Made by a program: the position numbers and the translations under genes
In this document: piece after piece, positions 1 through 64,000 of the stretch
Layout of the letters: each line of letters opens with the position of its first letter
Position numbering within the stretch: the stretch's first letter is position 1
Source of the DNA: Escherichia coli
Lineage (GTDB): Bacteria > Pseudomonadota > Gammaproteobacteria > Enterobacterales > Enterobacteriaceae
Length of the DNA stretch: 64,000 nucleotides
Direction: 5' to 3' (one strand)
Assembly: GCF_030384885.1 (NCBI RefSeq)
Contig: NZ_CP128613.1
Notes under the pieces: model-generated
The model's database searches: none
What the model was told of the DNA's origin: nothing
Seen by the model: only the letters and a program-made list of their open reading frames with translations

Positions 1-11980: not shown

Positions 11981-13624
11981 TTAGCGAATGTTAATCAGCG
12001 CATCAAAAATCGCGTTTGCCGTCTGCAGAACCTGCGCATTCGCCAGGTAATACTGCTGAAAACGTTGCAGATTTCCGTACTCCTCGTCGAGATTGACACC
12101 AGAAATCGACTGCTGCTGATTGGAAAGCTGCGTCACCACATTACCTTGCGTGGTGCTACTGGTTTTCAACGTTGCGGTTTTATTACCGATATCACTCACT
12201 AACGAGGCATAAGCGTCGTTAAAGGATTTCGCACCGCCCACCGTTTTACTGTTACTTTGCAGATCCAGCAGGGCCTGACCGTTGCGGTTGTCGCTATCAC
12301 CCGCATCTTCTGCGCTCGCCATGGCGATTTTCGCTTCGTCGGTGATTAATACATCCATGTTGACGATGGCGTCACTTACCGGTTTCAGTGTGAAGCTGTC
12401 ATTAACGGCAGGCGTTCCTGTAAACGTCAACTCCAGACCATCAAATGCCACTTTACCGTTAGCATCCGGCGTCACCGTAAAAGTGGTATTGCTGGCAAGG
12501 CGGGTGACCTGCCACTGATTATTATCGAACGAGATTTTGTAATCTGTCGCCAGTACCGCGGAGGCATCGGTTACCGTGGCACCGATCGCAACGCTACCAT
12601 TGTTGTTAGTATTTTGCAGAACCGCGGGCTTACCGATAGCAAAGAAATCCTCCCCTTCTTTACCATTGGCATCATACCCCTTGTTATGTTGGGCATTGAA
12701 AGCCTCGGCAAATGCCAGCGCCAGTTGTCCGAGCGTATTACGCGTCTGGTCGAGATCCTGAGAACGAAATGTCAGAATACCGCCCAGTGACCCGGTATTC
12801 AGCAATTTCTCCGGGATCTCAAGATTGCCCGCAGTCCCATCAACATAAGCGACAGTCGTACGAGAAGGGTCGGCGCTGGAAGGAATTGCCGCAAGTTGCC
12901 GCGCCGTACTTCCCTGAACCAGTGAGTAGCCATTGGCCATCGTGATGTTATAAGTGCCACCATCCTGAACGCTGACTTCTACGCCAACAATCTGGTTTAA
13001 TTCGCTCACCAGTTGATCGCGTTGATCCAGCAGATTGTTAGGTGACGCCCCTGCCCCCACGCCTGTCAGGCGGGAGATCTGATCGTTCAGGCTGGCGATT
13101 TGTTTAGCGTAATTGTTGATCTGATCAACGCTGGCACCTATCGCGATATTGACCTGTTTGTCCTGGTCGCGCAGATATTGATCGGTGGTTTTAAACTGAT
13201 TCACCAACCCTTCTGATTTCCCAATCAGCGCCTGGCGCGCTGCCGGATCTTCCGCGTTACTCACCAGCGTTTGCAGGCTGGTGAAGAAATCCTGCATCTG
13301 TGTTGCCAGCGAAGAGGTACTGGTGGAGAGCATATTGTCGATTTTCGACATCTGCTCATAGCGGGCAGTCAGGCCGCTACTTTGCGTCTGAGCCGCACGT
13401 AACTGGTTGGTAATAAAAGCATCATACTCACGCTGCACACCGGAAACGTAGACACCATTGCCAACCCAGCCACCCGCGCCCAACGTGCTGTTGGCCTGCG
13501 CCATAATAGTGGTTTGGCGGGTATATCCGGCAACGTTATAGCTGGAGATATTATTACTTGCCGTATTTAACGCCGCCTGGGCCGCGTTCAGTCCGCTCAT
13601 GGCGTTATTGATCAAGCTGGACAT
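11981..13624 (-). CDS. flgK: flagellar hook-associated protein 1 FlgK
   Basis: 547-aa ORF MSSLINNAMSGLNAAQAALNTASNNISS... Confidence 0.95.
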   Translation of the reverse strand: MSSLINNAMSGLNAAQAALNTASNNISSYNVAGYTRQTTIMAQANSTLGAGGWVGNGVYVSGVQREYDAFITNQLRAAQTQSSGLTARYEQMSKIDNMLSTSTSSLATQMQDFFTSLQTLVSNAEDPAARQALIGKSEGLVNQFKTTDQYLRDQDKQVNIAIGASVDQINNYAKQIASLNDQISRLTGVGAGASPNNLLDQRDQLVSELNQIVGVEVSVQDGGTYNITMANGYSLVQGSTARQLAAIPSSADPSRTTVAYVDGTAGNLEIPEKLLNTGSLGGILTFRSQDLDQTRNTLGQLALAFAEAFNAQHNKGYDANGKEGEDFFAIGKPAVLQNTNNNGSVAIGATVTDASAVLATDYKISFDNNQWQVTRLASNTTFTVTPDANGKVAFDGLELTFTGTPAVNDSFTLKPVSDAIVNMDVLITDEAKIAMASAEDAGDSDNRNGQALLDLQSNSKTVGGAKSFNDAYASLVSDIGNKTATLKTSSTTQGNVVTQLSNQQQSISGVNLDEEYGNLQRFQQYYLANAQVLQTANAIFDALINIR

Positions 13625-13657
13625 GGAGGTTCCTTATAAGCCTTCAATTACAGAGTA

Positions 13658-13684
13658 TTATCGGCAGCGACCCGCCGGACTTGA
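13658..13684 (-). promoter_or_regulatory. sigma28 (FliA) class 3 promoter for flgKL
   Basis: Minus strand reads TCAAGTCC-N11-GCCGATAA, matching the sigma28 consensus TAAAGTTT-N11-GCCGATAA, about 35 nt upstream of the flgK ATG. Confidence 0.75.
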
Positions 13685-13689
13685 GTTAT

Positions 13690-14631
13690 TCAGAACAGAT
13701 TATCAATGTTCATGCTGTAGGTTTTGCTCACCTTGTCGCTTATCGATTTCATCTGCTGAATCATGCTGGTGAGTTTGCGGGCATAGTGAGGATCGGTGGC
13801 ATAGCCCGCGTCCTGTAGGGCCTGCGCCCCCTGCTCCGCACTCGCGGCGGTCGTCACGGCAGCGTAGCGCGGGTTACGTGTTAATAGCCCAACGTAATCC
13901 GACAATGCTTCCAGATACGAGCTGTAGACCCGAAACTTCGCTTTTACTTTCTTCGCTTCGCCATTTTCATATTCAGTCGTGGTGATTTCAGTGACTGGCC
14001 CTTTCCAGTTGCCAGAGGCTTTGACGCCAAACAGGTTATAGCTCGGCTCGCCGTTTTCACGGCGGATTTGCCGTTGTCCCCAGCCAGATTCCAGCGCCGC
14101 CTGAGCGAGGATCAAATGATGTGGCACACCGCTTTGCTGGCTTGCCAGTTGGGCGGGCAACGAGAGTTGCGCGAGGAATGCTTTACTGTCACCCGGCAGC
14201 GAATCATCGTAGTTACGTGGTACGGCCTTTTGCACCAGCTGCGAAAGCGTCTGATTTTGATAACGCACCACGGTTTCGAGCGGGAATTTCATCGGTGCTG
14301 CTGGCGTGGACTCATCTGGCAATGGTTGTTCTGGCGTCATCTGTTTAACCATCATCTCTGCCAGCCCCAGACCTTTGCCCGCCGTCATCTGTTGGGCAAT
14401 CTGCTGGTCATACATACTGGTATACAGGCGAGTGTGCTCGCTGCTGAACAGGCCATCTTTTGGTAAAGCGTCGCGCATGCTTTTCAACATCATCTGCACG
14501 AACATCCCTTCCACCTGGCGGGCCACCGGACGGATATTTGCCGCCGGATCTTCGCCCGCTTTCGTCTTAAGTTCGTTGAGCGATTGTGCATCCCAGGCCG
14601 CACTTGCCAGTAGTTTGCTGTCGCTGATCAT
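13690..14631 (-). CDS. flgJ: flagellar rod assembly protein / peptidoglycan hydrolase FlgJ
   Basis: ORF 13690..14661; start placed at [14 protein letters not shown] to give 313 aa; ATG overlaps the flgI stop (ATGA). Confidence 0.9.
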   Translation of the reverse strand: MISDSKLLASAAWDAQSLNELKTKAGEDPAANIRPVARQVEGMFVQMMLKSMRDALPKDGLFSSEHTRLYTSMYDQQIAQQMTAGKGLGLAEMMVKQMTPEQPLPDESTPAAPMKFPLETVVRYQNQTLSQLVQKAVPRNYDDSLPGDSKAFLAQLSLPAQLASQQSGVPHHLILAQAALESGWGQRQIRRENGEPSYNLFGVKASGNWKGPVTEITTTEYENGEAKKVKAKFRVYSSYLEALSDYVGLLTRNPRYAAVTTAASAEQGAQALQDAGYATDPHYARKLTSMIQQMKSISDKVSKTYSMNIDNLF

Positions 14632-15728
14632 CAGATGATTTCCAGTTTTGCCCGCAGACATCCCGCACTTTGCATTGATTGCAGTATGGACATCAGATCC
14701 ATCGGCGTAGCGCCCAGCGCATTGAGCGCACGCACCACGTTATTGAGGCTGGCGCTGGAACGTACGCTTTGCAGCGAACCGCCGCTCTGGCGTAAATCGA
14801 TCTGCGTTTGTGGAGTAACCACAGTCTGCCCGCCACCAAACGGTGTATCTGGCTGGCTGACATTGGCCTGCCGATTTACCGTAACCGAGAGATTCCCCTG
14901 CGCTACCGCGCAGCTGTCGAGGGTCACTTCGCGATTCATCACCACCGAACCAGTGCGCGAGTTAATCACTACTTTAGCGTCCTGCGGGGTAACATTAACC
15001 TGCATATTCTGGATATCGGCAAGGAAACGGACCTGGGAACTGTTGCCACTCGGTACGCGCACCTGAATAGTCCGCGCATCTAACGCGGTGGCGCTGCCAT
15101 ATCCACGCACGCGGTTGATGGTGTCAGCGATTTGCTGCGCCATACTGAAATCTTCGTCGTTAAGTTGCAAATTAAGGGTATTCCCGACGCCAAACTGGCT
15201 GGGCAATTCACGTTCAATAACCGCACCATTGGTGATCCGTCCACCGTTCAGTTGGTTCACCTGAACACTGCTACCGCCAGCGGAGGCCCCTGCGCCGCCA
15301 ACCAGAATATTGCCCTGTGCCAGCGCATACACCTGACTGTCAACGCCCTTAAGCGGTGTCATCAATAACGTACCGCCACGCAGACTTTTGGCATTTCCCA
15401 TGGAAGAAACCACCACGTCAATGGTTTGCCCCTGACGTCCAAACGGTGGAAGTGACGCCGTCACCATTACCGCAGCGACGTTTTTTAGCTGCATATTAGT
15501 GCCCGTCGGAACGGTAATTCCCAGCTGTGAGAGCATGTTATTAAGCGTTTGTGTGGTAAACGGCGTCTGAGTTGTCTGGTCACCAGTGCCATCCAGCCCC
15601 ACCACCAGGCCATAGCCAATCAGTGAGTTTTGCCTTACCCCCTGAACACTGGTGAGATCGCGAATACGCTCAGCCTGAGCTGCCGTGATAACCAGTAGAA
15701 GAATTAATGCAGAGAGAAATTTAATCAC
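14631..15728 (-). CDS. flgI: flagellar P-ring protein FlgI
   Basis: ORF ...[24 protein letters not shown]...; two adjacent GTG codons, second chosen to give 365 aa. Confidence 0.9.
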
Positions 15729-15739
15729 CACAGCCTCAC

Positions 15740-16438
15740 TTACATTGGCGACAGGTTAAGGAAGAAACGCTGCAACCAGCCCATATTTTGCGCTTCGTTA
15801 ATGTAGCCATTGCCTACGTATTCAATGCGCGCATCCGCCACCTGAGTAGACGGTACGGTATTACTGCCGCTGATGGTGCGAGGATTAACTACACCAGAGA
15901 AGCGAATAAATTCGGTACCCTGATTAATGGCGATCTGTTTTTCACCCACCACATGCAGGTTGCCGTTGACCAGTACCTGGTCAACCGTCACCGTCAACGT
16001 GCCGCTAAAGGTATTGCTGGCATTGGCCCCGCCTTTTCCGTTGAACGTGTTACCACCGGAGGCTTCGACATCGGCACGAGCGTTACCAAACAGCCCCTGC
16101 AAATAGCGCGGCACAGTATCAAAGCCAAAATTAGTTTTACCGTCACGGCTGGCATTCGCAGAGGAGCTTTTGCTGGCGCTGACGTTCTCCTGCAACACGA
16201 TGGTCAGCGTATCGCCAATATTGCGTGGTCGACGATCTTCAAACAGCGGTTGATAGCCATAGTTAATCGGCTGAGCAGACTGGAAAATAGAACCGTTGGC
16301 GACGGGCGTCGGGCCGGGAACCGGTTGTGCACTCGTCGCCCCCTGTACCAGCGGCGTGGAGGGTATCCAGGCGCAGCCGGTTAGTGAAAGCACCAACAAG
16401 CTGGAAATGGCATAAGTATGCGCAGCGTTTTTTTGCAT
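15740..16438 (-). CDS. flgH: flagellar L-ring lipoprotein FlgH
   Basis: ORF 15740..16453; start placed at [22 protein letters not shown] (lipobox LTGC) to give 232 aa. Confidence 0.9.
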
Positions 16439-16490
16439 GGCTATCATCTTCAAAAATCAGTAAACCGGTGAATCTGCCACCGGTTATGCC

Positions 16491-17291
<801 letters not shown>

Positions 17292-17318
17292 TTATTGACA
17301 AAATGCATATGTCTTCAT

Positions 17319-17354
<36 letters not shown>

Positions 17355-17443
17355 GGTATAGAAAAATCAATAAATTGCGATGTACCCCGTAGACCGATAA
17401 GTTTGCACACCGGGCAACTTACGTTTGTCATGTATCCGTTCAA

Positions 17444-18199
17444 TTAACTCATCGACAGCAGTTGGTTGGCACGGCCTGCGTTATCATCGACGCTGCTGAT
17501 CACCTTCATCTGCATTTCAAAACGCCGCGCGCTGGCAATCATGTCGCTCATTGCCGCAACGGCATTGACGTTACTGCCTTCCAGAACCCCCGACATCACA
17601 CGTAAGGTTGGATCTGCCTGCAGTACCGGCCCACGCGTAGCCTGGCTTTCTGCGCTTAAACGAAAAATGCCGTCGTCACCGCGCTGCACTTCGCTGCCCG
17701 TGGCTTTCACCAGCTTCAGACGCCCCACTGGCGCGACAGTATTTGCCGGATCGCCAGAATTCAGCGCCGAGATTGTGCCATCGGCAGCAACAGTGATTTC
17801 CGCCCCTTCCGGCACAGCAATTGGCCCCGCCTCGCCGATCACCGGATGCCCCTGAATTGTCAGTTGCCCGGTGGGATCAACCTGAATGCTGCCATTACGC
17901 GTATACCCTTCGCTGCCGTCATCGGTCTGCACGGCCAGCCAGCCATCCTGCTGCAACGCAACGTCCAGCGGGCGCGAGGTGTAATCCATCTTGCCGGGCG
18001 TCATGTCTGCACCCGGCGTTGACGCCGTTACCAGCGTGCGCGTAGGCAGTGAAAGCCCTTCCACCGGCACTGCGCGCAAGGCGTTTAACTGCGCGCGAAA
18101 ACCGGGCGTTGAGGCATTGGCCAGATTACTGGCGGTCACCGCCTGTTGATTCAGCGTCTGGCTGGCTGCCCCCATCGCGGTATAAATTGCGTGATCCAT
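17444..18199 (-). CDS. flgF: flagellar proximal rod protein FlgF
   Basis: 251-aa ORF MDHAIYTAMGAASQTLNQQAVTASNLANAST... Confidence 0.95.
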   Translation of the reverse strand: MDHAIYTAMGAASQTLNQQAVTASNLANASTPGFRAQLNALRAVPVEGLSLPTRTLVTASTPGADMTPGKMDYTSRPLDVALQQDGWLAVQTDDGSEGYTRNGSIQVDPTGQLTIQGHPVIGEAGPIAVPEGAEITVAADGTISALNSGDPANTVAPVGRLKLVKATGSEVQRGDDGIFRLSAESQATRGPVLQADPTLRVMSGVLEGSNVNAVAAMSDMIASARRFEMQMKVISSVDDNAGRANQLLSMS

Positions 18200-18218
18200 T
18201 GAGCTATCCCGTCAGCGA

Positions 18219-19424
18219 TTAGCGTAAGTTAACCAGCGTGTTGAGGATCTGGTCCTGGGTTTTGATGGTCTGGGCGTTAGACTGATAGTTACGCTGGGCA
18301 ACGATCATATTGACCAGTTCTTTACTGAGATCGACGTTGGACGCTTCCAGCGCACCGTTGGTCAGGGTGCCAAAGTTGCCCGTCCCGGCTGTCCCCAACA
18401 GCGCCACGCCAGAAGATTGCGTCGCAGACCAGACGTTGTCGCCTTCGGATGCCAGACCTTCGTTGTTGGCAAAGTTCGCCAGTACAATCTGCCCCAGCAG
18501 TTGGGTTTGTTCGTTGGAATAGTTGCCGACAACCGTACCGTCATCATTGATTTGATAACTCACCAGATCGCCCGGTTTGTAGCCGTTCTGGGTGGTTGCC
18601 ACAATGTTGTTAGCACCGGTATTTTGCTGCATGGAGTTGAGGAAGCTCAGGCTAAACGTGGCGGGATCTGCGCCGTTAATTGCGCCGGTGGTAATATCCT
18701 TTGTTGGATCTGAGGTCAGAACGCCATTGGCATTAAACACCAGCGTCGTTGCAGGGTTAGCTGTGCCTTTTGGATCACTGCTATCCAGGGTGTAAACATC
18801 CCAGTTATTATCCCCGGTCTTCACAAAATAAACGCTCATGTCATGAGCATTACCCTGACTATCGAAAACAGTCACCGAACCTTTTTTGTTATAGCTATCC
18901 GCATTGCTGGCATCAAATGCTTTAACAGAGGGAAGCGGATCACTGGAATTCAGGTTGATCTGCATCGATGCCGTGGTGGTAGTTTTCGCTGCCATCAGGG
19001 TATTCGGGATCGAAATATTGGTCGGATTCGCCCCTTGCTGAATAGTCGGCGGCGTACCGGTTGCCGGGTAACCTGTCAGCTGTAAACCTTGCATATTCAC
19101 CAGGTTACGATTTTCATCAAGCTTAAATTGTCCATTACGGCTGTAAAAAACCGAACCATTGCTGTCTACCAGACGGAAAAAACCATTCTGGCTTATAGCA
19201 ACGTCCAGACCTCGCCCAGTGTTGGTGGTCGTGCCATCGGTAAAGTCCTGAGTGATACCGGCAACTTTTACCCCCAGTCCCACTTTCGAACCGGCAAACA
19301 TATCGGCAAAAGAGGCCGTGCCTGATTTAAAGCCGTAGGTGGCGGAGTTGGCGATATTGTTGCCAATAACATCGAGGTTGGTGGCGGCAGCGTTTAATCC
19401 GCTAACCGCTTGAGAAAAGGCCAT
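18219..19424 (-). CDS. flgE: flagellar hook protein FlgE
   Basis: 401-aa ORF MAFSQAVSGLNAAATNLDVIGNNIANSATYGFK... Confidence 0.95.
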   Translation of the reverse strand: MAFSQAVSGLNAAATNLDVIGNNIANSATYGFKSGTASFADMFAGSKVGLGVKVAGITQDFTDGTTTNTGRGLDVAISQNGFFRLVDSNGSVFYSRNGQFKLDENRNLVNMQGLQLTGYPATGTPPTIQQGANPTNISIPNTLMAAKTTTTASMQINLNSSDPLPSVKAFDASNADSYNKKGSVTVFDSQGNAHDMSVYFVKTGDNNWDVYTLDSSDPKGTANPATTLVFNANGVLTSDPTKDITTGAINGADPATFSLSFLNSMQQNTGANNIVATTQNGYKPGDLVSYQINDDGTVVGNYSNEQTQLLGQIVLANFANNEGLASEGDNVWSATQSSGVALLGTAGTGNFGTLTNGALEASNVDLSKELVNMIVAQRNYQSNAQTIKTQDQILNTLVNLR

Positions 19425-19449
19425 GACTGACTCCTGAAATTTGAGGGCT

Positions 19450-20145
19450 TTAAATTATCTGCCGTACTTCGTCGAGGGTGGTGGTGCCGTAAGTGCCGAG
19501 ATCCAGCGTATTACCGTTGTTGCCGCGGATCACCCCCTGCACCAGAGCAAACTGCAGCGGCTGGGCAACCAGTTGTGTACCACCGCTACTGGCGCTAATC
19601 GCTACATTGTAAGAACCGTTCGGCGCAGTGCTGCCGTCAGTCAACGTACCGTCCCAGGTGAAACTGTGGACTCCGGCAGTCAGTTCACCGATATCAATGG
19701 TACGGACAACCGCGCCGTTTTTATCGGTGATGGTGGCCGTAACTTTGTCTGCCGCCTGCTGCAACTCAACACCAAACGGTGTGGTCGTGGTCACAGCCCC
19801 TTCTTCACTGCCGGTTCCGGCAAGAACTGTGGTGCCGGGGATCATCACACCGTGACCGATCAGGTTACTGGCCTGTAACGACTGGCTGTTATCAATCTGT
19901 CCGGAAATAGATCCGAGCGTGGTATTGAGTTTTTCAATCCCGCTGACCGTGCTGATTTGTGCCAATTGCGACGTCAGCTCGTTGTTTTCCATTGGATTGG
20001 TCGGGTCCTGGTTTTTCAGCTGCGCCACCAGCAAAGTCAGAAAACTGCTTTGTAAATCTGCGGCGTTGCTACCCGTGAGTGAGCTACTGCTGGTGGTGCT
20101 GACGCCGGTATTTGTCGGATCGGTGGTGGTTACCGCAATGGACAT
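19450..20145 (-). CDS. flgD: flagellar hook capping/scaffold protein FlgD
   Basis: 231-aa ORF MSIAVTTTDPTNTGV... Confidence 0.95.
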   Translation of the reverse strand: MSIAVTTTDPTNTGVSTTSSSSLTGSNAADLQSSFLTLLVAQLKNQDPTNPMENNELTSQLAQISTVSGIEKLNTTLGSISGQIDNSQSLQASNLIGHGVMIPGTTVLAGTGSEEGAVTTTTPFGVELQQAADKVTATITDKNGAVVRTIDIGELTAGVHSFTWDGTLTDGSTAPNGSYNVAISASSGGTQLVAQPLQFALVQGVIRGNNGNTLDLGTYGTTTLDEVRQII

Positions 20146-20156
20146 AGATTTCTCCT

Positions 20157-20561
20157 TTATTGACCAAGCGTAAGGGTTTTCAGCATCATGCTTTTCACCG
20201 TGTTGAGCACTTCAACATTGGCCTGATAGCTGCGTGATGCTGACATGGTGTTAACCATCTCCCCGACGACATCAACGTTTGGCATTTTCACGTAGCCCTT
20301 TGCATCCGCCAGCGGATTACCCGGTTCATAAACCAGTTTGTCCGGAGCCTGACTTTCTATAACATCGGCAACCTTTACGCCGCCTGTCGCAGCGCCTGGC
20401 GCAGCGTTCACCTGGAATACCACCTGTTTTGCCCGATATGGCTGTCCATCGGGACCGGTCACGCTATCAGCATTCGCCAGATTACTGGCCGCCACATTCA
20501 GGCGCTGGGACTGGGCAGTTAACGCCGACCCGGCGATATCAAAAATGTTCAGCAGTGCCAT
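20157..20561 (-). CDS. flgC: flagellar proximal rod protein FlgC
   Basis: 134-aa [36 protein letters not shown]... Confidence 0.95.
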
Positions 20562-20564
20562 CCG

Positions 20565-20981
20565 TTAATTTCCGCTCTGTAAAACGTTCATCATGCCTTT
20601 GATTTGCCCGCTCAACGCGCTAAGGCTCATCTGGTATTGCAGGCTGTTATCGGCAAACTGAGTGCGTTCGCGATCCATATCGACGGTATTACCGTCCAGC
20701 GAAGGCTGGTCCGGAATACGGTATTGCAGTTCTGCGGTAGGAGGCGTCAGCGCCTGCGCCGGAATGTGTTGCGTTGAGGTCATCGTCAGCGCAACCATGC
20801 TGGTTTCATCCCGTCCACGCTGCATGACCTTTTTAAGTTCACTGGCAAAATCGATATCGCGTGCCTGATAACCAGGGGTATCGGCATTGGCGATGTTTGC
20901 TGCCAGCACTTCCTGACGCTGGGCGCGCAGATTGAGCGCCTCTTGTTGAAAACGTAAGGCGGCGTCGAGCTTATCGAGCAT
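20565..20981 (-). CDS. flgB: flagellar proximal rod protein FlgB
   Basis: 138-aa [45 protein letters not shown]... Confidence 0.95.
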
Positions 20982-21135
20982 ATCTCCTCCGCAGGTATCA
21001 AAATTCTGCCATCAGCTTAAATGCCTTTACGCGCGCGTTATCGGCGGAATAAACGCAAAATGGGTCGCTATTTATGCCGTTGATGGTCATTGCGTACAGG
21101 TACAATTCACGTTGTAGAAATGGCTGGGAGCGAAA
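20982..21135. promoter_or_regulatory. divergent flgB / flgA class 2 flagellar promoter region (FlhDC-dependent)
   Basis: 154-bp gap between divergent flgB and flgA starts; known architecture of flagellar region I; individual sites not resolved by eye. Confidence 0.55.
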
Positions 21136-21795
21136 ATGCTGACAATAAAACGTAGCGTGGCGATCATTGCGATACTGTTCAGTCCGTTAAGTGCGGCGAG
21201 CAATCTCACATCGCAGTTACAAACCTTTTTTAGCGCCCAGCTCGCGGGAGTAAGTGATGAGGTTCGTGTTTCTATTCGTACATCGCCCCATCTACTTCCG
21301 CCGTGCGAGCAACCACTGCTTTCGATAAGCAATAATTCCCGCCAGTGGGGAAATGTGAATGTGCTGGCACGCTGCGGTAACGACAAACGATATTTGCAAG
21401 TCAATGTACAGGCCACAGGAAATTATGTGGTTGCCGCGATGCCCATTGTGCGGGGAGGAAAGCTGGAAGCTGGCAATGTAAAACTGAAACGCGGACGACT
21501 GGACACCTTGCCGCCGCGTACTGTGTTGGATATCAATCAACTTATTGATGCCGTTAGCCTGCGCGATCTATCACTCGAACAGCCTATCCAATTAACCCAG
21601 TTGCGCCAGGCCTGGCGTGTAAAAGCGGGACAACGCGTCAACGTGATCGCCAACGGTGATGGATTTAGCGCCAACGCTGAAGGTCAGGCGTTGAACAATG
21701 CTGCCGTCGCACAGAATGCACGGGTGCGGATGGTATCGGGGCAAGTGATCAGTGGCGTTGTAGATGCAGATGGGAATATTCTTATAAACCTGTAA
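21136..21795 (+). CDS. flgA: flagellar P-ring assembly chaperone FlgA
   Basis: 219-aa ORF with signal peptide, divergent from flgB. Confidence 0.9.
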   Translation: MLTIKRSVAIIAILFSPLSAASNLTSQLQTFFSAQLAGVSDEVRVSIRTSPHLLPPCEQPLLSISNNSRQWGNVNVLARCGNDKRYLQVNVQATGNYVVAAMPIVRGGKLEAGNVKLKRGRLDTLPPRTVLDINQLIDAVSLRDLSLEQPIQLTQLRQAWRVKAGQRVNVIANGDGFSANAEGQALNNAAVAQNARVRMVSGQVISGVVDADGNILINL

Positions 21796-21800
21796 CCTGT

Positions 21801-21827
21801 TAAAGATTACCCGACCCATGCCGATAA
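21801..21827 (+). promoter_or_regulatory. sigma28 class 3 promoter for flgMN
   Basis: TAAAGATT-N11-GCCGATAA starting just after the flgA stop and about 45 nt upstream of the flgM ATG. Confidence 0.75.
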
Positions 21828-21870
21828 ATAAGCAACACATGATAAAAGCGCCCTCAATGAGGAATAAACC

Positions 21871-22164
21871 ATGAGTATTGACCGCACTTCACCTCTGAAG
21901 CCCGTAAGCACCGTTCAACCGCGTGAAACCACTGACGCGCCGGTAACGAATACCCGGGCGGCAAAAACAACCGCCGCCACCAGCACCAGTGTGACGTTAA
22001 GCGACGCGCAAGCAAAACTAATGCAACCCGGCAGCAGTGATATCAATCTTGAACGTGTCGAAGCGTTAAAACTGGCGATTCGTAACGGTGAACTAAAAAT
22101 GGACACTGGCAAAATTGCCGATGCGCTAATCAACGAAGCGCAGCAAGACTTGCAGAGTAACTGA
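21871..22164 (+). CDS. flgM: anti-sigma28 factor FlgM
   Basis: 97-aa [28 protein letters not shown]... Confidence 0.95.
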
Positions 22165-22168
22165 TCGT

Positions 22169-22585
22169 ATGACGCGTCTTGCAGAGATCCTCGACCAGAT
22201 GTCCGCAGTGCTTAACGATCTCAAAACGGTAATGGATCAAGAGCAGCAACATCTCTCAATGGGGCAGATCAACGGCAGCCAGTTGCAATGGATTACAGAA
22301 CAAAAAAGCTCACTGCTGGCGACGTTGGATTACCTCGAACAGTTACGCAGAAAAGAACCCAATGCAGAAAATAGCGTTGATATTAGTCAACGTTGGCAGG
22401 AAATTACGGTGCAAACTCAGCAACTACGTCAAATGAATCAACATAATGGCTGGTTACTGGAAGGACAGATTGAGCGCAATCAACAGGCGCTGGAAATGTT
22501 AAAACCGCATCAGGAACCGACGCTGTACGGGGCGAACGGTCAGACATCAATACCCCATCGCGGCAGTAAAAAGATTTCGATCTGA
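22169..22585 (+). CDS. flgN: FlgK/FlgL export chaperone FlgN
   Basis: 138-aa ORF MTRLAEILDQMSAVLNDLKTVMDQEQQHL... Confidence 0.95.
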   Translation: MTRLAEILDQMSAVLNDLKTVMDQEQQHLSMGQINGSQLQWITEQKSSLLATLDYLEQLRRKEPNAENSVDISQRWQEITVQTQQLRQMNQHNGWLLEGQIERNQQALEMLKPHQEPTLYGANGQTSIPHRGSKKISI

Positions 22586-22592
22586 AGATTAT

Positions 22593-22618
22593 TTCCGGCC
22601 TGCAGTGCAGGCCGGAAT
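22593..22618. terminator. bidirectional terminator hairpin between convergent flgN and murJ
   Basis: Near-perfect palindrome TTCCGGCCTGCAGTGCAGGCCGGAA flanked by A/T runs. Confidence 0.65.
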
Positions 22619-22624
22619 GCATTG

Positions 22625-24247
<1,623 letters not shown>

Positions 24248-24269
24248 CTACCGCCAGATGTTACAGGGT

Positions 24270-25193
24270 TTATTCACTCATCGCATCGCGCCAGATCTTG
24301 TCAACGATACGTTGCGCCAGCACGGCCTGTTCGCCGGCGGTTTGCGGAACTGTCTGATTTTGCACGCATTCAATGAAGTGCCGCGCACAGCCGACAAATC
24401 CACGTTGCACAAGAGTACTCTGCCAACCAGGAATCGGTTTATGCACTACGCCCTGCCCGCGCTCCTCACGCCATTCGCGCATATCCGTAATGTCGATGAG
24501 CGCACCGTCAGTCACGGCCTGCACGGTTTCACGCTGACTTCCGGCACGGCGATGCATACAGGTGGTGATCTGCAAAGGACCGGCCGAAAAATGGTGCTCG
24601 GCAAACAGCATTTCGCCAGCGTCATTAGTCAGTAGCGTACCGCCATCCAGAGAGGCTTTACCGCCCGACAACCACAGCGCGGTATCCACCACATGCAGAT
24701 AATCATCCAGCAACGTGAAATAAAGATCGTGTGGCCCGACACTATTGCTACGATGTTTATCCATTCTTAGCGAGGCTGCGGTGGCGAGTTGCGTTTTTAA
24801 CTCACCGTAGAGTGGTGCGAAACGACGGTTAAAACCGACCATCAACGTCAGTTTTTTCCGCGCCGCCAGTTCAACCAGCCGTTCAGCATCGCGCAGATTT
24901 TCTGCCAGCGGTTTATCGACACAGACATGTACTCCCGCATTGAGTAACGCACTGACCACGTCAAAGTGGCTGGCGGTGCTGGAATGCACAAAAACAGCGT
25001 CACAACAGGCAGCAAGGCTGGATAACGAATCGGCATAAGGAATGCGCCAGCTTTCACAAATTGGCAGGGCTTTCGCGCGCGTTGGCGACCACGCACCTTG
25101 TAACGTCCAGTCAGACGCTGCCGCCAGCACCGGTAACCACGCCTTTTGCGCGATGCCGCCTAACCCCACTACGCCGATACGTAATTTTTTCAC
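24270..25193 (-). CDS. yceM: Gfo/Idh/MocA-family oxidoreductase YceM (MviM)
   Basis: ORF 24270..25226; start placed at the GTG giving M-KKLRIGVVGLGGIAQKAW, 307 aa. Confidence 0.8.
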   Translation of the reverse strand: MKKLRIGVVGLGGIAQKAWLPVLAAASDWTLQGAWSPTRAKALPICESWRIPYADSLSSLAACCDAVFVHSSTASHFDVVSALLNAGVHVCVDKPLAENLRDAERLVELAARKKLTLMVGFNRRFAPLYGELKTQLATAASLRMDKHRSNSVGPHDLYFTLLDDYLHVVDTALWLSGGKASLDGGTLLTNDAGEMLFAEHHFSAGPLQITTCMHRRAGSQRETVQAVTDGALIDITDMREWREERGQGVVHKPIPGWQSTLVQRGFVGCARHFIECVQNQTVPQTAGEQAVLAQRIVDKIWRDAMSE

Positions 25194-25194
25194 T

Positions 25195-26437
<1,243 letters not shown>

Positions 26438-26672
26438 TCTATACCTACTCCTTCCCGTAACGTCTTTAATACGCTGTAAGTATTACTATACCTGCGCAAC
26501 CAGACCCTGTGAAAAGTCCAGAATGCCGTTTTCTGCATTATTCACATATTTGATAAAAACTCTCTATCAAAGCGACGTTTTGATAAAAAAATATTGTCCC
26601 CGAAGTGATGGGAAAAGTCTTAACGGCAATGCAGAATAGAAAGTGCTCATCTTTTATTTCCCGGGAGGGGAA

Positions 26673-27881
26673 ATGTCCCGCGTGTCGCAGGCGAGGAACC
26701 TGGGTAAATATTTCCTGCTCATCGATAATATGCTGGTCGTGCTGGGGTTCTTTGTTGTCTTCCCGCTGATCTCTATCCGCTTCGTTGATCAAATGGGCTG
26801 GGCCGCCGTCATGGTCGGTATTGCCCTCGGCCTACGCCAGTTTATTCAGCAAGGTCTGGGTATTTTCGGCGGCGCAATTGCCGACCGCTTTGGTGCCAAA
26901 CCGATGATTGTCACCGGTATGCTGATGCGTGCCGCCGGATTCGCCACAATGGGTATCGCCCACGAACCGTGGCTACTGTGGTTTTCATGCCTGCTTTCGG
27001 GACTCGGCGGCACGTTGTTTGATCCTCCGCGTTCGGCGCTGGTGGTGAAACTAATCCGTCCACAACAGCGTGGTCGTTTTTTCTCGCTGTTAATGATGCA
27101 GGACAGTGCCGGTGCGGTCATTGGCGCATTGTTGGGGAGCTGGCTGTTGCAATACGACTTTCGCCTGGTCTGCGCCACAGGAGCCGTTTTGTTTGTGCTG
27201 TGTGCAGCGTTCAATGCGTGGTTGTTACCGGCATGGAAACTCTCCACCGTACGCACGCCCGTTCGCGAAGGCATGACCCGCGTGATGCGCGACAAGCGTT
27301 TTGTCACCTATGTACTGACGCTGGCGGGTTACTACATGCTGGCTGTACAAGTGATGCTGATGCTGCCGATCATGGTCAACGACGTCGCGGGCGCGCCGTC
27401 TGCCGTTAAATGGATGTATGCCATTGAGGCGTGTCTGTCGTTAACGTTGCTCTACCCTATCGCCCGCTGGAGTGAAAAACATTTTCGTCTGGAACACCGA
27501 TTGATGGCTGGGCTATTAATAATGTCATTAAGCATGATGCCAGTGGGTATGGTCAGCGGGCTACAACAACTTTTCACTCTGATTTGTCTGTTTTATATCG
27601 GGTCGATCATTGCTGAGCCTGCGCGCGAAACCTTAAGTGCTTCGCTGGCAGATGCAAGAGCACGCGGCAGCTATATGGGGTTTAGCCGTCTGGGTCTGGC
27701 GATTGGCGGCGCGATTGGTTATATCGGTGGTGGCTGGCTATTTGACTTGGGTAAATCAGCGCACCAACCAGAGCTTCCGTGGATGATGCTGGGAATTATT
27801 GGCATCTTCACTTTCCTTGCGCTGGGTTGGCAGTTTAGCCAGAAACGCACCGCGCGTCGTTTGCTGGAACGCGACGCCTGA
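26673..27881 (+). CDS. mdtH: MFS multidrug efflux transporter MdtH
   Basis: ORF 26643..27881; start placed at [16 protein letters not shown] to give 402 aa; 12-TM MFS pattern. Confidence 0.9.
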
Positions 27882-27944
27882 TTTGATACTCCCCCCTGAC
27901 TCCTCCATACTGAAAGTGAACTGACAGCCAAATGGAGGAGTCAC

Positions 27945-28592
27945 GTGAAGCTATACATTTACGATCACTGCCCTTACTGCCTCAAAGCCCGCATGATTTT
28001 CGGCCTGAAAAATATCCCCGTCGAATTACATGTTCTGCTCAATGACGACGCAGAAACACCCACCCGGATGGTCGGTCAAAAACAGCTTCCCATTCTGCAA
28101 AAAGATGACAGCCGCTATATGCCAGAAAGCATGGACATCGTTCACTATGTCGATAAACTCGACGGCAAACCGTTACTGACCGGCAAACGTTCACCTGCCA
28201 TTGAAGAATGGCTGCGCAAGGTCAACGGCTACGCCAACAAACTGCTGTTACCGCGTTTTGCCAAATCGGCATTTGATGAGTTTTCTACTCCCGCCGCGCG
28301 CAAATATTTTGTCGACAAGAAAGAAGCCAGCGCGGGTAATTTTGCCGACCTGCTGGCCCACTCTGACGGTCTGATTAAGAATATCAGCGATGATTTACGT
28401 GCGCTGGACAAACTTATCGTCAAACCGAACGCCGTGAATGGCGAACTTTCGGAAGACGATATTCAGCTATTTCCGCTCCTGCGTAATCTGACGCTAGTAG
28501 CCGGAATCAACTGGCCAAGCCGCGTTGCTGATTACCGCGATAATATGGCGAAACAGACACAAATCAATTTGTTATCATCAATGGCGATTTAA
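27945..28592 (+). CDS. grxB: glutaredoxin 2
   Basis: 215-aa ORF MKLYIYDHCPYCLKARMIFGLKNIP with CPYC active site. Confidence 0.95.
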   Translation: MKLYIYDHCPYCLKARMIFGLKNIPVELHVLLNDDAETPTRMVGQKQLPILQKDDSRYMPESMDIVHYVDKLDGKPLLTGKRSPAIEEWLRKVNGYANKLLLPRFAKSAFDEFSTPAARKYFVDKKEASAGNFADLLAHSDGLIKNISDDLRALDKLIVKPNAVNGELSEDDIQLFPLLRNLTLVAGINWPSRVADYRDNMAKQTQINLLSSMAI

Positions 28593-28725
28593 TCCTGACC
28601 CGCCGCGGCAGCCTGTATTCGCGGGTTGCCGCCGTTTTCAGTTTTTTCTGCTGGCGAGTTTATCGCTGGTGACACATGCTGCGTTGTGTCAGGATATTGA
28701 CGCAGATTTCATGTCGAGGACTACC

Positions 28726-29286
28726 ATGAACAAGTTTTTATTTGCCGCTGTATTGTTCGTCAGTGGCCTGCTCGTTGGCTGTAATCAACTCACCCAATAC
28801 ACCATCACCGAACAAGAAATTAACCAGTCGCTTGCGAAACATAATAATTTCTCAAAAGATATCGGTTTACCCGGCGTGGCTGACGCCCATATTGTTCTGA
28901 CAAACCTGACCAGCCAAATTGGTCGCGAAGAGCCGAATAAGGTTACCCTAACCGGAGACGCCAATCTGGACATGAACTCCCTGTTCGGTAGCCAGAAAGC
29001 GACCATGAAACTGAAGCTGAAAGCGCTGCCTGTGTTTGATAAAGAAAAAGGCGCGATCTTCCTGAAAGAGATGGAAGTAGTCGATGCGACGGTACAACCG
29101 GAAAAAATGCAAACGGTGATGCAAACGTTGCTTCCCTATTTGAACCAGGCATTACGCAATTACTTTAACCAGCAACCTGCTTATGTCCTGCGCGAAGATG
29201 GCAGTAAGGGCGAAGCAATGGCGAAGAAACTGGCGAAAGGTATTGAAGTGAAGCCTGGTGAAATTGTCATTCCGTTTACTGATTAA
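28726..29286 (+). CDS. yceB: lipoprotein YceB (DUF1439)
   Basis: ORF 28525..29286; start placed at MNKFLFAAVLFVSGLLVGC (lipobox LVGC) to give 186 aa. Confidence 0.88.
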   Translation: MNKFLFAAVLFVSGLLVGCNQLTQYTITEQEINQSLAKHNNFSKDIGLPGVADAHIVLTNLTSQIGREEPNKVTLTGDANLDMNSLFGSQKATMKLKLKALPVFDKEKGAIFLKEMEVVDATVQPEKMQTVMQTLLPYLNQALRNYFNQQPAYVLREDGSKGEAMAKKLAKGIEVKPGEIVIPFTD

Positions 29287-29287
29287 T

Positions 29288-29318
29288 CACGAGGGCGCAT
29301 TTGCGCCCTTTATTTTTC
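29288..29318 (+). terminator. rho-independent terminator after yceB
   Basis: GAGGGCGCA-tt-TGCGCCCTT hairpin followed by TATTTTTC. Confidence 0.75.
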
Positions 29319-29324
29319 GTGCAA

Positions 29325-29391
29325 AGGAAAACGTTTCCGCTTATCCTTTGTGTCCGGCAAAAACATCCCTTCAGCCGGAGCATAGAGATTA
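29325..29391 (+). promoter_or_regulatory. pyrC: pyrC control region: PurR-type operator palindrome and leader hairpin near the SD
   Basis: Palindrome AGGAAAACGTTTCCGC at 29325..29340; downstream TCCGGC-N15-GCCGGA inverted repeat just 5' of the GGAG/ATG. Confidence 0.65.
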
Positions 29392-30438
29392 ATGACTGCA
29401 CCATCCCAGGTATTAAAGATCCGCCGCCCAGACGACTGGCACCTTCACCTCCGCGATGGCGACATGTTAAAAACTGTCGTGCCTTATACCAGCGAAATAT
29501 ATGGACGGGCTATCGTAATGCCCAATCTGGCTCCGCCCGTGACAACCGTTGAGGCTGCCGTGGCATATCGCCAGCGTATTCTCGACGCCGTACCTGCCGG
29601 GCACGATTTCACCCCGTTGATGACCTGTTATTTAACAGATTCGCTGGACCCTAATGAGCTGGAACGTGGATTTAACGAAGGCGTGTTCACCGCTGCAAAA
29701 CTTTACCCCGCAAACGCAACCACTAACTCCAGCCACGGCGTGACGTCGGTTGATGAAATCATGCCGGTACTTGAGCGCATGGAAAAAATCGGTATGCCGC
29801 TACTGGTGCATGGTGAAGTGACACATGCAGATATCGACATTTTTGATCGTGAGGCGCGCTTTATAGAAAGCGTAATGGAACCGCTTCGCCAGCGCCTGAC
29901 CGCGCTGAAAGTCGTTTTTGAGCACATCACCACCAAAGAAGCTGCCGACTATGTCCGTGACGGAAATGAACGTCTGGCGGCCACCATCACTCCTCAGCAT
30001 CTGATGTTTAACCGTAACCATATGCTGGTTGGTGGCGTGCGTCCACACCTGTATTGTCTACCCATCCTCAAACGCAATATTCACCAACAGGCACTGCGTG
30101 AACTGGTCGCCAGCGGTTTTAATCGCGTATTCCTCGGTACGGATTCTGCGCCGCATGCACGTCATCGCAAAGAGAGCAGCTGCGGCTGCGCGGGCTGCTT
30201 CTACGCCCCAACCGCGCTGGGCAGTTACGCTACCGTCTTTGAAGAGATGAATGCTCTGCAGCACTTTGAAGCATTCTGTTCTGTAAACGGCCCACAGTAC
30301 TATGGCTTGCCGGTCAACGACACATTCATCGAACTAGTCCGCGAAGAGCAACAGGTTGCTGAAAGCATCGCATTGACTGATGACACACTGGTGCCATTCC
30401 TCGCCGGGGAAACGGTACGCTGGTCCGTTAAACAATAA
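29392..30438 (+). CDS. pyrC: dihydroorotase
   Basis: 348-aa [30 protein letters not shown]... with HxH metal-binding motif. Confidence 0.97.
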
Positions 30439-30473
30439 AAATCGTAGCTTCCTGTTGTCATTAGGTTATTTTG

Positions 30474-30493
30474 ACTGTATAAATAACCAGTAT
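30474..30493 (+). promoter_or_regulatory. LexA operator (SOS box) of dinI
   Basis: ACTGTATAAATAACCAGTAT matches CTGT-N8-ACAG, about 20 nt upstream of the dinI ATG. Confidence 0.85.
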
Positions 30494-30511
30494 ATTCAAC
30501 AGGGGGCTATT

Positions 30512-30757
30512 ATGCGAATTGAAGTCACCATAGCGAAAACTTCTCCATTGCCAGCTGGGGCTATTGACGCCCTGGCTGGCGAACTTTCCCGCCGTATTCA
30601 GTATGCGTTTCCTGATAATGAAGGCCACGTATCGGTACGTTATGCCGCAGCGAATAATTTATCGGTTATTGGCGCGACAAAAGAAGATAAACAGCGCATT
30701 AGCGAAATTCTCCAGGAAACGTGGGAAAGCGCCGATGACTGGTTTGTCAGCGAATAA
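30512..30757 (+). CDS. dinI: DNA damage-inducible protein I
   Basis: 81-aa reading MRIEVTIAKTSPLPAGAIDALAGELSRRIQYAF... inside track ORF 30380..30757. Confidence 0.95.
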   Translation: MRIEVTIAKTSPLPAGAIDALAGELSRRIQYAFPDNEGHVSVRYAAANNLSVIGATKEDKQRISEILQETWESADDWFVSE

Positions 30758-30778
30758 TATGCAGTGATTTTTGTTTTT

Positions 30779-30804
30779 GCCGGGTCGCCCCGGCTTTTTT
30801 ATTT
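30779..30804 (+). terminator. rho-independent terminator after dinI
   Basis: GCCGGGTCGCCCCGGC hairpin followed by TTTTTTATTTT. Confidence 0.8.
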
Positions 30805-31046
30805 TACTTACGAATTTCGAGTACAAAATTCCTACACTTCCTCAAAATAATTGCACAATATGCTAAAAAAATATGAATGACATGCTGTTTTATTGTTCAT
30901 ATAAATCTTAAAAGCAAAAATTTATCTGTTCCCCCCTTTAAAAATTCGGTGAATACCCTTACTTATTGGTATACTGAAGTTGCTTCAGATAAAAACGCAT
31001 TGAACCTCGAATAACGTTGTCTAGTAACACGAATTAGGGGGCCATG

Positions 31047-31301
31047 ATGGAAAAAAATAATGAAGTCATTCAGACTCATCCGCTCGTAGGGTGGGACATC
31101 AGCACCGTTGATAGCTATGATGCGCTGATGTTGCGTTTGCATTACCAGACCCCAAATAAGTCCGAGCAGGAAGGGACTGAAGTTGGTCAGACGCTCTGGT
31201 TAACCACTGATGTTGCCAGACAATTTATTTCGATATTAGAAGCAGGAATCGCCAAAATTGAATCCGGTGATTTCCCGGTAAACGAGTATCGGCGTCATTA
31301 A
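31047..31301 (+). CDS. bssS: biofilm regulator BssS
   Basis: 84-aa reading MEKNNEVIQTHPLVGWDISTVDSYDALMLRLHYQTP... Confidence 0.9.
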   Translation: MEKNNEVIQTHPLVGWDISTVDSYDALMLRLHYQTPNKSEQEGTEVGQTLWLTTDVARQFISILEAGIAKIESGDFPVNEYRRH

Positions 31302-31415
31302 CATGACATGACCATCCACCCAAAAGGCACCTCACTGGTGCCTTTACCATTTCTGGGTTGTATATCTGCATTCAGTTAATTACTCTGCTTAAACCATGAG
31401 AGCAGAGAGAAAAAA

Positions 31416-32534
31416 ATGAAATACGATCTCATCATTATTGGCAGCGGTTCCGTAGGCGCTGCCGCCGGGTATTATGCAACCCGTGCCGGTTTAAACGTGC
31501 TAATGACCGACGCCCATATGCCACCGCATCAACACGGCAGCCACCACGGCGATACGCGATTAATTCGCCATGCTTATGGTGAAGGCGAAAAGTATGTCCC
31601 GCTGGTCCTCCGCGCGCAAACGCTGTGGGATGAACTCTCCCACCACAACGAAGAAGATCCCATTTTTGTACGCTCTGGCGTCATTAACCTTGGCCCGGCT
31701 GATTCCACATTTCTCGCCAACGTCGCCCACAGCGCCGAACAGTGGCAACTCAACGTTGAAAAGCTCGATGCGCAAGGGATTATGGCACGCTGGCCAGAAA
31801 TACGCGTCCCGGACAACTACATCGGCTTATTTGAGACTGATTCCGGCTTTTTACGCAGCGAACTGGCGATTAAAACCTGGATCCAACTGGCGAAGGAAGC
31901 GGGTTGTGCGCAGTTGTTTAACTGCCCGGTCACCGCAATTCGTCATGACGATGATGGCGTAACTATTGAAACCGCTGACGGTGAGTATCAGGCGAAAAAG
32001 GCGATTGTCTGCGCGGGAACATGGGTAAAAGATCTGCTCCCGGAACTGCCTGTCCAGCCCGTACGCAAAGTATTTGCCTGGTATCAGGCCGATGGTCGCT
32101 ATAGCGTGAAGAATAAATTCCCGGCGTTTACCGGTGAACTGCCCAATGGCGATCAATATTATGGTTTTCCGGCAGAAAACGACGCGTTGAAGATTGGCAA
32201 ACATAACGGAGGCCAGGTTATCCATTCAGCGGATGAACGTGTTCCGTTTGCGGAAGTGGCCAGTGATGGGTCAGAAGCCTTCCCGTTCTTGCGCAATGTA
32301 TTGCCGGGTATCGGTTGCTGCCTGTACGGCGCTGCCTGCACCTATGATAATTCGCCTGACGAAGATTTTATTATCGATACTCTACCCGGCCACGATAATA
32401 CACTGCTCATTACCGGCCTGAGCGGGCACGGTTTTAAATTTGCGTCAGTTTTAGGGGAAATAGCTGCCGATTTTGCGCAAGACAAAAAAAGCGATTTTGA
32501 TTTGACGCCATTCAGGCTTTCCCGCTTCCAATAA
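31416..32534 (+). CDS. solA: N-methyl-L-tryptophan oxidase
   Basis: 372-aa [24 protein letters not shown] with FAD-binding GSGxxG motif. Confidence 0.95.
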
Positions 32535-32581
32535 TCATCATTACGGCCTCCAGAATGAGGCCGTTTTTACAGGAGTATTTA

Positions 32582-32695
32582 ATGCGTCGGCTGTTGCACT
32601 ATCTCATCAATAATATTCGCGAGCATCTGATGCTTTATCTTTTTCTCTGGGGACTGTTGGCAATTATGGACCTGATCTACGTGTTTTATTTTTAG
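32582..32695 (+). CDS. yceO: small hydrophobic protein (37 codons), YceO-like
   Basis: AGGAG RBS 8 nt upstream of the ATG; reads [37 protein letters not shown]; not in the ORF track (short); name from memory of the K-12 locus. Confidence 0.5.
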
Positions 32696-32956
32696 TTTTT
32701 CCGCACTGACATAAACTGACAAATATTTAATCTCCCTTTCATTTAGCGTGAAAAATTGAATGAGATTCTTCCTGCCTCTACAGCACTCACCAGACCTTCC
32801 AGATGCTGAACCCACTAAACTTATGAAGATTCTTTCATTATTAATTCAAAATTATTGAAATAAAAATAAATATCATTCAATTTGTTATTTTTGTGTTGCA
32901 ATTCATTCTCCGACACGCCATTTTCTTTCTCTCGCAAATTCGTTTTGGATGCACTT

Positions 32957-33523
32957 ATGTCATTCACAAATACCCCTGAACGCTATGGTGTTATATCTGC
33001 GGCCTTCCATTGGCTAAGCGCAATTATTGTCTATGGCATGTTTGCTTTAGGTCTGTGGATGGTCACGCTCAGTTATTACGATGGCTGGTATCACCAGGCA
33101 CCGGAACTGCATAAAAGCATCGGCATTTTGTTAATGATGGGGCTGGTTATTCGCGTTCTGTGGCGTGTCATATCTCCACCGCCGGGTCCGCTGCCGAGTT
33201 ATTCGCCCATGACTCGTCTTGCAGCAAAAGCTGGACATCTCGCATTGTACCTATTGCTGTTCACCATCGGCATCAGCGGCTATCTGATCTCAACTGCCGA
33301 TGGTAAACCGATCAGCGTTTTTGGCTGGTTTGACGTCCCCGCGACCCTCGCCGACGCTGGCGCACAGGCTGACTTTGCCGGTGCCGTGCATTTTTGGCTC
33401 GCGTGGAGCGTCGTAGTACTGTCCGTTATGCACGGATTTATGGCCCTGAAGCATCATTTCATCGATAAAGACGACACTCTGAAGCGCATGCTGGGAAAGT
33501 CGTCATCTGACTATGGAGTATAA
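32957..33523 (+). CDS. yceJ: cytochrome b561 family protein YceJ
   Basis: ORF 32882..33523; start placed at MSFTNTPERYGVISAAFHWLSA to give 188 aa; 4-TM haem-binding His pattern. Confidence 0.85.
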   Translation: MSFTNTPERYGVISAAFHWLSAIIVYGMFALGLWMVTLSYYDGWYHQAPELHKSIGILLMMGLVIRVLWRVISPPPGPLPSYSPMTRLAAKAGHLALYLLLFTIGISGYLISTADGKPISVFGWFDVPATLADAGAQADFAGAVHFWLAWSVVVLSVMHGFMALKHHFIDKDDTLKRMLGKSSSDYGV

Positions 33524-33526
33524 AAA

Positions 33527-34102
33527 ATGAAAAAAAGCCTGCTTGGTTTAACCTTCGCTTCCATGATGTTCTCTGCGGGTTCAGCGGTTGCCGCCGATTA
33601 CAAAATTGACAAAGAAGGTCAGCACGCCTTTGTTAATTTCCGCATCCAGCACCTTGGCTACAGCTGGTTATATGGCACCTTTAAAGATTTCGACGGTACT
33701 TTTACCTTTGATGAAAAAAATCCCGCTGCCGATAAAGTGAATGTGACAATTAACACCACCAGCGTCGATACTAATCACGCCGAACGCGATAAACATCTTC
33801 GCAGTGCGGATTTCCTCAATACCGCAAAATATCCACAGGCAACATTCACCTCCACTAGCGTAAAGAAAGACGGTGATGAGCTGGATATTACCGGCGATCT
33901 GACGCTGAACGGGGTCACCAAACCCGTCACGCTGGAAGCGAAATTAATTGGTCAGGGCGACGACCCGTGGGGCGGTAAACGTGCAGGCTTTGAGGCCGAA
34001 GGCAAAATTAAGCTCAAAGACTTCAATATCAAGACAGATTTAGGTCCAGCTTCTCAGGAAGTGGATCTGATTATTTCAGTGGAAGGCGTACAGCAGAAGT
34101 AA
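33527..34102 (+). CDS. yceI: periplasmic polyisoprenoid-binding protein YceI
   Basis: 191-aa ORF with signal peptide [22 protein letters not shown]. Confidence 0.93.
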
Positions 34103-34114
34103 GCGTGAAATGTT

Positions 34115-34135
34115 GCCGGATGACACGCATCCGGC
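34115..34135. terminator. terminator hairpin between convergent yceI and trhO
   Basis: GCCGGATG-acacg-CATCCGGC palindrome. Confidence 0.6.
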
Positions 34136-34143
34136 AATGATAT

Positions 34144-35196
34144 TTATTCTGTTGGATCAGGAATGCCCAGTGTTGTATTCAGACGTCCACGAGACTTATT
34201 AAAGATCTTATTGCCATTTTCACGTCCTGCCCGACGGCGTCGCTGTTCTTCTGGCGGTAACGCGCTTTCTTCGCAGCAAATCTCACTGCAACAACCTTTG
34301 TATTTTTCTGCACATACTGGACACTGAATAAACAGCAGGTGGCAGCCATCATTTTTACAGTTGGTATGGCTATCGCACGGCGCACCGCACTGGTGGCAAT
34401 GCGCGATAATCTCATCAGAGATACGTTCGCCCATCCGCTCGTCAAACACAAAATTTTTGCCAATAAAACGCACCGGTAAGCCCTGCTCGCGCGCCTTACG
34501 GGCGTATTCAATAATTCCGCCTTCGATATGCCAGACTTTATTGAATCCGTTATGTTTCATCCAGGCACTGGCCTTTTCACAACGAATGCCGCCGGTGCAG
34601 TACATAACGATTTTTTTATCTTTATGTTCCTGCATCATCTCGACTGCTTTTGGCAGCTGCTCACGGAAGGTATCTGCCGGAATTTCCAGCGCGTTTTCAA
34701 AGTGCCCCACTTCATACTCATAGTGGTTACGCATGTCGATAAACAATGCATCGGGATCGTCAAGCATGGCGTTCACTTCTGCCGCTTGCAGATACTCACC
34801 AACATTGCTGGCATCAAAGTGAGGATCGTCAATACCGTCGGCTACGATGCGATCGCGCACCTTCATGCGCAGTACCCAGAAGGATTTCCCGTCATCATCC
34901 AACGCGATATTCAGGCGTAAGCCATCTAAAGCTGGGTCGAAGCCGTATAGCTGTGCGCGAAATGTTTCAACATTGCTCGCAGGTACACTGATTTGCGCGT
35001 TAATCCCCTCATGCGCCAGATACACTCGCCCAAAAATATTCAGCGCAGTAAACAGCTGATATAAAGCGTCACGGGTCGCTTTCGGATCGGCGATGTGGAA
35101 ATACTTATAAAACGAAATGGTGGTGCGCGGTTCGCGCTCAGCCAACATTTTGGCTTTCAGCGCGTCGTTGGAAATGCGGTTGTGTAACACTGGCAT
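34144..35196 (-). CDS. trhO: rhodanese-domain tRNA uridine(34) hydroxylase TrhO (YceA)
   Basis: ORF 34144..35250; start placed at [20 protein letters not shown] to give 350 aa; rhodanese CxGGxR motif CTGGIRC. Confidence 0.9.
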
Positions 35197-35420
35197 GGTG
35201 TACGGTTCCTGCGAGATGGGAAAGTAAAAATCCGCGGCATGATATAGCAATTATCGATAATTAACATCCACACATTTTACGCTACATTTGCGCATTAAAA
35301 ATTATTTATTATTTACAAGCGCGGTAATTTCGCCCAGTCTTCAGCCACAAATTTTGGTTGCGGGCGAAAAAATGCGACAATACATACAATTGCCCGAATA
35401 GGTTGAAAAACAGGATTGAT

Positions 35421-36341
35421 ATGACGAATCTACCCAAGTTCTCCACCGCACTGCTTCATCCGCGTTATTGGTTAACCTGGTTGGGTATTGGCGTACTTTG
35501 GTTAGTCGTGCAATTGCCCTACCCGGTTATCTACCGCCTCGGTTGTGGATTAGGAAAACTGGCGTTACGTTTTATGAAACGACGCGCAAAAATTGTGCAT
35601 CGCAACCTGGAACTGTGCTTCCCGGAAATGAGCGAACAAGAACGCCGTGAAATGGTGGTGAAGAATTTCGAATCTGTTGGTATGGGGCTGATGGAAACCG
35701 GCATGGCGTGGTTCTGGCCAGACCGCCGGATCGCCCGCTGGACGGAAGTGATCGGCATGGAACACATTCGTGACGTGCAGGCGCAACAACGCGGCATCCT
35801 GTTAGTTGGCATCCATTTTCTGACTCTGGAGCTGGGTGCGCGGCAATTTGGTATGCAGGAACCCGGGATTGGCGTTTACCGCCCGAACGATAACCCACTG
35901 ATTGACTGGCTACAAACCTGGGGCCGTTTGCGCTCAAATAAATCAATGCTCGATCGCAAAGATTTAAAAGGCATGATTAAAGCCCTGAAAAAAGGCGAAG
36001 TGGTCTGGTACGCACCGGATCATGATTACGGCCCGCGCTCAAGCGTTTTCGTCCCGTTGTTTGCCGTTGAGCAGGCTGCGACCACAACCGGAACCTGGAT
36101 GCTGGCACGGATGTCCGGCGCATGTCTGGTGCCCTTCGTTCCACGCCGTAAGCCAGATGGCAAAGGGTATCAGTTGATTATGCTACCGCCAGAGTGTTCT
36201 CCGCCGCTGGATGATGCCGAAACCACCGCCGCATGGATGAACAAAGTGGTCGAAAAATGCATCATGATGGCACCAGAGCAGTATATGTGGTTGCACCGTC
36301 GCTTTAAAACACGTCCGGAAGGCGTTCCTTCACGCTATTAA
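35421..36341 (+). CDS. lpxL: lipid A biosynthesis lauroyltransferase
   Basis: ORF 35358..36341; start placed at [24 protein letters not shown] to give 306 aa. Confidence 0.9.
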
Positions 36342-36513
36342 ATCTCCCATGCCGGATGCTTGAGAATGGCATCCGGCATTACCACAGCAAATCCCCCCTG
36401 ATTTAGCGATAAAAGCTCTCTGGATTGCGCCCCCTGGAAGTCGGGCGCATAATTAGTGTGCTTATCTTTTCTTCTTATGTTCACCGCGCCTGGCGCACCA
36501 ACAGCGGATTGCT

Positions 36514-37740
36514 ATGTCACCCTGTGAAAATGACACCCCTATAAACTGGAAACGAAACCTGATCGTCGCCTGGCTAGGCTGTTTTCTTACCGGTGCCGCC
36601 TTCAGCCTGGTAATGCCCTTCTTACCCCTCTACGTTGAGCAGCTTGGCGTTACGGGCCACTCCGCCTTGAATATGTGGTCCGGTATTGTCTTCAGCATTA
36701 CATTTTTATTTTCGGCCATCGCCTCACCGTTTTGGGGTGGACTCGCCGACCGTAAAGGCCGAAAACTCATGCTATTACGCTCTGCCCTCGGCATGGGCAT
36801 CGTGATGGTGTTGATGGGGCTGGCACAAAATATCTGGCAGTTTTTGATCCTGCGGGCGCTGCTTGGTTTGCTTGGCGGATTTGTTCCCAACGCTAACGCA
36901 CTGATCGCCACACAAGTACCGCGTAATAAAAGCGGCTGGGCGCTGGGTACGCTCTCCACAGGCGGCGTTAGCGGCGCGTTGCTCGGCCCAATGGCTGGTG
37001 GTTTGCTTGCCGATAGCTACGGCTTACGTCCGGTATTCTTTATTACCGCCAGTGTGCTGATACTTTGCTTTTTCGTCACCCTGTTTTGCATCCGAGAAAA
37101 ATTCCAGCCAGTCAGCAAAAAAGAGATGCTGCATATGCGGGAAGTGGTGACATCACTTAAAAACCCGAAACTGGTACTCAGCCTGTTTGTCACCACGTTA
37201 ATCATCCAGGTGGCGACGGGCTCAATTGCCCCCATTCTGACGCTGTATGTCCGCGAACTGGCGGGTAACGTCAGTAACGTCGCCTTTATCAGTGGCATGA
37301 TCGCCTCGGTGCCAGGCGTGGCTGCTCTGCTGAGTGCACCACGACTCGGCAAACTTGGCGATCGAATCGGCCCCGAAAAGATCCTGATTACGGCGCTGAT
37401 CTTTTCTGTACTGCTGTTGATCCCAATGTCTTATGTTCAGACGCCATTGCAACTTGGGATTTTACGTTTTTTGCTCGGTGCCGCGGATGGTGCATTACTC
37501 CCCGCCGTACAGACACTGTTAGTTTACAACTCGAGCAACCAAATCGCCGGGCGTATCTTCAGCTATAACCAATCGTTTCGTGATATTGGCAACGTTACCG
37601 GACCATTGATGGGAGCAGCGATTTCAGCGAACTACGGTTTCAGAGCGGTATTCCTCGTCACCGCTGGCGTAGTGTTATTCAACGCAGTCTATTCATGGAA
37701 CAGTCTGCGCCGTCGTCGGATACCCCAGGTATCGAACTGA
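36514..37740 (+). CDS. mdtG: MFS multidrug efflux transporter MdtG
   Basis: 408-aa [30 protein letters not shown]... Confidence 0.93.
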
Positions 37741-37822
37741 TTTTTCGCCTTTCATACTTGCAAAAGCGGAGAATCAGCTATCCTTTTCCCTGAAACCTCA
37801 TCAACTCAAAGGGAGAATCGTG

Positions 37823-38197
37823 ATGACCATGTACGCAACGCTTGAAGAAGCCATTGATGCTGCACGCGAAGAATTTCTTGCAGACAACCCCGGCATCGAC
37901 GCCGAAGACGCGAATGTGCAACAGTTCAATGCCCAAAAATACGTTTTGCAGGACGGCGACATCATGTGGCAAGTTGAGTTTTTTGCCGACGAAGGGGAAG
38001 AAGGTGAATGTTTACCCATGCTTAGCGGTGAAGCCGCGCAAAGTGTCTTTGACGGCGACTATGATGAGATAGAGATCCGCCAGGAGTGGCAGGAAGAGAA
38101 TACATTACATGAATGGGACGAGGGGGAATTTCAGCTTGAGCCACCGCTGGATACGGAAGAAGGACGGGCAGCGGCTGATGAGTGGGATGAACGCTAA
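37823..38197 (+). CDS. msyB: acidic protein MsyB
   Basis: 124-aa highly acidic ORF MTMYATLEEAIDAAREEFLADNPGIDAEDANV...; GGGAGA RBS upstream. Confidence 0.9.
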   Translation: MTMYATLEEAIDAAREEFLADNPGIDAEDANVQQFNAQKYVLQDGDIMWQVEFFADEGEEGECLPMLSGEAAQSVFDGDYDEIEIRQEWQEENTLHEWDEGEFQLEPPLDTEEGRAAADEWDER

Positions 38198-38425
38198 TTA
38201 CTCATACGGGCCATGATGAATGTCGATCGGCAGCAGTAAAGTATCGAAAACAAGGGAGAATGGCAGATCAAGGATCGTGACGTAACGCCAGGCGGAGTCA
38301 CGCACGTCCCATTGCACACCAGGATAATATTGGTTGCCATGCCCCTGCCCCGGTATAGTGCGACTAATAATACTGCCGCAGCCACTCAACAAGGTCACCA
38401 TAATACTGACCATGATGAAACGCAT
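38198..38425 (-). CDS. yceK: lipoprotein YceK
   Basis: 75-aa ORF MRFIMVSIMVTLLSGCGSI (lipobox LSGC). Confidence 0.85.
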   Translation of the reverse strand: MRFIMVSIMVTLLSGCGSIISRTIPGQGHGNQYYPGVQWDVRDSAWRYVTILDLPFSLVFDTLLLPIDIHHGPYE

Positions 38426-38488
38426 TTGATACCTCTCCCGTAAAAAAATACCGGCATAACGCCGGTATTTTTATTGGCTCGTTGTTTT

Positions 38489-38592
38489 TGCCGGATGCAG
38501 CGTGAACGCCTTGTCCGACCTACAAAATATTGCAAAATCAATACATCGTAGAACGTTGTAGGCCTGATAAGCGTAGCGCATCAGGCCACTAC
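38489..38592. repeat. BIME: two REP units between yceK and opgH
   Basis: GCCGGATGCAGCGTGAACGCCTTGTCCGACCTAC and GTAGGCCTGATAAGCGTAGCGCATCAGGCC palindromic units. Confidence 0.7.
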
Positions 38593-38595
38593 GTT

Positions 38596-42778
<4,183 letters not shown>

Positions 42779-43060
42779 TCAGCACGCTGGCTCATGGATT
42801 AAGCACCTGATTGCAACCGTTTTCACTTTCCGTGCTTCTCCTAAAGACAGAAGCATCGACTTCGTGTAGGGTTTGCCAGCAAATTTATTTATCAACCGTC
42901 TTACAGACGCTTCCATTCTGGTTAGTGGTAGCGATGATGCTATGCATAAAAACCTTGAAGCCTGCGTCTGGCGCGGTCAGGTCGGTGTCGCTATGGCAAC
43001 AAGCCTAAAGGCATAACCCGACAGGGATAAGACGAAAAATCCGAGATTAGTTAACCATAT

Positions 43061-44218
43061 ATGAATCCAGTACCCGCGCAACGTGAATATTTCCTCGACT
43101 CCATCCGCGCCTGGCTGATGTTGTTAGGGATCCCTTTTCATATTTCTTTAATCTATTCGAGCCATACATGGCATGTGAATAGCGCCGAACCGTCATTGTG
43201 GCTGACCCTTTTTAATGACTTCATCCACTCGTTCCGCATGCAGGTATTTTTCGTTATATCCGGGTACTTTTCTTACATGCTTTTTTTACGCTATCCCCTG
43301 AAAAAATGGTGGAAAGTACGTGTCGAACGTGTAGGGATCCCGATGTTAACAGCCATCCCCCTACTGACATTGCCGCAATTTATTATGCTGCAATACGTCA
43401 AAGGGAAAGCGGAAAGTTGGCCTGAGCTGTCATTGTATGACAAATATAATACGTTGGCCTGGGAATTAATATCACACCTGTGGTTTTTACTGGTGTTAGT
43501 GGTCATGACGACGCTGTGCGTATGGATATTTAAACGCATCAGAAATAATTTAGAAAATTCTGATAAAACGAATAAAAAATTCTCGATGGTAAAATTATCG
43601 GTGATTTTTTTGTGCCTCGGCATCGGTTATGCGGTAATAAGAAGAACGATTTTTATTGTGTATCCACCCATTCTGAGTAACGGCATGTTCAATTTTATTG
43701 TCATGCAAACGTTATTTTATTTGCCGTTCTTTATCCTCGGCGCACTGGCTTTCATTTTCCCTCATCTTAAAGCCTTGTTTACCACGCCGTCTCGTGGCTG
43801 TACCCTTGCAGCAGCATTGGCGTTTGTCGCTTATTTACTCAACCAGCGCTATGGCAGTGGCGATGCCTGGATGTACGAAACCGAGTCGGTGATTACCATG
43901 GTCCTCGGTCTGTGGATGGTGAATGTGGTCTTCTCCTTCGGCCACCGTTTGCTTAACTTCCAGTCAGCGCGGGTGACTTACTTTGTTAACGCATCGCTAT
44001 TTATCTATCTGGTTCACCACCCGTTAACGCTGTTTTTCGGCGCGTACATTACACCGCACATCACCTCCAACTGGCTTGGTTTTCTCTGTGGCCTGATATT
44101 CGTAGTAGGGATTGCGATAATTCTGTATGAAATTCATTTACGCATCCCGTTACTGAAGTTTTTGTTCTCTGGTAAACCGGTTGTTAAGCGTGAGAACGAT
44201 AAAGCACCAGCCCGTTAA
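43061..44218 (+). CDS. opgC: osmoregulated periplasmic glucan succinyltransferase OpgC (MdoC)
   Basis: 385-aa multi-[34 protein letters not shown]...; divergent from opgG. Confidence 0.93.
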
Positions 44219-44225
44219 GCCGCGT

Positions 44226-45656
44226 TTACAATAACCATTCCACAGGCAATATCGACGCCAGTCTGACCATAACCCGCTTCCAGAAACTGGTAGCGGGTTC
44301 TTTTTTGAGAACAATTTCTTTCTTTGCATGACGATCAACCCAGTTGATCCGCCCCCACCTGTCCAGACGGAGCTGCCAGGCCGCATCATACTGGCTCTGA
44401 ATAAAGCGTTTATCAATTAACTGTGCCAGCGTTTCGCTCTCTATCACGAACCCCATTTCAGTATTGAGCAATGTCGAACGTGGATCGAAATTGAAAGAGC
44501 CAATAAACACCGTTTTACCATCGATGCTAAAGGTTTTAGCATGCAGGCTGGCACCGGAATTACCGGTTATGCCGCGATCGTGTAACGTACTACTTTGTTC
44601 ACGCGTCGGCTTGAGTTCATATAATTCCACGCCGTAGCGGAGCAATTTTTTGCGCCAGCGCGCGTATCCGGCATGGACGACAGCAACATCGTTAGCGGCA
44701 AGAGAATTGGTTAGGATCGCAATCTTTACCCCTTTTCTCACCATCCGTAAGAGTTGCGCCACACCTGCGCGTGTCGGTACAAAATAGGAAGAGATAATAT
44801 CGATGCGTTCACTGGGTGAGCCCATGATATCGAACAGGCGTTGCGGTAACAGTGAATGCCGTTTTGCCTTGCCTTCCCCTTTCGCCGGATCATCACTTAA
44901 TAAACGTGTTTTCGCCCAGATAAGCGGCAACGTTCCATCAACCAGATGATTTATAAACGGGCTGGATTCCATTTTGCGTAAATAACGATGCGTCATGGCA
45001 TCGTCATGCCAGGAGGCGGGTAACTCGATGCGATCCGCCATTTCACCTTCCGGGACATCCAGCACCTGCTGTAAGGGTGAAACCGATTTACAATACCAGT
45101 AGCGGGCGAAATCATCGGCAACGTCCTCTACAACTGGTCCTATTGCCATGACATCTAAATCCGAAAAAAGTGGCTCTTCCCCTGCACCAAAATAGGCATC
45201 ACCAATATTTCGTCCCCCTACCAGCGTCACCACGCCATCGACAGTGAAACTTTTATTGTGCATACGGCGATTGAGACGGGAAAAGTCGGTGATATAACCA
45301 AGCGGACGTAGCAAGCGAAACGAGAAAGGATTAAAAAGCCGGACTTCAATGCGGGGATGACTGTCAAGCAAGCGTAAAATGTCGTCAAGTCCGGGTGTAT
45401 TGTTGTCGTCCAGCAACAAACGGACGCGAACGCCACGCTTTGCTGCGGCTAACAGGGCGGAAAACAGTAACCGACCCGACATATCGTCCTGCCAGATGTA
45501 ATACTGAACATCCAGCGTATGCTCTGCCATTTCGGCCAGACGATACCGGGCGGCAAACGCATCCAGACTTTTCTCCAGAGGGAAAAGGCCACACTGACCG
45601 GGATGTTGCGAACACAGTGGCAGCACCGCGCTCGCCAGCCGGGGCAAATCATTCAT
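44226..45656 (-). CDS. clsC: cardiolipin synthase C (PLD family); start uncertain
   Basis: ORF 44226..45716 (496 aa) with two HxK(x)4D phospholipase D motifs; start tentatively placed at [11 protein letters not shown]. Confidence 0.85.
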
Positions 45657-46182
45657 CTCCTTGTTGGGTAAGGAGTCTTTCGTAGAGGTGGGCGTTTTCT
45701 TCATCATAACAGACAAAGTATACCTGTTCGGGTAAAGCGTGACGGGTAATAAATTCTGAAACGGTTTTTACTGCGATTTCAGCCGCTGCCGCACGAGGGT
45801 AACCATAAACCCCAGTACTAATTGCAGGAAAAGCCACTGACGTATAGCTGTTTGCCGCCACCAGTCGTAGGCTATTGAGATAGGCATCCTGCAAAAGCTG
45901 GTCTTCGTTTTGTTCACCACCACGCCAGACTGGCCCGACGGTGTGCACTACGGCTTTCGCGGGAAGATCGCCTGCAAGCGTAATAACGGCATGCCCCGTA
46001 GGGCAATCGCCCTGCTGCTGCCTGACTTTTAAACAGGCATCCAGCAGGGCCGGACCCGCTGCGCGATGAATGGCCCCATCGACGCCGCCGCCTCCCATTA
46101 ATGACGGATTAGCCGCATTCACAATCACATCAACGGCCAGTTTGGTAATATCACCCTGCACAACATGAATACGCGTTTTCAT
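45649..46182 (-). CDS. ymdB: macrodomain O-acetyl-ADP-ribose deacetylase YmdB
   Basis: 177-aa [46 protein letters not shown]; 3' end overlaps the clsC start. Confidence 0.95.
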
Positions 46183-46276
46183 AACGCCTCCTTACACCTT
46201 CTTGTTTCTTAAGTGTACAGCAGGCTTTTTGGTTAAATCGCATTTTTCTGCTCAGCAAGGTGAGTTGTTCAGAAAC

Positions 46277-46656
<380 letters not shown>

Positions 46657-46657
46657 C

Positions 46658-47041
<384 letters not shown>

Positions 47042-47099
47042 ATTCTTCTCCCGAAAAAAAACAGGGCTTGCGCCCTGTTTCTTTAATACAGAGGATGTA

Positions 47100-47555
47100 T
47101 TAGTACTGATGAGCGGTCGCGTTGTTGCCAAAACCAACCTGAGTAACGTTTACGCTAGAGTTAGATGCAGTTTGATCAACTGCAGCACCGTTACCACCAC
47201 CAAACTGTTTAACAGTCATTTCAGAGTTTTTACCGTTCCACTGATCAAGAGTGGCACTGTTACCGAAGCCACGTTGGGTCAGATCGATTGAGCTGTCATC
47301 AGAGCCCTGACCAACATCTGCACCGTTACCGCCACCGTGCTGGGTAATCGTCAAGTCAGAGTTACGAGCATCAGTTTGCAGAGCAAGTGCAGAGTTACCA
47401 CCACCGTACTGGTAAATATTCAGCTCTGAATTTGGGCCGCTATTATTACCGCCACCGCCATGGTGACCACCACCGCCATACTGAGGAATAGAACCTGCCA
47501 GAGCGCTACCAGAGAATACGATTGCTGCAATTGCTGCTACTTTTAAAAGTTTCAT
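47100..47555 (-). CDS. csgA: major curlin subunit CsgA
   Basis: 151-aa ORF with signal peptide and five imperfect Gln/Asn/Gly-rich repeats. Confidence 0.97.
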   Translation of the reverse strand: MKLLKVAAIAAIVFSGSALAGSIPQYGGGGHHGGGGNNSGPNSELNIYQYGGGNSALALQTDARNSDLTITQHGGGNGADVGQGSDDSSIDLTQRGFGNSATLDQWNGKNSEMTVKQFGGGNGAAVDQTASNSSVNVTQVGFGNNATAHQY

Positions 47556-47595
47556 GTAAAACCCCCATCGGATTGATTTAAAAGTCGAATGGAAA

Positions 47596-48051
47596 TTAAC
47601 GTTGTGTCACGCGAATAGCCATTTGCGACTGTCTCTGCACTACAATTGCCGTTTTTTGAGTACCATACTGTGTAATATTTGCTTTATTACCAGAACCTTT
47701 CTGGATAATCATCGCAGTATTACCATAAGCACCTTGCGAAATACTGGCATCGTTGGCATTGCCCGCCTGATCAATATATGCAAGGTTATAATCTCCTGTC
47801 TGGTCAATCTTTGCCCGGTTGCTACTACCTTCTTGCGCAACAACCGCCAAAAGTTTTGAGCCTCCCTGCCGTAACTGAGCACTATTATTAGTCCCAGCTT
47901 GACCAATTATGGCTGCCTGATTAAATGAAGACTTACTCAATTCATTTACCGCGAAGTTATATTCTGAATTAGCTAAATCATAACCTGCTGCGGCTGCAAT
48001 CCCAGGCGCACCCAGTATTGTTAACATCATAAATAACAATTTGTTTTTCAT
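47596..48051 (-). CDS. csgB: curli nucleator CsgB
   Basis: ORF 47596..48078; start placed at MKNKLLFMMLTILGAPGIAAA to give 151 aa. Confidence 0.95.
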   Translation of the reverse strand: MKNKLLFMMLTILGAPGIAAAAGYDLANSEYNFAVNELSKSSFNQAAIIGQAGTNNSAQLRQGGSKLLAVVAQEGSSNRAKIDQTGDYNLAYIDQAGNANDASISQGAYGNTAMIIQKGSGNKANITQYGTQKTAIVVQRQSQMAIRVTQR

Positions 48052-48805
48052 GTTGTCACCCTGGACCTGGTCGTACATTTAAGAAATTAAATCATTTCAA
48101 CTTGGTTGTTAACGCAACCTGTATTTTGTTAACGCTGCGTTACGATGGAAAGTATGTCTGCGGAAATATTTTTAATAACTCACCCGCGCGTTGTATTTTT
48201 CTTTTTTTGTTCATACCAAAGTATTAAAACCCACGTAAATACGCTGTTATCTACGCAAAAAAATATTTTGTTTTCTTTTAAATTTCGGTTTTCCGCAATC
48301 AAAAATCACCAGACAGTCATTCTTCTTGCCCGTCGCTGATTGCTGCGATATGTCTTGCGCACAAGCCGTGACAAACCTCGTCTTTTTGCAGTAAAAAATT
48401 GTCCACGGAGGTGTGGAGAAAAAACAAGAACGTTTTACATGACGAAAGGACTACACCGAAATATTTTTTATATGCATTATTAGCAAGTTAGCACCATTTG
48501 TATGATTTTTTAAAATTGTGCAAGAAAAACCAAATGTACAACTTTTCTATCATTTCTAAACTTAATAAAACCTTAAGATTAACATTTTAATATAACGAGT
48601 TACATTTAGTTACATGTTTAACACTTGATTTAAGATTTGTAATGGCTAGATTGAAATCAGATGTAATCCATTAGTTTTATATTTTACCCATTTAGGGCTG
48701 ATTTATTACTACACACAGCAGTGCAACATCTGTCAGTACTTCTGGTGCTTCTATTTTAGAGGCAGCTGTCAGGTGTGCGATCAATAAAAAAAGCGGGGTT
48801 TCATC
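48052..48805. promoter_or_regulatory. csgBAC / csgDEFG divergent intergenic control region
   Basis: 754-bp AT-rich non-coding gap with no ORF of 60 codons or more; known to carry both curli promoters and the long csgD 5' UTR. Confidence 0.85.
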
Positions 48806-49456
<651 letters not shown>

Positions 49457-49460
49457 AGCC

Positions 49461-49850
49461 ATGAAACGTTATTTACGCTGGATTGTGGCGGCAGAATTCC
49501 TGTTCGCCGCAGGGAATCTTCACGCCGTTGAGGTAGAAGTCCCGGGCTTGTTAACTGACCATACTGTTTCATCTATTGGCCATGATTTTTACCGAGCCTT
49601 TAGTGATAAATGGGAAAGTGACTATACGGGTAACTTAACGATTAATGAAAGGCCCAGTGCACGATGGGGAAGTTGGATCACAATAACGGTCAATCAGGAC
49701 GTTATTTTCCAGACTTTTTTATTCCCGTTGAAAAGAGACTTCGAAAAAACTGTCGTCTTTGCACTGATTCAAACTGAAGAAGCACTAAATCGTCGCCAGA
49801 TAAATCAGGCGTTATTGAGTACGGGCGATTTGGCGCATGATGAATTCTAA
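49461..49850 (+). CDS. csgE: curli secretion specificity factor CsgE
   Basis: 129-aa ORF with signal peptide. Confidence 0.95.
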
Positions 49851-49874
49851 ATAAAAAATTGTTCGGAGGCTGCA

Positions 49875-50291
49875 ATGCGTGTCAAACATGCAGTAGTTCT
49901 ACTCATGCTTATTTCGCCTTTAAGTTGGGCTGGAACCATGACTTTCCAGTTCCGTAATCCAAACTTTGGTGGCAACCCAAATAATGGCGCTTTTTTATTA
50001 AATAGCGCCCAGGCACAGAACTCGTATAAAGATCCGAGCTATAACGATGACTTTGGTATTGAAACGCCATCAGCGTTAGATAACTTTACCCAGGCCATCC
50101 AGTCACAAATTTTAGGTGGGCTACTGTCGAATATTAATACCGGTAAACCGGGCCGCATGGTGACCAACGATTATATTGTCGATATCGCTAACCGCGATGG
50201 TCAATTGCAGTTGAATGTGACGGATCGCAAAACCGGACAAACCTCGACCATCCAGGTTTCGGGTTTACAAAATAACTCAACCGATTTTTAA
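49875..50291 (+). CDS. csgF: curli assembly protein CsgF
   Basis: 138-aa [41 protein letters not shown]. Confidence 0.95.
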
Positions 50292-50317
50292 GCCCCAGCT
50301 TCATAAGGAAAATAATC

Positions 50318-51151
50318 ATGCAGCGCTTATTTCTTTTGGTTGCCGTCATGTTACTGAGCGGATGCTTAACCGCCCCGCCTAAAGAAGCCGCCAGACCGAC
50401 ATTAATGCCTCGTGCTCAGAGCTACAAAGATTTGACCCATCTGCCAGCGCCGACGGGTAAGATCTTTGTTTCGGTATACAACATTCAGGACGAAACCGGG
50501 CAATTTAAACCCTACCCGGCAAGTAACTTCTCCACTGCTGTTCCGCAAAGCGCCACGGCAATGCTGGTCACGGCATTGAAAGATTCTCGCTGGTTTATAC
50601 CGCTGGAGCGCCAGGGCTTACAAAACCTGCTTAACGAGCGCAAGATTATTCGTGCAGCACAAGAAAACGGCACGGTTGCCATTAATAACCGAATCCCGCT
50701 GCAATCTTTAACGGCGGCAAATATCATGGTTGAAGGTTCGATTATCGGTTATGAAAGCAACGTTAAATCGGGCGGTGTTGGGGCAAGATATTTTGGGATC
50801 GGTGCAGACACGCAATACCAGCTCGATCAGATTGCCGTGAACCTGCGTGTCGTCAATGTGAGTACCGGTGAGATCCTCTCCTCGGTGAACACCAGTAAGA
50901 CGATACTTTCCTATGAAGTTCAGGCGGGGGTCTTCCGCTTTATTGACTACCAGCGCTTGCTGGAAGGGGAAGTAGGTTACACCTCGAACGAACCCGTTAT
51001 GCTGTGCCTGATGTCGGCTATCGAAACAGGCGTCATTTTCCTGATTAATGATGGTATCGACCGCGGTCTTTGGGATTTGCAGAACAAAGCAGAACGGCAG
51101 AATGACATTCTGGTGAAATACCGCCATATGTCGGTTCCACCGGAATCCTGA
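50318..51151 (+). CDS. csgG: curli secretion channel lipoprotein CsgG
   Basis: 277-aa ORF MQRLFLLVAVMLLSGCLTAPPKE (lipobox LSGC). Confidence 0.97.
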   Translation: MQRLFLLVAVMLLSGCLTAPPKEAARPTLMPRAQSYKDLTHLPAPTGKIFVSVYNIQDETGQFKPYPASNFSTAVPQSATAMLVTALKDSRWFIPLERQGLQNLLNERKIIRAAQENGTVAINNRIPLQSLTAANIMVEGSIIGYESNVKSGGVGARYFGIGADTQYQLDQIAVNLRVVNVSTGEILSSVNTSKTILSYEVQAGVFRFIDYQRLLEGEVGYTSNEPVMLCLMSAIETGVIFLINDGIDRGLWDLQNKAERQNDILVKYRHMSVPPES

Positions 51152-51156
51152 TAGAT

Positions 51157-51187
51157 AAAAATGCCGGAATTATCATCCGGCATTTTA
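51157..51187 (+). terminator. terminator hairpin after csgG
   Basis: AATGCCGGA-attatca-TCCGGCATT followed by TTACTG; T-run is weak. Confidence 0.55.
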
Positions 51188-51214
51188 CTGTTCAAGCGAA
51201 AGCGTGAGTGCCCC

Positions 51215-51706
51215 TCACGCTTTATTTTTGATTTGCTGCTCACGGTGAGCCGTCTTTGCACTACGCGCCGCCAGCCACAAGCCGCTGTTTTTCATTGCGT
51301 AACCAAATACCAGTCCAAGCGCCAGCGAAGGTAACACCAGTTTCCAGTCACCCTGCCCGGCAAACGTCGCGCATGCGCCTATAAACGTCCCCGGAACAAA
51401 TGAAAGCAGCAGCTGTTTCGCCTGAATACACATCAGAAACGCGACAATACCGGTTATGACATAACCGAGAATTTCCAGATGTGGTGCCAGTGCACTACCG
51501 TAAATAATGACCATCGCCCACACCACGCCACTAAGCAGGGTTGCAGCGGAGATCGCCAGCCCTTTCAGCCCACCTTGCGGGCAGGCAAAGTAGGCCGTAC
51601 AGCCCAGGAAGCCCGCCCAGCTTAGTAAGCCCAGGGAAACAGCCACCCATCCCCAGATACCGGAGAGAATGCCTGTTGTGATTGCAATAGAGAGAAGTAT
51701 GTTCAT
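51215..51706 (-). CDS. ycdZ: inner membrane protein YcdZ (DUF1097)
   Basis: ORF 51215..51754; start placed at MNILLSIAITTGILSGIWGW to give 163 aa. Confidence 0.82.
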   Translation of the reverse strand: MNILLSIAITTGILSGIWGWVAVSLGLLSWAGFLGCTAYFACPQGGLKGLAISAATLLSGVVWAMVIIYGSALAPHLEILGYVITGIVAFLMCIQAKQLLLSFVPGTFIGACATFAGQGDWKLVLPSLALGLVFGYAMKNSGLWLAARSAKTAHREQQIKNKA

Positions 51707-51807
51707 GCCGCGCATGATAGCAGAAAACGCGGCCATGAATGAGATCGAGCACACATTTTATGCAACAACAAATTATCTGTTGCAGTTATGAGTGATGGAG
51801 ATCACAT

Positions 51808-52362
51808 TTACTCTTCAGAATCTTCTTCCAGCTCGTCCCACATTGCACTAATAGCATCGCGGGTTAGCGGTGCCATGGTGCGCCAGAAAGGCGTAGTTGC
51901 ATGGGCCTCCACTTTGCCAAGGAACGCACCACACCAGGGTAACAGATACTCACTGAACAGTGTTTCCAGTGCTTCGCTCTCATCTTCCGTTGACTGATCT
52001 TCCAGCCAGGAAGCCGCGAGCAGCAATGTACCGATGTGATCGGCTGGCGTATCCGCTAATGGCATCCCTCGTTCGGAAAGAAAAGCGCGCACTTCCGCTT
52101 CCGTCGAGCCCTCAACCCATGCGCTACGATATGGCGGCACAGCACATTCATCGCCGATAAACAACGCATTGTATTCGGCAGAGACCTGCGCCATATCACA
52201 GCTTTTCTGTAAACGTGTCAGTAACTCATCCTGCTCCAGTGGCCAGTTCGCAGCCAGTTTCCCCTCACGAATCAGGGTAAACAGCGGCACCAGTAAAGGA
52301 TCTTGCGGTTGGCGGTAATAGAGCGAACCCAGCACACGACAGAGGATAGAAAACTCGTTCAT
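51808..52362 (-). CDS. ycdY: TorD-family redox enzyme maturation chaperone YcdY
   Basis: 184-aa ORF MNEFSILCRVLGSLYYRQPQDPLLVPLF... Confidence 0.9.
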   Translation of the reverse strand: MNEFSILCRVLGSLYYRQPQDPLLVPLFTLIREGKLAANWPLEQDELLTRLQKSCDMAQVSAEYNALFIGDECAVPPYRSAWVEGSTEAEVRAFLSERGMPLADTPADHIGTLLLAASWLEDQSTEDESEALETLFSEYLLPWCGAFLGKVEAHATTPFWRTMAPLTRDAISAMWDELEEDSEE

Positions 52363-52385
52363 TAATATATTTCCATTACTAGTAG

Positions 52386-53123
52386 TTAAAGGTCTGCAAA
52401 TTCCGCAATCGGTGCCATACCGCGAGATTCAAGAAAGTTCAGTAAGCGGCGCGGAGAAACATTCAAAATGCGCTCTGGCGGAAAATCTACCGCGTCGAGG
52501 ATTTTAAGACACTCTTCAAATTCCCCCATGGTAAACGCAGTGTGAGAATCCGAGCCTAATGCCACCCAACCTCCAGCGTCACGTACCGCTGCGGCTACCG
52601 CACGACAGTTGTCTTCACTGCCCTTACGTGAGTGTAAAAATGAGGAATTATTGATTTCCAGCGCCACCTGATGTTTCGCCGCAGCTTCAGAAACAGCTTT
52701 AAAATCAATTGGATATCGTGGATTTCCGGGATGACTTATTATATGCACATTGCCGCTGGCGATAGTGGCGATCATCGCTTGCGTATTGGTCGCTTTATCA
52801 TGTGGTGCAAAAACCGGTTCATGAAAGCCGGCAATAATTAGATCCAGCGAATCAAACATTTTGCCACTGCAGTCAATTTCACCATCAACATTTTTAATGT
52901 TAGCTTCGATACCACGCAGGATCCCTACCCCATCGACCATTCGCGGCCAGATACGCATGTTAATGAAGTGCCAGTGATGCGGCGCATCTTCCATGTCCGG
53001 GCCATGATCGGTGATCGCAAAAAGTTTAATGCCCTTTTGTTTGGCCTGGGCAATATAATCACTTAATGTGCTATATGCATGCGTGCTGGCAACGGTATGC
53101 ATATGAAGGTCGACGGGATACAT
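52386..53123 (-). CDS. ycdX: PHP-family zinc phosphatase YcdX
   Basis: 245-aa [28 protein letters not shown] with His-rich metal motifs. Confidence 0.93.
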
Positions 53124-53177
53124 AACTCTCTCCTGTATTCAATTCCCGCCAAGGATAGCAGGAAACCTGATGCTTTA

Positions 53178-54167
<990 letters not shown>

Positions 54168-54338
54168 CTACAAAGGCCACCAGCATAACAAATCCGTGGT
54201 CGGTGGCAAAAAAAGCAGATTTCGCTTATTAAAACTGCATATTGATTGAAGTTTGAATAAACGCGCGATTTTTTAAAAAAGTTTGTTGACCTCAGGTCAT
54301 GATTTCCCTAAATTAGCGCCCGTTCCAGCAAGACAGGA

Positions 54339-54426
54339 ACGACAATTTGGTGAGGTGTCCGAGTGGCTGAAGGAGCACGCCTGGAAAGTGTGTATACGGC
54401 AACGTATCGGGGGTTCGAATCCCCCC
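54339..54426 (+). tRNA. serX: tRNA-Ser (anticodon GGA)
   Basis: GGTGAGGTGTCCGAGTGGCTGAAGGAGCACGCCTGGAAAGTGTGTATACGGCAACGTATCGGGGGTTCGAATCCCCCCCTCACCGCCA: acceptor stem, long variable arm, GGTTCGAATCC T-loop and encoded CCA. Confidence 0.92.
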
Positions 54427-54527
54427 CTCACCGCCATCTTTAAAGAAGAGCTCGTACGAAAGTACGGGCTTTTTTTTCGTATATTGCACACACCGGGGGG
54501 ATGAGAAGCCCCGACAGGGGTTCGACA
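54408..54527 (+). repeat. direct repeat copy 1 (tRNA 3' end + terminator + about 70 bp)
   Basis: AATCCCCCCCTCACCGCCATCTTTAAAGAAGAGCTCGTACGAAAGTACGGGCTTTTTTTTCGTATATTGCACACACCGGGGGGATGAGAAGCCCCGACAGGGGTTCGACAACTGGCGACA. Confidence 0.9.
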
Positions 54528-54588
54528 ACTGGCGACAGCCAGTTGGACAGACCGTGAACGCAGTGAGCGGGCTGCCCGCAGGGCGAGC

Positions 54589-54707
54589 GAAGCGAGTCAA
54601 TCCCCCCCTCACCGCCATCTTTAAAGAAGAGCTCGTACGAAGGTACGGGCTTTTTTTTCGTATATTGCACACACCGGGGGATGAAAAGCCCCGACCGGGG
54701 TTCGACA
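54589..54707 (+). repeat. direct repeat copy 2 (about 96% identical to copy 1, 61-bp spacer between copies)
   Basis: Same sequence as copy 1 with four differences (GAAAGT to GAAGGT, one G fewer in the G-run, GAGAAG to GAAAAG, GACAGG to GACCGG). Confidence 0.9.
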
Positions 54708-54720
54708 ACTGGCGACAAAC

Positions 54721-56088
54721 TCAATCATCATCCTTGCAGTTGATAAGAATTTCTGCCTCTTTTACAACTATCTTATTACGTCCGGTTTCTTTCGCTTCAT
54801 ATAGTGCATTATCAGCCATTCGATAGATTTCATTCGGATTTAACGCACTTCCCTGAGTCACCACAGCGCCAATGCTAATCGTCACTTTTTGCGGTATGGC
54901 GTATTCAGGATTATCGCCTGTCAAACGCTCTACATTTGCCCTTATCCTTTCGGCTAAAACTTTCGCGCTTTCAGTATCGGTCTCCGTCAGCAAGACGCCA
55001 AACTCTTCGCCGCCAACGCGTGCTAAAAGGTCATTTGGTCGTATGCTTTTCCCAATGATGCTCACCACTGTTTTTATCACCTGATCGCCAACCGGATGCC
55101 CCCACGTATCGTTAACTTTTTTAAAGTGATCGATATCCATAATCATGACACAATAAGACGTTTTTTGGGCTGATGCTGATTGAGCCTTCAGTTCATTGAA
55201 AAAATAATTCCTGTTAAATATATTAGTTAATGGATCGCGATGGGCAATGTTCTTTGTTACTCGTAGCGCACTGAAAATATGGCACATAAATATTACCATA
55301 ACGGTTAATTTACTGACTACTTCAATAGTGCGGCTAATATACCAAGTGGACACACTATACCTGCTCATAAATAACAGAGAGATATTATACAGCACGGCAC
55401 AGAAAGCAATCACTGATACTCCATTCCAGATATCACAGCGTAAACCATTAAAGTATAGATTAACCAAAAGCAAGATTAACCACATGAAAATCATTATGGT
55501 AACATATGAGGTTTTCCAGACTACCTGACCATTTTCATTTGTTAACTCGGCAATATGTAAACTGTAGTCATCATAATGACTACTTAGCATGTGAGCAACT
55601 GCCGCCCCCCCAAAAATAAAAAATAGACTTATACACAATGTCATTTTTTTGGAAAAAAAACAGCGTTTCTTATTGTTTTCACTAACTTTATTCACCAGCG
55701 CTAGCAATATTAACATGCACAAACTCATCTGACGAAACAAATAATAAATTGCAATATCATTTTGTACAACGCTGCTTATCAAATGCCCCTCAATAAATTG
55801 CTGAATGATAATGACAGTTTTAACAAAGTAAATCAAACAACTCAGAAACGCTAAACTAAGTATGCAGTTTGAAAATTGGACACGATCATAAATGAAATAC
55901 AATTGCATGAAAATAAATGCAACGGTATCGATAAAAAATAAAGCAATCATAACCATTAGATAGGTTGATCGTGGAACAACCTCCTCAACGGTTGGCTGAT
56001 TAAACCAACTATTTACCAAAACGAATGCAAGCCCAAACAATAAGCTCACCAATACAGTACTACTAATTCCCAAATAGTCTTTTTCCAT
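54721..56088 (-). CDS. dgcT: diguanylate cyclase DgcT (YcdT), membrane MASE-type sensor + GGDEF
   Basis: ORF 54721..56178 (485 aa) with multi-TM N-terminal region and C-terminal GGEEF motif (RVGGEEFGVLL); start placed at internal MEKDYL. Confidence 0.85.
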   Translation of the reverse strand: MEKDYLGISSTVLVSLLFGLAFVLVNSWFNQPTVEEVVPRSTYLMVMIALFFIDTVAFIFMQLYFIYDRVQFSNCILSLAFLSCLIYFVKTVIIIQQFIEGHLISSVVQNDIAIYYLFRQMSLCMLILLALVNKVSENNKKRCFFSKKMTLCISLFFIFGGAAVAHMLSSHYDDYSLHIAELTNENGQVVWKTSYVTIMIFMWLILLLVNLYFNGLRCDIWNGVSVIAFCAVLYNISLLFMSRYSVSTWYISRTIEVVSKLTVMVIFMCHIFSALRVTKNIAHRDPLTNIFNRNYFFNELKAQSASAQKTSYCVMIMDIDHFKKVNDTWGHPVGDQVIKTVVSIIGKSIRPNDLLARVGGEEFGVLLTETDTESAKVLAERIRANVERLTGDNPEYAIPQKVTISIGAVVTQGSALNPNEIYRMADNALYEAKETGRNKIVVKEAEILINCKDDD

Positions 56089-56439
56089 AAAGCTACACCA
56101 ATCTGTAGGTTGTAGATCCCTTTCTGTCACTAATAGATATAAGAACTGTACTGTTGTCAATATAAAAATCCACCACAAACAATACCAATGATGATAGTTG
56201 CAGACCGCAATTATTATTACCTTAGTGCTTTATACATTCTTCGCGACAAGACAGGCTTGCAAATACATATAAATGGTTATAAGGAAATCCTTATAAAACA
56301 TTAATTCATAGATATATTAGGAATAACAATTGAATCCGTGAGTACAGTAACGCTGCATTTCATCAGGACTTTCGAAAAATCCGATATCATGCATCGGAAT
56401 TTACTGATTTAATTATTTTAATCCTAATTTATTTTGAAA

Positions 56440-56676
56440 AAGGCATTGGGATTTATGCCGTATTCCTGAAGTTCCTCATCATTGGAATGGATTTTCGGGC
56501 GAGAAAAGGATTTTATATGGATACTCTACTCATCATTTCTTCTTCTCATCATCAACAATTCACGTCTCTCTTCCGCGTTTAATAACGGATTATGATGTGC
56601 AAAAAAATATCTTTCGTTTCAGTTACCTGTAATTAGATACAGAGAGAGATTTTGGCAATACATGGAGTAATACAGG
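56440..56676 (+). promoter_or_regulatory. pgaA: pgaA long 5' leader (CsrA-regulated in K-12); 5' boundary approximate
   Basis: About 590-bp gap between divergent dgcT and pgaA; several GGA motifs including ACAGGATGT directly over the pgaA start codon. Confidence 0.55.
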
Positions 56677-59100
56677 ATGTATTCAAGTAGCAGAAAAAGG
56701 TGCCCGAAAACCAAATGGGCTTTGAAAATTCTTACTGCCGCATTTTTAGCAGCGAGTCCCGCGGCGAAGAGTGCTGTTAATAATGCCTATGATGCATTGA
56801 TTATCGAAGCTCGCAAGGGAAATACTCAGCCAGCTTTGTTATGGTTTGCACAAAAATCAGCACTCAGTAATAACCAAATTGCTGACTGGTTACAGATTGC
56901 CTTATGGGCCGGGCAAGATAAACAGGTTATTACCGTTTACAACCGCTACCGTCATCAGCAATTACCAGCGCGTGGTTATGCAGCTGTCGCCGTCGCTTAT
57001 CGTAACCTGCAACAATGGCAAAACTCGCTTACACTGTGGCAAAAGGCACTCTCTCTGGAGTCGCAAAATAAGGATTATCAACGGGGACAAATTTTAACCC
57101 TGGCAGATGCGGGTCACTATGATTCTGCGCTGGTTAAACTTAAGCAGCTTAACTCTGGAGCACCGGACAAAGCTAATTTACTCGCAGAAGCCTATATCTA
57201 TAAACTGGCGGGGCGGCATGAGGATGAATTACGGGCGATGACAGGGTCATTACCTGAAAATGCCTTAACGCAACAATATCCCACAGAATACGTGCAGGCA
57301 TTACGGAATAATCAACTTGCTGCCGCGATTGACGATGCCAATTTAACGCCAGATATTTGCGCTGATATTCATGCCGAACTGGTCAGACTGTCGTTTATGC
57401 CTACGCGCAGTGAAAGTGAACGTTATGCCATTGCCGATCGCGCCCTCGCCCAATACGCTGCATTAGAAATTCTGTGGCATGATAACCCTGACCGCACTGC
57501 CCAGTACCAGCGTATTCAGGTTGATCATCTTGGCGCGTTATTAACTCGCGATCGTTATAAAGACGTTATTTCTCACTATCAGCGTTTAAAAAAGACGGGG
57601 CAAATTATTCCGCCCTGGGCGCAATATTGGGTTGCGTCGGCTTATCTCAAAGAACATCAGCCAAAAAAAGCACAGTCAATAATGACAGAGCTCTTTTATC
57701 ACAAGGAGACCATTGCCCCGGATTTATCCGATGAAGAACTTGCGGATCTCTTTTACAGCCACCTGGAGAGTGAAAATTATCCCGGCGCGCTAACTGTCAC
57801 CCAACATACCATTAATACTTCGCCGCCTTTCCTTCGGTTAATGGGCACGCCTACGAGCATCCCGAATGATACCTGGTTACAGGGGCATTCGTTTCTCTCA
57901 ACCGTAGCAAAATATAGTAATGATCTTCCTCAGGCTGAAATGACAGCCAGAGAGCTTGCTTATAACGCACCAGGAAATCAGGGACTGCGCATTGATTACG
58001 CGAGTGTGTTACAAGCCCGCGGTTGGCCTCGTGCGGCAGAAAATGAATTAAAAAAAGCAGAAGTGATCGAGCCACGTAATATTAATCTGGAGGTTGAACA
58101 AGCCTGGACAGCATTAACGTTACAAGAATGGCAGCAGACAGCGGTCTTAACGCACGATATTGTCGAACGTGAACCGCAAGATCCCGGCGTTGTACGTTTA
58201 AAACGTGCGGTTGATGTACATAATCTTGCAGAGCTTCGTATCGCTGGTTCAACAGGAATTGATGCCGAAGGTCCGGATAGTGGCAAACATGATGTCGACT
58301 TAACCACCATCGTTTATTCACCACCGCTGAATGATAACTGGCGCGGTTTTGCTGGATTCGGTTATGCCGATGGACAATTTAGCGAAGGAAAAGGGATTAT
58401 TCGCGACTGGCTTGCGGGTGTTGAGTGGCGGTCACGTAATATCTGGCTTGAGGCGGAGTACACCGAACGCTTTTTCAATCATGAGCATAAACCCGGCGCG
58501 CGCCTGTCTGGCTGGTATGATTTTAATGATAACTGGCGTATTGGTTCGCAACTGGAACGCCTCTCTCACCGCGTTCCATTACGGGCAATGAAAAATGGTG
58601 TTACAGGCAACAGTGCACAGGCTTATGTTCGCTGGTATCAAAATGAGCGGCGTAAGTACGGTGTCTCTTGGGCTTTCACTGATTTTTCTGACAGTAATCA
58701 GCGTCATGAAGTCTCACTTGAGGGTCAGGAACGCATCTGGTCTTCACCATATTTGATTGTCGATATCCTCCCCAATCTGTATTACGAACAAAATACAGAA
58801 CACGACACCCCATACTACAACCCTATAAAAATGTTCGATATTGTTCCGGCATTTGAGGCAAGTCATTTGTTATGGCGAAGCTATGAAAATAGCTGGGAGC
58901 AAATCTTCAGCGCAGGTGTTGGTGCCTCCTGGCAAAAACATTATGGCACGGATGTCGTCACCCAACTCGGCTACGGGCAACGCATTAGCTGGAATGACGT
59001 GATTGATGCTGGCGCAACGCTACGCTGGGAAAAACGTCCTTATGACGGTGACAGAGAACACAACTTATACGTTGAATTCGATATGACATTCAGATTTTAA
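56677..59100 (+). CDS. pgaA: poly-beta-1,6-N-acetylglucosamine export porin PgaA
   Basis: 807-aa ORF with signal peptide, TPR-like N-terminal half and beta-barrel C-terminus. Confidence 0.95.
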   Translation: MYSSSRKRCPKTKWALKILTAAFLAASPAAKSAVNNAYDALIIEARKGNTQPALLWFAQKSALSNNQIADWLQIALWAGQDKQVITVYNRYRHQQLPARGYAAVAVAYRNLQQWQNSLTLWQKALSLESQNKDYQRGQILTLADAGHYDSALVKLKQLNSGAPDKANLLAEAYIYKLAGRHEDELRAMTGSLPENALTQQYPTEYVQALRNNQLAAAIDDANLTPDICADIHAELVRLSFMPTRSESERYAIADRALAQYAALEILWHDNPDRTAQYQRIQVDHLGALLTRDRYKDVISHYQRLKKTGQIIPPWAQYWVASAYLKEHQPKKAQSIMTELFYHKETIAPDLSDEELADLFYSHLESENYPGALTVTQHTINTSPPFLRLMGTPTSIPNDTWLQGHSFLSTVAKYSNDLPQAEMTARELAYNAPGNQGLRIDYASVLQARGWPRAAENELKKAEVIEPRNINLEVEQAWTALTLQEWQQTAVLTHDIVEREPQDPGVVRLKRAVDVHNLAELRIAGSTGIDAEGPDSGKHDVDLTTIVYSPPLNDNWRGFAGFGYADGQFSEGKGIIRDWLAGVEWRSRNIWLEAEYTERFFNHEHKPGARLSGWYDFNDNWRIGSQLERLSHRVPLRAMKNGVTGNSAQAYVRWYQNERRKYGVSWAFTDFSDSNQRHEVSLEGQERIWSSPYLIVDILPNLYYEQNTEHDTPYYNPIKMFDIVPAFEASHLLWRSYENSWEQIFSAGVGASWQKHYGTDVVTQLGYGQRISWNDVIDAGATLRWEKRPYDGDREHNLYVEFDMTFRF

Positions 59101-59108
59101 GGATAAAT

Positions 59109-61127
59109 ATGTTACGTAATGGAAATAAATATCTCCTGATGCTGGTGAGTATAATTATGCTCACTGCGTGCATTAGCCAGTCAAGAACATCATTTATACC
59201 GCCACAGGATCGCGAATCTTTACTCGCCGAGCAACCGTGGCCGCATAATGGTTTTGTGGCGATTTCATGGCATAACGTTGAAGACGAAGCTGCCGACCAG
59301 CGTTTTATGTCAGTGCGGACATCAGCACTGCGTGAACAATTTGCCTGGCTGCGCGAGAACGGTTATCAACCGGTCAGTATTGCTCAAATTCGTGAAGCAC
59401 ATCGAGGAGGAAAACCGCTACCGGAAAAAGCAGTAGTGCTGACTTTTGATGACGGCTACCAGAGTTTTTATACCCGCGTCTTCCCAATTCTTCAGGCCTT
59501 CCAGTGGCCTGCTGTATGGGCCCCCGTCGGCAGTTGGGTCGATACGCCAGCGGATGAACAAGTAAAATTTGGCGATGAGATGGTCGATCGAGAATATTTT
59601 GCCACGTGGCAACAAGTGCGAGAAGTTGCGCGTTCCCGGCTCGTTGAGGTCGCTTCTCATACATGGAATTCTCACTACGGTATTCAGGCTAATGCCACCG
59701 GCAGCTTATTGCCTGTATATGTAAATCGTGCATATTTTACTGACCACGCACGGTATGAAACCGCAGCAGAATACCGGGAAAGAATTCGTCTGGATGCTGT
59801 AAAAATGACGGAATACCTGCGTACAAAGGCTAAGGTAAATCCACACGTTTTTGTTTGGCCTTATGGTGAAGCGAATGGCATAGCGATAGAGGAATTAAAA
59901 AAACTCGGTTATGACATGTTCTTCACCCTTGAATCAGGTTTGGCAAATGCGTCACAATTGGATTCCATTCCGCGAGTATTAATCGCCAATAATCCCTCAT
60001 TAAAAGAGTTTGCCCAGCAAATTATTACCGTACAGGAAAAATCATCACAACGGGTAATGCATATCGATCTTGATTACGTTTATGACGAAAACCGCCAGCA
60101 AATGGATCGCAATATTGATGTGCTAATTCAGCGGGTGAAAGATATGCAAATATCAACCGTGTATTTGCAGGCATTTGCTGATCCCGATGGTGATGGGCTG
60201 GTCAAAGAGGTCTGGTTTCCAAATCGTTTGCTACCAATGAAAGCAGATATTTTTAGTCGGGTTGCCTGGCAATTACGTACCCGCTCAGGTGTAAACATCT
60301 ATGCGTGGATGCCGGTATTAAGCTGGGATTTAGATCCCACATTAACGCGAGTAAAATATTTACCAACAGGGGAGAAAAAAGCACAAATTCATCCTGAACA
60401 ATATCGCCGTCTATCTCCTTTTGATGACAGGGTCAGAGCACAAGTTGGCATGTTATATGAAGATCTTGCCGGACATGCTGCTTTTGATGGCATATTGTTC
60501 CACGATGATGCTTTGCTTTCAGATTATGAAGATGCCAGTGCACCGGCTATCACGGCTTATCAGCAAGCAGGCTTTAGCGGGAGTCTGAGCGAAATTCGAC
60601 AAAACCCGGAGCAATTTAAACAGTGGACCCGCTTTAAAAGTCGTGCGTTAACTGACTTCACTTTAGAACTTAGTGCGCGCGTAAAAGCCATTCGCGGTCC
60701 ACATGTTAAAACTGCACGAAATATTTTTGCACTTCCGGTAATACAACCTGAAAGTGAAGCCTGGTTTGCACAGAATTATGCTGATTTCCTAAAAAGCTAT
60801 GACTGGACCGCTATTATGGCTATGCCTTATATGGAAGGTGTCGCAGAAAAATCGGCTGACCAATGGTTAATACAATTGACCAATCAAATTAAAAACATCC
60901 CTCAGGCTAAAGACAAATCTATTTTAGAATTACAGGCACAAAACTGGCAGAAAAATGGTCAGCATCAGGCTATTTCTTCGCAACAACTCGCTCACTGGAT
61001 GAGCCTATTACAACTGAATGGAATGAAAAACTATGGTTATTATCCCGACAATTTTCTGCATAACCAACCTGAAATAGACGTTATTCGTCCTGAGTTTTCA
61101 ACAGCCTGGTATCCGAAAAATGATTAA
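59109..61127 (+). CDS. pgaB: PGA N-deacetylase lipoprotein PgaB
   Basis: 672-aa ORF with lipobox LTAC and polysaccharide deacetylase motif TFDDGY. Confidence 0.95.
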
Positions 61128-62445
61128 TCGCATCGTATCGTTTTTTATATTATGTCTGGTGTTATGCATACCCCTATGCGTAGCGTACTTTCACTCTGGT
61201 GAACTGATGATGAGGTTCGTTTTCTTCTGGCCGTTTTTTATGTCCATTATGTGGATTGTTGGCGGCGTCTATTTCTGGGTCTATCGTGAACGCCACTGGC
61301 CGTGGGGAGAAAACGCACCAGCTCCCCAGTTGAAAGATAATCCGTCTATCTCCATTATCATTCCCTGTTTTAATGAGGAGAAAAACGTTGAGGAAACCAT
61401 ACACGCCGCTTTAGCACAGCGTTATGAGAACATTGAAGTTATTGCCGTAAATGACGGTTCAACAGACAAAACCCGTGCCATCCTGGATCGCATGGCTGCA
61501 CAAATTCCCCACCTGCGGGTCATTCATCTGGCGCAAAACCAGGGGAAAGCCATTGCGCTTAAAACCGGAGCTGCCGCGGCGAAAAGTGAATATCTGGTGT
61601 GCATTGATGGCGATGCGTTATTAGACCGCGATGCGGCGGCATATATTGTGGAACCGATGTTGTACAACCCGCGTGTGGGTGCCGTAACCGGTAATCCTCG
61701 TATTCGAACACGTTCTACCCTGGTGGGTAAAATTCAGGTTGGCGAGTATTCCTCAATTATTGGTTTGATCAAGCGAACCCAGCGTATCTATGGAAACGTA
61801 TTTACCGTTTCTGGTGTTATTGCCGCATTTCGTCGCAGCGCCCTGGCAGAAGTGGGTTACTGGAGTGACGATATGATCACCGAAGATATTGATATTAGCT
61901 GGAAGCTGCAGTTGAATCAGTGGACGATTTTTTACGAGCCACGGGCGCTGTGCTGGATATTAATGCCTGAAACGTTAAAAGGGCTGTGGAAACAGCGCCT
62001 GCGCTGGGCTCAGGGCGGTGCAGAAGTATTCCTCAAAAATATGACAAGGCTATGGCGCAAAGAAAACTTTCGAATGTGGCCACTGTTTTTTGAATACTGT
62101 CTGACGACAATATGGGCCTTTACCTGCCTGGTCGGTTTCATTATTTACGCAGTCCAACTTGCAGGTGTACCGTTAAATATTGAATTGACACATATCGCTG
62201 CGACACATACTGCCGGAATATTACTGTGTACGTTATGTTTACTGCAATTTATTGTCAGCCTGATGATCGAGAATCGCTATGAGCATAATCTGACTTCATC
62301 GCTTTTCTGGATTATTTGGTTCCCGGTTATTTTCTGGATGCTGAGCCTGGCAACGACATTGGTATCATTTACACGAGTCATGTTGATGCCTAAAAAGCAA
62401 CGCGCCCGTTGGGTAAGTCCCGATCGAGGGATTCTGAGAGGTTAA
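61120..62445 (+). CDS. pgaC: PGA synthase glycosyltransferase PgaC (GT2)
   Basis: 441-aa ORF with GT2 motifs (DGSTD, QRLRW); overlaps pgaB 3' end by 8 nt. Confidence 0.95.
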
Positions 62446-62446
62446 T

Positions 62447-62860
62447 ATGAACAATTTAATTATTACGACCCGACAATCGCCAGTACGTTTAATGGTTGAT
62501 TATGTTGCCACAACCATCTTATGGACATTATTTGCTTTGTTCATATTCTTATTCACCATGGATCTGCTGACGGGTTATTACTGGCAAAGTGAGGCCAGAA
62601 GCCGACTTCAGTTCTATTTTTTGCTGGCAGTGGCGAATGCCGTCGTGTTAATTGTCTGGGCGCTGTACAATAAGCTGCGTTTTCAAAAACAGCAGCATCA
62701 TGCAGCCTACCAATATACGCCGCAAGAATATGCAGAGAGCTTAGCAATACCTGATGAGCTCTATCAGCAACTACAAAAAAGCCACAGGATGAGCGTACAC
62801 TTCACCAGCCAAGGGCAAATAAAAATGGTTGTTTCAGAAAAAGCGCTAGTCCGGGCATAA
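62447..62860 (+). CDS. pgaD: PGA synthase auxiliary protein PgaD
   Basis: 137-aa two-TM ORF starting 2 nt after the pgaC stop. Confidence 0.9.
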
Positions 62861-62909
62861 ACACCCAAAACAAAGCCCGGTTCGCCCGGGCTCTGCACCG
62901 ATAATACAC

Positions 62910-63974
62910 TTAACTGTATGCATGTAGCGTACGTTGGCAAAGTGCCGAACGTACGCAATCCTCTTTACCGAATCGGACGATCCCGACCATTTCATCCTCT
63001 TCGAAACGTTCCAGCGCGTCACTTAATCCGGAGCGCACGCCGCGAGGCAAATCGCATTGCGTGATATCACCGTTGACGATAACCGTCACGTTCTCCCCGA
63101 GGCGGGTTAAAAACATTTTCATTTGCGCGGCAGTCACATTCTGCGCCTCGTCAAGAATGACGACTGCATTTTCAAAGGTACGTCCACGCATATAGGCGAA
63201 CGGCGCAATTTCCACCTTCCCTATTTCCGGTCGCAGGCAGTACTGCATAAAGGAAGCCCCTAAGCGACGGACCAGCACGTCGTAGACCGGGCGAAAATAG
63301 GGAGCAAACTTTTCTGCGATATCACCAGGTAAGAAACCTAGATCTTCATCGGCTTGCAGAACTGGACGGGTGACAATAATCCTGTCGACATCCTTATGTA
63401 TCAGGGCCTCTGCCGCTTTTGCGGCACTGATCCAGGTTTTTCCGCACCCGGCTTCGCCGGTGGCGAATATCAGCTGCTTACTCTCAATAGCCTTCAGATA
63501 GTGCAATTGCGCTTCATTTCGCGCGAGGATGGGCGAGGTATCGCGACTGTCGCGGGCCATACCAATGGCTTCTACGCCGCTCATCTGCACAAGCGAGGTG
63601 ACCGATTCTTCTTCACGCTGCTTATGGCTGCGCGAATCCCGTCTCAGCACACGTTTTGCCTCGCGACGAGCTTTGATCACTGCTTTTTGTCTTCCCATGG
63701 AGAGCACCTTGAGTTGTTTGTATTCATCACACGCGCCGTTGGCAGCGCGATTATGCGCACGAACATCAGAGGGTTGGCTTCCTTGTAAGCCATAGTTTGC
63801 TGTTGGATAAAATGCCGAAAAACGGCTACGCACACCGTTTGCGGCGTCGGTAACACATGAAAAGTAAGGAAGAATTTGAAAATGCAAAGTGACGAGATGA
63901 CTACCGGAGGAGAAATCTCCGCGAGTGGTGGAGCGTTGCTTAACAAAACATTGTCCAGTACAGGACGTTACCAT
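62910..63974 (-). CDS. phoH: PhoH, phosphate-starvation-inducible ATPase
   Basis: 354-aa ORF with Walker A GEAGCGKT and PhoH-family C-terminal domain; convergent with pgaD. Confidence 0.9.
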   Translation of the reverse strand: MVTSCTGQCFVKQRSTTRGDFSSGSHLVTLHFQILPYFSCVTDAANGVRSRFSAFYPTANYGLQGSQPSDVRAHNRAANGACDEYKQLKVLSMGRQKAVIKARREAKRVLRRDSRSHKQREEESVTSLVQMSGVEAIGMARDSRDTSPILARNEAQLHYLKAIESKQLIFATGEAGCGKTWISAAKAAEALIHKDVDRIIVTRPVLQADEDLGFLPGDIAEKFAPYFRPVYDVLVRRLGASFMQYCLRPEIGKVEIAPFAYMRGRTFENAVVILDEAQNVTAAQMKMFLTRLGENVTVIVNGDITQCDLPRGVRSGLSDALERFEEDEMVGIVRFGKEDCVRSALCQRTLHAYS

Positions 63975-64000
63975 CCGCGATCTCCATAGTGACTGACTAT

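Follow-up and report, generated by a model that had tools for sequence, protein, structure and literature searches.

The 64,000-nucleotide stretch of DNA analysed here (the window, in which position 1 is the first base) almost certainly carries the native Escherichia coli pyrC promoter and leader, in which two controls are stacked: a pyrimidine switch that combines start-site choice with a leader hairpin, and an operator for the PurR repressor. The pyrC element is already known, having been described since about 1990-1994 and catalogued in Rfam, and it holds no new biology for E. coli. The use of the start sites, their sensitivity to nucleotides and the binding of PurR at pyrC are parts of this account that are known only from the literature.

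In the mechanism that we favour, RNA polymerase positioned by the -10 hexamer TATCCT would initiate at C 29354/29355 or at G 29356/29357, with the choice following the CTP/GTP ratio. In an RNA started at C, the sequence CCGGC at the extreme 5' end would pair with GCCGG (29374-29378), and the resulting helix would bury the first two G residues of GGAG (29377-29380) and block translation. An RNA started at G, missing one or both of the C residues, would fail to keep the Shine-Dalgarno sequence within the helix and would be translated. Purine control would be exerted by PurR, which on its 16-bp box at 29325-29340 would occlude the promoter; PurR repression at pyrC is about two-fold. According to reviews, a high CTP/GTP ratio leads to a C start, to two extra C residues and to a 5' hairpin that sequesters the ribosome binding site, while a low ratio leads to a G start and a translated RNA. 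A review credits nucleotide-sensitive start-site selection at pyrC to Wilson et al. 1992 and to Sorensen et al. 1993.

Location of the element and identity of the gene

The window is a segment of the E. coli chromosome with the gene order yceB-pyrC-dinI, and the neighbours of pyrC are grxB, yceB and dinI. A 401-bp query taken around the element had 100% matches in several complete E. coli genomes, in which it is annotated as spanning yceB and pyrC, and it was found in 5425 of 5426 complete E. coli genomes. The pyrC coding sequence (29392-30438, plus strand) begins with the ATG at 29392 and encodes a dihydroorotase of 348 amino acids. This assignment is based on the list of open reading frames, on RefSeq annotation and on the equivalog model TIGR00856 (dihydroorotase), which the pyrC product matched with 551.8 bits against a cut-off of 293 (5e-166). 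RefSeq gives no regulatory feature annotation in the region upstream of pyrC.

The upstream gene yceB ends at 29286 and is followed by an intrinsic terminator (29291-29318, plus strand), which was recognised both by a terminator scan and by its inverted repeat. Its stem at 29291-29310 has 8 pairs, 6 of them G-C, and a loop of 4, and it is followed by a T run, given by the scan as the tail TATTTTTCGT. The yceB terminator adjoins and delimits the pyrC promoter and lies outside the control element proper. It stops one or two bases ahead of the inferred pyrC -35 hexamer, with terminator and promoter falling within about 30 bp.

Promoter and start-site cluster

The -10 hexamer, or Pribnow box, is TATCCT at 29342-29347 on the plus strand, with which the Rfam PyrC_leader model begins (model positions 1-6); in orthologues it reads TATCCT, TATGCT or TATTCT. 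The inferred -35 hexamer, GTGCAA (29319-29324, plus strand), matches TTGACA at 3 of 6 positions and is separated from the -10 by a 17-bp spacer. Its TGCA core is kept in all of the Enterobacterales orthologues displayed in the alignment. The pyrC promoter was not called by a consensus sigma-70 scan of 29000-29700, matching at 7 of 12 positions, and the -35 is therefore inferred from its spacing to the -10 and from conservation.

Downstream of the -10 lies the start cluster T6 C7 C8 G9 G10, numbered from the end of the -10 hexamer and located at 29353-29357 on the plus strand. The cluster itself is read from the sequence, while the mechanism assigned to it comes from the literature, and the order C-C-G-G at positions 7-10 after the -10 is conserved in orthologues. 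A review places the pyrC start sites at a C 6-7 nt after the Pribnow box and at a G further downstream. An additional 10-nt inverted repeat, CAAAGGAAAA/TTATCCTTTG (29322-29331 and 29341-29350), is 90% complementary and brackets the PurR box and the -10. This repeat across the promoter is not kept in other genera, and it was set aside as probably a product of chance.

The leader hairpin and the Shine-Dalgarno sequence

The leader contains the inverted repeat TCCGGC and GCCGGA, whose two halves show 100% complementarity and are separated by 15 nt. The sequence-only reading of this DNA that preceded our analysis had placed the repeat immediately 5' of the ribosome binding site; the repeat is exact, at 29353-29358 and 29374-29379, but its 3' arm overlaps GGAG (29377-29380) instead of lying 5' of it. 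The stem proper consists of 5 pairs, in which CCGGC at 29354-29358 pairs with GCCGG at 29374-29378, and a sixth pair, with the T at 29353, requires that this base be transcribed. The loop of 15 nt, AAAAACATCCCTTCA (29359-29373), differs in both length and sequence in other genera. The 3' arm, GCCGG(A) at 29374-29379, thus takes in the first bases of the Shine-Dalgarno sequence, and all of these leader features are on the plus strand.

The Shine-Dalgarno sequence GGAG is situated 11 nt before the AUG and was assigned from the conservation of GCCGGAG in orthologues. A second purine-rich sequence, AGAG (29384-29387), is nearer to the start codon and is an insertion present only in E. coli and E. 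albertii. Judged from this comparison, GGAG, rather than the AGAG nearer the AUG, is the conserved Shine-Dalgarno sequence. Liu and Turnbough are said to have numbered the start sites C7 and G9, and to have shown that the GGAG embedded in the hairpin is the functional Shine-Dalgarno sequence. A review cites a paper in which the Shine-Dalgarno sequence of pyrC was identified.

In order to compare the leader with known RNA families we used Rfam 15, in which the curated family RF02372, PyrC_leader, has a gathering score of 50 bits. The RF02372 covariance model matched 29342-29391 on the plus strand with 68.7 bits (E=3.1e-11) over model positions 1-50 of 50. The consensus structure of this family is the 5-pair stem CCGGC/GCCGG, and the match ends at 29391, directly upstream of the pyrC ATG and on the same strand. 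No other Rfam family, riboswitch or attenuator families included, gave a meaningful score at the leader. The sequence-only reading had named the downstream gene as pyrC, with its known pyrimidine control by start site and hairpin, and in this it was right, as TIGR00856, RF02372, the reviews and the folds described below all agree.

The plus strand of the window contains 485 inverted repeats that have perfect 6-bp arms and loops of 3-20 nt, 88 of them G+C-rich, and the folding z-score of the leader against dinucleotide shuffles is only -1.9 to -2.2. Perfect 8-bp palindromes, of the kind found at the centre of the PurR-type box, occur 211 times on the same strand. Each taken alone, the hairpin and the palindrome are statistically unremarkable. 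The case for function rests on position, family models and conservation, since neither feature is rare by itself.

Folding of the leader from alternative start sites

RNAs were folded from each start position, and for each we recorded the energy of the hairpin alone and the probabilities of pairing between the 5' arm and the Shine-Dalgarno sequence. For a start at U 29353 the predicted hairpin energy is -9.7 kcal/mol and the Shine-Dalgarno G residues (29377, 29378) are paired. A start at C 29354 gives -8.1 kcal/mol, with these G residues paired to the 5' arm at P = 1.00 and 0.99, and a start at C 29355 gives -5.0 kcal/mol, with P = 0.96 and 0. When the RNA begins at G 29356 (-3.0 kcal/mol) a 3-pair remnant forms in which GGAG is unpaired (P = 0), and when it begins at G 29357 the hairpin energy is +1.2 kcal/mol and the Shine-Dalgarno G residues are free (P = 0). 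The C and G start positions adjoin each other 6-10 nt after the -10, and only the C starts are predicted to hold the helix over the Shine-Dalgarno sequence. The folds reproduce the published switch: at the Shine-Dalgarno G residues, pairing with the 5' arm has P = 0.99-1.00 if the RNA starts at 29354 and P = 0 if it starts at 29356-29357.

It had been suggested from the sequence alone that transcripts starting at 29347-29352 be folded, in the expectation that the Shine-Dalgarno sequence would be sequestered only in the longer forms. A switch of this type is seen, at 29354/29355 versus 29356/29357, but the starts that had been suggested all keep the full hairpin. For all starts from 29345 to 29353 the hairpin is in fact always present, with a pair probability of 1.00. 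The stable hairpin over the Shine-Dalgarno sequence that was looked for in a plausible transcript is the one at -8.1 kcal/mol in the RNA started at C 29354.

With 15-70 nt of coding sequence in the folded RNA, the Shine-Dalgarno sequence of the short RNAs is also predicted at equilibrium to pair weakly with downstream bases, and the computed cost of opening the ribosome binding site in C- and G-started RNAs differs by only about 1-3 kcal/mol. An accessibility measure with long 3' context was replaced, as it was confounded by this weak predicted pairing between the Shine-Dalgarno and coding sequences. The thermodynamic model is qualitatively consistent with the start-site mechanism and is not quantitatively decisive.

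An RNA that starts upstream of 29353, for example by read-through from yceB, is predicted to form a larger hairpin of 13 pairs (29346-29358 with 29374-29387; -19.7 kcal/mol), the extra pairs of which use the AGAG insertion of E. coli and E. albertii. In such a read-through RNA, translation of pyrC might be silenced by the extended helix over the Shine-Dalgarno sequence.

The PurR-type operator

Inside the pyrC promoter the palindrome GGAAAACGTTTCC at 29326-29338 consists of 5-bp arms, GGAAA and TTTCC, around ACG. It lies inside a 16-bp PurR-type box, AGGAAAACGTTTCCGC (29325-29340), which was assigned from the PurR matrix and from its conserved position, and a perfect 8-bp palindrome, AAACGTTT, forms the core of the box and is centred, like the box, on the CG at 29332/29333. 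The spacer that separates the inferred -35 from the -10 has 17 bases, of which 16 belong to the box; this location is typical of PurR operators, and the operator is found between the -35 and -10 in 44% of PurR-regulated promoters.

The PurR matrix was made from the 28 published sites in Table 1 of PMC3159470, among which pyrC is not included, and both strands of the window were scanned with it. The box at 29325 scored 17.0 bits and ranked 1 of 127,970 positions in the 64-kb window, with 0.13 such matches expected by chance. The sites from which the matrix was made score 11.8-24.9 bits with a median of 20.1, so the pyrC box is under the median, and it agrees with the PurR consensus ACGNAAACGTTTGCNT at 11 of 14 specified positions, the three differences including a change of G to C at position 13. 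The near-perfect, PurR-box-like palindrome that the sequence-only reading had seen in the promoter is therefore present, in the spacer between the -35 and -10, and it scores as a PurR box. The same reading had presented the leader as control without a protein regulator, which applies to the pyrimidine branch, but the palindrome is an operator for the protein PurR and serves purine control.

The next-best matrix match in the window is at 36037-36052 on the minus strand, in lpxL (15.0 bits), and two adjacent matches of 14.8 and 14.2 bits are found at 49415-49446 on the minus strand, inside the 3' end of csgD. The lpxL and csgD matches are intragenic and probably due to chance.

A box of at least 16.4 bits that ends 1 nt before the -10 is the best-scoring match in 15 of 16 Enterobacteriaceae loci. 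The sixteenth locus (L012) is degenerate at the box position (ACGATAACGTTTCCCC) and has its best match, of 14.5 bits, offset by 6 nt. The PurR box is absent from the loci of Erwiniaceae, Yersiniaceae, Pectobacteriaceae, Hafniaceae and Morganellaceae that were examined, where the best match is at most 7.1 bits. Outside these families, PurR-type boxes are found upstream of pyrC in Vibrio hannami (L080; GCGTAAACGTTTGCGT, 21.3 bits) and in Photobacterium piscicola (L062; CAGCAAACGATTGCTT, 15.2 bits).

Conservation of the predicted switch in the Enterobacterales

Of 5424 complete E. coli genomes, 5359 match the 90 bp at 29311-29400 with an identity of 99% or more, K-12 derivatives among them, and over the surrounding 401 bp the identity among E. 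coli genomes is mostly 95-99%. A broader comparison drew on 80 loci, each from a different species and each encoding a PyrC relative, and about 33 Enterobacterales loci among them were examined. All of the Enterobacteriaceae loci, together with those of Erwinia, Rosenbergiella and Edwardsiella, have a TATNCT -10 hexamer that is followed by CCGGC at positions 7-11, and in all of them GCCGGAG precedes the start codon by 6-11 nt. The loop between these conserved arms ranges from 15 to 77 nt and is unalignable across genera, and the stem is invariant in most loci, which makes it uninformative for covariation. In nearly all loci that keep the arms, an RNA started at C7 is predicted to pair its 5' end with the Shine-Dalgarno sequence at 0.85 or above, against 0 for an RNA started at G9, and the predicted pairing is lost between C8 and G9. 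The exception is two Rosenbergiella loci, in which pairing of 0.33 and 0.68 is predicted at G9.

Several other genera show altered forms of the helix. In Photorhabdus (L024, L025) both arms, CCGGC and GCCGG, are kept, with the 3' arm just 3' of the Shine-Dalgarno sequence (GGAGCCGG); these arms lie about 60-130 nt before position 701 of the two loci and provide an independent geometry for the same pairing. In Yersinia (L017, L022) CCGC pairs with GCGG at the Shine-Dalgarno sequence, one pair having been lost on both sides, and in Pectobacterium and Brenneria the helix contains one C·C mismatch. In the loci of Rahnella (L015), Hafnia (L021) and Acerihabitans (L027), no helix joining the 5' end to the Shine-Dalgarno sequence was evident. 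The start region of Yersinia, Rahnella, Hafnia and Acerihabitans reads CCCCGCC(G), in which a C-C-C-C-G start cluster is conserved.

Of 20 orthologous loci scored with RF02372, only 3 reached the gathering score, namely Escherichia albertii and two Citrobacter. Since orthologous leaders with long loops score 34-45 bits against the model, the family as curated under-calls the element.

Alternative explanations

Two other roles for the hairpin were considered. It could be mainly an mRNA-stability element, protecting the transcript from RNase E or RppH, and not a block to ribosomes. Stabilising hairpins act at the very 5' end of an mRNA, and the stem is located at the very 5' end of C-started RNAs. 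A review also notes that the longer, less-translated transcript has altered decay. However, the 3' arm remains linked to the Shine-Dalgarno sequence with a loop as long as 77 nt and after relocation of the arm, a link for which a pure stability hairpin has no need, and the form with the hairpin is the poorly expressed one in the literature, which is the opposite of expression driven by stabilisation. We consider it very unlikely that stability is the main function. As a G+C-rich stem in the 5' leader of a nucleotide-biosynthesis gene, the hairpin might also be thought of as a transcription attenuator, a terminator or part of a ligand-binding riboswitch, particularly as the pyr genes pyrBI and pyrE use attenuation, according to a review. 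No T run follows the pyrC stem, though (sequence GCATAGAGATTA), and the terminator scan made no call at 29353-29385. PyrC_leader is the only Rfam match, which speaks against a riboswitch, and because the loop is not conserved we see no ligand pocket in it. There is next to no chance that the hairpin works as an attenuator, a terminator or part of a riboswitch, and we retain the view that it governs access to the Shine-Dalgarno sequence.

The palindrome, in turn, could be bound by a regulator other than PurR, either another member of the LacI/GalR family or an unrelated factor, or it could be a chance palindrome in the spacer. The three departures from 14 specified consensus positions, G to C at position 13 among them, would be in keeping with this, as would the abundance of perfect 8-bp palindromes in the window, and binding at pyrC was not detected in a genome-wide PurR ChIP-chip study (PMC3159470). 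Against it, the same source lists pyrC as a known PurR target that has been characterised in vitro and by mutation. The box also has the top PurR matrix score in 64 kb at a chance expectation well below one, and the Enterobacteriaceae loci keep it in the same place, some with variants nearer to the consensus, such as ACGAAAACGTTTCCGC. The strong boxes upstream of pyrC in Vibrio and Photobacterium are likewise not what a chance palindrome or another regulator would lead one to expect. It is thus highly improbable that the palindrome is anything other than a PurR operator.

Relationship to known systems

The element is the same as the pyrC leader of E. coli K-12 and Salmonella (RF02372): the stem, the -10 and the C-C-G-G cluster are all equal, without any substantive difference, and K-12-type genomes, J53 for instance, carry the identical 90 bp. 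The pyrD gene of E. coli and Salmonella resembles pyrC in that, according to the literature, the start choice made under the CTP/GTP ratio decides whether a 5' hairpin forms over the ribosome binding site, and the pyrD promoter also has a PurR box, reported as CGGAAAACGTTTGCGT. It differs from pyrC in gene and sequence, and it lies outside the window. The PurR operators of the pur regulon are, like the pyrC box, 16-bp imperfect palindromes with a central CG, but the pyrC box is unlike the typical pur operator in its score (17.0 versus a median of 20.1 bits) and in having C for G at position 13. The pyrBI, codBA and upp genes, which are controlled by UTP-sensitive reiterative transcription, share with pyrC the sensing of nucleoside triphosphates at initiation without a dedicated regulatory protein. 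In those genes, however, control relies on slippage along T or A tracts where transcription begins, whereas pyrC lacks a tract of this kind and its output takes the form of a hairpin that blocks translation.

This is a classic form of control, in which RNA polymerase, by selecting a start site, itself gauges the nucleotide pools, and a hairpin of five pairs converts the selection into translation that is either on or off. We would suggest, with more doubt than confidence, that the switch is plastic in evolution and has a wider distribution than the curated family shows, that Rahnella, Hafnia and Acerihabitans may use a different read-out, and that the helix formed in yceB read-through RNA could tie translation of pyrC strictly to its own promoter. 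The comparative loci collected here are a small by-product of the analysis, and they could help to broaden the Rfam family.

Follow-up and report, generated by a model that had tools for sequence, protein, structure and literature searches.

Genes and signals at the yceO locus

Along the plus strand of the window, i.e., the whole 64,000-nt stretch of Escherichia coli DNA analyzed here, the end of solA (position 32534) is followed by a hairpin, an AGGAG motif, a small open reading frame (ORF) with its ATG at position 32582, and the start of yceJ at position 32957. Reading of the sequence from 32200 to 33400 placed the start codon of the small ORF at 32582-32584 and its TAG stop codon at 32693-32695, which gives a plus strand coding sequence of 37 codons plus stop (32582..32695). 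The Shine-Dalgarno sequence AGGAG (32571..32575, plus strand) precedes the ATG by 6 nt and is unpaired in the centroid fold. The original prediction had proposed a clean 37-codon ORF with a good AGGAG ribosome-binding site in the position of K-12 yceO; our analyses confirmed the ORF (which contains the peptide quoted at the time), its ribosome-binding site, and its placement between solA and yceJ in both strain 2013C-4282 and strain MG1655.

This small ORF is the known and annotated E. coli gene yceO, and thus neither new nor unannotated. Of the complete E. coli genomes compared (5,426), 5,424 matched positions 32400-33100 of the window; identity was 100% to E. coli strain 2013C-4282, in which RefSeq lists a 114-nt coding sequence exactly at 32582-32695, between solA and yceJ ("YceO family protein", WP_001253418.1). 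The counterpart in K-12 MG1655 is b1058 (yceO, "DUF2770 domain-containing protein"), which occupies the same position between solA and yceJ and shares 37 identical residues with the window protein. The K-12 record, however, is annotated with 141 nt and 46 amino acids (aa), as its start is an ATG located 27 nt (9 codons) further upstream, and many NCBI entries do likewise, whereas the window protein as called by PGAP has 37 aa. Our mechanical list of ORFs, which takes the first start after a stop, also gave only the 46-aa version (ATG 32555). Both forms match the Pfam model DUF2770 (PF10968); the 37-aa form does so with an E-value of 1.3e-22 and 79.9 bits (cut-off 25), with residues 1-36 aligned to positions 1-36 of the 36 in the model. 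The suggestion that this ORF had been missed by annotation was therefore not upheld, as PGAP calls it, RefSeq holds it as WP_001253418.1 and the Pfam model covers 36-37 residues.

The hairpin between solA and yceO (32543..32568, plus strand) resembles an intrinsic terminator, with a stem formed by ACGGCCUC and GAGGCCGU, a CAGAAU loop and a U-run at 32564-32568; the DNA at 32543-32564 reads ACGGCCTC-CAGAAT-GAGGCCGT and is followed by the T-run. The RNA fold has a centroid energy of -14.5 kcal/mol. Of 51 solA-yceO spacers, 49 contain a GC-rich stem-loop at the corresponding site, with 41 different 5' arm sequences, and by a strict count a T-rich tail followed the stem-loop in 33 of the 51. The solA hairpin was not among the calls of a simple terminator scan, as its T-run narrowly misses the rule used in that scan.

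A scan for sigma-70 consensus sequences found no plus strand promoter. As the yceO start codon lies only 13 nt after the U-run in E. coli (in most genera, its distance from the stem is 15-31 nt), yceO is probably transcribed by read-through, and its mRNA would come mainly from transcripts that pass the solA terminator. Read-through of the terminator is probably the simplest source of yceO mRNA, and the very low abundance of YceO described below fits it.

Conservation and predicted structure of YceO

An ORF of 37 codons is, on its own, not beyond chance, as 49 ORFs with at least 20 aa overlap the 3 kb around yceO; it is conservation that lifts yceO above the chance level. We used a sample of 80 loci around YceJ homologues (one genome per species) and found a YceO homologue between solA and yceJ, with the frame preserved, in 50 of these loci, representing about 20 enterobacterial genera. 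These included Escherichia, Citrobacter, Salmonella (S. arizonae), Enterobacter, Kosakonia, Phytobacter, Leclercia and Lelliottia as well as Cedecea, Siccibacter, Franconibacter, Atlantibacter, Buttiauxella, Pseudescherichia and Intestinirhabdus. ORF length ranged from 36 to 38 aa across the 50 loci, except in S. arizonae, where a premature stop codon was found. Among 50 distinct yceO nucleotide sequences, the median pairwise dN/dS was 0.135, and column entropies summed to 28.1, 10.0 and 47.9 for codon positions 1, 2 and 3, respectively, with the highest value at the third position. Conservation of the reading frame in other enterobacteria, which the original prediction had named as a check, is thus present.

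Four YceO residues are invariant (N11, R13, H15 and D30), and eight more are at least 90% conserved (R3, L8, N10, E14, Y19, L22, W23 and A27). The window protein carries all of the motifs derived from 43 distinct orthologue sequences, i.e., NN[IV]REH, Y19, W23, A27 and D30. The family is narrow, with 62 matches at E ≤ 0.001 in a profile search against 1.84 billion representative proteins. The ten matches inspected all keep NN[IV]RE, W23 and the Asp, and two of these ten represent tails of longer, miscalled ORFs.

Production of the protein has been shown by published detection (PMC12529367). Chromosomally SPA-tagged YceO was seen by immunoblot at a very low level by the Storz laboratory, and YceO is listed among the proteins detected by top-down mass spectrometry (MS). 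An epitope-tagged fusion had been suggested as a further check on the ORF; this experiment had already been published, with a positive outcome for chromosomal YceO-SPA (PMC12529367).

In Salmonella enterica subsp. arizonae CCUG 6322T (L015, 2627-2737), an in-frame stop codon at the position of the conserved Trp23 leaves an ORF of 22 aa, and yceO is probably a pseudogene in that genome. In the window, a GTG-initiated ORF of 78 aa on the minus strand (32579-32815) is antisense to the whole of yceO. This antisense ORF is probably spurious, as the distribution of substitutions over codon positions fits the plus strand frame.

The original prediction described YceO as a hydrophobic peptide likely to reside in the membrane, and two lines of analysis agree with this. 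Residues 16-37 have a mean Kyte-Doolittle hydropathy of 2.05 (2.15 for residues 16-34, the best 19-residue window), and AlphaFold2, supplied with the 43-sequence alignment, predicted one continuous helix over residues 2-36 with a mean pLDDT of 93. YceO thus has, by hydropathy and by predicted structure, a single hydrophobic helix of bilayer-spanning length. Residues 1-15 are basic and have a hydrophobic moment of 1.94; this amphipathic segment, which contains the near-invariant NN[IV]REH, would stay in the cytoplasm. Residues 16-37 would form a hydrophobic membrane segment of 22 residues that carries the conserved Y19, W23 and A27 and the invariant Asp30 and reaches the C-terminus. Under the positive-inside rule, R2, R3 and R13 would place the N-terminus in the cytoplasm and the C-terminus in, or just past, the membrane.

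The combination of an invariant Asp within the hydrophobic segment and invariant N, R and H residues at the membrane boundary suggests that YceO may have a specific partner. By analogy with other small membrane proteins, YceO would probably act by binding a larger membrane protein. CydX, MgtS, AcrZ and MgrB are small inner-membrane proteins that modulate larger membrane proteins, and YceO is like them in size (about 30-50 aa), in having a single hydrophobic helix and in its low abundance. YceO has, on the other hand, no sequence relationship to CydX, MgtS, AcrZ or MgrB (62 profile matches, of which the 10 inspected carry the YceO motifs). CydX, MgtS and MgrB appear in the same small-protein detection table as YceO (PMC12529367). 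A sequence search of the PDB and a Foldseek search returned no structural relatives, as would be expected for a single helix. A literature search for DUF2770 or b1058 gave only irrelevant matches, and the hints on YceO function in the accessible literature are only indirect, consisting of a table in which it is labelled "acid stress" and of appearances in gene lists.

As YceO is small and hydrophobic, and present at a very low level (PMC12529367), one could also envision a peptide that resembles a type I toxin and whose synthesis is limited by a small RNA, either antisense or encoded nearby, particularly as the 78-aa antisense ORF and hexamers similar to -35 elements are found close to yceO. 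We consider this extremely unlikely. Type I toxins typically show a patchy distribution, whereas yceO is a single-copy, strictly syntenic gene under purifying selection across many genera. Moreover, no Rfam match was found on either strand between positions 31000 and 34500, no conserved antisense promoter was identified, and the TTGACA-like repeats near yceO read as plus strand promoter elements, rather than antisense ones, that are part of the region upstream of yceJ. The accessible text of PMC12529367 on pBAD-yceO, which was induced there for MS, makes no mention of toxicity.

Positioning of the yceO start codon

Two in-frame ATG codons could serve as the start of yceO, i.e., the ATG at 32582, which yields 37 aa, and the ATG at 32555 (32555..32557, plus strand), which yields the 46 aa annotated in K-12. 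On the K-12 minus strand, these correspond to coordinates 1119420 and 1119447, respectively. The upstream ATG is part of the solA hairpin, in which its first two bases (A and U) belong to the loop and its G begins the 3' arm, and it has no Shine-Dalgarno sequence, whereas the downstream ATG has AGGAG at a spacing of 6 nt in an unpaired stretch. The AGGAG sequence is invariant within Escherichia, and most other genera have GGAG, GGAA or GGGG at a similar distance.

The comparison among loci points in the same direction. Of the 50 loci, 47 have ATG at the codon aligned to the ATG at 32582, and the remaining 3 have GTG. By comparison, an in-frame start nine codons further upstream was found in only 2 of these loci, both from Escherichia (ATG in L003 and TTG in L004, a divergent lineage). 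An in-frame stop codon is located one to four codons upstream of the 37-aa start in 10 loci, and more loci have a stop codon within eight codons. In Escherichia of the E. marmotae type (L089 and L090; alignment A3, columns 31-61), the ATG in the hairpin is kept but is out of frame, due to an insertion of 1 nt between AGGAG and the yceO ATG; these genomes represent a natural test of the 46-aa annotation. The 3' arm of the hairpin, together with the U-run, makes up codons 2 to 5 of the 46-aa form (AGG CCG TTT TTA, encoding RPFL). The apparent conservation of RPFL in Citrobacter therefore reflects conservation of the terminator rather than of a peptide.

The alternative that native YceO is the 46-residue K-12 form initiated at ATG 32555, or that both forms are produced in E. 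coli, has several points in its favor. In E. coli and E. albertii, no stop codon interrupts the frame that leads from ATG 32555 into yceO; the 46-aa start is used by K-12 RefSeq and many NCBI entries; and a peptide specific for the 46-aa form was detected when the ORF was expressed from pBAD24 (PMC12529367). This peptide was, however, reported only from pBAD24 and never from the chromosome (PMC12529367), and we read initiation at the upstream ATG in that construct as driven by the vector. The codon in question is also buried, with no Shine-Dalgarno sequence, in a hairpin of -14.5 kcal/mol, the nine added codons show no conservation other than that needed for the terminator, and the upstream ATG has shifted to another frame in E. 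marmotae and is replaced by TTG in L004, while stop codons close the frame in many genera. Furthermore, the Pfam model begins at the downstream Met. Taken together, we consider a native 46-residue protein, alone or alongside the shorter form, unlikely.

The comparative data thus favor the 37-codon start, as chosen in the original prediction, over the 46-codon annotation of K-12. Comparative and structural arguments indicate that the native protein is very probably the 37-aa form starting at ATG 32582 and that the upstream ATG is probably not the native start. The one practical gain is comparative evidence suggesting that the K-12 reference start is nine codons too long.

The yceO-yceJ gap and the relation of yceO to yceJ-yceI

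Between yceO and yceJ lies a gap of 261 nt (32696..32956, plus strand) with a GC content of 33%, as compared to 49.7% for the window, consistent with the AT-rich gap of about 260 bp described originally. Only 1.3% of the 261-nt windows in the 64 kb are as AT-rich. Three other regions of the window (30731-31080, 48011-48840 and 55421-56670) are as AT-rich as the gap or more so, with minimum GC fractions of 0.31, 0.25 and 0.30, respectively, in 261-nt windows. Among the 50 loci with yceO, the gap ranged from 207 to 319 nt (mostly about 260 nt) and its GC content from 27 to 41%. In an alignment of the gaps from 20 genera, conserved blocks flank a centre, at roughly 32760-32810, that is not conserved.

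The first block is a tandem direct repeat, CTGACA-TAAA-CTGACA (32706..32721, plus strand), which resembles the -35 sequence TTGACA and represents a candidate regulator site or a tandem -35 element. Across loci it reads (C/T)TGACA-N4-(C/T)TGACA, with the TGAC bases at least 90% conserved among the 20 genera. It occurs once in the window, with 0.01 occurrences expected by chance, and in 45 of the 50 yceO loci it is located between -197 and -285 relative to the yceJ ATG. As it is kept where yceO has been lost (L046) or displaced (L085, in which it is about 230 nt upstream of yceJ), the tandem repeat belongs to the upstream region of yceJ. In comparisons by eye, the consensus sequences of the Pho box, tor boxes, marbox and sigma-54 sites did not fit the TGACA repeat in spacing or sequence.

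The second block (C-A-N6-TGA, 32815-32826) and the third block, a palindrome (TTCAA-N5-TTGAA, 32845..32859, plus strand), were also identified in the 20-genus alignment; in the palindrome, C32847 and A32858 are invariant, and conservation reaches at least 90% at T32846, A32848, A32849 and G32857. The fourth block (32896..32924, plus strand) is likely the proximal promoter of yceJ, with a predicted -35 element TTGCAA (32896-32901), a spacer of 17 nt and a predicted -10 element CATTTT (32919-32924). T32896, G32898 and T32924 are invariant among the 20 genera and T32897 as well as C32919-A-T-T32922 are at least 90% conserved; the putative promoter scored below the threshold of the consensus scan.

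Overlapping the predicted -35 element is a direct repeat with an 11-bp period, TGTTA-N6-TGTT (32883..32897, plus strand), which is conserved as ATTGTTATTTTTnAGTTGCA. This is the sole match in the window, yet 0.49 matches would be expected by chance. The repeat resembles an ArcA direct repeat, and ArcA may act at 32883-32897. Expression of yceJ-yceI is repressed 6- to 9-fold under anaerobic conditions in E. coli (PMC3349551), and yceJ-yceI appear in a table of the CpxR regulon (PMC2731931).

A different account would explain the gap as a remnant, either decaying or gained by horizontal transfer, or as the site of a hidden gene or small RNA. Its GC content is within the lowest 1.3% of windows, it contains an ORF of 32 aa (32760-32858), and an IS5 is inserted in it in one strain. 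Gap length and low GC content are, however, alike in about 20 genera, and the middle part that is not conserved covers the start of the 32-aa ORF. Searches of the gap gave neither an Rfam match (nothing credible was found on either strand between 31000 and 34500) nor, in the terminator scan, a terminator-like site. We consider this account very unlikely; the pattern of conserved blocks instead suggests that the gap is a conserved promoter and regulatory region of yceJ-yceI rather than a second coding feature. In the strain concerned, E. coli 23555 (L087, 1874-2854), the IS5 is located just after yceO and before the yceJ regulatory region.

It is tempting to hypothesize that YceO serves YceJ, a cytochrome b561 homologue, or the YceJ-YceI pair as a dedicated subunit with an accessory or regulatory role. 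In all 50 loci, across genera, yceO is directly upstream of yceJ-yceI; in a distant genome (GCA_900635625.1), where the gene for a GerE-family regulator separates solA from yceO, yceO stays on the yceJ side; and the invariant Asp30 in the membrane segment hints at a specific partner. The association is, however, not obligatory in either direction, as yceJ-yceI occur without yceO in loci from Yersinia, Proteus and Pseudomonas, as well as in Enterobacter sp. BIGb0383, from which yceO has been cleanly lost, and as two E. albertii contigs keep yceO without yceJ-yceI. Moreover, yceO and yceJ are set apart by about 260 nt of conserved regulatory sequence. We thus regard a dedicated role of YceO in the YceJ-YceI system as unlikely. 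Similarly, the composite proposal in which YceO serves the YceJ and YceI system as a small subunit or regulator dedicated to it and, separately, the tandem TTGACA-like repeat approx. 250 nt upstream of yceJ is the site of an operon regulator, with yceO expression set by read-through from solA, would in our judgment probably not hold as a whole.

Several loci depart from the common arrangement. The two E. albertii contigs (L088, 1-714, and L091, 1-3114) have the order solA, yceO and trhO (reverse), with yceJ and yceI deleted and the first ~180 nt of the gap remaining, including one TTGACA and a TCAA-N5-TTGA palindrome. Two E. albertii YceO variants carry Y19D or D30V, i.e., changes at invariant or near-invariant positions; both are singleton cluster representatives and may reflect a sampling effect. 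In Enterobacter sp. BIGb0383 (L046, 2678-3001), the spacer between the solA terminator and yceJ has 322 nt and keeps three copies of the TGACA repeat. The two Superficieibacter loci (L033 and L044) have, in the place of yceO, a divergent ORF with no profile match. In L084 and L085 (2260-2889; GCA_031931805.1 and GCA_900635625.1), a gene for a GerE/LuxR-family regulator of 209 aa has been inserted after solA and ahead of a divergent yceO; the distance from this yceO to yceJ is about 590 nt, and TGACA-N4-CTGACA is located about 230 nt upstream of yceJ, away from yceO.

Overall, the explanation that we consider likely for the locus as a whole is that it holds the known gene yceO with its start at ATG 32582, that yceO encodes a membrane protein of 37 residues with a single helix, and that the adjacent gap is the regulatory region of yceJ-yceI. 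For annotation, this would mean that the nine extra codons in K-12 are the solA terminator read as protein, and that the conserved protein has 37 residues. If the 37-aa start is the native one, an MS peptide specific for the 46-aa form would not exist, which affects the design of MS targets; the choice of start also matters for tagged and synthetic constructs and for the intact mass to be looked for in top-down analyses (about 4.72 kDa vs. 5.90 kDa). The calculated masses are 4718.7 Da for the 37-aa form (4746.7 Da if formylated) and 5897.1 Da for the 46-aa form (5925.1 Da if formylated). The conserved motifs in the gap, in turn, represent concrete candidate sites through which yceJ-yceI, an operon that is poorly understood, may be regulated.

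Follow-up and report, generated by a model that had tools for sequence, protein, structure and literature searches.

The csgA gene examined here raises the question of whether amino-acid changes near the N terminus of the curli major subunit CsgA are relevant to the function of the protein or simply represent a strain polymorphism. The gene was analysed within a window, by which we mean the whole stretch of 64,000 nucleotides of Escherichia coli contig NZ_CP128613.1 under study, and lies on the minus strand at 47100-47555 (151 codons and a stop codon). Its identification rests on the open reading frame list, on the NCBIfam CsgA equivalog profile NF007470 (240.8 bits over a cut-off of 160, with residues 1-151 aligned to profile positions 1-150), and on a 100% DNA match to csgA as annotated in strain 2013C-4282 (WP_000771423.1). 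The gene is placed in csgBAC and is divergent from csgDEFG, which is the architecture expected of CsgA. We found all parts of the protein to be present, including a signal peptide, the N22 secretion-targeting segment, and five imperfect repeats of the Ser-X5-Gln-X4-Asn-X5-Gln pattern, a consensus taken from PMC7217966. On the minus strand, the signal peptide (residues 1-20, MKLLKVAAIAAIVFSGSALA) occupies 47496-47555, N22 (mature residues 1-22) occupies 47430-47495, and the R1-R5 amyloid core (residues 43-151) occupies 47103-47429. Cleavage after Ala20 was taken from the mature numbering G1V2V3 in PMC6957492. Also on the minus strand, after the csgA stop codon, RNA folding revealed a hairpin followed by a U-run at 47055-47084 (-23.4 kcal/mol, z-score of -4.9, with 0 of 200 shuffles as stable), which probably is an intrinsic terminator between csgA and csgC; a simple consensus terminator scan did not list it.

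Direct comparison with the gene of K-12 MG1655 (NC_000913.3; locus L001, 19448-19903; protein NP_415560.1, b1042) revealed a protein alike in its length of 151 amino acids, its signal peptide, residues 32-151, and its position in csgBAC, with exactly three amino-acid changes, V22S, V23I, and N31H (V2S, V3I, and N11H in mature numbering). Residues 20-36 read AGSIPQYGGGGHHGGGG in the window and AGVVPQYGGGGNHGGGG in K-12 MG1655. The variant that the first-pass annotation had read from the letters is thus real, and the K-12 segment it had given for comparison proved correct when checked against the MG1655 gene, so that K-12 is indeed not identical at the N terminus. Codons 22-23 (47487-47492, minus strand) are TCT ATT, encoding Ser-Ile, where K-12 has GTT GTT, encoding Val-Val, and codon 31 (47463-47465, minus strand), in the glycine-rich linker, is CAC for His where K-12 has AAC for Asn. 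Conservation of the five amyloid repeats, also claimed in that annotation, was borne out, as residues 32-151 with the whole R1-R5 core are the same as in K-12. Its description of N22 as the secretion-targeting segment agrees with PMC6957492 and PMC7217966, and mapping of the substitutions onto this segment placed all three inside it. For three changes placed randomly over the 131 mature residues, the chance of all of them hitting N22 would be about 0.005, or (22/131)^3. Beyond what had been noted before, the CsgG-docking hexapeptide contains two of the three changes, and the synonymous sites of the allele show deep divergence.

The docking hexapeptide of the window CsgA is S-I-P-Q-Y-G (47475-47492, minus strand; V2V3P4Q5Y6G7 in K-12), with contacts to the CsgG crevice known from a cryo-EM analysis of CsgFG with the CsgA N22 peptide (PMC6957492). 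We recovered chain S of PDB 6L7C as this N22 peptide bound to CsgFG. Val3 fills a hydrophobic pocket of CsgG made up of I121, L172, L236, and W237, Gln5 hydrogen-bonds to CsgG, and Tyr6 stabilises a CsgG loop (PMC6957492). Congo-red binding was abolished by V3D and Q5A and reduced by Y6A, and the charged V3D, Q5A, and Y6A are the only damaging substitutions reported in that study (PMC6957492). The N22 peptide binds CsgG with a Kd of 0.53 uM (PMC7217966), and a Kd of 23.8 uM is reported for GVVPQY. V2S and V3I both lie within the hexapeptide, V3I at a key contact, and N31H lies outside it in the linker. V3I retains a beta-branched hydrophobic side chain, and V2S puts a polar residue into the docking peptide where K-12 has a hydrophobic one. 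In the literature searched, we found no mutant at mature position 2 and no experiment with Ile3. As far as the sequence can tell, the features on which docking depends are present, with a hydrophobic residue at position 3 (Ile3), Gln5, and an aromatic residue at position 6 (Tyr6).

The location of these changes allows an adaptive reading, in which Ser-Ile alters the affinity or kinetics of CsgA-CsgG docking and so tunes curli output, with the dimorphism being either maintained or swept. The placement of both changes among the six residues in the CsgG crevice, where Val3 is one of three key contacts, and the clustering of all three amino-acid differences from K-12 in N22 favour such a reading. 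We nevertheless regard it as improbable, as the change from Val to Ile is conservative and these two residues alternate among genera. The secretion machinery also argues against it. The csgDEFG operon (48806-51151, plus strand) has all genes intact, the window CsgE, CsgF, and CsgG proteins are the same as those of K-12, and CsgG T31, G32, I121, L172, L236, W237, and D238 are all present. The partner of the variant N terminus therefore carries no compensating change, and co-adaptation is not indicated, because carriers of Val-Val and of Ser-Ile have the same CsgG.

We next consider the states of these residues in other taxa, which were scanned at 55 csgA loci with one genome per species. All six non-coli Escherichia (E. 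albertii, E. whittamii, MOD1-EC7003, E69, SCPM-O-B-8794, and E1V33) have a mature N terminus of G-S-I-P-Q-Y/F, and G-S-I-P-Q was also found in several Enterobacter. Other combinations included G-A-V-P-Q in the Enterobacter cloacae group and G-S-V-P-Q in Kosakonia and Phytobacter. Most of the remaining genera surveyed carry V, S, A, L, or M at position 2 and V or I at position 3, and nearly all retain Gln5. The CsgA proteins of non-coli Escherichia thus share the N-terminal G-S-I-P-Q-Y with the window protein, but their genes have 88-92% nucleotide identity to that of the window, with a few core changes, and their linkers carry Asn-His in place of the His-His of the window. The exception is SCPM-O-B-8794, which combines S-I-P-Q-F with His-His. 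CsgA (AgfA) of Salmonella and Citrobacter has the same architecture, and several Citrobacter species also have His-His in this linker, but it differs in having Val-Val at positions 2-3. The protein identity to the window CsgA over the best aligned segment is 65-74% (76-81% for Citrobacter sp. R56, Awk 4, and NCU1). The N6 segment of Salmonella and most Citrobacter is G-V-V-P-Q-W, indicating natural variation of the position-6 aromatic residue and of the linker. E. albertii, in whose type strain we read Ser-Ile, includes Congo-red-positive, curli-producing strains (PMC11420993). Since sister Escherichia species normally carry these three residues, the window CsgA is most likely a natural variant that works in the ordinary way. 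The near fixation of Val-Val in E. coli beside Ser-Ile in its sister species could be cited for adaptive change at N6, and near-fixed Val-Val with rare Ser-Ile also fits Val-Val being favoured in E. coli.

At the DNA level, the window and K-12 csgA genes differ at 35 of 456 nt (92.3% identity), comprising 30 synonymous and 3 non-synonymous codons. The signal peptide has a single synonymous change, at 47511. Of the synonymous differences that lie beyond the signal peptide and N22, the R1-R5 core holds all except one. The dN/dS of 0.054 indicates strong purifying selection. Comparison of the surrounding DNA with K-12 revealed a single difference in the 456 nt of csgB, the curli nucleator gene (47596-48051, minus strand; S98N), four differences in the 333 nt of csgC, the curli chaperone gene (46709-47041, minus strand), and five in the 651 nt of csgD, within a background that is 97.5% identical over 27.7 kb. 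The divergent block ends at the csgA borders, as became apparent from strain N96, which differs from the window at 27 sites in 47127-47418 and at none across 47556-49500 or across 46586-47126. N96 CsgA (WP_000771422.1) is encoded by the same N-terminal DNA haplotype (Ser-Ile with His-His) and has the same flanks as the window, but the 3' two-thirds of its gene belong to another haplotype, in which these 27 nt differ and residues 110-112 are D-S-T rather than the N-S-E of the window. Separately, ymdA of N96 lacks 12 bp that are present in the window (equivalent to 46574-46585), an in-frame deletion.

Different parts of the window allele resemble different relatives. The first 77 nt, which include codons 22-23, are identical to those of E. 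albertii and E. whittamii; the 5' 200 nt differ from N96 at only two sites (gene positions 138 and 156); the middle of the gene resembles K-12-type and E69-type segments; and the 3' third has six private synonymous sites at gene positions 300-423. With one representative per species, we found no close donor for the whole allele, the best non-coli match being 91.9% (SCPM-O-B-8794). Import of the whole gene from a single Escherichia species was rejected, as no representative is closer than this and only the first 77 nt match E. albertii and E. whittamii. The allele is thus a mosaic, most likely an old recombinant haplotype and not the product of recent point mutation of a K-12-like gene, with a 5' end in the state of other Escherichia, set between an E. 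coli-typical csgB and csgC.

In strain 2020CK-00188, we observed a csgA of the window type save at both ends (equivalent to 47489-47492 and 47046-47157). The 5' end encodes Val-Val, and at the 3' end the difference extends into the csgA-csgC spacer, with nine differences at 47046-47098. These ends look like two further short recombination tracts.

We determined how widely the variant occurs. Of 5,426 complete E. coli genomes, three (2013C-4282, MFDS1022581, and MFDS1019527) have exactly this csgA DNA allele and four, the same three strains and N96, have the 101-nt N-terminal haplotype. Ser-Ile was encoded in 19 of these genomes and Val-Val in more than 99%. At least three genomes (2020CK-00188, 2017-02-2CC, and strain 35) combine Val-Val with His-His. 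In the public-assembly index, the window protein was found in 1,072 blocks and that of K-12 in 82,172. Although rare, the variant is thus recurrent, and it already has a RefSeq entry (WP_000771423.1). With regard to the suggestion that it might be common and neutral, its carriage by four of the 5,426 complete genomes shows that it is not common in E. coli, whereas Ser-Ile is standard in other Escherichia. As for the choice originally posed between functional relevance and strain polymorphism, the evidence favours polymorphism over functional relevance.

The remaining 15 Ser-Ile genomes, labelled E. coli, form the NT1F10 group, which encodes G-S-I-P-Q-F with His-His and comes mostly from pigs and pork. 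The csgB, csgA, and csgC genes of this group are 6-10% diverged from those of E. coli and match the separate species representative SCPM-O-B-8794. The group may be either a mislabelled cryptic lineage or the carrier of a large imported segment.

The carriers of WP_000771423.1 (2013C-4282, MFDS1022581, MFDS1019527, GCA_000190995.1, GCA_035824015.1, and GCA_030295195.1) share both the CsgA protein and the DNA allele with the window, with flanks that differ from it at 0-16 sites per 3 kb. The window is a near-perfect match to strain 2013C-4282 overall and is identical to GCA_000190995.1 and GCA_035824015.1 over the 3,456 nt around csgA. The identical DNA allele is thus present in at least six independent assemblies, one of which (L072) has 16 differences in the surrounding 3 kb. 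In Shigella, curli loci have decayed, with csg genes disrupted or truncated. Nothing was found in favour of a sequencing or assembly artefact in the window, or of decay of its curli locus as in Shigella, and both are scarcely conceivable, as the same allele recurs in several complete and draft assemblies of independent origin, each of the seven csg genes has its full length, CsgE, CsgF, and CsgG are the same as in K-12, and dN/dS is 0.05. We excluded both on the strength of the independent assemblies and the intact csg genes.

The divergence of csgA is not confined to the window. With the K-12 gene as query against the 5,426 complete E. coli genomes, csgA identity was at least 99% in 2,153 genomes, 95-99% in 1,118, 90-95% in 2,110, and 80-90% in one. 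The corresponding numbers for csgB were 5,350 (of 5,368 with a match), 3, 15, and 0, and those for csgC were 2,441, 2,929, 15, and 0. We then compared synonymous divergence among 12 E. coli alleles sampled over the csgA identity range. For csgA, mean dS was 0.24 within E. coli (maximum of 0.49) and 0.41 between species, a within/between ratio of 0.58. The ratio was 0.10 for csgB (0.013 within and 0.13 between), 0.04 for csgC (0.018 and 0.49), 0.06 for csgD (0.030 and 0.53), and 0.08 for ymdB (0.047 and 0.62). The between-species dS of csgB (47596-48051) is itself low, at 0.13 compared to 0.41-0.62 for csgA, csgC, csgD, and ymdB, which suggests either constraint on synonymous sites or recent gene flow.

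The allele sample behind the wider pattern was small, with 14 E. coli and 7 other sequences, which were picked by csgA similarity rank and not randomly. Of the 68 polymorphic E. coli csgA sites, 44 are polymorphic for the same bases among the non-coli species, compared to 3-9 sites shared across species in the genes flanking csgA. Only one fixed difference separates E. coli from non-coli csgA, and the four-gamete test indicated at least 20 recombination events. The csgA variants are grouped in linked blocks, and within the gene linkage disequilibrium falls off as sites lie further apart, a trend that 0 of 2,000 permutations equalled. Viewed across E. coli, csgA is both mosaic and highly polymorphic, and it has variants in common with other Escherichia.

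Such a pattern could in principle arise without recombination of old alleles, by local hypermutation of csgA (recurrent third-position C/T changes) or by conversion among its internal repeats. Most differences are indeed C/T transitions in the third base of Gly, Asn, and Ser codons, and recurrent mutation could mimic both the polymorphisms shared across species and the many four-gamete violations. However, csgA is invariant (0 differences) among carriers of the window allele, whose flanks vary at as many as 16 sites in 3 kb, the between-species dS of csgA is not above that of its neighbours except csgB, and the variants form linked blocks with decaying linkage. These three observations, of an invariant csgA with variable flanks, an unraised between-species dS, and block-linked polymorphisms, make hypermutation very unlikely. 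Within the window, a search for a donor of the six private synonymous sites yielded only chance 13-mers with one mismatch, and Tandem Repeats Finder detected no DNA-level tandem repeat in csgA, which also argues against both processes. Gene conversion among the internal repeats was dropped as a candidate due to the lack of a window donor and of a DNA-level repeat.

The csgA gene may keep or exchange old alleles across Escherichia, either through balancing or frequency-dependent selection acting on a fibre exposed at the cell surface or through a preference for short-tract recombination, beside a csgB that is near invariant, and Val-Val/Ser-Ile might tune secretion. We offer this possibility only tentatively, as we consider it less likely than not to hold. 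In that case, Val-Val/Ser-Ile would be one of the few amino-acid polymorphisms on such kept or exchanged csgA alleles. The excess of old polymorphism in csgA relative to its neighbours would likewise fit an adaptive N6, but this excess is almost wholly synonymous and spread along the entire gene instead of being centred on N22. In our literature search, whose coverage was incomplete, we found no paper on the DNA-level pattern of csgA diversity, recombination, or selection. CsgA protein variants are listed in PMC8767327, in which their functional effect is stated as unknown. Should selection on a surface amyloid lie behind the pattern, this would have implications for the interactions of hosts, phages, or neighbouring bacteria with curli. 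In our view, a mosaic, species-crossing polymorphism in csgA, 40 bp from a near-invariant csgB, is of more interest than the window variant and merits dedicated study.

Taken together, these analyses support a model in which the window carries, very probably, a functional, natural csgA allele in an intact curli locus, with near-neutral changes in N22 on an old recombinant haplotype. The variant itself is an ordinary, catalogued, and already known natural allele of a well-known gene. In this model, the window CsgA would be exported by Sec, cleaved after Ala20, and docked on CsgG via its hexapeptide S-I-P-Q-Y-G for subsequent secretion. Ile3 keeps the type of side chain that fills the CsgG pocket, and position 2 and the glycine-rich linker are free to vary among natural sequences, so that mature V2S, V3I, and N11H are most likely neutral or nearly so. 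Polymerisation like that of K-12 CsgA is expected because the amyloid core is identical in protein. We infer from these sequence comparisons that the window CsgA would be normally secreted and assembled into fibres. The variant would then indicate that the docking hexapeptide tolerates Ser-Ile in place of Val-Val, which may be useful for N22 secretion tags and for the design of CsgA-CsgG inhibitors.

We made several other observations in and around the locus. A match to the Rfam ES056 sRNA (119.7 bits) lies on the plus strand at 48659-48750, within the csgD leader and a short distance before the start codon of that gene. CsgD (48806-49456) has Pro19 and Ala110 and CsgC (46709-47041) has Ala3 and Met24 in the window, where K-12 has Ser19, Ser110, Thr3, and Val24. 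The window residues are common to every other E. coli sampled and to most other Escherichia, leaving K-12 as the odd one. The K-12 IS3D element, the ymdE pseudogene, and ycdU are absent from the window, with the gap near 54717-54764, and repeated rtT-like units with multiple BLAST matches to K-12 occupy 54418-54717 beside a tRNA-Ser gene (54349-54433). Finally, the GGDEF-domain gene dgcT (ycdT; 54720-56087, minus strand) is another deep, rare allele, with identity of at least 99% in 16 of the 5,426 genomes, 90-95% in 2,742, and 80-90% in 1,386, and with no match in approximately 1,270. With up to 49 differences per 400 nt relative to K-12, dgcT is more diverged than csgA, and csgA is thus not the sole divergent patch in the window.

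Follow-up and report, generated by a model that had tools for sequence, protein, structure and literature searches.

The best described counterpart of the locus studied here is the csgD-csgB intergenic region of Escherichia coli K-12 MG1655 (NC_000913.3, 1103197-1103950). Experiments in K-12 have described the gap between the two curli operons as a binding platform for OmpR, CpxR, MlrA, IHF, H-NS, RcsB, RcdA, CsgD and other proteins (PMC12388358, PMC3535384, PMC12713406), and the csgD leader transcribed from it is targeted by OmrA/B, McaS, RprA, GcvB, RydC and RybB together with Hfq (PMC4152358, PMC6061853). A gap length of 754 bp is also given in bioRxiv 10.64898/2026.04.22.719398 and PMC13304067, while the published lengths of the Salmonella gap conflict with each other (582 bp in PMC3913822 versus 754 bp in PMC13304067). 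Single-base changes in this region can shift curli expression (PMC13304067, PMC11278976).

We analyzed the copy of this region in a stretch of 64,000 nucleotides of an E. coli genome (contig NZ_CP128613.1), hereafter the window. The original prediction, made from the letters of the window, had described positions 48052-48805 as a hub for many transcription factors with a long csgD 5′ UTR that takes several Hfq-dependent sRNAs, and both parts of this description agree with the literature on the gap and on its 148-nt leader (PMC12388358, PMC3535384, PMC12713406; PMC4152358, PMC6061853). The gap has the same flanking genes, orientation and length of 754 bp as in MG1655. With a probability of about 0.97, 48052-48805 can be identified as the canonical region from which the two divergent E. 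coli curli operons are controlled; none of the evidence contradicts this identification, and flanking genes other than csgB and csgD are excluded. The region is already known and well studied, and there is nothing new in the copy of this strain.

Identity and Composition of the csgB-csgD Intergenic Region

The region and the two genes that border it are as follows.

47596..48051, minus strand, csgB coding sequence, first gene of csgBAC, from the ORF list and the annotation as curli minor subunit CsgB
48052..48805, csgB-csgD intergenic region, 754 bp, GC 0.345
48806..49456, plus strand, csgD coding sequence, first gene of csgDEFG, from the ORF list and the annotation

The sequence and the ORF list place the csgB start codon at complement(48049..48051) and the csgD ATG at 48806. 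Identical boundaries were observed in the RefSeq annotation of the two closest genomes, E. coli 2017-02-2CC and 2013C-4282, and both the ORFs and the RefSeq annotation give 48052-48805 a divergent csgB/csgD flank. The 754-bp intergenic region that had been predicted between divergent curli operons is thus exactly the csgB-csgD gap. Its predicted AT-richness and multiple A/T tracts were also confirmed, with a GC content of 34.5% versus 49.7% for the window and 12 runs of at least five A or T, which amount to 15.9 per kb versus 4.3 per kb in the window. The gap is the second most AT-rich 754-bp stretch in the window, behind 55612-56365. The claim that it is the largest ORF-free stretch holds for annotated genes, since the gaps that come next in size, upstream of pgaA and of rne, measure 633 and 572 bp, respectively, but it does not hold for mechanical ORFs, as ORFs of 30-64 aa overlap the gap. 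The most AT-rich stretch, 55612-56365 (GC 0.321), extends over the 633-bp gap that precedes pgaA and over the 5′ end of a GGDEF-domain gene, the former being another long biofilm-related regulatory gap.

Comparison with K-12 and Other E. coli Alleles

The alignment to MG1655 was free of gaps over 754/754 positions with an identity of 98.8%, leaving nine substitutions at window positions 48208, 48284, 48287, 48297, 48306, 48484, 48491, 48524 and 48578. When the csgD P1 start is set at 48658, from the 148-nt leader of PMC4152358, these correspond to -450, -374, -371, -361, -352, -174, -167, -134 and -80, respectively. From -79 to the csgD ATG the sequence is that of K-12 throughout, including the OmpR repeat, both core promoter hexamers (-35 and -10) and the entire leader, and the MlrA half-sites and the CsgD box are also identical between the two. 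The alignment to the K-12 csgD promoter and UTR that had been proposed as a check therefore shows no indel and a leader that is 100% identical, and the remark that nothing looks new fits a region of reference length with zero indels and an unchanged csgD leader.

Of 5426 complete E. coli genomes, 5371 carry the homologous region; four of the 5426 have exactly the allele of the window, and 99 genomes are at least 99% identical to it. Gap lengths of 752, 753 and 756 bp also occur among evenly sampled E. coli genomes, with O157:H7 having 753 bp, so indels of one or two bases are common in the species. The remaining 55 complete genomes have no match to the gap, about 42 others match less than 80% of its length (only 61 bp in S1-CAM-01-A), and six matches sit on plasmid-typed records. 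These absent, partial and plasmid matches may stem from deletion of the curli control region or its interruption by IS elements, or they may be quirks of assembly or labelling.

For a comparison across species, csgD loci were fetched from 80 species-representative genomes, and the gap could be delimited in 76 Enterobacteriaceae species, which were aligned. Over the first 25 kb the closest genome is E. coli 2013C-4282, which shows 11 differences from the window in the first 50 kb. One of them, position 48617 (about -41 of csgD P1), located shortly after the OmpR repeat and 8 bp before the -35 element, is T in the window and in K-12, and C in 2013C-4282; the column holds T in 60 of the 76 species, A in 16 and C in none. 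The C at this position might alter csgD expression in 2013C-4282, though not in the strain of the window.

Regulatory Elements and Their Conservation

The elements located between the two coding sequences, read from csgB towards csgD as far as the csgD core promoter, are listed below.

48052..48072, minus strand, last 21 nt of the csgB leader with the Shine-Dalgarno sequence (mRNA GACCAGGUCCAGGGUGACAAC-AUG), near-invariant in 76 species
48129..48141, conserved palindrome TAACGC-T-GCGTTA at the putative csgB start site
48151..48156, minus strand, putative csgB -10 element, CATACT on the csgB strand, conservation at least 0.9
48176..48186, minus strand, CsgD box CGGGTGAGTTA, perfect match to CGGGKGAKNKA, within a conserved block
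48230..48500, central spacer, mostly 0.1-0.5 identity per column across genera, length kept
48366..48388, small conserved island in the spacer, CGTGACA ... CTTTT(T), from the 76-species conservation
48512..48545, MlrA box AAAATTGTGCA-N12-TGTACAACTTT, from the motif scan
48599..48614, plus strand, OmpR direct repeat GTTACATTTAGTTACA, perfect GTTACA-N4-GTTACA, the same in K-12, conserved
48625..48652, plus strand, csgD P1 core promoter with -35 TTGATT at 48625-48630, a 16-bp spacer and -10 TAGATT at 48647-48652

On the csgB side, the blocks conserved among the 76 species are 48052-48072 and the csgB promoter region at about 48104-48223. The position of the putative -10 element would place the csgB start site near 48144. 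The CsgD box, whose consensus CGGGKGAKNKA reportedly comes from Zakikhany et al. 2010, overlaps the putative csgB -35 position, and a CsgD box that adjoins the csgB core promoter in this way would make csgBAC dependent on CsgD. A 15-nt match at 48129-48143 (GTAACGCAGCGTTAA) resembles the CpxR box (GTAAA-N5-GTAAA) with two mismatches and may be a CpxR box. A 10-nt direct repeat, TTGTTAACGC, occurs twice in the csgB promoter and leader, and the only other repeats of the gap are short imperfect inverted ones.

The conservation of two stretches on this side goes beyond the needs of a Shine-Dalgarno sequence. The last 19 nt of the csgB leader (CCAGGUCCAGGGUGACAAC on the mRNA) contain two adjacent CCWGG (Dcm) sites, and the repeat GCGTTAAC, present twice in the promoter and leader (48104-48146), holds the palindrome TAACGC-N-GCGTTA; both are near-invariant across about 20 genera. 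The CpxR-like box is one candidate that might explain this invariance. RNAalifold applied to the csgB leader of 25 species gave just three invariant pairs and no covariation, so a conserved RNA structure in this leader was rejected and the conserved blocks were taken as sequence elements. The leader also varies in length, being about 20 bp shorter in Escherichia sp. MOD1-EC7003, where the csgB ATG lies 109 bp from the CsgD box versus 129 bp; the gap of this genome, 733 bp, is the shortest among the Escherichia species.

On the csgD side, the conserved blocks are the MlrA box (48512-48545) and the stretch from the OmpR repeat over the -35 and -10 elements to the start (48599-48660). We take the OmpR repeat to be the activating site adjoining the -35 element. 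A palindromic MlrA box of 33/34 bp was found upstream of csgD P1 with both half-sites intact; the site is quoted as AAAGTTGTACA(12N)TGCACAATTTT in PMC3509220, which is the other strand of 48512-48545. Its 12-nt spacer includes position 48524, which is G in the window and T in K-12. The csgD P1 core promoter shows a conservation of at least 0.9 among the 76 species, and its position agrees with the 148-nt leader of PMC4152358. A scan for sigma-70-like promoters gave two matches in the gap versus a shuffle mean of 4.2 and missed the real csgD P1, while a simple terminator scan gave two terminator-like hairpins in the gap, both weak. Ahead of csgD P1, whose start lies near 48658, stand the OmpR repeat and the MlrA box, and farther upstream follows AT-rich curved DNA presumed to be bound by IHF, H-NS, CpxR, RcdA and others.

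Of the nine substitutions relative to K-12, five lie in the central spacer, which also takes in the initial RcdA binding site at -308 to -192 (PMC3535384). No exact match to the RcdA box TTGTNNACA was found in the gap of either the window or K-12, though RcdA footprints there (PMC3535384). The length of the gap is far better kept than the spacer sequence, with a median of 760 bp across the 76 species and a range of 733-802 bp in 74 of them, while two Kosakonia species, whose spacer is shorter by about 125 bp, have gaps of 586-589 bp. The MlrA box and the -10 element are exactly 110 bp apart in 70 of the 76 species, and the CsgD box lies 332-346 bp from the MlrA box in 74 of the 76, although most of these approximately 340 bp diverge at 0.1-0.5 identity. 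It is possible, if doubtful, that the length of the spacer and not its sequence is under selection, setting the geometry of an H-NS/IHF loop that couples both divergent promoters. Such coupling, if true, could explain the bimodal layer of csgBA control, independent of CsgD, that was reported in PMC12713406. Strict helical phasing is not supported, since the 14-bp spread is wider than one turn of the helix. The stable length fits an architectural role of this AT-rich, curved DNA, bent by IHF and bound by H-NS (PMC12713406), and the conserved gap length is not evidence for a new element.

The csgD Leader and the ES056 Match

The following features were located downstream of the csgD P1 start.

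48658..48805, plus strand, csgD 5′ untranslated leader, 148 nt, 100% identical to K-12, length from PMC4152358
48659..48750, plus strand, match to Rfam RF02752 ES056, 119.7 bits versus a gathering score of 43, model positions 1-92
48670..48697, plus strand, A/U-rich stretch (48670-48686) and stem-loop I (CCC at 48687-48689, GGG at 48695-48697), PMC6061853
48722..48779, plus strand, stem-loop II (SL1 of Mika and Hengge, -83 to -28), from folding and from PMC4152358 and PMC6061853
48796..48821, plus strand, stem-loop III (SL2, -10 to +16), with most of the Shine-Dalgarno sequence GCGGGG (48793-48798) and the AUG, PMC4152358

A single-sequence fold of the leader gave stem-loop II at 48722-48779 and stem-loop III at 48796-48820. 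The consensus fold obtained with RNAalifold on a 27-species alignment from about 20 genera recovered both, with compensatory changes in 12 of 26 pairs and in all eight apical pairs of stem-loop II. Stem-loop III, with the Shine-Dalgarno sequence and AUG, is essentially invariant, and the Shine-Dalgarno and ATG region is also a conserved block among the 76 species. The best conserved block of the leader in these species, 48711-48745, is the 5′ arm of stem-loop II, which carries the OmrA/B target (PMC4152358, PMC6061853). Stem-loop I (48687-48697) is absent from the 27-species RNAalifold consensus, though it covaries by eye, with CCC/GGG in Escherichia, CCUCC/GGAGG in Enterobacter and Lelliottia, and UCCCUU/AAGGGA in Leclercia. 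The 48687-48697 hairpin was rejected as a new element, as it is the stem-loop I of Andreassen et al. 2018 (PMC6061853). Together with the A/U-rich stretch, it forms an Hfq platform and the site of the cleavage induced by McaS, RprA and GcvB, which in the case of McaS needs RNase E (PMC6061853).

Base-pairing of the sRNAs, whose genes lie outside the window, with the leader of the window is implied, since the experiments used a K-12 leader of the same sequence (PMC4152358, PMC6061853). The original prediction had pointed to a pairing segment about 60-150 nt upstream of the csgD ATG; its identity to K-12 was verified, but the published sites are not confined to that interval. In the mechanism proposed here, csgD P1 would drive a 148-nt leader folded into three stem-loops, on which Hfq and OmrA/B, McaS, RprA, GcvB, RydC and RybB would act to block translation or bring about RNase E cleavage.

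The ES056 match corresponds to a 92-nt "novel intergenic" transcript from an RNA-seq survey, with its 5′ end 1 nt from a mapped start site (PMC4676190 Table 3, Rau et al. 2015). Rfam types ES056 as an sRNA gene, whereas its position is that of the first 92 nt of the csgD leader, which make up the 5′ two-thirds. Further Rfam matches above the gathering score were obtained elsewhere in the window, namely Ysr251 at 62915-63108 on the plus strand (188.7 bits), SraB at 5246-5414 on the minus strand, the RNase E 5′ UTR element at 7275-7611 on the plus strand and the PyrC leader at 29342-29391 on the plus strand. The window also contains a tRNA-Ser gene followed by an RtT sRNA region with a tandem duplication of about 120 bp (54349-54720), in which an indel of 1 bp relative to 2013C-4282 starts near 54608.

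Alternative Explanations

The ES056 match might also be read as an independent small-RNA gene nested in the gap. The strong score, the Rfam label "Gene; sRNA" and the discrete 92-nt transcript detected by RNA-seq (PMC4676190) favor such a gene; however, the 5′ end of ES056 lies 1 nt from the csgD P1 start, on the same strand and with the whole match inside the leader, and the novel transcripts of PMC4676190 were reported without a Rho-independent terminator. ES056 ends within the 5′ arm of the stem-loop II apical helix, by an A/U-rich loop, and its 3′ end is not preceded by a hairpin with a U-tract, all of which makes an independent gene quite improbable. ES056 is best read as a leader-derived fragment that arises, in the simplest view, when the csgD mRNA is processed or prematurely terminated, and the fragment could have a function of its own. 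It is far less likely still that unannotated small protein genes are hidden in the gap. The largest mechanical ORF there, 48145-48339 on the plus strand, has 64 aa and is one of eight that overlap it, and in 2013C-4282 the numbering of locus tags passes over RS07965 and RS07970 between csgB and csgD, where earlier annotations may have had calls. Yet the gap is without a gene in the current RefSeq annotation of three genomes, the two most widely open ORFs coincide with conserved promoter blocks, and the seven ORFs tested show frameshifts, early stops or lost starts in other Escherichia, Salmonella or Citrobacter; hidden small genes were rejected because each of the seven is broken or startless in at least one relative or consists of conserved promoter DNA. 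On NZ_CP027579.1 the tags jump from C6996_RS07960 (csgB) to RS07975 (csgD) with two missing, and similar skips occur at rluC-rne, dinI-bssS and mdoG-mdoC, which are probably features dropped by later annotation rounds. Hardly credible is an origin of the AT-rich gap as horizontally acquired DNA silenced by H-NS instead of an ancestral regulatory region. A GC content far under the window mean and the binding of H-NS from -201 to +28 (PMC12388358) would agree with acquisition, but the same gap with the same flanks, a similar length and conserved blocks was found in the 76 species from about 20 Enterobacteriaceae genera, and this synteny and conservation refute it.

The nine substitutions, especially 48484 and 48491 (-174 and -167) and 48524, might retune csgD transcription and give a strain-specific curli or rdar phenotype. 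Polymorphisms of the gap are reported to split temperature-dependent from semi-constitutive rdar isolates (bioRxiv 10.64898/2026.04.22.719398), and single-base promoter changes alter the Salmonella biofilm (PMC11278976, PMC6611641). Positions 48484 and 48491 lie within the region of reported IHF binding, 48524 lies within the MlrA box spacer, and the allele of the window is rare, being found in those four genomes. However, all nine substitutions fall at poorly conserved columns of the 76-species alignment, with a family-wide conservation of 0.07-0.55, and they leave the MlrA half-sites, the OmpR repeat, the core promoter and the leader untouched. Several sites, namely 48208, 48306 and, in part, 48491 and 48578, show in the window the base found in other Escherichia species, so K-12 has the derived allele there. 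Scanning with IUPAC consensus sequences for OmpR, MlrA, CsgD, CpxR, IHF and CRP gave the same matches in the window and in K-12, so that in the motif scan proposed with the original prediction the matches are intact and none is gained or lost. Retuning by these substitutions is therefore considered unlikely. Given the K-12 length, the lack of any indel, the same core promoter and leader, and substitutions only at freely varying positions, we infer that the csgB-csgD region of this strain is functionally wild type.

Comparison with Known Systems

The gap decides the commitment to curli and matrix, and real indels or promoter changes in it would predict the biofilm behaviour of a strain. With no indel and with the core promoter and leader unchanged, the present strain should control its curli as in the K-12 model. 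The footprint across species offers a compact map of the bases that matter, with which the variants of other strains can be triaged.

The same architecture was observed in the Salmonella enterica csgD-csgB (agfD-agfB) region, which measures 760 bp in S. enterica subsp. diarizonae. Salmonella shares the conserved blocks of the csgB promoter, the MlrA box, the OmpR site, the core promoter and stem-loop II, but the identity over the gap is only about 64%, and its leader differs over the first 50 nt or so, as was also remarked in PMC12388358. The csgD 5′ UTR studied by Mika and Hengge 2014 (PMC4152358) and Andreassen et al. 2018 (PMC6061853) has a K-12 sequence identical to that of the window. The three-hairpin leader is already described in these works, and the present data just widen the species sampling, from the seven species aligned in PMC6061853 to 27 species of about 20 genera.

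Follow-up and report, generated by a model that had tools for sequence, protein, structure and literature searches.

The short serX–dgcT spacer of an Escherichia coli strain: a tRNA-linked repeat region and, very probably, the ancestral form of a junction altered in K-12

The DNA under analysis, hereafter the window, is a stretch of 64,000 nucleotides from Escherichia coli (contig NZ_CP128613.1 of assembly GCF_030384885.1), in which ARAGORN finds a single tRNA gene, the tRNA-Ser(GGA) gene serX. Convergent with serX is dgcT, or ycdT, with its stop codon at 54721, such that the spacer between the two spans positions 54437 to 54720, a length of 284 bp. An earlier note on this DNA had put the gap at about 290 bp with the stop at 54721, which is borne out by the measurement; of the span that it gave, 54427 to 54720, the end is right, although the start falls 10 nt within the tRNA. 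The spacer is overlapped by four program-listed ORFs, none of which has a Pfam match or is a plausible gene, in accord with the note's statement that it carries no transposase or membrane-protein ORF. The 3′-terminal 14 nt of serX, CCCCCTCACCGCCA (54423–54436), which form the core used by islands that integrate at serX, are intact. The features of the locus are collected in Table 1.

Table 1. Features in and around the serX–dgcT spacer, in window coordinates
Feature	Position	Strand	Basis
Promoter-like site 5′ of serX, TTGACC / 17-nt spacer / TAAATT	54286..54314	+	Consensus scan 9/12, pattern match only
serX, tRNA-Ser(GGA)	54349..54436	+	ARAGORN; Rfam tRNA model, 53.8 bits
Repeat unit 1, 181 bp, opening with the last 19 nt of serX, AATCCCCCCCTCACCGCCA	54418..54598	+	Repeat search; unit decomposition
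Predicted serX intrinsic terminator, 16-bp hairpin between A-run and T-run, readable both ways	54442..54477	both	Minimum-free-energy fold; - strand terminator-like site 54466-54453
RtT-like structured element, multi-branch fold closed by GGGGGGAU...AAUCCCCCC	54481..54617	+	Rfam RF00391, 41.7 bits, E 1.7e-6; fold; compensatory pairs
Repeat unit 2, partial, 119 bp (0.66 unit), ending GGTTCGACAACTGGCGACA, 3 bp short of the dgcT stop codon	54599..54717	+	Repeat search; unit decomposition
Second copy of the predicted bidirectional terminator	54623..54658	both	Repeat copy of 54442-54477; - strand terminator-like site 54647-54634
77 bp missing from K-12 (78 bp in strain HH97)	54679..54755	n/a	K-12 vs HH97 breakpoints; blastn of window vs K-12
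dgcT (ycdT), MASE4 + GGDEF diguanylate cyclase, 455 aa, with the probable ancestral tail KEAEILINCKDDD	54721..56088	-	ORF; Pfam; PGAP CDS in 2013C-4282; tail comparison

Repeat search and unit decomposition show the spacer to consist of 1.66 copies of a 181-bp tRNA-linked tandem repeat, both units lying on the + strand. The segments 54418–54537 and 54599–54717, which are 95–99% identical at an offset of 181 bp (180–181), establish as real and not due to chance the direct repeats that the earlier note had placed at 54408..54707. Each unit opens with the 19-nt 3′ end of serX, at 54418 and again at 54599, and the 62 nt between the two segments are noncoding, as judged by a Pfam check of their ORFs. 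Tandem Repeats Finder reported no repeat in the window, 1.66 copies being under its threshold. Across the genomes examined the unit count takes the values 0.44, 0.66, 1.66, 2.25, 2.44 and 3.44, a variation which we infer to have come from unequal recombination.

The repeat also provides the predicted transcriptional punctuation of the locus. The hairpin in the second copy is the first strong predicted terminator that transcripts of dgcT would encounter, and from the folds it would appear that the terminators of both serX and dgcT are supplied by hairpins of the repeat. Beyond the first hairpin lies the RtT-like element, in which the tRNA 3′ end, in its second copy, makes up the 3′ strand of the closing stem. 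Its score against RF00391 is below the gathering score of 45, and the orthologous serX units of K-12 (46.3 bits) and of locus L012 (46.9 bits) score slightly above it. Single-sequence folding of the unit gives -80.6 kcal/mol with z = -5.45. PGAP places the label 'RtT sRNA' at the equivalent spot in many genomes, that of strain 2013C-4282 among them. Since a strong predicted terminator separates serX from the structured part, co-transcription of an RtT-like RNA with serX is doubtful here.

Within DgcT, Pfam places MASE4 at residues 41–274 and GGDEF at residues 282–439. The longest ORF starts from a TTG at 56178 and encodes 485 aa, and PGAP and several 479-aa database entries choose other starts; the ATG start of the 455-aa form agrees with K-12 DgcT (the region concerned is window 56089–56178). 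The variant C-terminus to which the earlier note had drawn attention is real, the protein ending in NKIVVKEAEILINCKDDD in the window and in NKVVVRDVVNFCESP in K-12. The K-12 tail, which finishes RDVVNFCESP, is the only one that departs completely from the others, that of strain HH97 being a frameshifted version of the putative ancestral sequence; judged by these tails, the unusual C-terminus is that of K-12 and not that of the window. Together with its upstream region (54721–56764), dgcT is divergent, with 90.3% nucleotide identity to K-12 as against 98.0% for the adjacent ghrA, and there are at least five classes of dgcT allele. In the E. coli strains NT1N25 and CUVET18-1475, dgcT is 99.8% identical to that of L012 and ghrA, at 99.6%, is K-12-like, which points to a putative interspecies import of dgcT with a breakpoint at serX. 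Elsewhere in the window, csgA (47100–47555, - strand) has 92.3% nucleotide identity to K-12, and its protein differs from that of K-12 only in V22S, V23I and N31H, the variant residues of CsgA that the note had remarked upon; from this pattern the gene is, apparently, a divergent allele on which purifying selection is strong.

The window is collinear with MG1655 1152002–1086000 at 97.1% identity, and in the whole-window alignment, which the earlier note had proposed as its own check, the sole break is at serX–dgcT. In other words, this interval is the only structural difference in 64 kb, there being no other indel of more than 3 bp. By blastn, window positions 1–54717 align to K-12 down to 1097283 and positions 54764–62966 to 1094200–1086000. 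Stretches of the flg/rne part (window 8001–12000 and 18001–24000) have 95.2–96.2% identity to K-12 as against 97–99% elsewhere, and indels of 1–2 bp are clustered in flgE (window 18698–18722, approximately K-12 1133278–1133303). To strain 2013C-4282, isolated from human stool in the USA, the identity is ca 100% across 20 kb, and the DNA is indeed, as the note had suggested, that of a non-K-12 E. coli.

In MG1655 the dgcT–serX interval is 3330 bp as against 284 bp here, which disposes of the possibility, allowed for in the note, that K-12 has the same spacing. From the dgcT stop codon (1094234) this interval contains IS3D (1094245–1095502), the ymdE pseudogene, ycdU and extra repeats, as far as serX (1097565–1097652), which is the layout that the note had given. 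The segment is absent from the window, there being no alignment of K-12 1094210–1096960, with its IS3, ymdE and ycdU, anywhere in the 64 kb. K-12 has 3.44 repeat units as against 1.66 in the window.

Exact breakpoints come from comparing K-12 with HH97, a near-isogenic, insertion-free strain in which dgcT and ghrA each have 99.9% identity to their K-12 counterparts. In place of 78 bp of HH97, K-12 has 2751 bp (1094210–1096960). The window counterpart of those 78 bp (Table 1) consists of 39 nt from the distal side of the partial repeat unit, 3 nt of spacer and the final 35 nt of dgcT. On the left, K-12 breaks off after 80 nt of a repeat unit, directly after CACACACCGGG; on the right, the breakpoint falls inside dgcT, 32 nt ahead of the stop codon, with the loss of the last 11 sense codons and the stop. 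Read in the orientation of the window, the K-12-specific DNA is made up of 131 bp, ycdU, a 5′-truncated ymdE, IS3D and then 35 bp in which the tail of K-12 DgcT is now encoded. No 3-bp target duplication surrounds IS3D in K-12, TTT being on one side and GTG on the other. An O45:H2 strain (L011 5539–5722, against K-12 1095503) has 184 bp more of ymdE beside the shared IS3, and a target duplication is absent from both strains. The missing duplication and the graded truncation of ymdE are the pattern expected of IS3-adjacent deletions.

Taken together, the window very probably represents the ancestral, unoccupied serX–dgcT junction, with the 3′ repeat region of serX as its spacer, and K-12 a state derived from it by insertion and IS3 trimming. 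We infer this direction of change, in the first place, because K-12 is without the 78 bp, and no deletion in a K-12-like genome could bring these back. The flanks of IS3D just described, and the fact that only the K-12 tail of DgcT departs completely, speak for the same direction. In the second place, the junction, ...GGCGACA(G/A)A.T.A.TCATCATCC, and the DgcT tail, (K/T)EAE..(I/M)N.KDD(D/E), are common to five dgcT allele classes with mutual identities of 79–96% (those of the window, AR_0055, LR-31/EC2, NT1N25 and 1919D62). Both also occur in strains LR-31 and EC2, at the far ends of their IS-rich islands, on Salmonella plasmid-like contigs that carry pga-dgcT, and in L012, which is labelled E. 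coli but the ghrA of which is only 91.5% identical to that of E. coli, such that it belongs to a different Escherichia species-level lineage.

The outgroup sample for polarity consists of this one Escherichia locus. A DgcT scan of genome contigs gave L012 as the one full-length relative, the 26 other loci being unrelated GGDEF proteins. A search through protein homologues for a second Escherichia outgroup did not find one among L043 (a distant pga-dgcT without serX), L044 (an E. coli in which serX is disrupted), L045 (a short contig) and the Salmonella plasmid-like contigs. Since dgcT-pga moves between lineages, the junction could in principle have been spread by horizontal transfer and not by inheritance.

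The opposite direction, in which the short spacer would be a secondary deletion and the IS3-ymdE-ycdU segment of an ancestor would have been lost by IS3- or repeat-mediated recombination, is distinctly improbable and was rejected. Such a course does have some basis, in that adjacent deletions by IS3 do happen at this locus, the repeats are recombination substrates, and ycdU with a truncated ymdE is the commonest single configuration, being present in 2605 (48%) of the 5426 complete E. coli genomes on which all frequencies given here are based; but no deletion recreates the 78 bp, including the last 35 nt of dgcT, that is missing from K-12 types, an argument which by itself largely refutes it. 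Moreover, the identical junction in five deep allele classes and in an outgroup lineage speaks against a secondary loss, as does the window's lack of any trace of IS3, ymdE or ycdU. The earlier note was right that the segment is absent, but its framing of the difference as an absence here needs refining, K-12 being very probably the derived genome and the window having the ancestral empty site.

If K-12 is indeed derived, foreign DNA carrying ymdE and ycdU would have entered its ancestor 80 nt into a repeat unit, after which an IS3 copy would have trimmed the insert through adjacent deletions. These deletions would have removed the 5′ part of ymdE, the 78 bp of the junction and the last 11 sense codons and stop of dgcT, and the outcome would be the chimeric tail on K-12 DgcT. 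The number of repeat copies would have changed through unequal recombination.

That the flank of serX is a variable hotspot, as the earlier note had proposed, is supported both by the finding of at least six configurations and by the literature (PMC4951805, PMC3064760, PMC5635171). Goldstone et al. (2016) described genomic heterogeneity in the region pgaABCD-ycdT-insEF-ymdE-ycdU, which is bounded by phoH and ghrA and in which the presence of ymdE-ycdU is variable (PMC4951805); Bielaszewska et al. (2011) reported OI-48 of O157:H7 to be integrated at serX with 14-bp direct repeats (PMC3064760); and Cimdins et al. (2017) found strain differences in exactly the serX–dgcT interval (PMC5635171). Among the genomes compared here, islands lie at the serX point in KE51, where the island begins right after CACCGCCA, and in LR-31 and EC2. 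A further serX-integrated island is PAI-CFT073-serX. In KE51 the island (L040 9238–18237) contains, from the 3′ end of serX, cbtA/yeeU toxin-antitoxin, antirestriction, DUF4942, DUF932 and IrmA-family genes. The window, by comparison, has the make-up of an empty attachment site, with an intact tRNA, the 14-nt core and no island genes before dgcT.

Two further arrangements extend the range of what is found at this locus. In the K-12-like E. coli CP125919.1 (L044, ca 8700–9000), serX is truncated within its T-arm, reading GGCAACGTATCGGGG up to the break and TATATG beyond it; ARAGORN finds no tRNA in the serX–dgcT region, and the interval contains a GmrSD-type (type IV restriction) gene and an IS3 transposase. 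The hotspot is thus occupied by a defence gene, to the detriment of serX. In two Salmonella enterica contigs (L046 and L047, 5465–5545), pga-dgcT stands beside TraG_N, Rep3 and phage-integrase genes, and the probable ancestral DgcT tail is kept along with ca 75 nt of the serX repeat unit, ending at GCACTGTTGCAAA, which we take to resemble an IS26-type terminal inverted repeat. The pga-dgcT module looks as if it had been captured from an Escherichia chromosome; a PLSDB search gave no plasmid record with the whole module.

Given that serX is a proven integration site, the islands of which have the last 14 nt of the tRNA at either end (PMC3064760), that the KE51 island abuts the tRNA 3′ end exactly, and that the 19-nt motif recurs 181 bp further downstream, the duplicated tRNA 3′ end might instead be read as the attL and attR of a tiny degenerate element, or as the scar of an excised island, and not as part of a tandem repeat family. 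Against this, the duplication extends over ca 120 nt, where an integration core is 14–20 nt; the copies are head-to-tail with a fixed period of 181 bp, in numbers from 0.44 to 3.44; the DNA between them is noncoding; and both the sequence and the structure of the unit show homology to the 178-bp tyrT repeat, the two differing by compensatory changes that follow the tRNA concerned. A scar is accordingly very improbable, and this reading was rejected on the length and orientation of the duplication, its period and its homology to tyrT.

Turning to how widespread the arrangement is, serX is contiguous with dgcT through a single 0.66 unit and a 104-bp spacer in 1128 of the 5426 genomes (21%). This shorter form is far commoner than that of the window, which is therefore not the "minimal serX locus" that the earlier note had supposed. 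The repeat-to-dgcT junction of the AR_0055 allele type is found in 1398 genomes, both this count and that of 1128 having been obtained with queries built on the AR_0055 allele. A query with window 54650–54800 retrieves the window-type junction in 41 genomes, a number that misleadingly suggests rarity as megablast cannot cross the divergent dgcT 3′ ends of other alleles; of the 41, 16 are identical to the window and ca 14 have the junction at island ends and not beside serX. Overall, approximately one-fifth of sequenced E. coli, this strain included, would keep the original serX–dgcT junction, with the K-12-type, probably derived, state in about half. That the arrangement was created in assembly, by the collapse of a repeat or by a mis-join at the tRNA, can be set aside as having a negligible chance, for although 181-bp tandem repeats are collapsible in short-read assemblies, the identical arrangement, 100% across the junction, is present in 16 independent complete genomes, with related versions in 25 further genomes and the shorter version in more than 1100.

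As to the nature of the repeat, each serX unit resembles the 3′ half of a pseudo-tRNA, the T-loop of which is split by an insert of ca 75 nt, and its structured element has the look of a pseudo-T-arm. The units would evolve in concert with their cognate tRNA, the T-stem-like strands differing between serX and tyrT exactly as the tRNAs do. One of the units of L012 (8672–8778, - strand) is only 106 bp long, and in it the ca 75 nt between GGGGTTCG and AATCCCCCCC are precisely missing and a tRNA-like T-arm is restored; this fits a putative recombination between the unit's GGGGTTCGA and the T-arm of the tRNA itself. The dgcT-proximal half-unit is kept in every lineage examined, including the plasmid-like contig, and may act as the dgcT terminator. 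It is nevertheless unlikely that units of the serX type are maintained functional modules as opposed to the junk of slippage. Were they functional, one possible role would be to buffer the real tRNA gene at an island hotspot, the units acting as decoys or as secondary sites of attachment and recombination, and an alternative would be to give rise, by processing, to a small tRNA-linked RNA.

The serX–dgcT difference is, in summary, common, ordinary and already known in kind, and has little significance beyond correct annotation. In this regard, K-12 is best treated as the probable derived genome at serX–dgcT, its DgcT C-terminus and ymdE pseudogene being likely by-products of an IS3-trimmed insertion, and exact breakpoints are now given for a polymorphism which pangenome studies had described at the gene level only. 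Similarly, the 'RtT sRNA' annotated 3′ of serX is better described as a tRNA-linked repeat that contains a predicted terminator and is a distant relative only of the tyrT element.

Three known systems bear comparison with the locus. With the K-12 dgcT-IS3D-ymdE-ycdU-serX segment it shares both the site and the flanks (ghrA/ycdXYZ on one side and pga/phoH on the other), but it is without the 2751 bp, retains the 77–78 bp that K-12 lost and has 1.66 repeat units in place of 3.44. With the serX islands of the O157:H7 OI-48/SpLE1 type it shares the chromosomal site, the 14-nt core being intact in the tRNA and present as a second copy in the repeat, whereas the island, integrase and foreign genes are absent, making it an empty site.

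The third system is the tyrT RtT repeat (Rfam RF00391; rttR in K-12), of which the spacer is, on sequence and predicted fold, a serX-specific distant relative; a search of the literature on RtT at serX found nothing specific. Both consist of tandem units that directly follow the 3′ end of a tRNA gene and share its strand, those of tyrT opening with the last 19 nt of tRNA-Tyr, AATCCTTCCCCCACCACCA, at a period of 178 bp, and those of serX with AATCCCCCCCTCACCGCCA at 181 bp. The units have in common the segments GGGG..GGAUGAGAAGC...CGAC...GGUUCGA and ...GCGA(A/G)GCG...AAUCC, as well as a predicted fold in which compensatory changes in the closing stem and in an inner hairpin go with the T-stem of the cognate tRNA, GGGG/CCCC in serX corresponding to GAAG/CTTC in tyrT. 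Indeed, 6 of the 24 consensus pairs are changed on both sides with pairing kept between the serX and tyrT types, although these, being two deep clades, represent few independent events. The relationship is nevertheless distant, as RF00391 scores are 41.7–46.9 bits for serX units and 133–137 bits for tyrT units, and the serX repeat amounts here to only 1.66 copies. Moreover, the rtT RNA of the tyrT system is defined by its co-transcription with the tRNA, from the primary transcript of which it is released by processing, whereas each serX unit has, ahead of its structured part, a strong predicted intrinsic terminator of a kind that the tyrT units do not contain.

Follow-up and report, generated by a model that had tools for sequence, protein, structure and literature searches.

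The question raised by the 64,000-nucleotide stretch of Escherichia coli DNA analyzed here (the window) is where translation of the diguanylate cyclase gene dgcT (ycdT) begins. On the minus strand, the mechanical open reading frame is stop-free from 56178 to a TGA at 54723..54721 (485 codons), and its translation opens MWWIFILTTVQFLYLLVTERDLQPTDWCSF before it reaches MEKDYL, the N-terminus encoded from the ATG at 56088..56086. The initial annotation noticed this frame, translated it correctly and proposed that the gene may begin 30 codons farther upstream, at an ATG at 56176..56178, with an extra transmembrane helix in the sensor domain. The open frame is real; the codon that opens it (position -30, 56176..56178), read directly from the sequence, is a TTG. 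No in-frame ATG occurs upstream of MEKDYL as far as the in-frame TAA (56230..56232, minus strand, likewise a direct reading) that closes the frame. Between this TAA (56232..56230) and the MEKDYL ATG, the only start-type codons in frame are the TTG at -30, a TTG at -24 (56160..56158, in ATATTGACA) and a GTG at -14.

We find that dgcT very probably starts at the ATG at 56088, with the 90 nt upstream being regulatory and not coding, and that the 485-codon extended form is almost certainly an artefact of the mechanical ORF. The 30-codon ‘extension’ (56089..56178, minus strand) is best read as untranslated 5′ leader and promoter DNA: a 455-residue DgcT would be translated from the ATG at 56088, and the 90 nt ahead of it would comprise the 5′ leader and the core promoter region, stop-free in frame by chance.

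Gene identity and locus

The dgcT coding sequence (54721..56088, minus strand; 455 codons plus stop) encodes an N-terminal MASE4 domain, an integral-membrane sensor (Pfam PF17158, E = 4e-65, profile positions 5-238 of 239), followed by a C-terminal GGDEF domain (Pfam PF00990, E = 3.7e-50). A Kyte-Doolittle scan finds eight hydrophobic segments in DgcT, and the 455-aa model with these eight segments is consistent with a cytoplasmic GGDEF domain. The active site GGEEF is intact, and the inhibitory RxxD site is present as RPND, five residues ahead of GGEEF (...SIRPNDLLARVGGEEFGV...). By its domains, its GG(D/E)EF motif and its RxxD site, the protein fits the MASE4-GGDEF diguanylate cyclase type, with the enzymatic activity being predicted. 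The gene adjoins pgaABCD divergently, and its other side (the serX/ghrA side) carries an RtT-like repeat, tRNA-Ser(GGA) and ghrA. The domain content and the divergent position beside pgaABCD bear out the identification as DgcT already made in the initial annotation, and dgcT is here an ordinary gene for a 455-residue MASE4-GGDEF diguanylate cyclase with eight hydrophobic segments.

The orthologous locus position is seen in the annotation of both K-12 and E. coli 2013C-4282 (NZ_CP027579.1), the latter serving as our reference annotation, and a distant orthologue, a syntenic metagenomic sequence of 64% identity (L041), also lies beside pgaA. The window could be taken for NZ_CP027579.1 itself, an identity that we rejected because the two differ by 16 SNPs and one indel over 64 kb; the record is a close relative. 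K-12 DgcT (YcdT; 452 aa, CsrA-repressed) shares with the window protein its synteny, domain architecture, MEKDYL start and GGEEF plus RxxD sites. As described in a previous study, DgcX and CdgI (YeaI) of E. coli have the MASE4-GGDEF family architecture too (PMC10459773); likened to DgcT by this published description, they are paralogues at other loci. Search hits at 36-37% identity to DgcT are probably paralogues of the DgcX/CdgI kind.

Candidate start codons and their ribosome-binding sites

PGAP places the start at the MEKDYL equivalent in all 12 genomes inspected (NZ_CP027579.1 and 11 other E. coli; two are frameshifted pseudogenes), and the near-identical NZ_CP027579.1 is annotated with a coding sequence of exactly 54721..56088 and 455 aa. 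Homologues at 41-77% identity begin with MMKDY, MKKEH, MKREY, MKKEY or MEKHK, and the Enterobacter-type ones with MNN. Their N-termini align within a few residues of MEKDY, directly ahead of the first hydrophobic segment, with no additional N-terminal stretch in any homologue of this identity range. A database search with the 485-aa query returned NCBI proteins of 455 or 452 aa and no protein of 485 aa; the longest forms of this allele have 479 aa. Prodigal-type calls from TTG -24 account for proteins of 479 aa (P0001-P0005) and 476 aa (P0011, a cluster of 5709 members). In addition, a single NCBI record (P0012) uses an ATG at -32 and annotates 487 aa; it belongs to the L042 allele, which has 86% identity and comes from assemblies with a Salmonella label.

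A frame that stays open upstream of its gene is not uncommon in this DNA. Taking the 66 genes that the matching record annotates in these 64 kb, we walked upstream in frame from each start and found at least 30 codons open in nine of them. In five of the 66 (yceB, dinI, csgC, dgcT and phoH), an ATG, GTG or TTG also lies in frame 30 or more codons from the annotated start, which makes the dgcT extension a one-in-thirteen event and not an exceptional one. Upstream of dgcT, L042 and all the common E. coli alleles have at least 42 codons without a stop in this frame.

The extension is T-rich (37% T, 66% A+T) and favours Phe, Ile, Leu and Tyr codons, so that the hydrophobic look of its translation can be traced to the base composition of the DNA. 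The hydrophobic stretch has 16 residues (residues 2-17), and the best 19-residue Kyte-Doolittle mean of the extension is 1.47, below the transmembrane cut-off of 1.6, whereas the eight transmembrane segments of canonical DgcT peak at 1.87-2.34 and all score higher. Across the six frames of the T-rich pgaA-dgcT intergenic region, 5.6% of the stop-free 19-residue windows score as high as the extension. The Pfam MASE4 match starts at residue 71 of the 485-aa form, which places the extension outside the domain. The idea of an added transmembrane helix is therefore not sustained by the length of the run or by its score.

Ribosome-binding sites were scored as the best duplex energy between the 16S rRNA 3′ end and positions -21 to -4 relative to each start codon, with medians of -6.0 kcal/mol for 65 annotated starts in the window and -2.4 kcal/mol for random positions. 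No Shine-Dalgarno site was found before TTG -30 (minus strand), where the score of -2.9 kcal/mol is at background level, or before GTG -14 on the same strand (+0.8 kcal/mol). The MEKDYL ATG scores -5.3 kcal/mol with a GGUG (-11..-8; GGTG at 56096..56099, minus strand) located 7 nt upstream. This Shine-Dalgarno-like site is present in every E. coli-type allele (-5.3 to -8.2 kcal/mol), and L003, a divergent Escherichia allele with 77% amino acid identity, has GGAG at the same place (-6.7 kcal/mol). TTG -24, also on the minus strand, scores -6.0 kcal/mol with GGUGG 8 nt upstream, and its site falls in a hypervariable stretch with energies of -3.1 to -11.7 kcal/mol across alleles. The comparison of ribosome-binding sites that the initial annotation had suggested thus gave in one respect the outcome named there as refuting a longer gene, a site before the internal ATG and none at TTG -30. 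It differed in another, as the GGUG site at the ATG is moderate (-5.3 kcal/mol) and not strong, and that of TTG -24 is equally good in this window. We also considered a hairpin between an AAGGGA motif in the leader and the ATG that would bring a strong distal Shine-Dalgarno sequence near the start, and rejected it with a fold at the level of shuffled sequences (z = 0.22); no compensatory changes supporting the hairpin were seen in five sequences.

These scores bear on a different possibility, that common E. coli strains initiate some or all of their DgcT at TTG -24, which we consider unlikely. The resulting isoform of 479 aa (476 aa in K-12-type alleles) would carry the extra tail MTTVQFLYLL(V/I)(T/I)ERDLQPTDWCSF, adding a short hydrophobic and then acidic N-terminal segment to the MASE4 sensor. 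L042 and every common E. coli allele have this codon in frame, its upstream GGUGG reaches the median of annotated genes, and non-NCBI gene callers choose it, both for the 479-aa proteins and for the large 476-aa cluster. However, the Shine-Dalgarno-like site of this TTG sits where the region varies most, distant homologues lack such a tail, and the hydrophobic run is only ~12 residues long. Its 24 codons and the DNA around them are considered further below. Both the longest-ORF reading and the Prodigal-type 476/479-aa calls, which are found in thousands of assemblies, can give a membrane sensor a spurious hydrophobic N-terminus, and this would mislead predictions of MASE4 topology. Beyond such annotation hygiene, the relevance of the start assignment is small.

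Conservation of the upstream DNA

The upstream alignment included K-12, O157, Nissle, UPEC-774U, EC21Z-151, PE164, Z0117EC0055 and A42, together with L003, L042 and L041. Every aligned allele except the window haplotype has an extra G 3 nt past TTG -30, which puts this TTG out of frame there. The exact 55-nt upstream haplotype of the window occurs in 322 of 4149 genomes and the form with the additional G in ~3800. TTG -30 is consequently out of frame in ~92% of the E. coli genomes having the locus, and no other allele has the first six codons of the extension in this frame. A 1-nt deletion in this lineage might have created a longer gene from the TTG at 56178, encoding 485 aa and a ninth transmembrane helix. 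The frame is open, the TTG is in frame in the haplotype of ~322 genomes and residues 2-17 are hydrophobic, but this is a minority haplotype whose first six codons are read in another frame elsewhere, and TTG is a weak start codon, here with background-level pairing to the 16S rRNA. The run of 16 residues stays under the hydropathy cut-off, PGAP does not choose this start in the near-identical record, the database search returned no 485-aa protein, and a -10-like TATATT lies downstream of the TTG. We regard such a gene as highly improbable. A start 30 codons upstream, as first proposed, has against it the same weak codon and missing site, the out-of-frame position in most genomes, the non-coding-like evolution described below, and homologues that start at the MEKDY-equivalent methionine.

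More divergent sequences interrupt the frame altogether. A scan of genome contigs for orthologues in other species gave one close relative (L003), the rest being unrelated GGDEF domains; the L003-type allele is also carried by 23 or more complete E. coli genomes. In this allele, the leader is interrupted by a 1-nt insertion, and a TAG stands 14 codons ahead of the ATG; with no start codon between the TAG and the ATG, the L003 protein can start only at MMKDY. In L041, an in-frame TGA at -23 falls within the conserved ATTGACA block. The presumed frame 30 codons upstream is thus broken by in-frame stops in two orthologous lineages. A further sequence, L044, has an in-frame stop six codons upstream and an AAGGA Shine-Dalgarno sequence.

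Substitution patterns also separate the upstream region from the gene. Comparison of nine E. coli alleles gives 179 variable sites for codons 1-438 of the coding sequence, distributed 39:28:112 over the three codon positions, with a pairwise pN/pS of 0.16-0.19 (about 0.17). Judged from these substitutions, the coding sequence is under purifying selection with a bias towards third positions. The 72 nt upstream of the gene contain only six variable sites in the same nine alleles, split 2:2:2 by codon position, and five of the changes would be nonsynonymous (V/M/I, T/I, E/K, D/G) and one synonymous. The nonsynonymous contrast between the upstream region and the coding sequence gives a Fisher p of ~0.08, with approximate coding-sequence counts and six sites. 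Together with the frame evidence, with which it agrees, this contrast is suggestive of the upstream 72 nt being conserved as DNA and not as protein. Neither conservation of the frame in orthologues nor a protein-like substitution pattern was found for the extension, and in the comparison with DgcT orthologues that had been recommended, the 30 codons show no conservation at the protein level. The outcome that the initial annotation named as speaking against a longer gene, a strong Shine-Dalgarno site only at the internal ATG and unconserved upstream codons, is essentially what we found. The same data count against translation from TTG -24, as five of the six substitutions in its 24 codons are amino-acid-changing and show no third-position bias. 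In L003, the frame is broken and followed by the TAG at -14, and in L041 the TGA lies in the TTGACA block, yet the DNA motif is kept in both.

What is conserved upstream of dgcT consists of short blocks. The block tATATTGACA (56155..56164, minus strand) holds TTG -24 and includes a -35-like TTGACA and a -10-like TATATT. Its invariant core ATATTGAC is present in the E. coli alleles, L042, L003 and L041, across three reading-frame contexts, and a cATATTGACA kept in three frame contexts marks a DNA or RNA element rather than coding sequence. Farther downstream, the hexamer TATTAG (56130..56135, minus strand) is a putative -10 element that overlaps GTG -14 and reads TATTAA or CATTAT in other lineages. 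The distance from TTGACA to this (T/C)ATTA(A/G/T) hexamer is 19 nt in all lineages (counted by hand for L003), including L041 with its different spacer sequence. A TTGACA-N19-TATTAA promoter is accordingly a candidate with conserved spacing, although a 19-nt spacer is unusually long. A consensus promoter scan gave a second arrangement, TTGGTA-18-TATATT, with its end at 56159. The pairing of TTGACA with TATATC as -35 and -10 elements was rejected, as the spacing is 13 nt and unconserved (12 nt in L041).

Either promoter arrangement would place the transcription start at or downstream of TTG -24, and from the promoter-like matches and the conservation we infer a transcript that starts downstream of both TTGs. 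This placement by promoter-like sites and conserved blocks is a further point against an isoform from TTG -24. A second, longer DgcT isoform could still be made if cATATTGACA served both as a promoter-like element and, on a longer transcript, as a coding start, which we think rather improbable. In the published literature and supplements, we found no usable transcription start, ribosome-initiation or N-terminal peptide data for dgcT. The supplementary files of the Cappable-seq, SMRT-Cappable-seq and TRAINSPOTTER studies gave no match to the names dgcT or ycdT, and those of two Cappable-seq papers also gave none to approximate dgcT coordinate prefixes. For dgcT, Kim et al. 2012 report no transcription start other than one supported by 2 reads, located 691 nt upstream, inside pgaA.

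Closer to the gene, the leader has an AAGGGA motif (56117..56122, minus strand; leader positions -34..-29) that contains GGA and is a candidate CsrA site. L003 and all E. coli-type alleles have it within AAAGGGA, where L041 reads AAATGGA. A second GGA in the leader is found in AUGGA, overlapping the dgcT start codon. According to previous studies, CsrA targets ycdT directly, and one GGA site, close to the Shine-Dalgarno sequence, has been recognised in it (PMC4066749; PMC6028588), and CsrA binding was reported for K-12 ycdT (PMC5389547; PMC4066749). The 41 nt before the ATG are near-invariant among E. coli alleles whose coding regions are up to 11% different, and the K-12 leader is identical to that of the window from GAAAGGGA to the ATG. 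We infer that the conserved upstream blocks are promoter or CsrA elements. The conservation of the leader and promoter region would then come from regulatory elements: cATATTGACA, the (T/C)ATTA(A/G/T) hexamer 19 nt away, AAGGGA, GGUG and AUGGA. An Rfam scan around dgcT detected tRNA-Ser and a sub-threshold RtT repeat, both downstream of the gene, and no known RNA family in the dgcT leader.

Allele classes and the C-terminal tail

The coding sequence in the window is 90.4% identical to that of K-12 at the nucleotide level and 90.6% at the amino acid level, and its promoter region is one G shorter, which brings the extra TTG into frame. Compared with common E. coli alleles, which are 96-99.8% alike among themselves, the window dgcT is 89-91% identical, with a pS of ~0.3, and its allele class (≥95% identity) includes 36 of 4251 genomes. 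By these identities, it is a rare, deeply divergent allele that forms a separate class. The flanks of the gene are 97-100% identical to ordinary E. coli. A divergent dgcT between ordinary flanks suggests that recombination has replaced the allele, the breakpoints lying at the ends of the gene. The alleles of phylogroup-B2-like strains (Nissle 1917, ST131, NU14 and UPEC-774U) encode 455 aa, end in KEAEILINRKDDE, and share with the window its tail type and adjacency to the serX region, whereas their coding sequences are only 89-90% identical to that of the window and 96-99% to that of K-12. UPEC-774U also has the same upstream haplotype as the window, with 99-100% identity over 56063..56463. For research on c-di-GMP and PGA biofilms, it may be of mild use that dgcT has several deep allele classes, which seem to have been exchanged through recombination whose breakpoints fall at the ends of the gene, and two tail types that are tied to the presence of a downstream island.

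The initial annotation also remarked that the C-terminus looks different from that of K-12, and this is correct. Counted from MEKDYL, the window protein has 455 aa and ends ...KEAEILINCKDDD (longer stretch ...NKIVVKEAEILINCKDDD), while K-12 DgcT has 452 aa and ends ...VVVRDVVNFCESP (longer stretch ...NKVVVRDVVNFCESP), its last residues being RDVVNFCESP. The variable tail KEAEILINCKDDD and the stop codon occupy 54721..54762 (minus strand), and homology to K-12/O157-type alleles ends just upstream, with the K-12 nucleotide match stopping at window position 54764 (query position 1917). In protein terms, the homology of the window to K-12, O157 and PE164 ends right after ...NK(I/V)VV, beyond which the K-12-type sequence is unrelated and runs into an island. 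The KEAEILIN(C/R)KDD(D/E) tail belongs to alleles lying immediately beside the serX region or, as in Nissle, beside a serX-associated integrase island. The KDD[DE] tail type occurs in 1493 complete genomes, and the outgroup-like L003 allele ends ...NWKDDD, which makes this tail the ancestral state and the K-12 tail the derived one. In K-12/O157-type alleles, the last ~13 codons have been replaced at the edge of the inserted island, and the window has kept the ancestral tail beside the RtT repeat and tRNA-Ser. As judged from its distribution among genomes, the tail that sets the window protein apart from K-12 is a common natural variant, and the difference is a known kind of dimorphism. The window has neither the IS3/ymdE/ycdU nor the EAL-gene island that lies downstream of dgcT in K-12/O157-type genomes. 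In K-12, the island comprises IS3, the ymdE pseudogene and ycdU; in O157 and PE164, it has an EAL-domain gene 98 nt downstream of dgcT, which in O157 we take to be pdeT (vmpA).

A divergent dgcT allele and its relatives

The dgcT gene (ycdT), which encodes a MASE4-GGDEF diguanylate cyclase, is represented in the window by a rare and deeply divergent coding allele (54721..56060, minus strand), as shown by nucleotide identity and substitution comparisons. The nucleotide identity of this coding region to each of the common E. coli alleles is 89–91%, compared with 96–99.8% between those alleles, and the divergence from them corresponds to a pS of about 0.3 with a pN/pS of 0.17. A sequence with at least 95% identity to it was present in only 36 of 4251 genomes. 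On either side of the gene, the upstream intergenic DNA (56063..56463) is 99–100% identical to that of E. coli strain UPEC-774U, and the tRNA-Ser/ghrA side is 97–99% identical. Judging by these identity profiles, the dgcT in the window looks like the product of an allele replacement via recombination, with breakpoints at the ends of the gene.

There are at least three or four deep allele classes of dgcT, namely the common type, the window type, and those typified by comparison loci L003 and L042. For the L003 type (L003 3001..4368; 77% amino acid identity), 23 complete E. coli genomes contain matches of at least 99%, and a further 16 contain matches at 90–95%. The L042 type (L042 3097..4464; 86% amino acid identity) comes from assemblies labelled Salmonella enterica, yet the gene adjoins pgaAB.

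Some E. coli DgcT proteins have one to three extra tandem copies of a seven-residue unit, LFFVFCF, giving lengths of 459, 466 and 473 amino acids. In these proteins, all from outside the window (P0015, P0017 and P0018), the copies sit within the fifth hydrophobic segment, equivalent to approximately 55500..55560 in the window; the expansion is an in-frame gain of 21-nt repeats in the MASE4 domain.

Upstream DNA and pgaA

Conserved noncoding blocks are located upstream of dgcT (56117..56164, minus strand) with fixed spacing across lineages, in the order cATATTGACA, N19, (T/C)ATTA(A/G/T) and AAA(G/T)GGA. The spacing is constant as far as L041, a syntenic metagenomic orthologue with 64% identity, and the blocks may represent a promoter and a CsrA site.

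The divergently transcribed pgaA is an intact ORF of 807 amino acids in the window (56677..59100, plus strand), whereas in 2013C-4282, the nearest record, a G-to-A change at 56717 converts Trp14 to a stop. Because of this stop, PGAP annotates pgaA in that strain from a TTG start at 56722, with a length of 792 amino acids.

Downstream island and tRNA-Ser side

The K-12-type dgcT stop is followed after 98 nt by the start of an EAL-domain gene in both O157 and PE164 (region 3429..3821 in L032 and in L034), and K-12 has IS3, a ymdE pseudogene and ycdU at this position (region L002 5990..8544). The left edge of this island falls within the last ~13 dgcT codons and determines the K-12-type C-terminus.

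The adjoining region in the window (54349..54720, plus strand) comprises tRNA-Ser(GGA) (54349..54436) followed by an RtT-like repeat (54481..54617, plus strand), which the record lists as an RtT sRNA and which scores 41.7 bits with Rfam, slightly below the gathering score of 45. At its start the repeat duplicates the 3′ end of tRNA-Ser(GGA), and ...gtcgccagttgtcgaacccc.gtcggggctt.tcatc is present twice in the region. At this locus K-12 has two RtT copies, while UPEC-774U has none.

Follow-up and report, generated by a model that had tools for sequence, protein, structure and literature searches.

The region described here lies in a window of 64,000 nt (the whole stretch of Escherichia coli DNA that was analysed), in which a diguanylate cyclase gene and the pgaABCD operon are transcribed away from a shared intergenic spacer. 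The genes and the spacer are arranged as follows.

54721..56088, minus strand: dgcT (ycdT), diguanylate cyclase of 455 aa with MASE4 and GGDEF domains, identified by domain matches and by the PGAP annotation of an identical genome
56089..56676, no strand assigned: dgcT-pgaA divergent intergenic region; the K-12 orthologue is 586 bp long and 93.7% identical
56677..59100, plus strand: pgaA, 807 aa, first gene of pgaABCD (NCBIfam PgaA equivalog, 1439.6 bits, residues 1-807)
59109-61127: pgaB
61120-62445: pgaC
62447-62860: pgaD

PgaA, PgaB, PgaC and PgaD each have an NCBIfam equivalog match. The ATG of dgcT is the complement of positions 56086-56088, and GGEEF and RxxD motifs are visible in its translation; a reading made earlier from the sequence alone had called this divergent neighbour a diguanylate cyclase, and the 455-aa MASE4 and GGDEF architecture bears it out. 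The ATG of pgaA occupies 56677-56679 and is conserved in all 12 leaders compared below. Between the two genes lies a spacer of 588 bp with 33.5% G+C, in agreement with the approximately 590 bp of non-coding DNA that the sequence-only reading had placed before pgaA, of which the pgaA leader itself accounts for only 236; the remaining 352 bp is the pgaA promoter and activator region together with the dgcT promoter and leader.

The spacer is 100% identical to the chromosome of E. coli strain 2013C-4282. Of 5426 complete E. coli genomes, 4235 contain it and 1191 gave no megablast match. Some of these 1191 carry a highly divergent allele, of which LF4-1 is an example, and others may lack the locus. 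In the identical 2013C-4282 genome, the RefSeq/PGAP annotation begins pgaA at a TTG (56722), 45 nt 3' of the conserved ATG at 56677. The K-12 ATG is used in five other genomes that we inspected, and the TTG start seems to be an inconsistency of annotation.

The pgaA leader of K-12 is among the best-characterised CsrA targets. Six CsrA sites lie in its 234-nt 5' UTR, and through them CsrA represses pgaA translation (Wang et al. 2005, as cited in PMC4052769) and so switches off synthesis of a biofilm polysaccharide. Figueroa-Bossi et al. 2014 (PMC4052769) described CsrA-induced, Rho-dependent attenuation in this leader: a weak hairpin carries the two 5'-proximal CsrA sites on its left arm (+61..+81), and the Rho utilisation (rut) site begins with its right arm (+82..+107) (PMC4052769). 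The role of the CsrA site at the pgaA Shine-Dalgarno (SD) sequence is described in PMC4052769 and PMC7652899, and the published mechanism is also covered in PMC12360218. The LysR-type regulator NhaR activates the pgaABCD promoter (Goller et al. 2006, as cited in PMC7652899). The divergent gene ycdT/dgcT encodes a CsrA-repressed diguanylate cyclase (Jonas et al. 2008, as cited in PMC4066749, PMC6028588 and PMC4287979), with a single CsrA site near its SD (PMC4066749, PMC6028588).

The window retains every sequence element of the K-12 leader, to which its own pgaA leader is orthologous. We are therefore highly confident, from the sequence comparison, that this region corresponds to the already known CsrA-, Rho- and NhaR-controlled pgaA leader, in an intact copy with minor allelic differences. 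Binding of CsrA, Rho and NhaR in the window strain is expected by analogy with the K-12 experiments. The sequence-only reading, which had proposed multi-site CsrA repression of pgaA translation, was thus right but incomplete: it omitted CsrA-induced Rho termination, the rut site and activation by NhaR (PMC4052769, PMC7652899).

By analogy with K-12, an activator-dependent promoter would fire at about 56441, with NhaR as the probable activator and a conserved dyad at -61..-43. CsrA bound at AAGGA (+66..+70) and AUGGA (+77..+81) would then melt the weak hairpin (+61..+107), which would otherwise hide a C-rich rut tract; once the hairpin was melted, Rho could act and stop transcription within the leader. 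Any transcript that ran on past Rho would still be subject to CsrA at the SD (AUGGAG) and over the start codon (ACAGGAUGU), where it would block the 30S subunit. The divergent dgcT mRNA is probably also a CsrA target, such that the cyclase and the c-di-GMP-activated PgaCD synthase would answer to the same regulator.

Divergence from K-12 is unevenly distributed along the locus. Over the whole spacer (588 versus 586 bp) identity is 93.7%, but it amounts to 88.6% in the dgcT coding sequence (80% at third codon positions) and 89.5% in the dgcT-proximal spacer, against 98.7% in the pgaA promoter (-77..-1, with one SNP), 97.5% in the pgaA leader and 97.6% in the pgaA coding sequence. The step from a dgcT side that is about 11% divergent to a pgaA side that is 97.5–98.7% identical is suggestive of a junction, by haplotype or recombination, near 56358-56385. 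Relative to K-12, dgcT and the distal spacer of the window belong to a haplotype with roughly 11% divergence; the left arm, rut tract, SD and start sites of the orthologous 5' UTR match. Window-like spacers occur in about 700 genomes and K-12-like spacers in about 3500; for the leader taken by itself, identity to the window allele reaches 99% or more in 194 genomes and lies in the 95–99% band, to which K-12 belongs, in 3922. The K-12 DgcT is 452 aa long, compared with 455 aa in the window. The IS3 element, gene fragment and ycdU that lie beyond dgcT in K-12 are missing from the window.

Three features were recognised in the half of the spacer upstream of the leader.

56364..56440, plus strand: pgaA promoter and activator region (-77..-1), 98.7% identical to K-12
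56380..56398, no strand assigned: dyad TCCGA-N9-TCGGA at -61..-43, candidate NhaR site, with conserved arms and a variable spacer
56116..56124, minus strand: GAAAGGGAU, candidate for the single ycdT CsrA site, about 31 nt upstream of the dgcT ATG; ATCCCTTT is invariant

The block from -77 to -14 is an island of conservation even in comparison with the divergent LF4-1 allele. A scan for sigma-70 consensus sequences did not find the pgaA promoter, as expected for one that depends on an activator. Within the island, the positions C.GA-N9-TCG of the dyad are invariant out to Citrobacter, and we infer that the dyad may be the NhaR site; a conserved block with such a dyad fits the reported activation of the pgaABCD promoter by NhaR.

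On the dgcT side, ATCCCTTT is invariant in the window, K-12 and LF4-1, and AAAGGGAU, read on the dgcT strand about 31 nt 5' of the ATG, is invariant in the same three divergent alleles. GAAAGGGAU could be the reported ycdT CsrA site. A GGA also overlaps the dgcT start codon, as ATGGAA. The window thus resembles K-12 in having a divergent MASE4-GGDEF gene with a conserved AAAGGGAU in its leader, although its dgcT allele is only 88.6% identical. The divergent ycdT-pga arrangement and a suggested link to PGA synthesis have already been published (PMC4287979, and Jonas 2008 as cited there). The coupling of c-di-GMP synthesis to PGA production at one locus, to which the sequence-only reading had also drawn attention, stands as a published suggestion only, and the pairing of the two genes is not universal: in two Citrobacter species, the gene upstream of pgaA is on the same strand and encodes a Tar-like chemoreceptor, and there is no divergent cyclase. 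The chemoreceptor gene lies at 250-1914 of one retrieved Citrobacter locus; in these species the spacer to pgaA is again about 586 bp.

The leader itself contains the following features, with the CsrA sites named after their K-12 counterparts.

56441..56676, plus strand: pgaA 5' UTR, 236 nt, with +1 placed by alignment to the mapped 234-nt leader of K-12
56442..56459, plus strand (+2..+19): 5'-terminal hairpin GGCAU-[UGGGAUUU]-AUGCC, with GGA 56449-56451 in an 8-nt loop
56484..56491, plus strand: GGA pair +44/+49 (UUGGAAUGGA), conserved in Escherichia and absent in Citrobacter
56501..56521, plus strand: left arm of the antiterminator hairpin (+61..+81) with the two 5'-proximal CsrA sites, identical to K-12
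56517..56582, plus strand: 21-codon leader ORF (MDTLLIISSSHHQQFTSLFRV, then a stop), with the SD AAGGA (CsrA site 1) 6 nt upstream of its AUG
56521..56580, plus strand: rut region, C-rich and G-poor by base composition (C 30–35%, G 0–7%)
56522..56547, plus strand: right arm of the antiterminator hairpin, with two SNPs relative to K-12 (+82 C>U and +88 G>A)
56585..56589, plus strand: ACGGA at +145..+149, putative middle CsrA site
56641..56649, plus strand: AGAGAGAGA run, putative non-GGA CsrA site, partly conserved
56662..56667, plus strand: AUGGAG, pgaA SD and CsrA site, identical to K-12
56670..56684, plus strand: AUACAGGAUGUAUUC, CsrA site over the start codon, where a small hairpin AUAC-[AGGAU]-GUAU is possible; UACAGGAUGUAU is invariant

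Transcription probably starts at about 56441, judging from the alignment. The resulting leader of 236 nt is not shorter than the 234 nt of K-12, from which it differs in length by an AA inserted in an A-run and in sequence by five SNPs (+32, +82, +88, +156 and +176). The plus strand of the spacer, taken with the start codon, contains 12 GGAs, eight of them in the leader: +9, +44, +49, +68, +79, +147, +224 (SD) and +235 (start). All eight are kept from K-12, and no SNP hits any of them, nor does the 2-nt insertion. This agrees with the sequence-only reading, which had noted further GGA motifs upstream of one that overlaps the pgaA start codon; the latter lies within ACAGGATGT (56672-56680), with GGA at 56675-56677. 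A GGA across one ATG is common and not unusual by itself.

Four of the six CsrA sites can be placed from PMC4052769. Site 1 is AAGGA (+66..+70, with GGA at 56508-56510) and site 2 is AUGGA (+77..+81, with GGA at 56519-56521); ACAGGAUGU at 56672-56680 and AUGGAG at 56662-56667 are the same as in K-12 and are predicted to be mostly unpaired. The remaining two, the middle mapped sites, may correspond to ACGGA at +145 and to the AGAGA run. AGAGA is given as a secondary CsrA motif in Table 2 of PMC4066749, which cites two references for it, one of them the pgaA footprint paper. The rut tract (+81..+140) has 9–11 YC dimers per 40 nt, and its base composition is that expected of a Rho utilisation site.

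The comparison covered 12 leaders. Six are typical E. coli alleles and two are from Citrobacter (72–73% PgaA identity); the other four belong to a divergent Escherichia-type lineage and come from LF4-1, from a GTDB species representative (79% PgaA identity) and from two metagenome contigs. A scan of a genome collection with PgaA returned four loci, and a pattern scan of metagenomes gave ten matches, eight of them due to chance and two LF4-1-like leaders; the pgaA-like locus of Leclercia was without a comparable leader. One third of the leader columns (33%) are invariant among the 12. The two longest invariant runs are AAAGGAUUU (56505-56513, +65..+73), which contains CsrA site 1, and UACAGGAUGUAU over the start codon.

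Four GGAs are conserved as far as Citrobacter: those in the +9 hairpin loop, in AAAGGAUUU, in the SD and at the start codon. Both Citrobacter leaders keep the 5' GGA hairpin as well, and the pgaA SD retains its GGA as AUGGAG or, in Citrobacter, as CAGGAC. The other sites are more variable. The GGAs at +44 and +49 are absent in Citrobacter; that at +79 is lost in LF4-1-type and Citrobacter leaders, where it becomes GAA, GAG or GAC; and that at +147 reads GGG in LF4-1-type leaders and has no counterpart in Citrobacter. With the AGAGA run only partly conserved, conservation of three candidate CsrA sites (+79, +147 and AGAGA) does not extend beyond typical E. coli. Why the leader has so many CsrA sites is a question that the 2014 paper left open (PMC4052769), and this cross-genus map of kept and lost GGA sites could guide its revisiting. 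The LF4-1 leader also has a 22-nt unit, CCCGTAGTCCTTCCCTTTTGGG, three times in tandem (about 4117-4182 of the retrieved locus), which lengthens it to about 278 nt; the three related leaders have one copy.

Of the eight GGAs in the window leader, three are predicted to be unpaired or in loops, namely +9 (probability of being unpaired 0.94), SD (0.70) and start codon (0.75, in the loop of the small AUAC/GUAU hairpin). Presentation in loops was a check proposed with the sequence-only reading, and neither of the two outcomes that it had named as contrary, no GGA in a predicted loop or a leader much shorter than that of K-12, was observed. The GGAs at +68 and +79 are predicted to be paired (probability of being unpaired 0.02 and 0.25, respectively), as the published model requires, because CsrA must melt the helix that contains them. 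The base of the +61..+107 hairpin is kept, at -6.0 versus -6.4 kcal/mol in K-12, and the first 120 nt fold with -25.4 versus -29.4 kcal/mol. The differences from K-12 lie in the upper part of the hairpin, at the +82 and +88 SNPs, and in an upstream helix, which the +32 SNP (A>U) weakens. Since these three SNPs alter the predicted folds, the quantitative behaviour of the window leader may differ from that of K-12.

The idea of a highly structured leader was rejected, as the stability of the whole leader was no better than that of shuffled sequences (z +0.30). The antiterminator hairpin is itself marginal (z -0.68), and its left-right arm pairing is absent from the minimum free energy folds of the LF4-1-type and Citrobacter leaders. 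Compensatory covariation was found for none of the helices among the 12 leaders. Rfam, at both E-value and gathering thresholds, had no family for the leader; the best score in the region was 20.1 bits, to a miRNA model with a threshold of 72.

What is mildly new here is comparative: the cross-genus conservation of GGAs, the conserved hairpin with GGA in its loop at the 5' end, and the conserved SD and AUG of the leader ORF. As discovery the leader carries little weight, and the functional roles of these three items are candidates only.

The 5' hairpin is the best-defined structure in the leader, with -6.7 kcal/mol, 94% of the ensemble and a z of -2.1, and its loop GGA has the 0.94 probability of being unpaired given above. 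Its stem and loop GGA, in the form GCAU-[NNGGANNU]-AUGC, are kept in 11 of the 12 leaders, Citrobacter included, and the Citrobacter loop, AAGGAAC, matches A(N)GGA better than the E. coli loop does. In strain 439, a single C>U change in the stem converts one pair to G-U, so that the stem still pairs. The hairpin lies upstream of the 5'-proximal pair of sites, which was mapped at +61..+81 (PMC4052769), and it appears not to be among the six mapped CsrA sites. We tentatively consider that it might be functional beyond those six, either as a seventh CsrA site paired with a downstream one across the CsrA dimer or as a stem-loop that contributes to mRNA stability; on balance we lean against this possibility. 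The support for it is conservation only, without compensatory covariation, and UGGGA is listed as a secondary rather than a primary CsrA motif (PMC4066749). The site may also have been examined already in the original footprint paper, and conservation immediately beside +1 could reflect constraints on the promoter or on the initial transcribed sequence.

A second alternative concerns the leader ORF. Its translation could place ribosomes over the rut tract and block Rho, such that CsrA would act by repressing the ORF, as well as or instead of melting the hairpin. Several features are suggestive of such an arrangement. CsrA site 1 is the SD of the ORF and site 2 overlaps its AUG; with AAGGA 6 nt before the AUG, the ORF has a better SD and spacing than pgaA itself, and it spans the C-rich tract. 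All 12 leaders share AAAGGAUUUNAUAUG unchanged, including those of LF4-1 type and of Citrobacter, in which site 2 has no GGA; this argues that the AUG is conserved and not the GGA, and suggests that translation of the leader ORF may help to shield the transcript from Rho. All Escherichia leaders have 21 codons and the same stop, and the two SNPs that distinguish window and K-12 within the ORF are synonymous. Rho attenuators controlled by upstream ORFs are an established class, as in tnaC and speFL (PMC12360218), with which the window shares a short ORF that has a good SD and overlaps a rut tract upstream of a gene.

We nevertheless regard control by ORF translation as distinctly improbable. 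A published mutation of the leader ORF AUG was neutral (PMC4052769), in a fusion that had been moved into Salmonella, and, unlike tnaC and speFL, the ORF shows no sign of a conserved arrest peptide. The peptide is not conserved either: the ORF is 21 aa long in all Escherichia leaders but 20 and 10 aa in the two Citrobacter, the 10-codon version being frameshifted, and two non-synonymous changes occur in E. coli strain SSGNw1. An open frame is also expected by chance from composition in a G-poor tract, which lacks stop codons, and the literature that we searched contained no link between pgaA and an upstream ORF. Two related candidates were rejected. A conserved leader protein is at odds with six non-synonymous versus four to five synonymous changes in the Escherichia lineages, with the Citrobacter frameshift and with the changes in SSGNw1; and an in-frame upstream AUG at 56487, which would give 31 aa, is not conserved.

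Taken jointly, the proposal that two conserved elements lie outside the six-site model, the 5' GGA hairpin as a seventh CsrA site or stability element and a CsrA-repressible leader ORF that shields the transcript from Rho, is in our judgement unlikely, and the known CsrA-, Rho- and NhaR-controlled leader remains the preferred reading.

The statistics of GGA bear on a last alternative. The eight leader GGAs compare with 4.9 ± 1.5 in dinucleotide shuffles (P=0.037) and five A.GGA motifs with 1.4 expected (P=0.0065), while in the window as a whole 1.2% of 245-nt stretches reach eight GGAs and the antisense strand of the leader has no enrichment. This enrichment alone is modest, and it is the orthology to a dissected leader that carries the interpretation. 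That the motifs are a chance product of composition in a leader with no special regulatory role is hardly credible: their number is only about 2 SD above the dinucleotide shuffles, the structure of the full leader is unremarkable and Rfam has no family for it, but the leader is nearly identical to the experimentally dissected one (PMC4052769), its GGA-bearing blocks are its most conserved parts across genera, and the enrichment is strand-specific.

Several observations were made in passing. Among the PLSDB records with a pgaA leader, some "plasmids" of 4.8–4.9 Mb are chromosomes filed as plasmids, and other PLSDB records with pgaA are replicons of 160–1300 kb. On the far side of dgcT, a tRNA lies at 54349-54433 of the window, and an "RtT sRNA" is annotated by PGAP at about 54482-54617 in the identical genome, though it was not reported by the Rfam gathering-threshold scan of the window. 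Downstream of the operon, the Rfam family Ysr251, a Yersinia antisense sRNA family, matches 62915-63108 on the plus strand with 188.7 bits, overlapping the 3' end of a 354-aa minus-strand ORF (62910-63974) that is convergent with pgaD.
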